Source of the DNA: Vermamoeba vermiformis
Taxonomy: Eukaryota
NCBI GenBank assembly: GCA_045837725.1
Contig: JBEWZL010000284.1
Coordinates: 62,001 to 101,035, forward strand
Direction of reading: 5' to 3'
DNA length: 39,035 nucleotides
A model generated the notes under the pieces. It had not been told where the DNA came from, did no database searches, and saw nothing but the letters and a program-made list of their open reading frames with translations. This document shows, piece after piece, positions 1 to 39,035 of the stretch (the first letter of the stretch is position 1; every line of letters starts with the position of its first letter). The position numbers and the translations under genes are program-made.

Positions 1-2852
1 ATTTCAATTCTTCTGCGATTTGGCCACTGACTTCGAGCGGGGCGATAGAACCAACTACTTGGACGGACATGCGCTTGAGAGCCTTATCGTCAATGTGAGT
101 CATGCGAGGTGTAAGAACCTGAGCAAGGCCAGCACTCAAATGCTTTTCACGCGTCGTGAGCTCGTGTTCCGGTGAGGCGGCTGTGCCAGATTCAGCGCTG
201 CCAGTAGGCTCTTCGGGTACAGCAGGGTTGCGAGCAGCGCTATCCAGAGCGATGTTTGGCCTTGAGGGCGAGGCTGTAATATGGAAATCTGTCTTGGAAG
301 TCTTGCGGAAATGACGCTTGATTGTGCCCTCGCCAAGTGCGCGCTTGACGCTCGCTTGTTTGCGAACCCACTCATCAACACGGTTCTGAATGTAGCTTGA
401 TACCTTGTTAGTGTGTTGTTCTGGCAGACCGAGCTCGTGGATCAGCTCGATAGCGACTCCAGTAGCAGTGTCAGTGAGCAAGTGGAACTCGAATTCGATG
501 TCAATAGTCTTCTCGGGTGTTGTTAATCTGAGCTTCATGGGAATAGTGAACATCGCCTCTTGCTTCTTGTCGTCGTCTCCCATGTCGGAAGCGGCGTCGT
601 CAATGTTGTTTCTGACTTCGGTCTTGAACCGAGGAATGACAGGTTGAGAAGTCTGTCTGCGTAAGTTAGCTTGACGCTTCTTGGCCAAGCTGTCTTCAGA
701 CTCGGGCTGAAGTGTGTCCAACGAGAGGTCATCGTCAGAGTCCTCTAAGTATGTATCCAAAAGCCGTGATGGAGGCCCACTAGTGGACAAAACTGCCGTA
801 GCAGGATTCAGGCTTGGCAGATTAGGATTTTGACTTCGGCTAATGAAGCGCGTGCGTTTGGTTTCCTTCTTTTCAGAAGTGCCAGAGCCAACACTTTGAT
901 TGCTTGTCTTTCTTGACGGAATATCGTCGAACTCATCATCGTAGGCTGTGATTGGCACGGGACTCTCGCCTCTGCTACCAGTCCTGCTGACTGTTCGGCT
1001 ACGCGACGCTCTGATATCCAAGTCCGCGGAACTGTTGAAGTCATCGTCTGATGTCAAATCATTGTCACTGTATTCAGAATCTACTCCTGAAGACGAGTTG
1101 TTTCCTCGAAGAGGCGGTGACATTGGCTTAGTCATAGACACAGGGCGCGAGGAACCCGAGGACCCTGATTGCTTTGGTGTGACCAAGAAGTTGGCTGAAG
1201 TTTTGTCGTCATCCGATGAAGGGCTCATTGGAGCTATGTCGGCAGCTGTAATTGTAGGATCAAAGGTCATAACTGCAGGATCTTGTTGAGCAAGCCAGGC
1301 GTCAATCTCTTCGTCAGATCGCATGTCCAACAATCTGTCATTTTTGTCGTCATCACTGCACGCCAGGAACGGGTGTCGAAGCAATTGTGCGGCTGACTTT
1401 CTGTCACGAGGGTTTGTTAAACAGTCCAACAGGAACTGAAACACTTCAGGGTCTTTGATTCTAGCGAGTGCGCGAGGTCTTTGGCCCTATAAGAAGTACT
1501 TTAATACCCACGCTCGGGCTATCGAAAAAATGAAATTCTTACCGAAGAAACTTTCTTGAAAATTGATGCTGGGTTCGAGCATTCGCTATAAGGATATTCT
1601 AGCGTGACCATCTCTAAGACTGCCATGCCAAAAGCCCAAATATCGACTTTTTCGTTGTATTTCTCTTCGTAGAACTCTGGAGCCATAAACTCGGGTGTGC
1701 CAATGATACTGAGCGGGGCTTGGACTGTAGCAATGGTAGCTAAGCCCAAATCTCCGATTTTAACTTCGCCGAGCGTGCCATTAATGAAGATATTGTCGCA
1801 CTTAATGTCACGATGAATAATTGGAGAGGGACGCGTGTGCAAATAATTGAGGCCTTCTAGAATTTGAATGCACCAATTTTTGATTACGCGCAGCTTCACT
1901 TTGGTTGCCTTTCGAATAAACCTACGTACGGAACATGATTAATATGATTGCAACACCGAATAATTCCACGCCAAGCTAAAAGTTGTATCGAAAATTCGCT
2001 TTGGTAAACTTTTGGGCAAAGAGAAAAGTTCAGGTCTTGCAAAAAAATTGCAATTCCCGATCGGGACAAATGACCAATTTAATTTTAGTACTGTAATTAC
2101 AGAAATTTGAGAATTATATTAAAGAATAAGAGTACTTACTGCCTTAAAGTGCCTGAGGTCATGCACTCTGTAATGAAATTTAATTGCAATTTTTCTTCGT
2201 CGACCCAAGAGTGGTAGAAAATGATAATATTAGGGTGATTGAGCGATTGTAGCAATTGGATCTCTTTGTAGAGCTTGTCAAGATCCACGGAACGTGATAA
2301 CTTGATTTGATTCCATGCTACTTCGAGTCCTCGATCACGATCAATGGCTCGATAGACGATCTTCGAAGCGCCACGGCCAAGTTCATCATTTCCCTGTTTA
2401 ACGCATACGTATTAGTATAAAAGAATAATATAGAGAATAGTAAATGAAATTACAGTCAGAAATTACAAACAAAAATAATTTTTCAGTAACGAGGCGCAAT
2501 CATGCAATTATCTTGAAATTTGGCTTTGTATCGTGCAATATGCTATATTTGAGTAGTATATTATGATTTTATATCGAAGTCTTTAATAATTTAATGAATA
2601 GTCCTTCGATCGAAATTAGTGATCAAAAAAAACCGTTTGTGTAACGGGATTTGCTCTGAATATTTAAATTATATCCCTAATAAATTATATAGTAACACAT
2701 TTTGTCCAATACTGTGCATATTATCGATTGTACAAAGCCATTTCGATTGCTTCGTAGCAATCCAAGAATAAAAACGACTAGCTTACCCTAACATAACGAC
2801 CAGTAGGGTCTGTTTCAACAACTTGGTCTTGTCCAGAATCTGACTGGGACAT
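1..2852 (-). CDS. WNK: WNK-family Ser/Thr protein kinase, 3'-partial (runs off the window)
   Basis: Exons 2852-2787, 2393-2140, 1921-1543 and 1486-<1, all GT-AG. Translation: [46 protein letters not shown] (Lys in the Gly-loop strand, the WNK hallmark), [34 protein letters not shown] downstream [25 protein letters not shown] matches the WNK C-terminal CCT-like motif. Confidence 0.95.
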
Positions 2853-3792
2853 TGAATAATTTTATGAGTTATTTGGGCCTAATTGAGTTGCATCCAAGAA
2901 AAAAATATAACGAGATTCAAAAATACAGGATGAGTACGTTTCAACTGCTTTGTTTACGACCAATATAAGAGCTCGAGCTGAAATAAATAAATGGCTCTTG
3001 GTCTGTAGCAAAAGATACTCGTTTGTGGGTGACTATCGTAAATAGAAAAATAAATAGCAATACTAATTGCGGGAACTTTGTTGAACGCTCCAGCGGTAGA
3101 AATAAGACCATAATTAGTGACTACCACCTTGCCACAACGCTGGGATGTGATAGACTTTCTCACCTTTTGTTTGGTTGCAATTCAAGACGAATTTCCTAAC
3201 TCAGATTTAAATCTAAATCTGGACATTATGACGATTCTCGTGTATGTTGCGGCCATAAATCGAGTACGTATCTATTTTTAGCGAGCTTAAAGTCAATTGG
3301 GAAGCTAAAAAGGAACGCACGGTGGATGTTGCGACGATGTAATTTTTAAACTCGATAGAAAATTTAATTTAGCTAAATTAGGCATACAAATGTTATACAA
3401 ACACTGCCTACTAATTATTTTCAGGTGTAAAATTAATAAAGTAGTGAAGCCTAATAATAACTTTGGTTGGTCGGATTTAAATCAAGGCAACGGGCAAAAC
3501 TACTTTGCTGAGCTACGAACCACGTATTTATCTCGTGTAGCAACACTACATACCGTTTGCCCAAATATTTGTCGCAAATCCGTTGAACGTTGCAGTCACT
3601 TGGACGGTCCTGCTCCAGCTTCCTGTGCAGGATAGCCCTGATCAACATTACCCTCAGGTGCAACGCCTTGATGAAGTTATGCTCGTTCGCAAGCGCAAGC
3701 CCTCTCGTGTGTACACTCGTTAGCGCGGTGCGTTTTTTTGGGTTCGATCTCTCGGTCGTTTCATTTTGTCAATCGTTTGATTATCAGCAAAC

Positions 3793-5396
3793 ATGAGTGC
3801 AACATTTGTTGACGTTACTGGCGAAGCTGAGCAGTTTGCTGACTTGTTCGGCTATCTCGCTTCATTGAAGCCAGAGCTCAAGGCCGATGCAGACGAAAAA
3901 AATATTGAGAAAGCCGTAGAACAAAATAAACAAAGCGAGTTGTTGAAGAAATTATTATCTAGCCAACAGTTGGTTTTGGAACAAGGAGCAGAAAAAGGTA
4001 ATTATTACAATAATGAATTTTGAGATGATCTGATCGAAAAAAATTATTGATTCGGTTTGTGGAAGTCTTTTTCGCGATTATTAATTTAATAATATTACAT
4101 ATAGATGTCGAAGGATTTTTTGGATTGCAAACTACTTTAATCTTGAAGCACGGAGGCTCTAACACAAAAGATCTCTTGCATCAACAAGTCAAGGCTGTCG
4201 CCGCTAATCCTACAGAAAAATCCTTGGTTAAAATCACGGTGTACGTATTATATTGACAATATTATGCTAATGCAAATTTGATAATAATTATGGAACTGAT
4301 ATTACAAACAATAATTCATGCAAGCGCTTAATTGTCGTGATAAAAAGACTAATGTTGTATTTTGCAGTTTGAATAATATGTATAATCTTGCACAAGACAA
4401 CGATCTCAGAGCAGAAATTTTTGTCTCCTTGTTAAAATGCGCTGCATCTAACAGCGATCTGGTTTACCCTCTTTTTGATACCGTCGAGGATAAGTTCAGA
4501 GAGTGGAAGAGCTCAGTGGCACAAAAGCGCGAGGTTTACAAATTGCTCCGCGAGATGACTAAGGAAAAAGAAACGTGAGTACTGACCTTGGTGGATCCAC
4601 GATAAAACCGGATCTAATATCTTTATTACAGTGCTTTTTACAACAAATTTTCATTAAAATACTTCAAGACCTTCGAGGCCAACGAGGCTGCTAGCGTCAC
4701 TGGCGAGGCTAAGGCTTATGCTTTGGAAGTTTTGAAATCCAAGGACAACTATCAATTCGATGAGCTTTTTAGTCTGCCCGTCGTTAAGGCTCTCGAAAAA
4801 TCAGATGCTAACGTTTTCCAACTCCTCAAAATATTTAACAATGGTGATTTGGACAACTTTGCTTCATTCCCTCAAGGCGACGTTTCTGCTCTTGGATTGG
4901 ATGCGGATGTTTTGCGCCGAAAGATTACAATGTTGACTTTGGTCTCTTTGGCCTCTCAAAAGAGCGAGTTGACCTACGCTGAAGTCTCTAAGGCTTTGAA
5001 GCTCCAAAACGAAGATGAAGTCGAATACTGGGTTATCACCGCTGTTGGCGAGAAGTTGCTCGAAGCCAGAATGGATCCTACTGCTAAAACTATTTCTGTT
5101 GCGTAAGTAGTCGTGACTTACAGTACATTTATACCATCATCAGTATCCACAGTTGATATTTGAATGAAAATAATGGCCACTTACTGGTTCGCTCACGCGG
5201 ATCTTCTGACGATTACAATTCGAGCTTTTTTATTGCCAAAGATACTAACGAATATCATTATAGTCGATCATCTCACCGCTCATTCGACAAGGCTCAATGG
5301 GAGTCCTTGCGAGATCGTGTTGCCTTGTGGAAAGAAAACTTGGTCTCCGTTCTCAAGGTCATCCAAAGCGCCAAGAACGAAAAGCAAACCGCTTAA
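3793..5396 (+). CDS. EIF3M: Eukaryotic translation initiation factor 3 subunit M (PCI domain)
   Basis: Exons 3793-3997, 4105-4240, 4368-4574, 4632-5102 and 5264-5396 splice in frame. PCI-type segment RRKITMLTLVSLA..LTYAEVSKAL..EVEYWVITAV..LLEARMD. The C-terminal SHRSFDKAQWESLRDRVALWKENL is typical of eIF3m. Confidence 0.9.
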
Positions 5397-5672
5397 GTGC
5401 CCTAAAATCGGAACATAAGTCCTTAATAGCGATAACGAAAAGAGTATATTTATTCCAAAGTTTTTGTAATGGATCTTTGTATGCGCGTTAATTTTGGTGA
5501 AGATTCATCCAAGAACGACAAAAAAACATAAAAATAAATCAAATTATAATATGTTGATTAATATTTTTGTTGTGTGTTGCATTCCGAGGGAATCAAAATT
5601 TTGGATCACCGCAATTTAGTTCACCTTATTGTAAAATAGATGAAACAATAGAATTTTATGTATATTTGTTAA

Positions 5673-8459
5673 ATGGAGAATATAGTTGCTTCAGCTGCGG
5701 ATGTGATCAAAACTTATCGAGTTCCAAAGCTCGAAGCGGTTGTAGAATTTAAAAAACAGCACCAAGGCGAAATTAACGAAGTATCTTGGAACCATAATAG
5801 TAAGGAGATTGAATAGATTCGATTGCAAGGGCGTAATATTATTTGGCGCCTTTTTAGAAAATCAATTTGAATTTAATTATGTTATTTCGGCTTCTACGAG
5901 CGTTTTAGTGGTATACATAATTACGTGCATCTATTTATTAATATTCAATAATTTAGATAAATTATTGGCGACGGGCAGTGCGGATGGAAAAATCTATTTG
6001 AACAGAGCCGACGGTGCTTCGTTAGGAATGTTCCCCGACAAGGATAATTGCGTAAGCGGCATTTAATATTAACAATATATTGCTAACTAGCATTTAGGAA
6101 ACGAATTCCCTCTGCTTCAGTACCGGATCTCGTTATCTAGCTACAGGAGGCTCCGATAACCTCGTTAAAATTTGGGATTTAAAGAAAAAGAGCGTAGTTA
6201 AGTTATTCAAGGTACGTCAAAAGCTTGCCATGTAGTAGACTAGAGATCCTAGATCCTTGATCTCGGTTGCTAGTGTTACGGTCTACGCTCGATTTTGTTA
6301 GTTTTAATAATATATATGTATAGACACACACGGATACTATCACATGTATACGATTCAGCCGTACAGACTCTCACTTAGCCTCGTGTACACTCAACGGAGA
6401 GCTGCATGTGCACAACTTACTGAGCGGCAAAACAGTGGCTCAATATAAGTTAGAAGACGCAGTAAGTAGTAGTCGAGGCCGAAAATACGGAATTTAATAT
6501 TTGAAGCGTGATAGTATTCAAACTGTGTATGCGAATGTGTTCTAATGTCTCTGATTTGTTTAGGCTTTCAAGGCTATCAGATACGCACCGTTGAAAAAGA
6601 ACCAATTTGCTACATGTGCAGATTCGGGTGCAGTTCACATATGGGACTACACGAAGAAGCAACCAATTGGAGCGTTCAAAGGCACGTGTCAAGAGCGATA
6701 TTATCCCTCAGTAACACCTTTTAATCTGATCTTTTTCATGTGAAATAGGCCACACTGCACCGACTAGTGCCATAGTTTACTCACCAACTATGCCAACACT
6801 TCTTATTTCAGCCGGTCTTGATAAAAAGATCGTGCTCATCGACACAGTCAAACAAGCGTACGTCCGTCCTATTACTTAGCCTTCAGCCATATCATTAATA
6901 AATTTAATAGGGCCACTAAGGTCATTCAAACACAAGCTCCTCTGACGGCCATGGACTTGCACGATGATGGCAATACATTGGTGGTTGGTACTGCTTCGGG
7001 TATGCTTTTCTCAACTATGGTTTATTACGCTACGCTAATTGTACTGACATTGCTTTATAGGCAAAATCATCGTGTACGACATTCGCAATGAGGTTAAGGC
7101 AGTCAGTGAGGTTCAGGCTCATAGCACCATCATCAGATCCATTCAACTCCAGCACGCTGAAGTGAAAGTAAGATTCTTTCAACTAATCAATATAAGATAT
7201 TATTGCTCATGTTTATCTAGTCCGAGTTGATCAAGGACGATTTTATCCCCACGAGTCCTTCAGCCATGTCATTTAATAGCGGTGTCGATGACTCCACAGA
7301 AGATACTTTTGCTCGCCCAGGAGGCGTTCATGAAGTAGGTGACGTGCTTTCACCGTTGAAAGGGGGTAAGTTCTATTGATATATTATGGATAGAAGTTCT
7401 AATGATGATTTGTAGCGACACCAACGCGCCCCGAAGACGTTCTGTCACCCATCAGACCAATGGCAAACCTCGATGTCAATTCATCAATGGACCGCTCTTT
7501 GCATACTCCAGGAGGTCCTAATATGTCGTTCGACAATGGCGTCTTATCGCCTTTGAGCACTAAGACCGGCAACAACTTCAGCGTCTTGTCGCCCATTCAC
7601 CACGTCACAACATCTTCTCCGTTAGTGACGGCGAAGATGAGCTCACCGATGACAGGAGATGTCTTGTCTCCGTTAGGAAAAGACACGTACAGCAACGAGC
7701 TTTATACCAATACAAATGTCATCTCGCCCATCACGACTGGCCCTTCATTAACGATCAACAAGCCAACCAATGCGGACCTGTTCTCAACACCTGTCACCAA
7801 AACTGATCACAAGGACAAGGCTGCGTTCTCTATCGAAGAGTATGTTACGCTTCCTACTCGTTAGCAGCTACTAACAGCTCAATAGACCACCGGTTTCGCC
7901 AATCAAAGTTGAGACCCCTGTTTATCCTAAGTACACTCCTAGCGTCACAGCAGTTGACTTGCCGCCAACGGGCAGCTTCACAAACTACCAGTCCTCGCCT
8001 TCAGTAGAAATGACTGCCCCTGCAGGCACGCGCAAGAGCCTCAATCTTGGTCAACAGAAAGTTACAAACGTGTCAACAATGCAGACTGTTGAGTCTAGTA
8101 CAGCGAGCATTGCAGCCGAGACTATTAAGAAACCCGCACCGCAGTTACAGCCGGCAGTACAGGCGAGTCACAGCAGCGGATCTGGTTCCGAATACACGAG
8201 CCCACCGCAGAGTGTCAACCAAGCATTGCAGTTTCAACAACAGTTATTGCAAGGTGTTATCTCAGACAGCTTGGCATCGTTCAGAGAAGAGGTTCTGGGT
8301 CAAGTTCAGAACTTGCATCTGGAGCTATTAAGACAGTTCCAGATCCAACAAATGGAAATTAATGCTTTGATGCAACATCATTACGGCGAGAAGCAAGAGT
8401 TATTAGAAGAGATTAAGCGGCTGAAAGAAGAGAATAGGAGACTTAAGGACCTGTATTGA
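5673..8459 (+). CDS. NEDD1: NEDD1 / GCP-WD gamma-tubulin ring complex targeting factor (WD40 repeats + C-terminal helical domain)
   Basis: Multi-exon gene. N-terminal WD40 repeats (EINEVSWNHN, SRYLATGGSDNLVKIWDLKKK, HTDTITCIRFS). Ser/Pro-rich linker. The C-terminus SLASFREEVLGQVQNLHLELLRQFQIQQMEI..LLEEIKRLKEENRRLK matches the NEDD1 gamma-tubulin-binding tail. Confidence 0.9.
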
Positions 8460-8564
8460 GCAACTAAAAGTTACGTAAGCCTTTCTAACTAGTTACGGAT
8501 CGAGTCATCACTGAACTTTTTTCTGCCGCAGATCGGACCACTAATGATAATTTATTTAAAATTT

Positions 8565-9971
8565 CTATAGTTGCAACACCAATACGATGCCACTAATAAT
8601 CAACAGTAAAGAAAGGTGGTTCGTTACGTGAGTTACGTCGCTTGTCCTTGCTTTCGGCACGTTAGAGTTACCTTGAGGAGAGCTTGATTGAGGAGCAGAT
8701 GTTTGAGGACTTGCTACATACGGCGCTGATTGAGGTATTTGTTCTAATGTCATTCAACCGATTAATACTTACTCGACCAGAAGGTTAAATGCTGTTGCTG
8801 CTCGACTTACCGAATGAGCCAACGCGAATGAACCAAATGTTGCTGCTCACCGATGGCTGCATCACAAACACATTGAGACCAGGTACGTAAAGAAACCGCT
8901 TGTTGATGCCTGATCCGGAGCTGGGCGTAGAGGGTGGTGTCGCAGATCCCTCAGTCAAAGGCAAAGTACTCATTTCCCAACCATCACTGCCATCATTCGG
9001 AGTGATGACGTAGATACGTCCGACCGAGGAGAGCTGGCCATAGTAGAATAGAAAGCGGTCATTCACAGGATCATAGTCCATGGCAGAGTACGTTGGAGAT
9101 TCGGAGATGAACAGATCCAGCGCACTACTGTTTTTGAAGGTGACTTTGTACTGCGCATCACCAGGGTTGAGCGGAATGCGCGACGCTTGCACGCCTAAAT
9201 CCGTATTATAGCCTTGACCGTCTCCGAACTCCAGTGTGAAAAGTTGATGACGACGCGTGTCATGTGCCCATGGCCAGCGTGCAAAGATGTTAGCATTCTT
9301 GGTGATTGGGTTTGTCAACTCTTTCTTCTCCAAATCGATGCGAGTCAAGCTGTTGGCCCAGATGATGCTGCTGTTGGTTTCACGAAGTACCCCGTATCCT
9401 TTAGTGATGTTTGGCCAAGTGTTTTGTGGATCCCATTGGTTCGTGTCAGGATTGAACCCGTCAGTCGTCGGAAAGGCCGTACCACTTCCAAATACACCGT
9501 AGGCACCACATAGAATAATTCTATTGATTGCAGGAACCCACATGCTGTGTTGATAGTTGTGACGAGAAGAAGGCAAGCCATCTTTATAGTAGGCCACGTC
9601 TTCAACGACAAACTCTTGGGGAGTTGGCTGTGCGCGCATGATCCACTGTGGCTGATCGTCTGTCAACTTAATTGATACAACTCGATTATCATGAGAGTCA
9701 TGATGACCACCGTTAGCAACGACGAACAACTCCGTGGTGTCTTCTCGAAGAACGAAGCTGCCCCAAGGATCAATTGCTGCTCCTCCAGCACCGCTCGTGC
9801 CGTTAATTTCAAACCATTGATTCATTGGTTTGCCTGCTAGCCATGCTGGTTCGGCGGCCTAACAATGGTTTGAGGTGATGATTCAAATGCCAATGTGAGA
9901 GAGTTGGTATTTACCGAAGTACATCCAACCACAGCGAAAAGAAAGAGAAGGACATACAACCCAGAAGACAT
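8565..9971 (-). CDS. Secreted, probably GPI-anchored protein with a bacterial-like, probably beta-propeller domain; tandem copy A
   Basis: Exon 9971-9915 encodes the signal peptide MSSGLYVLLFLFAVVGCTS. Exon 9858-8811 encodes AAEPAWLAGKPMNQWFEING...IWFIRVGSF. Exon 8743-8565 encodes an S/P/Q stalk plus hydrophobic tail. All junctions are in frame. Confidence 0.85.
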
Positions 9972-10042
9972 CAGAGCCGATTCGTTTGTGGTCGTGGTAT
10001 GGAATTTAATAGAATACAAATCTTTATGACTTATTTAAATGA

Positions 10043-10094
10043 GGGACGGGACAGGCCTGTCCCCAGGGGACGTTGGATTGAAATTTCACCAGAG
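10043..10094. promoter_or_regulatory. Upstream motifs shared by the two propeller paralogues (GGACGGGACA..CAGGGGAC and the palindrome TGAAATTTCA)
   Basis: The same motifs recur in the same order at 11684-11743 upstream of copy B, while the surrounding non-coding DNA has diverged. Copy A also has the perfect 16-bp palindrome GGGACAGGCCTGTCCC at 10048-10063. Confidence 0.45.
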
Positions 10095-10219
10095 TGTCAC
10101 CGATCGATCAACAGTCATCACGGTAACCGACTCACAAATCCTAATATAATCGTTCATTTATTAGCGTATTACAAAAATAACGTCATTTACTAGTACATAA
10201 AATAATAATGGCTCGGTTT

Positions 10220-11607
10220 TTAGCTCATTAAAACGAGACTGATTATCACTACTATCACTGATAGGTAGCTCATAACGGCAGAAACATCGCTCGTCCTTGC
10301 TTTCGGCACATTAGAGCTTGATTGAGGAGAGTTCGATGACTGAGGAGCAGTTGTTTGAGGACTTGCTACATACGGCGCTGATTGAGGTATTTGTTCTAAC
10401 GCCAATTAATTACTACTAACTCACTTTATGATGACAGTAGTGTCTTGACTTACCGAAAGAACCAACGCGAATGAACCAAATGTTGCTGCTCACCGATGGC
10501 TGCATCACAAACACATTGAGACCAGGTACGTAAAGAAATCGTTTGTTGACGCCAGCCCCAGGAGCGGAGGGCGGTGTTGCAGATCCGTCGGCCAAAGGCA
10601 AAGTGCTCATTTCCCAACCATCACTGCCATCGTTCGGAGTGATGACGTAGATGCGACCAGCTGAGGTAAGTTGACCATAATAGAACAGAAAGCGGTCATT
10701 CATGGGATCGTAGTCCATGCCAGCGTACGTCGGGGCTTCGGAGATGAACAGATCCGTTGTGGAGCTATTTTTGAACGTGACTTTGTACTGCGTGTCACCA
10801 GGGTTTAGTGGAATACGTGCGGCTTGAATACCTAACTCGGTATTAAAGCCTTGACCGTCTCCAAATTGCAGCGAGAAGAGTTGATGACGACGCGTATCAT
10901 GCGCCCATGGCCAGCGTGCAAAGACATTGGCAGTCGTTGTGATTGGTTTTGTCAACTCTTTCTTCTCAAGATCGATGCGAGTCAAGCTGTTGGCCCAAAT
11001 GATGCTGCTGTTAGTTTCACGGAGCACTCCGTATCCTTGAGTGATGTTTGGCCAAGTGTTTTGTGGATCCCATTGATTCGTGTCAGGATTGAATCCGTCA
11101 ATCGTCGGAAAGGCATAGGCAGATCCGTACACGGCATAAGCGCCGCACATAATGAGGCGATTAATTGCCGGGACCCACATGCTGTGTTGATAGTTGTGAC
11201 GAGCAGAAGGCAAGCCATCTTTATAGTAGGGCACGTCTTGAACGACAAGTTCCTGGGGAGTCGGCTGTACGCGTACGATCCACTGTGGCTGATCGTCTGT
11301 CAGCTTAATGGAGACAACTCGATTATCATAAGAGTCTCCATGGCCGCCACTGGCAGCGACAAAAAGCTCCGTGGTGTCTTCTCGAAGAACGAAACTGCCC
11401 CAAGCATTCAGTGCTGCTCCGCCAGCACCGCTCGTGCCGTTAATTTCAAACCATTGATTCATTGGTTTGCCTGCTAGCCATGCTGGTTCGGCAGCCTAAT
11501 TTATTGATATCATTAATATTTAGTTAATTATTTAATTCAAAGTTGGCACTTACCGAAGCAAATCCAACGACAGCAAAAACAAAAAGAAGGGAATATAACT
11601 TTGCCAT
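10220..11607 (-). CDS. Secreted, probably GPI-anchored protein with a bacterial-like, probably beta-propeller domain; tandem copy B
   Basis: Exons 11607-11554 (MAKLYSLLFVFAVVGFAS), 11495-10454 and 10395-10220. Same intron positions as copy A and colinear with it. Confidence 0.85.
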
Positions 11608-11859
11608 TAGAAGTCGATTCGTATGTGGTCGTGGTATGGAATCATATTATTTGACAGAACACGGAAACGCGAGCAGTTTGACAGGACGGGACAAACAGGG
11701 GACTTTTGCGAACAAAGAATCTTCGGTGAAATTTCATCCAGAGCTTTAAAAAGCATCACTCCGCTTGGCATTCATGTCGCTAAGGACGGTATTTTTACAA
11801 TTTTACCTTTGCAAGCCGCTTTTTCGCTTGCGTGGCATTTATTTTTATACAATCTGCAG

Positions 11860-13850
11860 CTATACAATAACGTACAATACAAACATAATTACAAGAGAAT
11901 AGACAGGTGTCATTGCACCTCCAATAGACTTTGCATCTGCTGGTTGTTGTGGTGTAGCGGTTTTACTGGGCGCAGCAGATCCAGGCACAGCAGCTGTTTG
12001 CGGCTGATTTTCGTTACTTGGCCCAGCACTAGGCACTTCGCTATTAACTGGCGATGACGAAGGCGGCGAGGAGGTGTTGGGCGGATCAATTGGAGAGGAG
12101 CTCGGAGTATCAATAGGACTAGCAACTGGAGCTTGCACCACCCGATCGCCATTCGCCTCGGATCCGGTCTCTTTCAAGCCAGACGAAACGAATCCTACGG
12201 TGCTCGAACCATCAGGATTGAGTACTTGGTTCATTAAGGTCGTGTTTGAAGCACTTTGAATGAAAGTTTGAACACTTTGGGAGGCGGAAGGTTCGCTGGT
12301 TCCAGATCCTGCACCAGCGATCTCGAGTTCGAGTGTGGCCAGATCTGCTTGATTGATCGATCGTTTAGCACCTCCACCATAAGTATATCCAATCACAATA
12401 ATTCGCGAAGGTGAGATCTGCAGCAGAGTAGCGATCGATTGTACAATGGTTGCTATCTCTGCATCCGTCAAATTTCGAGCAGCGGTGAATGTAACGGATA
12501 CTTTCAATGCTGCTGGACAAAGATTATTGATGTTGGCAGTATTAATGGTAAGTTGATGATCGTTTAAAGTCCACGTAGTCGTTTGTCCATCCCAAGGAAT
12601 CGAAAAAGCATTAACAGGGTAATATTCTGGTAGAAATTAGCAAGGATGAAATATTTTTTGTTATCACGTACGAGATCTGCCTGGTGCGAATGTCGTCAAT
12701 TGACCGCGATCTGCATCCCCTGGCGAGAAAGAGTTCTGGGGGCCTATATCAAACTGCTTGGACACACTTCCGAGATTATTATAGCCGAAATGAGCTATAT
12801 AAGAGCCTCCTCCTAAGTCTTCAAAGCACTCCAAAATTGGTACCAGACCAGTCGGCGCTGTACCGTACATTAACTTTCAAATTTTGTTCTATTTCTTTGT
12901 AATATCCTTACTAGCTGTAAAGTCCCACGTAGTTATTTCTTGCTGCATATATCCACCGCCAGTTGCACCGCTCAAGCCGAGGTAGTATTTCCCAGGCCCA
13001 AAGTACTGCGTAATGTCCAACGTGAAGGTTTGATCCGTTGCGGTAACTGGAGCTCTAATCTAATTAAGCATATCAAATTAATATCTTAAAATTGGTAGAA
13101 CAATAGTTTTAGCTACCCGGAAAGTGGATGGCGGGGAGTAGTCGATCCTAACGGTAAGCGGACCTGAGCATCGCCAAGACAACATATTCATGTCTTGCAG
13201 AAAAGGAACATTGTCGGCAGGGCCCATAGTCATGCCCACAGCGCTATATTACCAAGTTCAGTAAAAGCTTAAAAAGTTTGACTTCGTATAAATTGCAATA
13301 AAATCGAGTATCGATAAAAACTAATATTTCAATGAATATTTGGCTCTTTATAGTCGAATCAAAGACGTACTTTGCTTTGAACAGGATCTTGCCTTGCCAA
13401 ACGATAAAGCCTACTAACGCGATGCTAGTTTTTTCAGTTAGACCCAACGAGGATCCAAACGATACATCTTCGTTAGTATTAATTGACGGTGCAATGAAGA
13501 ACGCAAAACTAAAATAATAAAAAATTAATACTTTAATAACAGTCGCCTACGAGATCTTACCCGTCCGCTCCTCCAGACCAGACAATAGTGTCACAGCTCG
13601 TACTTTGGTATGTTAATGTGGTAGTGAATCCATCCAATACGTTTTGGGCCTCGCTCCAGTAAACAACAGATCCGGTACCTTGTTCGGCTAAGCTTAAAAT
13701 TACACTTCCTGTCGATATAGATCCGTTTCCTTGAAGTACGAAGTTATTTACAGGAATATTAGGAGCGGCGATGCTGAAATCCGCTATCGCGTGGTGCGTA
13801 AAGTAACCGAAAGTGAACAAAAATAAAATCCCTAAATTATATGACACCAT
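11860..13850 (-). CDS. Secreted, probably GPI-anchored multidomain protein (L-type legume-like lectin + uncharacterised PILEC...GY.N...FSP...DRGQ domain + SEA-like/mucin stalk); tandem copy A
   Basis: Six exons splice in frame. Signal peptide, then lectin motifs (FVLQGNG, DGFTTT, GGADGFAFF, YYLGLSGATGG..QEITTWDFT), then VPILECFEDLGGGSYIAHFGYNN..FSPGDADRGQLTTFAPGR, then a P/S/T-rich stalk and a hydrophobic C-terminus. Confidence 0.8.
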
Positions 13851-14114
13851 TTAGTGAATATTTACAGACTAAATGTGTCATTCATTGTACAAAATAAAAA
13901 AAAATGCGATTAACGTACGAACACATTTCTTTCCTCACGGATCCAAATTAGGAAAGAGCAGCCAAAGTTCACCTTTAGTACTAGTTCCATTGGATGCGTA
14001 GCAAGGATTTGATAGTTACTCGAATATGAGCAGTATTACATACCAAACAAAATCTCGAGGCCTGAGCTCCAAGAAGATCTAGCCTATTTTATGCCGATCG
14101 TACACGTCATTCAC

Positions 14115-16022
14115 CTATAGGAGGACTACAACCACCACTGCTACCACCAATGACATTACAGTTGACATCGAAGTTGCGAGCGAAACAGCTTTGGGCACAG
14201 TCGACGGCGCAGTGGTTGCAACAGGCTGTGCGACGGGCGATGTGACAGGTGGAGCGACAACAAGTGAGCCAGTGCCTTCAACGCCCGTTGACTTCGGATT
14301 CACCGATATGACTTCAATGGTGTTCTCGGTGCCCGGTGGATTGAGCACTTCATTTACAAGCGTGCTGTTCGATGCACTGTTGACGAACTTCTGAACACTT
14401 TCTGCGGCTGAAGGCTCGTTCTCCGTCTGCGAATCTGTGCCACTGATCTCGAGCTCGAGTGTGCCTTGCTGACTTTGCATTATAGATCGAGCAATTGGCA
14501 AGGAGATGATCACGTAATTGACACTGGTGACCGTGACACGCGTGGATGAAATTCCCAAGAAGTTGGCCAGGGACTGCACTATCGCATTGATCTGGGTATC
14601 GCTAAGATTCGCTGCAGTTGAGAAGACGATGACAATTTTAAGTGATTTGGGACAAAGAAAAGCTGTGTTGGCCGCGTTGAACCTCACAAAGTTTGATGTC
14701 AAGTTCCACGTCAATTCGGTTCCGTTCCATCCAAAGGAGAATGCACTTAACGGATAGCTTGCTACTCTAAACGTCAGTATGATGCATAATATATTCATCA
14801 CATATCATTTGAATTGCCAGTATTAGACTTACTGGATCTACCACTTTGGAAGGTTGTCGGTTGACCACGATCTTGCGGGTCTGGGGAGAAGCCGTTATTT
14901 GGGCCAACCTCATAAGAGAGCGGTGCTGTCGTTGGGTTTCGATAGCCCATGTATGCTACATATGTGTCTTTGTTGGCTGGCTTTTCGTAGCACTCCAGAA
15001 TAGGAATGACCTCTGGGGGTGGCGGAACTGAAATTGGTCTCAATTAGCACTTGTAGCGTAATGATATATCTAGTCTTCGGCGTACCACCAGTGAATTCCC
15101 AGGAGGTAATTGTTTGTTTCATGAACGCCTGACCAGTCGCAGCACTTAAGCCGACGTACAACTGCGAATAGGGATCAAAATAGTTCCTCAAGTCCATAGT
15201 GATGGATTCATTGAGATTTGTAGTGTTGCTCGTTATCTACGCGATTATTAGTTCATATTCTTGTAATACTGTTAAGAGTTTTGAACGTACGCGGAAAGTT
15301 GGAGGAGCGTACTCGATTTGAACGTAGATCCCGGGAGAATAACACCGCCATCCAGATACAATAGCATTAACAGCTGTATAACCTGCGCGGGGACCCAGAA
15401 TAGCTTCAGTTCTGTGGCGGAGGAAAAGATTAAATATGAACTTTAAAAAAGAATTATTCTATAAACCAAATTAAAGATGATTAAAGTGCATCTTCGGATG
15501 TGGAAACTACATAGAGTTAATATAGATAACTTACGTTGCTTTGTAAACTATTTTATCGTTCAACAGATCAAATCCGACCATTGCAATATTCGTTTTATTC
15601 GCTAGGCCTAATGTTCCTCCTGTAGATAATGTTTCTGAGGTATTAATTGACGAGGCGAAGAAAAATGAGAAGCTGTCAAAATAAAAAATTATTAATTATT
15701 CTTTGGGATCGCGCAGTCTTGCTTACCCGTCTCCGCCGCCATAATAGGGAACCACATCGCAATCCGTGCTTATGTATAATATAGTAGCTTTGAAGCCATG
15801 TTGAACATCTTGTGCGTATTTCCAATAGACAATAGATGAGGTTGCTTGCTGGTTCAACGACAGAATTATGTCTGTTGTTGACACAGAGCCATTTCCTTGA
15901 AATACTAGATTATCTACTGGAATACTTGGGGTTGAAATAGTGAAGTCAGCTGTAACTAGAACAGATGCGCAACAAATATATAAAAACAAAATCTGTAAAG
16001 CGACGCTTAAGTCTGGGGTCAT
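14115..16022 (-). CDS. Paralogue of the preceding lectin + uncharacterised-domain GPI protein; tandem copy B (alternative ATG at 16043)
   Basis: Same architecture: ADFTISTPSIPVDNLVFQGNG, GGGDG, LYVGLSAATGQAFMKQTITSWEFT, VIPILECYE..YVAYMGYRN..FSPDPQDRGQPTTFQSGR, stalk, and terminal MSLVVAVVVVVLL. Confidence 0.8.
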
Positions 16023-16321
16023 TTTTTTTCGAAAAGACCTCATGTTGTGGCTGTAAGGTTGAGAATTAGAACTGCTGAGGAAAAGGGCAACTTTTTGTAT
16101 CCAAATTTTGATATTTTGACACCTTCAGAGCGGATCGACGAATTAAATCTGAATGATGGATAGTTCAGAAGCAGCGTAAAGGGATTCAGCGTAGAATAGT
16201 ACTGCGGATCTATAATCTATTGGTAAGATTTATTATTCTTCTATGTACATTGTTAAATTAATTTATATAGTTCTATATATTATAGGTACTTAGTTATTTG
16301 TATTTACAACGCGGATCTCGT

Positions 16322-17689
16322 CTATTTATGGTGCTTCTTTTTCTTGTGCTTGCTAGGGGTTTGTTGGATCACAACTGGCGACGAGGCTTCGGCACCTGCT
16401 TCATTCATTATGGCGCCTTCATCATCAAAAGTAGGCTTAGCATCAACTACAACAACGCCAGTTTCAACAGTCTCGTCAGTCTCAGCTCCTATGATTCAAA
16501 TACAAGTCAGTACGCGATTTTATCAATTTTATTTGTATGTTTATATTAATATTATCCATGGAAGAATAGCGATTTGAGTATTATATATCTTATATTGGGG
16601 ATACTTACGGATAGCAGCGTTCAAGTTGACAACAATATCGTCGACTTGGTTTCTGAAGTCTTGCATGGCGCGCTTATCATTAGGAGAAGGGAATCTGTCC
16701 TCCAATTGACTGAACATGTTCTTAATAACCTCAAGGCTACCAACAGTCTCGGTTTCGATCTCTTGGTGAGCGCGGACCTTCTCTTCCATTTGGCGCAACA
16801 AGGCCTTTTCTTTGGTGGATCGCATTGAGGCCCAGAGAAGAGTGCCCAAGAACAAGAGGGTCTCTAAGCCGACCCAGAACAAGTTTGAAGGGTCGTTCCA
16901 GAAGGCTTGAACGGGACCTTGAGTGAACTCGTCTTCAGCTATAAGATGAGCATTAATGACCTCGCAAAGTTTGCCACGTCGAATTTTCGGCGGATGGGCC
17001 AAGTACTTACAGACAGTAGCGGGCTTAGGAGCCAAGTTCTTGTTGAGATCTTGCTTGGCTTGGTTGTACTTTTGTTCCCAGTCCTTGGCGTTTTCGTTAG
17101 CTTCGGAAAGCTTACGATCCCATCTCTTGCGCTCGGTTTCGACGACTTGTTCGATGAGCTTTTCAACATCTTCATCGCTCATTCGACGCGAGGCTTCGTC
17201 TTTAGAGCCGCTTGTATCGCGATCGCTTTGACGCGAAGATTGTTGGTTTTGGCTTTGATCGGGTTGATCTTGGCGAGAGGATCCTTCGCCCTTACCCTTG
17301 CCTTGCGTACCTGAGGTATCCCCTCCATACGCTGGCCCTTTATTACTCTCTTGATCGATTCCTGAGAGGTGTTGTTGTCCATCTTGTTGAGATTTCGAAG
17401 GCAGCTCGTCGAGAACTTCTGTGTTGGCAGTCGTCACTACGGTAGTTTTTTCTAATGAAATTATTGGCAATTAATAAGTTTATTACAAAAGAATAATCAG
17501 AATAAAGAATAAATATTGTAGATGTGCAGAATTGAAAAACATTTATAAATCACCAGAGCCTTCAATAAATAAACTAAACTTACCAATTTGAGCTGGAGGA
17601 AGGGGTTGTTGTGGTGGTAAAAATAAAGAGCCAATAAAAGCTGCTGCAAGAGCAACTGTGACAGTGGCACGGGTGTATAGCGCGTTCAT
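16322..17689 (-). CDS. Hypothetical membrane protein (N-terminal hydrophobic segment, Q/S/D-rich linker, coiled coil, one internal TM helix, second coiled coil, basic tail)
   Basis: Exons 17689-17584 (MNALYTRATVTVALAAAFIGSLFL..), ~17452-16609 and 16488-16322 (..KHKKKKHHK*) join in frame. TM segment LFWVGLETLLFLGTLLWA. No family recognised. Confidence 0.75.
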
Positions 17690-18057
17690 TGCTGGATGTG
17701 ATCGCTATACGTTAATAAATATCTTAAAATATTGTTGTCTTTCTGTAGAACTCGATTTGAAGAATGACGAAGTGCTGCGGGCTCAAATAATAAGCAAAGT
17801 GTCTCGTCACCAAAAAACGCGCGAAATTTTGTCTAAATTCACCATAATTACAAGCGGACAACCTTGTCCTCGCGCTAGCAAATTTTGTTAATAGGCATTG
17901 CTAGGGTTACTAAATCTTGCCAATTACCCACCGGACATCGTTTCACTTGACGATCTGGATCTGCAAGATCTGCTTGTATGCTGGAATTAACTCTTTATTA
18001 CGGAGTCAATTACAATTAAACTTAGTATTTGTAACGATGCCTTCTTATGGTCCATAT

Positions 18058-20486
18058 TTAGTGAGGGTATCTAGGATCGTGGCGGCGCTTTCTCTCGGGA
18101 GCCTTAATAATTTCATCGATACGCAAAATCATTTCAGCGGCTTCAGCGGCAGACATCAAGATCTGCATCTTAACCTTCAAAGACTCCTTAATGCCCATGC
18201 TGGCCATATCACCGATCTCTCCGGTCTCCATGTTCAAACCAGCGTGCACCTTGCCTTCGTAGTGGGCAGCCTTCAATTGAGAAACCAATTCTGAGCTGTC
18301 GTAACCAGCGTTGTCAGCCAAAATCGTGGGGATCATACGCAAAGCTCTGTATAACATCATTAGTACTGAAGTCGATGATAGATTAGATCCGATCTGAGGT
18401 TTTCGATTACATTCTACAGCATTGTAGAGGTTAAAATATAGTAGTAACGGTACATACCTAGCAAAGGCTTCAATAGCAAGCAATTTCTTGCCCGGGGTTT
18501 TCTTGGCCAACTCTTCGACAGCTTGGGCCATGATCGATTCAACGCATCCACCACCGTACACGGTGCGAGTTTCTTTAGTGGTTTGAGTCAAGACGCACAA
18601 AGCATCGTGCAATGATCGCTCAGCTTCGTCCAAAATGTGCTTAGTGGCACCGCGCAAGACGATAGTGCAAGCCTCGCCGCGTTCAACACCGCTGAACTTG
18701 ATAACCTTGTCTTCACCAATCATAATCTCTTCAATCAATTTGCAGTGACCGAGCTTGACACGTTCGGGGTTGTCGAAGGTAGAAACGATCTCACCACCAG
18801 TGACAAAGGCAAGACGCTCAATGCCTTCAAAGTCAGCGTGTTCAATGGCCATCACACCGTGGTCGGCGAAGTATTGTTCGGGCAAGTTGTAGATCAACTG
18901 TCTGTTGATAAAGCAGTTGATTTGATGGTTGACAATCTTCTCGCACTTGGCAAGCATGCGGTCCTAAGGAAAACAATTCTGTTAGGTGGATTCGGTATTG
19001 CATTTTCTAGATCTCCGTTACATGAATTCTGTTATTATAAATAATATAAAGCGCACGTATATAATAATTCAACACAGCTTTTGTAATCAACTTACACGCT
19101 CAGCCTTCTCAATCTTAGCCAATTCAGCGGGCGAATCCACTTGGACCTTGGCACTGTAGATCTTGACTTTATCGTTGTCCATAGCAGTGTTGGCCAACAA
19201 AATCTTAGCGTTTTCAATACGCTTAGGTTGACCGACACCGATCTTCTTCTCCAAAATAAAACCTTCGTCCAAGAATGAATCTTCTAATGACCCACCAACC
19301 TTCTTAATAATATGAATCATTTGTAAATCAGTGCTGCCCTTCAATCTCATCACTGCATCGACGGCCAACTTGGCGAAGTGGTCCATGTGAGTAGAGTTCT
19401 GGCCCAAAATCTTCGAGCCCAAAGTGGTACGAGCGATCTGCAACAGATCTTGTTTGAATTTTTCTGTTTAAGAAGAACCGTTAGTATATTAATGTTATTG
19501 CAATATTAAGCCACAAAAGTCCAACTCTCTGTTCGATACGAGCAGATCTAGATCGTGTAACACGGGTGTTTGCGTACCTTTATCTGAAGAATTATCAGTA
19601 GAAGACTTGACCAAAGCCTCGCGAGCAACATCGACGGCCATTCTCCAACCTATATTGATAATATTAGCACATTCGCTCCTATTATAAGCACAGAAAATTT
19701 GACGGATGTGACCTACCTTCGATGATGGTTTGAGGGTGGATCTTTTGGAACATAAGCTTCTCGGCTTCACGGAGGAGCTCACCAGTCAATACACAAACAC
19801 TGGTAGTACCGTCACCGACTTCATCGTCTTGTGTTTTGGAAATATCGACCAAGATCTGCGATCGAGCGGTCAGTCTTGTTAAACGATAACAAGTAATTTT
19901 TGTGATCGTAGAATATCCTTATATGAATATTCGTGATCGCTTGCAAATGTTTGTCGAGACTTACCTTGGCAGCAGGATTCGAAACGTGAATCGACTTCAA
20001 AATGGTAGCACCGTCATTAGTAACTTGAAGTTCATTGAATCGAGCGCCATCACTGGAGGGTTGCAAAATTTTATCCTGCATGGTATTAGTTAAATTGGTT
20101 GTTATACGCCTTTGTCATAATAAATCCAGCAGAAAAATTATTATTCGCTGTAAATTAATAAATGAAGCCAGAAAAATATGCTTACTTGTCCTTTCGGTCC
20201 CAAAGTGGTTTTCAAAAGGTCTGTAACGGCAAGAACACCAACAAACAAACGCTATCAATTATAAAAAATTATTATCAGTTCGATCCAATAATTATTATTC
20301 AAATCTCTCGTACGTTTCGTGCTTCCTCTCCCTTCTCTTCCTTAGTATCTTGTTGGAAAATGTTCACTCCTCCTCCTTGGGGAACGTTATCCTCTCTGCT
20401 TTGAAATTGCTCCTGATGCAGATCGGACAGTTAGTATCGGATTCATTCGATAGCTTCCGTCCAATTATTAATATTACCTCCGACAT
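18058..20486 (-). CDS. CCT2: T-complex protein 1 subunit beta (chaperonin CCT2)
   Basis: Multi-exon gene with a 9-nt first exon (MSE). Motifs [82 protein letters not shown] and [23 protein letters not shown] are diagnostic of the beta subunit. Confidence 0.97.
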
Positions 20487-20634
20487 ATTGTTTGTTGTGG
20501 GTTAGTGTAACAAGAACGACGAAAGTGAGAGCAGCCGCGAAAAAGGTTTTGGCATTCGAGATCTCCCAAAGATAAGAATTTCTGCTCTATTTTCGATCTT
20601 AAAATATACTCGTGAAGAGACGTGACGTTATTAT

Positions 20635-23380
20635 TTACAATACAGTATTTGAAACACCTGTTTGAGCCACATCTGGTACTTTCTGGTTCTTAATGTACGC
20701 AGCACTCTTCGCAGCCTGTTGGTCGTTGTACTTCTTAATGTCTTCGTCAGTAGCTAATTCAAATATAGGCAAGTGGTCCAATGTCGCAGTGATGGTATGC
20801 CAGTCGCCTCCTTTGAACACCGCACCAGATGAGACTTCTTTCCACGAGTTGTTCGGGAATGGTAGATATACATATCGCAAGAATTGGCCTTGCTTAATTA
20901 TAGGAGCTACAACCTGCAAGTTTGGACGTTAGCACAAATCCAAAAGAGATCTTATTATTGAACAAGTACGCACCACTCTGTCGCCTAGAACGAACTGATC
21001 ACCAATGGTATACGTTTTCTTATCATTAGGGGCGAGCCAATACATAGGGCGGACAATAGGCCATCCTGTCTGCATTGCTTCCTTGGCCAACTGAACGATG
21101 AGATCCGCGTACTTTTGATGCCATTCTACCGCTTTCAAACATAGTTGCGCACATTCTGCATCAAATGTCCACGGCGCGATGGAGAACTGCATCGAAGGCA
21201 ACAAAGCATTGGCTTGTGCCCATCGTACCATCAGTTCTTTTGTGGGTCTAAACACACGTGTCAGACAGCTATTTGCCAAAAAAAAAGAACTAATTTGCTC
21301 GGACTTACGGTTGGCCCCAGTCATTTCCACCAATCATGTCGGGCAATACAAATGGATACCCAAGCACTCCGAGAGTCAGAGCTCCCGTTAAAACGCTTTC
21401 GAGTCCATTGTCCAGACCCCAGATCGAGGCTTTGTCCCATTGTCTCATCTGAACTTAGTGAGTAAACATTACTGTGCACATAATGTACTTACCAAGTGAT
21501 GGCTATTCTGTGAATTATATCCCGTTCGAACTTCACCACACGCGAATTGATTTGCCAGTTCTACCCACTTCGTGCTGTAGTAATTCTTATTGTACATCGT
21601 GTCATTATTACTATAAGCGGCTGCATTGTTCGTTCTGTCGAGGAAATTGGACTCGCCTACATAAATAGATATTAATATATATCGTAGGATCTGACTCGTG
21701 CCGGCACTTACCTCCATCGAACTTGAACCCGTCAATGCCTATGTCCTTTTGCATCTTCTTCAGTCTGCTAACAAACCACTCTACAGCCTCGTTATTCGTA
21801 ACATCCAATATATAACATGTTCCCTAAGGGCTTACGTTAGTGCTGAGACTGAAAGAAAATTTTTCATTTAGATCCTTACGTTCCACCACTTGCTTTGTGC
21901 TGGCTTGGACGGATCAGCACTATCTTTGACCCAATATCCTTTGACTCGGCCTTCTTGGTAAGCTTTGCTAGTCTCTTCAGCGAAAGGCGTCACCCAAAGA
22001 GTCACTTTGAAGCCAAGATCGTGGAGCTGATCCACCATCTTTTTGGGGTCTGAAGAGCGTTAATTGGTTAGCAACGAATACACCGCACGCACGGTATAAG
22101 TTCGTACTCACCCGGAAATAACGTGGAGTTGAACTCGAGATCTCCGTGTGCACTCGACCATTTATCGTCGATTTCCATAACTGAATACGGATATTTGTTC
22201 GATATAATTTCTTTAGCGAATTCTAAGACTTTGTTTTGGTTGATATCGGTCTTGTATCTCGCCCACGTGGTCCAAATCGGAGATCTGAGTAAATACTCCT
22301 CGGGCGTGCTTTTCGGCTTATTTAGAGCGGCTAATTGTTTCTTCTGAGCTTCCATAGGATTATCATACGCTGCTATTTGATATTTCATAATTATCGGCTA
22401 TGGTTGAAAGTGATCAGATCAAGTTGGAATTTTAGTAATAAAATTAGCTACTTACATTCGTGTGTGTAGGATACGTAGGCTTATTCTTCTCATTGAATAC
22501 AATTTTCAGGCAAAATAGACCATCGCCATCGTTTTGATTGAAAACGGGGTAAGGCGCGGCAGACTGACAATAGAATGGTTAGCACGATTGAAAATGTTCA
22601 TAATAACTGATGATGGCAACTACGGAACATATTATACGGAAATTTATCGTTAAAACAACGAATCAATCGCTTCCGATCCGCAATCGGTAATTCAACTTAC
22701 TTTACCAGAAAATTCGTGGCCAGTGTTATATTCGTTCATGCTAATGCTTATAAGGTACTTCGGATCGGCTACTATCGATGCCCCCGTTGAAGTAGTCCAC
22801 ATTGGTTGGACTACAGTGTTGATCCCTAAAAATATTTCCGAATTTAGATAAACAATTGTAGTAAACATGAATCGGCATGTTTAGGCCGTATACCTGAAGG
22901 AGCATTATCCCATGTTTGTAATGGTGCAGTATTTAAGTGCAGAGACTCGATGGGCCAATGTTGTCGGACCAATTCCGCTCCTCCAAACCAATTCACGCCA
23001 CTAGCCAGTACAAAAGCGTCGCACACGACCAACTCGTCAGTAGTGTTCACGTCTATTAAATTCCACTCGAAATCGAAGCCTTCGGTGTCTGCTTGACGAA
23101 TTTTCAAGCTCGTGTTCCTCCAGATCAAGTCGAATCCTTTAGTCGTCTTAAAATTGTCGCCATATTTAATCTGAAATTGAGGCGTATCTGTCTGATGCTT
23201 TCCAACGAGCCATTTCAGCGCTAGCCTTGATTGGCGTCGATCAAATAATAAAATTTCAATTTTGCCGGTCCGTCGATCTGGAAAAACTTTAACATGAATG
23301 TCATTGAGCTCAGCCTTATCTGGTAGCGTAAATAGGGCTGGACGGCCGTCGATTGGCAGGTTTGACATGTAGTTCTGCAT
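20635..23380 (-). CDS. Glycoside hydrolase family 31, MYORG/NET37-like; 5' end uncertain
   Basis: Multi-exon gene. PIWTTWARYKTDINQNKVLEFA, EIDDKW, FPDPKKMVDQLHDLGFKVTLWVTPF, GIDGFKFDGGE (nucleophile), FVLPDMIGGN (acid/base), WAQANALLPSMQFSIAPW, PIVRPMYW, DQFVLGD. Confidence 0.9.
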
Positions 23381-24239
23381 CGTTGACTAAAGCAGGATTA
23401 CGAATAGAAATAGGATCGAGAGAACTACCTGAAAATAAATAAAGGTTAATTTTCTAAATAATGTCAGAGTGCTTGACGTAATATTTTCGAAAAATCGCAA
23501 CGTGAGCGAGTGTTTGTTAACGAATCTTGTTGATTTTGAGAGTTATTTGAACCGACATCCGAACGAAAATCTTACGCTTTTTTGCTTACTTTTATAATAT
23601 AAATAGCAACGCCTTGCACGTATTATCTATTACGAATCTACTACTGCTGTGTATCCTCTGGTGTTAGGTGTAAAATGTCTAGAATGGAAAATAAAATCGA
23701 TTATACGATGTTTCTAGAAGCGAGCAACACTTTTTATTTGTAAATAATAGCTAGTATTCACTCTGTTGATGATTTGCAAGCCCGAGTATGCACGAGGGAC
23801 ATCACACAAAGTGGCTGTTACGCCGCAAGCGGAAGCATCCGCACCAATTAAAGTTATCAACGAAATTAACCCCGAAAATAAGGTAAAAAAATGCCCAAAA
23901 TAGTCTCGAACAAATAGGCTAATTACGAACGTGGCAGTCGCATTAGATCGACACAAATTTTTTAAATTCCACATGAAAAAGACATAAATTTGGTTGAACC
24001 TTTCTACTACGGCATTCCCAGTGTTTGCTGACGCTATAATAAGCAATTTTTTGGTCGCGTTGATTCGGCGCACATTAATTATCGGATCTCTCAGTCAAAT
24101 TTTAACGAATTTCCCTATGAAAATCAATTTATTTTTTGATACTCGAATACACCTGTTCCGCAGCACGATGGTGAAAAAACTATTTATTGGGATAATTTCT
24201 CTTTATTTTGTATTTCCTAACGACTAAGACACAACTAAA

Positions 24240-27123
24240 ATGAAGAAGTTTTTATTAACTCTGTGCATCTCACTGCTACTCATTGGTGCGATAAGAACGC
24301 ACCCTCTGTGCGTCAATGGTGATGGCCCTGCTAAGGTAAGTCGAATACTTACTCTAAAAACACGATCAAGCGCTAACAACATTTTAACTTCTAGCCCGCG
24401 ACACCACTCGAACTCTGCACTGATTACAACGACGCAGGTTGCTGCACTATAGACACTGAAGCTACTATTAAAACTGAACTAGCCAATATTGGCGTCGCTG
24501 CAGGCGAATGCCGCACTCTTCTTCAACAGATTCTCTGCTCGAGATGGTACGATCGGATTTGTTCTGTAATCTCCGTTGAATTTTATTAATATAATTCTTT
24601 AGTGATCCTTGGGCTGCGCATTTGTTTGGTAGGCATAGCAAGCTGGTTTGTATGAGTTTAAGACTAACTTTTTGCAACAGATGCCGAGTCTGGCAACGGT
24701 GTTCGTGAAGCCCCTTTTCTTTGCACCGATTATTGCGGAAAGTTATGGAACGCTTGCCAAAATGTAGTCATCAACGCTAACCCATTCGATGATCAAAAGC
24801 GCTCAATCTCTTTGAGTACGTAAAGATTCAACGGAATAACTTTGCTGGATCCGATCCCTAATAATTTTATTCTTAGACGAACTTTACTCCTCTCAAAATG
24901 CTTTCTGCGCCGCTTATAAGACTAATTCTGGCCAATACTGCTATTCTGGCACCCCTTTCGTCCCTACCGTCATTACTGACAGCAATTTCACTGAAACGGT
25001 AATTTAACTAATTTGCAATTTTTTTAAACTGACGCTAATATGGCTTGATATTAGGTTTGCGTTGAAAGAATATTGGATACTAAGACCTACCTCGTTATGG
25101 CCGTCACTCCTGTTGAAAAGGATAATCGTTTATTCCTCGGTACTCAGGTAAGTTTTTAACGGGATCTCATTTGAAATGATTTGCGGAATCAAAAAGATCA
25201 GAAAATATCTTACTTTTGTTAGTTTGGCAATATATATTAATGCAACCTCATACGTAGAGCGGTACAATCGATATCTACGACAAAGATACGCAAACAATCT
25301 CCGGAACTTTCTTGGATATTAGCGGCAAGACTTTTGTCAACGGAGAGACTGGCATGCACGGCTTGACTTTCCACCCCAACTACGAGACTAACGGCTTGTT
25401 CTATGTGGTACGTATATTGAAAAAATGACACCAAGTGCGCGATCCGGAGATCTGATACGATTTGTTTAGGTCTATTCTTGCCCTCCTAGCAACGCTAACT
25501 GCCAATGGAAATGTGATCGTGGATGTCCTTACGGCAATTGCAAAGCTGACGGCTACTGCGAGAACTTGTCGCACGTGCAGATCATTGAAGAGTACAAAGT
25601 TGATGGTGATTGGTCGTAAGTAACAAAAATATAGTCGTATTAGTATTATGATAGTAAATTAACGATATTATGCTATTTAGAGCCAACACAGCTGTTCCTA
25701 CCGCTGTTCGCAGAATCTTAGAGTATCCTCACCCTTACGCCAACCACAACGGAGGAGATGTGCATTTCGGTCCTGAAGACGGTTACCTCTACACTACTAC
25801 TGGTGATGGTGGCTATCAAGACGATCCTTTCTATTCTTCTCAAAATCTCAAGAGCCTTCTCGGCAAAGTTTTGCGCATTGACGTCAACAACAAACAAAAC
25901 GGTATGTATTCGATGACTATTATTCAAATAGTATTATATATCTAATATATATGATAGGCAAACAATACGCTATTCCTTCTGATAACCCGTTCGTCAACCA
26001 AGCTGACGCTTTGGGGGAGATCTGGGCCTATGGTTTGCGAAACCCTTACAGATTCTCGTTCGATAAGGTTACTGGCAAGATGTGGGTCGGCGACGTTGGT
26101 GGTGCGGTAAGTACTTTAATATGATATTCGAAATTAGAACTTTTGCTCAACTATCGCAAGATCTGGTCATCGTTTGGATCCGTTTATTAATGCTGAGCTG
26201 TAGGTTGTAGAAGAAGTGGATATTATTCAAAAGGGTGGTAACTACGGCTGGTCTCGCTACGAAGGAGTTGAAGTGCATCGCACTGACAAGCCTGACATTC
26301 CTGATCGCGTGCCTCCTACTATGGCATATTACAGAACTTTTATTGACCCTGCTTGCGTTATCGGTGGCTACGTCTATCGCTCATCGGTGAACCCTTGCTT
26401 GCAAGGCACTTACCTCTTCGCTGATTACTTTGGTGTTCTTCTGCAAGGCAAAGAAGTCGCTGACGGATCAGACGTTTGGAACATGTACAAAGTCAGCACC
26501 AAGTGCGCTTCTAGCTCTCCTAAGGCTTGCAGAACTCTTGATACTATATTCAGCTTCGGTCAGGATCGCAACGATGATATGTACATCTTGGCTAAAGACG
26601 TAAGTATCAAAATTGAAATCCAAATCCGGATTTAGATCAATCTAACGATTTAATTTTCTTAGGCGGTCTTCAAGATTGTAGACTCTAACAAATGCGGTCT
26701 TACTTGCACTGCTACTCCAGTTATCGAACAAAGTCCACCCGTTACTACGCAAACACCCATTACTGAACTCGCACCCACTGCCAGTACTCCTATTGTAAGT
26801 ACTCCCCCTATACCAGTCGTTCCCGTTGCGTCTCCAATAGTCGAACAAACACCTGTTACTGTTGTTATAACGCCTGTTACTGCTACTCCTGAATCGGTAC
26901 GAAAAAAAGTTGATCAAGTGCTGCTAACGTTTGAATGATGGAGTATTCAGAGGCGAATGGCTTAAGACTTTATATACATATATATATTACTATAATATGA
27001 TAGACAAATTTCTAACGCTTTTGTCCTTCTTAGGTTAACAATCAAGTCACCAGCAGTGGATCCGTTCTCGTCAACTCTCTTGCCTTTGTCGTCCTCGCCA
27101 TTGCAAGCATACTCATGCATTAA
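24240..27123 (+). CDS. HIPL1-like (Hedgehog-interacting-protein-like) protein: Cys-rich folate-receptor-like domain + glucose/sorbosone dehydrogenase beta-propeller + P/T stalk + probable GPI tail
   Basis: Signal peptide then HPLCVN, GCCT, CDPWAAHLFDAE, PFLCTDYC. Propeller motifs PYANHNGGDVHFGPEDGYLY..GDGG, LLGKVLRIDV, YAIPSDNPF, EIWAYGLRNPYRFSFD and EEVDIIQKGGNYGW. Final exon is hydrophobic (NSLAFVVLAIASILMH*). Confidence 0.9.
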
Positions 27124-27243
27124 AAATATTTATTTGTATATAACCGATTCAATATAAAACATTACAATTTTAATTTATTCCGCTTTCTACATTGTCGAGT
27201 AATCGTTTTTCATAAAATTAATTGTTTGGATCGAAAACAACAG

Positions 27244-30200
27244 ATGTTATCCTCGCTACTTAGGCGCTGTAGCGCTGTTGTTACTAAAGCGAGGACATCT
27301 ACACATGGCACGCTATTTGCAGTACGATCTCGGGTTCTACAGTCGAGAAGTTACACGACAAAAGTCAAATCTGCGAGAGCTGATCCTTCATCACCGGAAA
27401 AATCAAAAGACAATAAGCCAGTTAATTTATTAACCGACGAGCAGACTGATTTGTTGACGTTGTCTTCACCAAGTAAGATCATGGAATGAAAATAATTTAC
27501 AAAAATTCAAAATATAATATTAAGTCATTTAGACAGTATAAATATCATATAGTAAAATAATAGTAGCCATTAAAATAATTAATTATTTGATACAAAAATG
27601 TTCGGATCTGATCTTTTTAATAACTCGTTAATAAAACCTTGTATTATAGCTACACAGGCCCGACTCGTCGAATTATGTTCTCAATCAAAGCAATTTGATG
27701 TTATTAAGAAATTATTTATCGAGCTGTTGAGTGAAACCACGATGAAAGTGCATCTAATGAAATTATTAACCAAACTCGGCGAGATTGAAGTAGAGTACGT
27801 CAATAGTACGCTAAATATGATAAACCATATTAATATAATATATAGGAATGTAAAATATGACAAAGAAATTATTGAACTCGCCGACCTGGCCATTAAGCAA
27901 AGAAAATTGGCGCGAAAAGAAGCAGCATTAGTGTTATTAAAAATATTTTTATGGCGTGGACGTATGGATCACGTATTAGAGCTTTTGCAACAATTAGAAA
28001 GGATTGGTATGGCTTGAATATTTTGTTGAGCTCATCGACAACAGATCTGTTCTAATATTTCCTAATTAGGTATTACTATTACGGAGAGTTTGTATTATGA
28101 AGTACTAAGACTCGGATTGTACCAACAAAAATACGAGTTCATGAATATGACTTTCCAAGAGATGTTCAGCAAGGGTATAAAACCGACACCTCTGACCTAC
28201 TCCTTAATGGCCAGGTACGTTCATATTAATATATAGTAATATACTCGGCATCTATTATCATATTATGGCTTAAGTAGATACGCAGAAGTTTGTGACTTTG
28301 CTAATTTTTGGTCGTAAATAGGGGTTATGCAGCTGCTGGAAAAAAGGACCTGGCAGCAGTTCTCGTCGACAAAATTCAACTTTCAGACTACAATATCGAT
28401 ATTATTTACAATTTGATCTTCATGCATTGTTTAAACGGCGATACTTTCAAGGTAGATCCGATCCACGAAAATTCAAGATCAGTTCATGGTCCTAATTATT
28501 GACAATAGGCGATTAACTTGTTAGACGTCCTCTTAAAGCACCCTGGATCCGTAACAGAAAAAGAAGAAGTCAAGGTCTGGAAAGCAATCTTTTTGTCCTT
28601 CAGAAATGTTCGTCCACCAATGGACGTCGTGAACGATGTCGTGAAAATGGCTGAAACGAGAAATTTCAAGTACATGGATGAGATCTATCTTAGTGTCATT
28701 CGCTCATTACCTGATGTAAAATACGTGGAGGAGTTTGTGCATTCATTGAAGAAACGTAAGTCAACAGGATCCAAATCCTAATTGACGGGTAATTTTAACA
28801 CGATATTTCCTTATTAGGCAAGGCGAAGATTCCTTCAACTGTATGGATGGAATTGATTACTATGCAATCTCAACGTGGATTCTATAACGCTGTAAGTGCT
28901 AATATCAACTCGACTTTTTCGCTTCAAAAAAATAAACTAACGAATACTACCAGGCGTTGTTTTCTTGGAAAGAAATGCTGGAATACGGCAGCGAAGTAAC
29001 GAAAAAGAGGTGCGAGCAAATGATTGGTCTGGCTCAATATGTCAAACGAAGTGAAGCACGACATACCTTCCAACGGATGCGAGAGTTTGTGTTTGAACCG
29101 ATGAAAAAACTGCCAGAAGATCAACGACCTGATGCACATACCTATAATTTGATGATTAAGGCTGCGTTGCTGATGAAAAGACCTGCAAAGGCGTTAGAAC
29201 TGTGGGACGAAATTGACGCGCAAAAATTGCCGCTCGACACTGAAGAGAAAATGATTACGCGGAAAGAAGTTCTTGAAATTTCAGAACTGAAACAAAATTT
29301 TGAGAAAGATAGGAGGAAAAAGTAATTATTAGAACCTGGAGAACTTATTTTATTTAAATTTTTCTAATGTTTTTTTGGTTAGGATGGAAACGCTCAATCC
29401 ACTATCACGTGGTGTTAATTTCGATCGATCGGACGTCATTGTCATCGCTGAATTGATCCGTCATTACTTGAAAGAGTACAGCGATTCGAGCTCTGTGGCT
29501 GCTTGGTAAGCTTCCAGAGAAATAATAGTTTATTGAAGACGACGGTGTCACGTGACGATATCAAATCACGCGATAATTGCGCTAAATAATTGCAAAGATT
29601 TCGCTTTCGAGAATTTTTGGTCATTTTTTGTCTCCCTAGTCTGGAGCTAACGGCTCGTTTTTACAGGGATTCATTGCCACCTAAGAATCTGAACAAATAT
29701 TTCACATTGACTGAGCGACAAATTATTCAACAAAAAGGCATCGATTTGGATAACTTGCCGACAGCTTTTGATCGACAAACTGGTGGACCGGTCATTCAAT
29801 TCAGCAGTCAAAAGCAAGCGGAGGCTGATAAAGCTAGACTTGCTGAAGAAGAATTAAAAGAACGAGAGCAATTACAACGTAATTACGGTGAGGTGTTTGA
29901 TAAGGAAGATTTTGACGAGGTGTGGATGCTGGACGAAGCCAACGATGAAAATGAAAATGATAACGCTGCGACCTCGGAGGCTAAGCGACATCAAGAACCA
30001 CAGCAAAGTAACGAGGAAATTATTGCGAGGAATTCGGAGATCACTCCGGAATCGCGAAATTTCAACGGCGCCATTTTTTCTGCGGACAACAGTTGGCGAA
30101 GCTTTTTCTTCGTGTATAATAGATTAGTTGGCGAAGGATTCGGTTACACATTATCAGTACGTAGAGCAATATATAATCATAATGATCTAACTTTATTGCC

Positions 30201-30508
30201 TTATTTAGCAAGCCAAGCAAGACATGCGAATTAAGATGTTGGATCCGAACAACAAATTTTTCAAGTTTATCAAGGAACGAGTCACTGAAGTAGAATACAA
30301 GAATTTATTAGCAGTTTATCAAAGTTCTAGGAAATTCAAGAAGTACTCGGTCCATTGGAACAAGATTAATAGATCGCCCGAAGAAAGAGAATTAAACCGC
30401 GAAATCGCACGACAAAAGCGTGAAGCAAGTCTCAAGGCTAAAGACGAAAGATACAAAGCTAATCAAGAACGGCGCAGGTTAAAAGAAATGCAAGCAAACC
30501 AGCAATAA
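27244..30508 (+). CDS. Pentatricopeptide-repeat (PPR) protein with a mitochondrial-type presequence and a charged C-terminal extension
   Basis: Presequence-like MLSSLLRRCSAVVTKARTS. PPR-like motifs GIKPTPLTYSLMARGYAAAG and RPDAHTYNLMIKAALLMKRPAKALELWDEI. The apparent stop at 29325 overlaps a donor (AA|gtaatt). Exons 29383-29505, 29667-30156 and 30209-30508 continue in frame, so the ORFs at 28957, 29590 and 30224 are probably one gene. Confidence 0.75.
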
Positions 30509-30799
30509 TGATAAAAAGTTTTTCCGCAATTTTTTTTGAGATCCGATTTAAATTTTAGTTCTATTTACTGACGTTCCGAGGATAACGGCCTTAATAATAA
30601 GCTATCTAAACTGGTTGGCGAAATAATCCACAATAGACGAAATCGGCGGAATGACACGTGTCATTAGGCCTTGGATCACAAAAACAATTCCTGGTAAAAA
30701 AATTGCGCAAACAAACCATAAAACAGCGTTGCTTCATCATTCAGCATTACTCAACCCAAGAACACGACTCAAGCCGAAGCCTGGTCTGACAAGGAAACC

Positions 30800-32578
30800 A
30801 TGTCATCAAGGGTTTGTAAACCTGGCACGATTTGCCTGCAATTGGCTAAATACTAACCTCTTTCTATTTTCGCAGGGAAAAATAAGCAGGAAAAGAATCA
30901 GAGAGGATTTAGAAGAGCGCCAAAATAAAAAACAAAAAGTTGCCCACGGATCTACGACAGAAATTTTAATAAATATCTCAGATATCCCAGCTGAATGCCT
31001 AGAGCTTATATTGCAGGCCGTCCCCTTGGAATCCGCAGTTCCATTATTTTTTGTTTCCAAGAATTGGAGGGCTATTTATTGCGGCCTTTTATACCGTAAA
31101 ATCTCAACGGATTTAGGTAAATAACATTGAAAATATAGTCCGCATTAATCGGAATTATAGGGCTTCCTTTATCGAAGGCATTTTCTTTCCCCAACCAAGT
31201 GAAAAGAATTTACTCGAACCTGGGTACGTGCCACTTGCCTTCGTTGCTTTAAACTAATCCATTATACAGATATGTATGTACTATTGGAGCGTGCTATAGT
31301 TGCGGCAAAGGCAAGAGACTTCAATTCACTTTTGGATCTGTCCACACGTTTGCAAAAGTTATCGAACATGATCGTTTGTTTGGCGGACAACAAGAAGAAA
31401 AAAATGCATAAAAAGATTCGTACTTTGGTCGAGCAGCATTGTAAATCGCTGGTCTACACAGGTAATTTTTCTTGCAATGTGCGAACTGATCTGACTCGTA
31501 CAGGTTGGGAGTCAGAGGTTGGTGATGCTAATAGCGGTACAGATAGCTCTATTTCCAATGCAGAAGGTAGTTTTTCTATTACGTAACCATCGCTTACGTT
31601 TGAATAGAGACGATGTCTTTTTTCTGGTTCGGATCCCAGGGCCATTACATCCAAGCCAAGTGTCATGAGATTGTGGGCCATGATGATGAGCGGAGCTAGC
31701 GAAAACTGGATTATGTTTTTTCGTTGAAGAGCCTCAATAGTTCAACGACAAAGACGTTGAGCGTTACTGCGAAAGTAAACGATTGGGACGAGATCCATCC
31801 TTGGACGGACCAGAATGTGCGGCCAATCAAGAGATGGCTTGGTATATTCGGAGTACGCACCGTGGAGTTTGCTTTTATGTTCCCAAATATTGAACAAAGC
31901 GGTGAGAACTACAGGCAACACAGCAAACTTGCACAAAAGCGAAAATGGCACGGAGATATCGCAAGTGTTTTAGAGAGAGCATTTCGATTGTTTTTGAATA
32001 ACGAAACTGATTGGGCGAAAGAGATGGAGTTTGTAACGAACCGGATCAAAGTCAAATTGATACTTCTCGATAGGATTGAGGTACAAATATCTTTAGTAAC
32101 TTAATCGATGCTAATAATATACTCGTAGCAAGTTGATTTCTCATCGGAACTGGCACAGGACGAATTTTTAGCTTTGATTGAACGGGCGAAAATGAAGTGT
32201 ACGTCTTATTAGCCTCAATCGCTTGATTTACTATACAATAGTAACTATTCTTATTAGTGATGTTCTTTAGAAACGTCGAGTTCTATGTTCCAACCCAAGG
32301 TATCCTCCGAGATAATTCAGAGAATTTCATGTTAGTCTTCGCTAATCAAGGTTTGTTCTGGGAATTAATTGCTAAAGGCGTTTCTAATAATACCACTAGG
32401 AGAGGACAAAGTCAGACTTATTAGCAAAAGAGATGAAGAGGATGGCGGCAGCGTCGAATTGACTGATAATTCAAAGGAGAGCATTGATAACAAGACTTTC
32501 ATTGAGTTGTTGGATTTGAAGCACGTCACTGAGGACGACGTTGCCGCAGCATTGGTGGGTTCGAACCCTTCAATCTGA
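30800..32578 (+). CDS. F-box-like protein with a basic NLS-like N-terminus; in-frame TAG at 31697-31699 (possible pseudogene, read-through or sequence error)
   Basis: MSSR/GKISRKRIREDLEERQNKKQK then the F-box-like ISDIPAECLELILQAV..LFFVSKNWRAIY. The following exons splice in frame to TGA at 32578, apart from one internal TAG. Confidence 0.65.
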
Positions 32579-32699
32579 CGACAAAAAAACGCACGATTTT
32601 TTTTATGGAGCTTCTTGTTGTTTAGCACAAAATCTCAGTCACAAACATGGATCTCGCTAAAGCATAATATTATTTTACATAAACCAACCGAAACACCTT

Positions 32700-34434
32700 T
32701 TACAAAAATAAATTCAACAATACGAAAAGCAAACAAAACACCGTCGCTTGAGTGGCCGTTGCCTCGGAAGTTTGCGAGCTCGGGTTTCGAGCTCCAGTTG
32801 GCGGGTTAGATCCAGTCGGAGGTGTAACAGCGACTGGCGGCAAAGTCGCCAATGCAGCTTCAATGTCGTATCGAATGGAATTGATAAATTGTGCTGAGTC
32901 AGTGCCAGTTGAAACGGTCGTGCCAAACACACCGTAATAGTCCATCTTACGATCAAGCCACGCGTAAAATCCGAACGAGCCTAGCGTTGATCGGATGTAC
33001 ATGTCAGTCAAACACGAGTCTTTCCACGTCGTAGAATTGCATTCAATGTAGTGACCTAGCGCTGTAAATGAAAAAAAATATCTTAGTTACCACATTTTTT
33101 CACATTTTAGCTGAGTATTGGCAACGGGTAAGGCTGCAAATATTGATTAAAATGATTATTTTTGCTTACCGAATCGCCAGCCCAAGCCGGCCTCTTTAGC
33201 AGGAGAGTAACCAATCGTTGCGCTGCCAGTGTAATCTTGTTCCATGAGATCAATAGTTTCAGGATTCAGTGCTGTTTTCATGAACAACGCTCGGACAATC
33301 TTAGCGAAATCAGGCACGCTGGATGTCAATCCACCTAAGAGAGAACGTGTCACTTTGACACGTGTCAAACAGGGACTTTGAAGACTTACCAGCAATACCA
33401 GGATTGTTTCCTGTGGTTCCACCAACGTTGTATGCCGTGAAGACACCGAGAGGAGTCTTAACGTAGTTGTTGTAGAGCGTTGTCCAACTTTTGCCCGTTT
33501 TATTTTGAGCCAAGAAACCGAGCAATTGCAAGTGATTTCCTCTACGAGAAAAAATTTAGTAATTTAGTTAGGCACAAAAACCTTTTAAAAATATGGGTGT
33601 TACCCGTCATAAAATGTAGTTCCTGGTTCAGTTTGAACTCCTGAATCGTAAATACTCTTAGCGCAATCTTCTCTATTAACGATTTCATTAGATCCGCTAG
33701 AATAGCTCTTTAACCATTAATACTTACAGTTCCATATTTTTGTTGCTAAGGCACGCGTTATCAACGTTAAATCCGCTTTGAAAACTTAGCAGATGTTGCA
33801 CTGAAAAATCGATGTGGATGAGCGTGTTGTCGCGACGAAAATTAAATATAGGTCGTACCTGTGACACTAGTTCTATTATCAGCTGCATCCTTTGTCCACC
33901 AAGGAATAACGTCGGAAGGTTTCATCGATAAGGATAGCGTTCCCTATTAGGAAATGGTAAGCAAAGTCAGTACCATAAGCGGATCTGAAAAATGCTTGTA
34001 AATCTTTACCTCTTCAATTAGCTTCATAATTACAAGTGTGCTAGCCCATTTTGAAGCGCTAGCAATAACTAGCTGTGTGCCGTCGGTTATATCACCTAGA
34101 TCACGAAATTGATTTTGGTCAGTTAACGAAAATCACCGATCGCTGTAATATTACTGAAAATTACTTATAATATTAACGGACCTATGTAATATGTAAAATA
34201 AAGCAAGACCGCAGTGAATGAAAAATTAAAATTGATTTTTCATCGTATCTCATTCTAATTACCTTTAATAAATGAATAGACAGTTCCTCTGGCATCTCCT
34301 ACAATGACGTATGCTCTACTAACGGACGAGCCATTGATTTTATCCGATACAACTTTCCACAGCTCATCTGTGCTTTGAGCCGATGCAACGCTCGTCAACA
34401 CGAGCAATAATGATACTAAGAGTAGTTTATTCAT
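32700..34434 (-). CDS. Secreted, probably GPI-anchored serine beta-lactamase-family hydrolase (class C / PF00144-like)
   Basis: Signal peptide MNKLLLVSLLLVLTSVASA. SxxK motif IASASKW (~34049-34060), VTVQHLLSFQSG, EPGTTFYDGGNH, NPGIAGG, STLGSFGFYAWLDR. P/T stalk and hydrophobic C-terminus. Many short introns. Confidence 0.85.
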
Positions 34435-34455
34435 ATTTACGTGCAACTCTCTTGT

Positions 34456-34794
34456 TATTACCGGTTTAAATCAAAAAACGACCGGAAAAAATTATTATCT
34501 TTATAATTTATCTTTATCTTATAATGAGAATTTTGGACCACTAGAGCGCTTATTTATTGATCGAGGCCTACAGCCAGGGTAAATTCGGGTCGGGGAACAC
34601 GAATTCGACGGTATTTTTGCGAAATTCGGCGGATCAGGGTCGAATCGAGCAACTTTTTTCAATGAGCTCTCAGATCCGCCGCTTTTTGTGCGCATATTAT
34701 TTATTTAGTATTCTCCGATCATTTTACGGTGATAAAGATAATTGAATAAATTTGTTCATTTTTTCTGGTCGTTTTTTGATTTAAACCGGTAATA
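34456..34794. mobile_element. 339-bp MITE-like element or inverted duplication with 37-bp terminal inverted repeats (1 mismatch)
   Basis: 34456-34492 TATTACCGGTTTAAATCAAAAAACGACCGGAAAAAAT is the reverse complement of 34758-34794 except at one base. An inner pair TTATCTTTATC (~34508) / GATAAAGATAA (34731) extends the symmetry. The ends read TA...TA, and there is no coding capacity. The repeat is certain, but mobility is inferred. Confidence 0.6.
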
Positions 34795-34907
34795 TCGCCT
34801 TCCTGACAAACAATAAAAAGAAGATTTTGCAAGATTTTTTCTTTTCCCGCTTGAACTGCTACTGAAAATGCCAGAAGAGTTCATTTATTTATTCGCCCAA
34901 TTTCAAA

Positions 34908-35983
34908 ATGGCAGATAATGCGAGCCAACGAAGATTTGCTTTCACCGGATACCTCCAGATCGAAAAGATCTCGTTTACGGATTTGATCGAAGGAAATAAT
35001 AATGCAGCTCAAATTCTCAGCTCTAACATCGCTAACCATGGTTTTGCCGTAAGAATTACAACTAACAATAGCGATTGGAATTTTAACACAATTTTTTTCT
35101 GTCCAGATCGTTACACTCGATTTTAAAGACAAGACAACACTATTAAATGCCTACAATACTGCCAAAATATTCTTTTCATCAACTTCCAAAGACGAAAAAG
35201 ACAATCTACGCGTCTTATTTGAAGAGTTTGGATCTAACAAGGGCTTGGCGGGCTACAACAGTCCAACAGCAGCGAAGGTACGTCGATCACTCGCAGTATA
35301 ATTACATTAATGTTATTTTCTAGGAATTATTTCGAATTCGACGCGGTGTTGGTATGAAGTGGCCTAAATTGCCTGACTTTGAAAAGAACACTTTGGCCGC
35401 GTTTGATCTGCTAGAGCGCATTCTGAACACTTGTCTAAATAATTTACTATGGAAGTACGTGCTAATAATATTAACCCTATCTGTATACTAATGCTTCTCC
35501 GTGCAGCATTGACATTGATGCGGAACAACTTTTGGCTGACATTTGCGACACGAACGGTTCACTGAACGCGCGTCAAACTTTGTCAACGTCTCCTTTCGAC
35601 TTTTTTCATTATTTCAATACCGAACAAGCACAAGACGTCATCAACTGTCATGAACACGTGGATCCAGGTACATCCATTTTCGTTAACCTTGTCGAATTAT
35701 CGCTGATTGATCTCTTATAGGCCTTATGACAATCGTACCATGTGCTTTCACATCTGGCCTGGAGATTTTACATCCAGATATCAAACAGTGGCTTACGATA
35801 GAACGACACTGTTCACCGCTCGAAGACGTCATTGTGTTCGCTGATCAAGTGCTGCAAGATATTTCAAGAGGTGTATATCCTGCTGCTATTCATCGTGTTA
35901 ATAAGAACACTGCGAGCAGATTAAGTCTCGTGTATGAATTGAGACCTAAAGCTGGATTCGATGTGGCAAAATTTCTCGCTTAA
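34908..35983 (+). CDS. 2-oxoglutarate/Fe(II)-dependent dioxygenase (IPNS/DIOX-like superfamily)
   Basis: Five exons. N-terminal NHGFAIV..AKIFFS..EKD (DIOX_N-like), HxD motif CHEHVDPGLMTI, SGLEI, distal His in AAIHRV, RxS motif in SRLSLVYELRP. Confidence 0.9.
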
Positions 35984-36198
35984 ATTTCAACCAATCATGA
36001 CAAGCCTACGAAAAAGCCTCCCCAAGAAATGCTAGAGGCGGAGATTATGCCCATAAGAAGCTAACTTAATTGCTTCAAAAATTGCGTGGATCGATCTCAA
36101 AACTACGATCGTGCAAAGCCTTCGCTAGCTCTATAATAAGACCACAAAGGGAAATTTATGTTACAAAATAAACAATAAACCGCTTTCCTTATTAACAT

Positions 36199-36709
36199 TT
36201 ACTTCTGTTCGGGTTGAGCAGCGGTAGCAGATGGCGCGTACACGCCAACAGGTCCAAGCTTGTCTCCTGAAAACAAAGTCGTATTAATATCTAGCAATGT
36301 ATCATATTAATGGGATTTTACCTGTTTTCTCGTTGTAGGCTTTGTGTGATGCATCGCAATACGGGAATTTTTTACTTTGCCAGCATCTGGACAAGAAAAA
36401 TTGTTAAAATTAATATTTCGCCATCAGCATATTAAATACAATATGTATAGTCGGAATTTAAGGTAAAGAGTCCGTTCCAACAATTTTAAATAGCAAACTC
36501 GGAAATCTTTTCTTCGGCTAGAATGCTTGACGTTACCTGCAAAAGAATACTTTCTTGCCATTAGGCTGAATTTCTTCGGTATGAGAAACGGGATAGTCGT
36601 TTACATTCAATTTGGTGGAGTACTGCGCAAACAGATTGGCTCTGATTGCTGCAGGAGCCTTATTGCTCGTTCTAACAATTATATTCCGTGCGAACACGTT
36701 GCGTAACAT
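36199..36709 (-). CDS. NEET-type CDGSH iron-sulfur domain protein (absent from the ORF track)
   Basis: Exons 36709-36537, 36386-36322 and 36266-36199 give [17 protein letters not shown]...[35 protein letters not shown]. This is the 3Cys-1His CxCxxSxxxPxCDxSH motif followed by the mitoNEET-like GDxxGP. Confidence 0.92.
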
Positions 36710-36867
36710 ACTGATATTTGTCCTTGTGTACTTTGTATTGGTTATCGGCGTAAAATGGAAAATTCAAAATCAGTCTTGATTTGTTTTTCTTTTGAACAAG
36801 CAGCATAATATAATTTGTTAACAAATATAGTTTAAATAATATAAATTACTGCTATTTGAAGTATTAC

Positions 36868-37576
36868 ATGGATAACAGCCAGAATTCTAGCCACCACGGG
36901 AAAGTAACCGTTGTACTGATCTCAGGAAAGCGATGTGCAGGCAAAGACACGTTCGCTCAAGTGTTGAAAAAATATTTGGAAGAAAAACAAAACAAATTGG
37001 TGCAATTAACTCACTTTGCCGATGAGTGCAAGAGATTATTTGCGATCCAAGCTGGAGCCGATTATCAACGTCTTCTTACCGACAGAGATTATAAAGTAAG
37101 CCATATTTATTATATTTTAGAATTTTATAGAATTTTTTTGCCTGGTGCAAATAATCTTAAGACTGGTTTTAACTCGCGCCACTTAGGAGCAACACAGAAC
37201 AGAACTGACGAACTTTTATACGAAATCGAAGACTGATAACGTATTAATGTTCTGCGAGGGCATAACCAGCCAACTGAAATCAATGGATCCGAACAAGCAA
37301 AACGTTTTGATCATTTCAGATCTTCGTCACCAATTCGAAGTGGCCTACTTTCAGAAATTTCATCACGACCACCCTGAATTAATCGAAAGACTGGTATTAG
37401 TGCGAGTAGAAGCTAACAACACCGTCAAAGAACAGCGCGGTTGGAAATTGGGTCCGATCGATAGCGACACTACAGAAGTAGACCTAGATCAGTTCAAAGA
37501 CTGGGACTTAATATGCGAGAACAACGAGCAAGGATTAGATCATTTGACAAACTGTATTCAATCGTACTTCAACTAA
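36868..37576 (+). CDS. PMVK: Phosphomevalonate kinase, animal-type (P-loop/NMP-kinase fold)
   Basis: Two exons. VVLISGKRCAGKD, YQRLLTDRDYK/EQHR, IISDLR, LVRVEA...KEQRGW...IDSDTTEVDLDQFKDWDLICEN are colinear with the animal PMVK motifs (GKRKSGKD, SDTR, QRGW, ESECGLD). Confidence 0.88.
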
Positions 37577-38438
37577 AGCCGGATTCAAACAATTAGATAT
37601 CTGCGCCGACTTTAAGCATAACTTGCCAAATCCAGTGCTTTACGACCCATTAGTAAAATCTCGCGTTTCCGATGACATCTGTTGCTGGTATAGGTTATTG
37701 TCCGATCACATCATCGATGGATTACGTATTTGTGCATTTCGACAAAGCAATTCAAGGACAAGGCATTCAATTATTAGGGTGCAATTGAAAGTTCAGAAAT
37801 TGAGCACTAAGTACAATGATATCAGGCACGAGGACACAAAAGCATTTTCATACGTCAAGGTTGCAATAAATGTGAGTTCTTACTATTTGTGGGTATATAA
37901 TTCCATATTACGCGTTTAGGTTATGTGGCGTGTGTAACTGCGAGGTCGATCCAGCGACAGGCCGCGAAGTACTACGGGAGATTTATTTCCGAAATTAAAG
38001 TATAATAGCCCGATTTATCCACGTGTTGCCCAGCGCCACATCTAAGAATAGGTGCGGCAATTTTTACTATTTTGGCCAACAAATCTCCCTCTATCTCGGG
38101 CCGCTTCCCTAATTCCCGTTCGCTTTTCTGATTTCTCTGCTTTATTGCCAATCAATACATACAAAATACTATTTTGAGCTTACAATGACACCTGGTAAAC
38201 ACATGCAAGCGACGGATATGTCTTTGACTAAGAAACCTGAATCCGGAAAAAATATTCTTAAATTTCGGAGTATTAATTCGGAGATGGTTCTTTGTTTCCG
38301 GATTTATTTTAAGTAATTCGCGTGGCGTGCACGTGTCACTTATCGTGTCACAGAAAATCTCCACGTGACGCACCAACTATAAATTTTGAAGCTGCTCTCT
38401 CGACGTCAATTGTCGCGAAGTAAGCTCAATTTAACACC

Positions 38439-39035
38439 ATGTCTCCGAGACTTTTTGCTTATTTAGCACTTGTTGTAGTATTGTGCGTTGTTCATACCAC
38501 AGCTGACTGTCCAGCGCTGATCCGCGTCATCAACACTTACAACCCGGACTCCCCAACATCCATCAACGTGGTCGTCAATGGCCAAGTACTCATCAAGAGC
38601 ACTCCGTTCTGCGGTGCCTCAAGCTACGTCTCGTTTTTCCCTCCTAAAGAAGATATCGTGGTTAGCTTTACCGACGCTACCTCTGGAACGAAGTTCGCTG
38701 AAAGAAAGTTCATGGCGCAAGCTGGCTACGCCTATACTCTTGGACTTACCGGACCCATTCCTGGCCCTGACGGTCAACAGCTCTTCAATTCTTCGCCGTT
38801 TGTTGTACCCGACGATCTATCCATTCCAAATCCGGATCGATTCCGTGGAAGGTGGTACAGATGGAGCGAGACCAACGTGACTATCGACTTTAGAATATTC
38901 CACCCGGATACACCCGATATCGATGCTGCTCGTTTGCGCAAGAAGGCTCCCAAGATTGCCATCGAGTATCCCGAGATGCCGATCGGAGAATACAGCTTTA
39001 CTCCCGTTCTTATGGACGCCAGCGACGTACTTATT
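38439..39035 (+). CDS. Secreted DUF4397-like protein, 3'-partial (absent from the ORF track because it runs off the window)
   Basis: Open frame MSPRLFAYLALVVVLCVVHTTA (signal), then DCPALIRVINTYNPDSPTSINVVVNGQVLIKSTPFCGASSYVSF...AGYAYTLGLTG. This resembles the DUF4397 pattern (vRvvhasPdapavdvyvng...sdY...g..YT). No intron visible. Confidence 0.65.
   Translation, partial: MSPRLFAYLALVVVLCVVHTTADCPALIRVINTYNPDSPTSINVVVNGQVLIKSTPFCGASSYVSFFPPKEDIVVSFTDATSGTKFAERKFMAQAGYAYTLGLTGPIPGPDGQQLFNSSPFVVPDDLSIPNPDRFRGRWYRWSETNVTIDFRIFHPDTPDIDAARLRKKAPKIAIEYPEMPIGEYSFTPVLMDASDVLI

Follow-up and report, generated by a model that had tools for sequence, protein, structure and literature searches.

A bacterial-type propeller domain held in a single exon between putative targeting exons in Vermamoeba vermiformis

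The stretch of DNA analysed here (39,035 nucleotides of Vermamoeba vermiformis, hereafter the window) contains on its minus strand two tandem three-exon genes, for which reading of the sequence and construction of spliced models gave products of 427 and 423 aa. The central exon of both codes for a whole propeller domain whose named relatives are bacterial proteins. The data support that this domain came from a bacterium and was then domesticated and duplicated in the host. We consider it likely that an ancestor of this protist acquired a secreted bacterial propeller, that it was fitted with targeting exons and duplicated, and that the products act on or bind glycans at the cell surface.

Gene structure

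Both genes have the same layout, a short exon for a putative signal peptide followed by a single domain exon and by a Ser/Pro-rich stalk exon with a hydrophobic tail. Each exon 2 encodes the complete domain of ~348 aa, and its length in the two copies (1048 and 1042 nt), like the outer coordinates of the pair (8565 and 11607), had been given exactly in an earlier note made from the sequence. The features are as follows.

9915-9971, minus strand: copy A exon 1, start codon and 19-aa hydrophobic signal-peptide-like leader, ending in phase 0 before GTAAAT
9859-9914, minus strand: copy A intron 1, 56 nt, GT..AG, modelled from sequence
8811-9858, minus strand: copy A exon 2, 1048 nt, predicted six-bladed Kelch-type propeller domain in full, with bacterial origin supported
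8744-8810, minus strand: copy A intron 2, 67 nt, GTAAGT..AG, phase 1, modelled from sequence
8565-8743, minus strand: copy A exon 3 including the stop codon, a stalk rich in Ser, Pro and Gln followed by a hydrophobic C-terminal tail of 16 residues that is GPI-signal-like and lacks a basic end
11554-11607, minus strand: copy B exon 1, start codon and 18-aa signal-peptide-like leader
11496-11553, minus strand: copy B intron 1, 58 nt, GT..AG
10454-11495, minus strand: copy B exon 2, 1042 nt, propeller domain
10396-10453, minus strand: copy B intron 2, 58 nt, GTAAGT..AG
10220-10395, minus strand: copy B exon 3 including the stop codon, stalk followed by hydrophobic tail
9975-10005, strand not given: 31-nt upstream element (repeat family D6), just 5' of the copy A start codon
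11612-11642, strand not given: second copy of this element, 5' of copy B, 94% identical to the first

The 31-nt element is possibly a 5'UTR or core promoter. A scan of the whole window against Rfam gave no match.

The earlier note had placed the only two introns of each gene at the edges of the domain, and both indeed fall within 3-5 residues of the start and end of the bacterial homology, which extends from residue 4 to ~345 of the 349-aa exon-2 protein. Bacterial proteins of the sister clade (see below) stop three residues past a shared F-I-R motif, at the position of the present splice donor. The two exon-2 frames (359 and 357 aa) are the second and third longest stop-to-stop frames in the window, where the other long ones have 495, 309, 301 and 258 aa, and so their length is unusual, though not unique. 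To this extent the description of exon 2 as far longer than most exons holds, but the frame of 495 aa is longer still.

The tandem pair is real, as proposed, with a repeat unit of ~1637-1652 nt. The domain exons of the two copies are 87% identical and their proteins share 302 of 349 residues. Divergence between them (dS 0.52, dN 0.075, dN/dS 0.145) indicates purifying selection on both copies.

Splice junctions

The exon 1/2 junction of copy B is present in one 376-nt contig of run X5, which comes from a relative. This contig (depth 15.4, 69 letters on its shorter arm) leaves out precisely the 58 nt of copy B intron 1, and the skipped segment ends in CT..AC on the plus strand. X5 was taken as RNA by guess; if it is DNA, the junction contig represents an intron-less allele and not splicing. 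Contigs of the same run match copy B exon 2 at 90-99% identity, and in one of them the match ends exactly at 10454 and is followed by 18 unplaced letters. The exon 2/3 junction is visible solely in P0002, the gene model of a relative (423 aa, 70% identical), with leader, domain, identical exon 2/3 junction, stalk and tail in that order. Of the junctions implied by the earlier note, therefore, copy B exon 1/2 is seen in the X5 contig and exon 2/3 in the P0002 model, while those of copy A are modelled only. The runs listed as containing the stretch include no RNA run, and three RNA-seq runs labelled as the same species (X21-X23, ~13 million records each) gave 1, 0 and 0 matching reads, numbers that are no gauge of expression. 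A metagenome scan for DNA of the relatives retrieved 32 loci that did not exceed 48% identity and of which not one belonged to the intron-bearing clade, and for this reason the intron positions of the relatives are drawn from ORF-called proteins only; in several of them these proteins break at the intron-2 position of copy A.

Genomic context and age of the genes

Host genes flank the propeller pair on both sides on a single contig, which also carries CCT-beta, and the introns are GT..AG spliceosomal introns of 56-67 nt, supporting integration and the domestication that had been suggested. In a quick tree of CCT-beta, built from a set biased towards the top matches, the window sequence groups with amoebozoan-type sequences and not with Holozoa (SH-aLRT 92). 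As the best matches are bacterial, contamination or a chimeric assembly might be invoked, but both genes contain two such introns next to flanking exons of host type, a single 39-kb contig has host genes to either side of the pair, the same tandem pair is repeated on an independent 9161-nt record, and 30-82% of the sampled words of the stretch were found in four DNA runs. Together these observations make an artefact extremely improbable.

The transfer had also been described as relatively recent, which we could not sustain. The GC3 of the propeller genes is host-like (0.51, with a host range of 0.36-0.57) and several divergent relatives have the gene, and on these grounds recency is unsupported. 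An identical intron-2 position also occurs in the gene of at least four more divergent relatives (63-81% identity) and, in the 59-row tree described below, the duplication is older than the split from the source of P0001/P0104. The RSCU correlation with host ORFs was 0.50, versus 0.75 for one half of the host set against the other, in a small sample.

A large family of bacterial homologues

Protein searches with exon 2 that included nr, UniRef and EukProt produced 103 matches. The nine that carry an organism name are all bacterial and none is a named eukaryotic protein; intron-bearing relatives and a second GPI-like clade nevertheless exist. The representatives of the family number 939 with a limit of E<=1e-3 and 153 when the limit is E<=1e-30. 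Alignments to the bacterial proteins span 98-100% of the exon-2 protein with 40-58% identity (E 1e-125 to 1e-50). When a 20-row family alignment was used to search a collection of bacterial and archaeal species genomes, the 63 loci recovered were all bacterial, mainly from Bacteroidota, Bdellovibrionota, Pseudomonadota, Planctomycetota and Myxococcota. Members include T9SS type A sorting domain proteins (P0003 and P0011, from a Bacteroidota MAG) and proteins annotated as hypothetical in Archangium, Planctomycetota, Massilia and Pelomonas.

The four motifs listed in the earlier note (PAWLAGKP.NQW.EI, GGH.DS.DN.V, PSSRH.Y and M.YDP.NDRFL) coincide with the most conserved columns of this bacterial family. 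G51, H52 and H100 are invariant in 123 of 123 family sequences, and of the 46 columns conserved at 85% or more, 42 are retained by both copies and by P0002 alike, including H52, H100, R99, D93 and D263. The window proteins thus have in common with the bacterial family, which has no Pfam or NCBIfam model, the overall homology, the conserved motifs and both invariant histidines. They differ at the ends. Spliceosomal introns, a leader of eukaryotic type and a stalk that runs into a GPI-like tail set the window genes apart; the bacterial members show in their place a lipobox or signal peptide, T9SS tails, Ig domains or, at the N-terminus, a PL26-like module. The T9SS tails and lipobox-like leaders mark the bacterial proteins as extracytoplasmic.

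Searches for a functional name in Pfam, NCBIfam, PDB (by sequence) and the ESM Atlas gave none. Among the Pfam models Kelch_1 to Kelch_6, the single match of copy A was to Kelch_3, whose 12.2 bits (E 0.22) fall short of the cut-off of 22, and copy B had no match; PF24681 is present in a few bacterial members. The PDB matches by sequence were designed Kelch proteins only (1.6e-10) and those in the ESM Atlas were bacterial 'hypothetical protein' clusters. No paper on this propeller family or on its transfer was found in the main texts of an open-access collection.

Phylogenetic position

In a careful ML tree (59 rows, 363 columns) the window copies and their intron-bearing relatives form one clade with support 100/100. 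Its sister is a Bdellovibrio-type clade (P0004, P0005 and L002; 91/88), and the Bacteroidota T9SS clade (100/100) joins both at a weakly supported node (84/60). In a quick tree of 93 rows, these three clades lie within a 20-row group with support 98. Identity of the intron-bearing clade to the two bacterial groups is 52-58%. The exon-2 protein groups inside bacterial diversity, as had been anticipated, the tree being unrooted and the nesting resting on a midpoint root and on the family distribution. With the all-bacterial named matches and loci, this placement among bacterial clades argues for the bacterial origin. The earlier label of 'proteobacterial' was right in that the family is present in Burkholderiales, but the nearest relatives are the Bdellovibrio-type and Bacteroidota T9SS proteins.

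It could also be considered that the gene is ancient in eukaryotes, having come down by vertical descent with loss from most lineages, its bacterial likeness being either old or due to a transfer from eukaryotes to bacteria. The lack of a root, the several divergent intron-bearing relatives and the host-like composition are compatible with it. Against it, named eukaryotic proteins are missing from the 103 matches, the family is spread over hundreds of representatives in mainly five bacterial phyla, and the eukaryote-type clade shows 52-58% identity to one particular bacterial subgroup, above the identity found between bacterial subgroups. We regard vertical descent as very unlikely and favour the acquisition from a bacterium. 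A viral vector was also considered; 28 IMG/VR loci encode relatives (the best, L080, at 51%), none of them closer than the Bacteroidota proteins.

Predicted fold

The AF2 model of the exon-2 domain (pLDDT 96.8, pTM 0.94) predicts six four-stranded blades forming a Kelch-type beta-propeller, in agreement with the propeller called from the sequence. Solved Kelch propellers matched the model with VIA Z of 20-24, the best three being the Kelch domain of LZTR1 (Z 24.4, rmsd 3.0, 285 aligned), KLHDC3 (22.6) and muskelin (22.2), over 280-285 residues. Plant specifier proteins (21.8) share the fold as well, and the sialic-acid mutarotase YjhT/NanM (19.8, 10% identity) is similar in fold only. Sequence identity between the window domain and the solved structures is ~10%, so the likeness to the predicted model would be one of fold alone.

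Cell surface and glycans

The copy A leader has a mean Kyte-Doolittle hydropathy of 1.81 over its first 19 residues. The S+T+P+Q+A fraction of the stalk is 0.69 in copy A and 0.72 in copy B, and the mean hydropathy of the tail 2.69 and 2.44, respectively. From these sequence features a surface location of the products is plausible. Both proteins end within the hydrophobic stretch without basic cytoplasmic residues, and the stretch itself comes after small residues and a short polar spacer, features that by eye are GPI-signal-like and from which we infer a putative GPI anchor. The tail could instead be a plain transmembrane anchor or remain unused, giving a type I membrane or secreted protein, and the case for GPI comes from sequence features alone. 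Yet the spacer, the small residues and the ending without basic residues speak against this, as does the conservation of the stalk and tail layout in P0002, and we think it rather unlikely that the proteins are not GPI-anchored.

The indications about function come from the bacterial members. Among 150 listed representatives (of the 939), 22 have at least 881 aa, with the propeller domain as their very last part. In one of these long proteins the first 744 aa were modelled as a beta-sandwich plus an alpha/alpha barrel, whose best match was a PL26 exo-rhamnogalacturonan lyase, that of Penicillium chrysogenum (5xqg and related). The likeness is moderate (Z 11.9, rmsd 4.7, 496 residues aligned, Foldseek probability 0.99, with the PcRGLX_1st Pfam match below threshold) and concerns only the N-terminal module of these ~1100-aa Burkholderiales proteins, a module missing from the window genes. 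In Burkholderiales, the fusion to this PL26-lyase-like module is often near exopolysaccharide genes. Among 58 neighbouring ORFs at 29 bacterial loci there were Acetyltransf_6 in five, GT2 in three, and UDP-glucose dehydrogenase and polysaccharide deacetylase in one each, a modest enrichment. The direct neighbours at five bacterial loci were heterogeneous, as around the nearest relatives, where adhesin-like repeats and peptidases occur. The fusion and the exopolysaccharide neighbours indicate a glycan role, the link being drawn from fused and neighbouring genes of Burkholderiales and not from the nearest bacterial relatives; by extension, the window proteins would bind or process glycans. The two histidines, being invariant throughout the family, suggest a catalytic or metal site.

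Most Kelch propellers bind proteins, among them the top structural matches (LZTR1, KLHDC3, muskelin and KLHL), and the gene of Archangium and Bdellovibrio adjoins EGF-repeat and PMP/Ig-repeat adhesin-like proteins. The domain might accordingly belong to a protein-binding surface receptor or adhesin without glycan chemistry. This has perhaps one chance in a few, since the structural matches at ~10% identity reflect fold only, the histidine pair is invariant, and the PL26-like fusion and exopolysaccharide-gene neighbours point to glycans, the reading that we prefer.

Proposed history

The sequence of events would be as follows. The gene of a secreted six-bladed Kelch-type beta-propeller would have passed from a bacterium to a protist ancestor, the donor being nearest to the present Bdellovibrio-type lipoproteins and Bacteroidota T9SS cargo proteins. 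A host signal-peptide exon would have taken the place of the bacterial leader and linker, and the end of the bacterial reading frame would have turned into a 5' splice site leading to an exon of host type that encodes a Ser/Pro stalk and a GPI-like tail. With the leader replaced and the frame end now a splice site, the whole foreign domain would stand as one exon between two targeting exons. We infer in this way that the targeting exons were added to the domain, as opposed to a later insertion of introns. Tandem duplication would have come next, with purifying selection keeping both copies, including the two invariant histidines. The product, presumably exposed at the outside of the plasma membrane, may bind or process a glycan; a polysaccharide of bacterial or extracellular origin is the likeliest candidate, and through it a bacterivorous cell would recognise prey or biofilm.

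Implications

Gene transfer from bacteria to protists is well known. The kind of event is therefore not new, and the window offers an unusually legible and clean case of it, yet one with precedents. For the bacterial alpha-amylase of Basidiomycetes (PMC3584928) and for rusticalin, from an ascidian (PMC6339383), a foreign coding region is reported to be built into a gene of host structure that has introns and directs export. By comparison, the foreign portion in the window is still one uninterrupted exon, its only two introns lie at the ends of the bacterial homology and a GPI-like tail is present. What was the bacterial stop region would now provide the splice donor for a stalk and anchor exon of the host. 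Such an intact foreign exon, with introns at the homology ends and the stop region serving as donor, makes a good natural model for the gain of eukaryotic targeting.

The genes also draw attention to a large family in Bdellovibrio, myxobacteria, Planctomycetota, Bacteroidota and Burkholderiales, whose function is directly testable given the confident predicted fold, the invariant histidines and the PL26-like and exopolysaccharide link. As a tentative proposal, which we hold to be possible but short of probable, the family may represent a new class of glycan-active or glycan-binding modules of predatory and polysaccharide-degrading bacteria that eukaryotes captured at least twice independently, in the same form of signal peptide, propeller, stalk and GPI tail. 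One capture may have given the window clade, beside the Bdellovibrio-type and Bacteroidota proteins, and the other the P0015/P0016/P0018 clade inside Burkholderiales. If true, this double capture would be a convergent domestication, pointing to a strongly selected surface function such as the recognition of prey or biofilm polysaccharides.

Gene models and splice junctions

The window carries a bacterial Kelch-type propeller gene that has been domesticated as a predicted surface protein and duplicated in tandem. Two long stop-to-stop frames were listed in 8000-12200, both on the minus strand (8785-9858 and 10416-11495), each with a short hydrophobic ATG-initiated frame on its 5' side and a Ser/Pro-rich frame with a hydrophobic end on its 3' side. 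Models built with canonical GT..AG boundaries gave two three-exon genes (leader, propeller exon 2, stalk and tail exon), copy A and copy B, with products of 427 and 423 aa.

Modelled exons and introns of the two propeller genes
9915-9971, minus strand: copy A exon 1
56 nt, minus strand: copy A intron 1 (GT..AG)
8811-9858, minus strand: copy A exon 2 (1048 nt)
67 nt, minus strand: copy A intron 2 (GT..AG)
8565-8743, minus strand: copy A exon 3
11554-11607, minus strand: copy B exon 1
58 nt, minus strand: copy B intron 1 (GT..AG)
10454-11495, minus strand: copy B exon 2 (1042 nt)
58 nt, minus strand: copy B intron 2 (GT..AG)
10220-10395, minus strand: copy B exon 3

The exon lengths and outer coordinates of the earlier note, which had described a recently transferred bacterial propeller exon set between signal-peptide and GPI exons and then duplicated, match these models exactly. 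The tandem unit is 1637-1652 nt long, the exon-2 proteins are identical at 302 of 349 residues, and a 31-nt element directly upstream of each start codon is 94% identical between the copies. By length the exon-2 frames rank second and third among the open frames of the window, which is unusual but not unique, as other frames have 495, 309 and 301 aa. The 3' end of exon 2 with the start of intron 2 (8801-8910 against 10444-10553) is 95% identical, the rest of exon 2 86-87%; local gene conversion or added constraint may explain this patch. A second neighbouring pair of paralogous genes lies on the minus strand at 11860-12636 and 14115-14804; their products agree at 82 of 178 residues (46%, E 2e-46), and both have a stalk rich in Ser and Pro and a hydrophobic C-terminus. 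This pair looks like another surface-protein family adjoining the propeller genes.

From three RNA-seq runs labelled as the same species, 1, 0 and 0 reads fell on the window, too few to test expression. Contigs of X5, a run from a differently labelled relative whose RNA nature is a guess, match copy B at 90-99% identity. One of them (376 nt) jumps from 11494/5 to 11553/4; the 58 nt that it omits have CT..AC ends and are exactly intron 1 of copy B. If X5 is DNA, this contig would be an intron-less allele rather than a product of splicing; in either case exons 1 and 2 of copy B form one reading frame. Another X5 contig matches precisely as far as 10454, where exon 2 ends, and leaves 18 letters unplaced. 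For the exon 2/3 junction the evidence is a relative's gene model, P0002 (423 aa, 70% identity), which has a leader, the domain and then the same stalk motif and hydrophobic tail, the last exon-2 residues running directly into the stalk with nothing between. Five ORF-called relatives (P0105, P0001, P0104, P0048 and P0220) read into intron-like sequence exactly at this point, indicating that the position of intron 2 is common to several lineages, and P0014 reads through it in frame. Junction evidence covers exons 1 and 2 of copy B (X5) and exons 2 and 3 of P0002, the junctions of copy A being model-based.

Eukaryotic genes, CCT-beta among them, lie on the same contig. Named CCT-beta matches are 60-66% identical, and a quick 34-row tree, a biased sample, grouped the window sequence with amoebozoan-type sequences (SH-aLRT 92), with Holozoa apart (99). 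The host is probably an amoebozoan. A short stretch of the CCT-beta frame (18058-18963, minus strand, 301 aa) is missing from CCT-beta proteins elsewhere and is probably an intron that stays in frame; the closest database protein to this frame, P0249, shares 97% identity with it across 263 aligned columns. A CCT-beta record labelled locust (P0270) paired with the protist-like P0251 (SH-aLRT 100) among amoebozoan-type rows, away from animals, and may hold a protist contaminant.

Bacterial relatives and phylogeny

A word-indexed search found 103 relatives, and all nine named by organism were bacterial MAG proteins: Bacteroidota T9SS cargo (53-58% identity) and proteins of Planctomycetes, Archangium, Myxococcaceae and Pseudomonadota (39-45%). 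The exhaustive search of representatives gave 939 clusters at E<=1e-3 and 153 at E<=1e-30. Scanning bacterial and archaeal species genomes yielded 63 loci in Bacteroidota, Bdellovibrionota, Burkholderiales and other Pseudomonadota, Planctomycetota and Myxococcota, with one partial match in Sumerlaeia. Among the open-access papers searched we found none on this propeller family or on the transfer. Relatives (23-51% identity) are also encoded by 28 IMG/VR contigs classed as viral (L064-L091), including the 385-kb L077. In a Bacteroidota MAG, locus L001 carries two tandem propeller paralogues (4483-5874 and 5920-7302), each with a T9SS tail, and the pair adjoins another T9SS-tailed protein; tandem duplication of the family therefore also occurs in bacteria.

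A quick tree of 93 rows (59 locus translations, 32 database proteins and the two window copies, without partial loci L053, L058, L059 and L063) was reduced to a careful tree of 59 by dropping 34 long-branched, partial or near-duplicate rows. The intron-bearing sequences fell into a single clade of the careful tree (100/100), in which copy A paired with P0104 and copy B with P0001, followed by P0014 and P0002. This pairing indicates that the duplication is older than the split from the organism whose 9161-nt record carries P0104 and P0001. The sister group is Bdellovibrio-type (P0004, P0005 and L002; 91/88), and the Bacteroidota T9SS group (100/100) joins both at a weak node (84/60; SH-aLRT 98 in the quick tree). 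Since the tree is unrooted, the direction of transfer is judged from distribution, a single narrow clade with introns set against a family spread over mainly five bacterial phyla.

Three proteins, P0015, P0016 and P0018, likewise combine leader and domain with a stalk rich in Pro, Ala and Ser and a hydrophobic end that lacks basic residues, and were placed inside Burkholderiales (99/89 and 100/98, careful tree). Constraining them with the window's clade cost 49.9 log-likelihood units (AU p 0.008), a test weakened because the groups were picked after the tree had been seen. They may represent a second, independent eukaryotic capture, as a candidate only.

Age and selection

The transfer had been called relatively recent, which the data do not support. 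The propeller genes have a GC of 0.50-0.51 and a GC3 of 0.51, inside the range of 0.36-0.57 seen for 11 host frames of the window, relatives are 63-81% identical, and dS between the copies is 0.52. P0229 stops two residues beyond those aligned to Y-Y-K92, and these two would fit a GT donor, and P0014 opens with non-homologous sequence and joins the domain at D93, which suggests an extra intron between K92 and D93 in these two relatives, one that the window copies lack. Host-like GC3, divergent relatives, dS and this apparent intron leave "recent" unsupported. Both copies appear functional, given a dN/dS of 0.145 between them and 42 of 46 conserved columns retained.

Fold, function and surface location

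By sequence the domain has no family name: Pfam gave Kelch_3 alone for copy A (E 0.22) and no match for copy B, NCBIfam gave no match, the PDB returned designed Kelch proteins only and the Atlas bacterial "hypothetical protein" clusters. The AlphaFold2 model from a 123-row alignment (pLDDT 96.8, pTM 0.94, all-beta) is a six-bladed Kelch-type propeller, on which Foldseek and an all-against-representatives VIA search concur. The VIA matches were LZTR1 (Z 24.4, rmsd 3.0, 285 aligned), KLHDC3 (22.6), muskelin (22.2), plant specifier proteins (21.8 and 20.7) and YjhT/NanM (19.8), each at ~10% identity. G51, H52 and H100 do not vary across the 123 rows. In Keap1-type Kelch domains the top-face central pocket is lined by the residue that follows the Gly-Gly doublet and by those that follow the Pro-x-x-Arg motif, and H52 and H100 would therefore presumably share one pocket.

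Bacterial members are extracytoplasmic, with T9SS tails, lipobox-like leaders or signal peptides. Among 150 listed representatives, 22 are long forms (881-1551 aa) with the propeller at the extreme C-terminus, and the N-terminal region of a Massilia protein is common to 16 of the 22 when aligned (43-59% identity). Its model, a beta-sandwich and an alpha/alpha barrel (pLDDT 80.5), best matched a PL26 exo-rhamnogalacturonan lyase (Foldseek probability 0.99; VIA Z 11.9, rmsd 4.7, 496 aligned) and next GH88/GH105-type barrels (Z ~10); a sub-threshold PcRGLX_1st Pfam match in P0131 agrees with the PL26 likeness. Neighbours were surveyed from 34 of the 63 loci, five of them without a clean ORF call; the 58 flanking ORFs at the other 29 included Acetyltransf_6 (5), GT2 glycosyltransferase (3), UDP-glucose dehydrogenase (1) and polysaccharide deacetylase (1). 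Genes beside the closest relatives encode adhesin-like proteins or peptidases. The extracytoplasmic location, the PL26-like fusion and the neighbour genes lead us to favour, tentatively, a glycan-binding or glycan-processing surface module over a protein-binding receptor, which we regard as rather unlikely.

In the protist, the product would sit at the cell surface via a GPI-like tail. In both copies this tail has a hydropathy of 2.4-2.7 and lacks a basic end, the stalk before it is 69-72% S/T/P/Q/A, and there are four N-x-S/T sequons per protein.

Proposed domestication of the bacterial gene

In the alignment bacterial homology spans exon 2 from residue 4 to ~345 of 349. Sister-clade proteins have a lipoprotein-type leader and a Ser/Pro/Thr linker before the domain and terminate three residues past a shared F-I-R motif; at this expected frame end the window has a GTAAGT donor, followed by the stalk and tail exon. 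As read from this alignment, a host-type leader exon would have taken the place of the bacterial N-terminus, and the former frame end would have become a splice donor into the stalk and tail exon, which is as old as the intron-bearing clade because it is conserved in P0002 and P0014. The feature described in the earlier note is real and was correctly described. The transfer belongs to an already known type of event and stands out for its clean exon architecture, and the case brings to light a large unnamed bacterial protein family.
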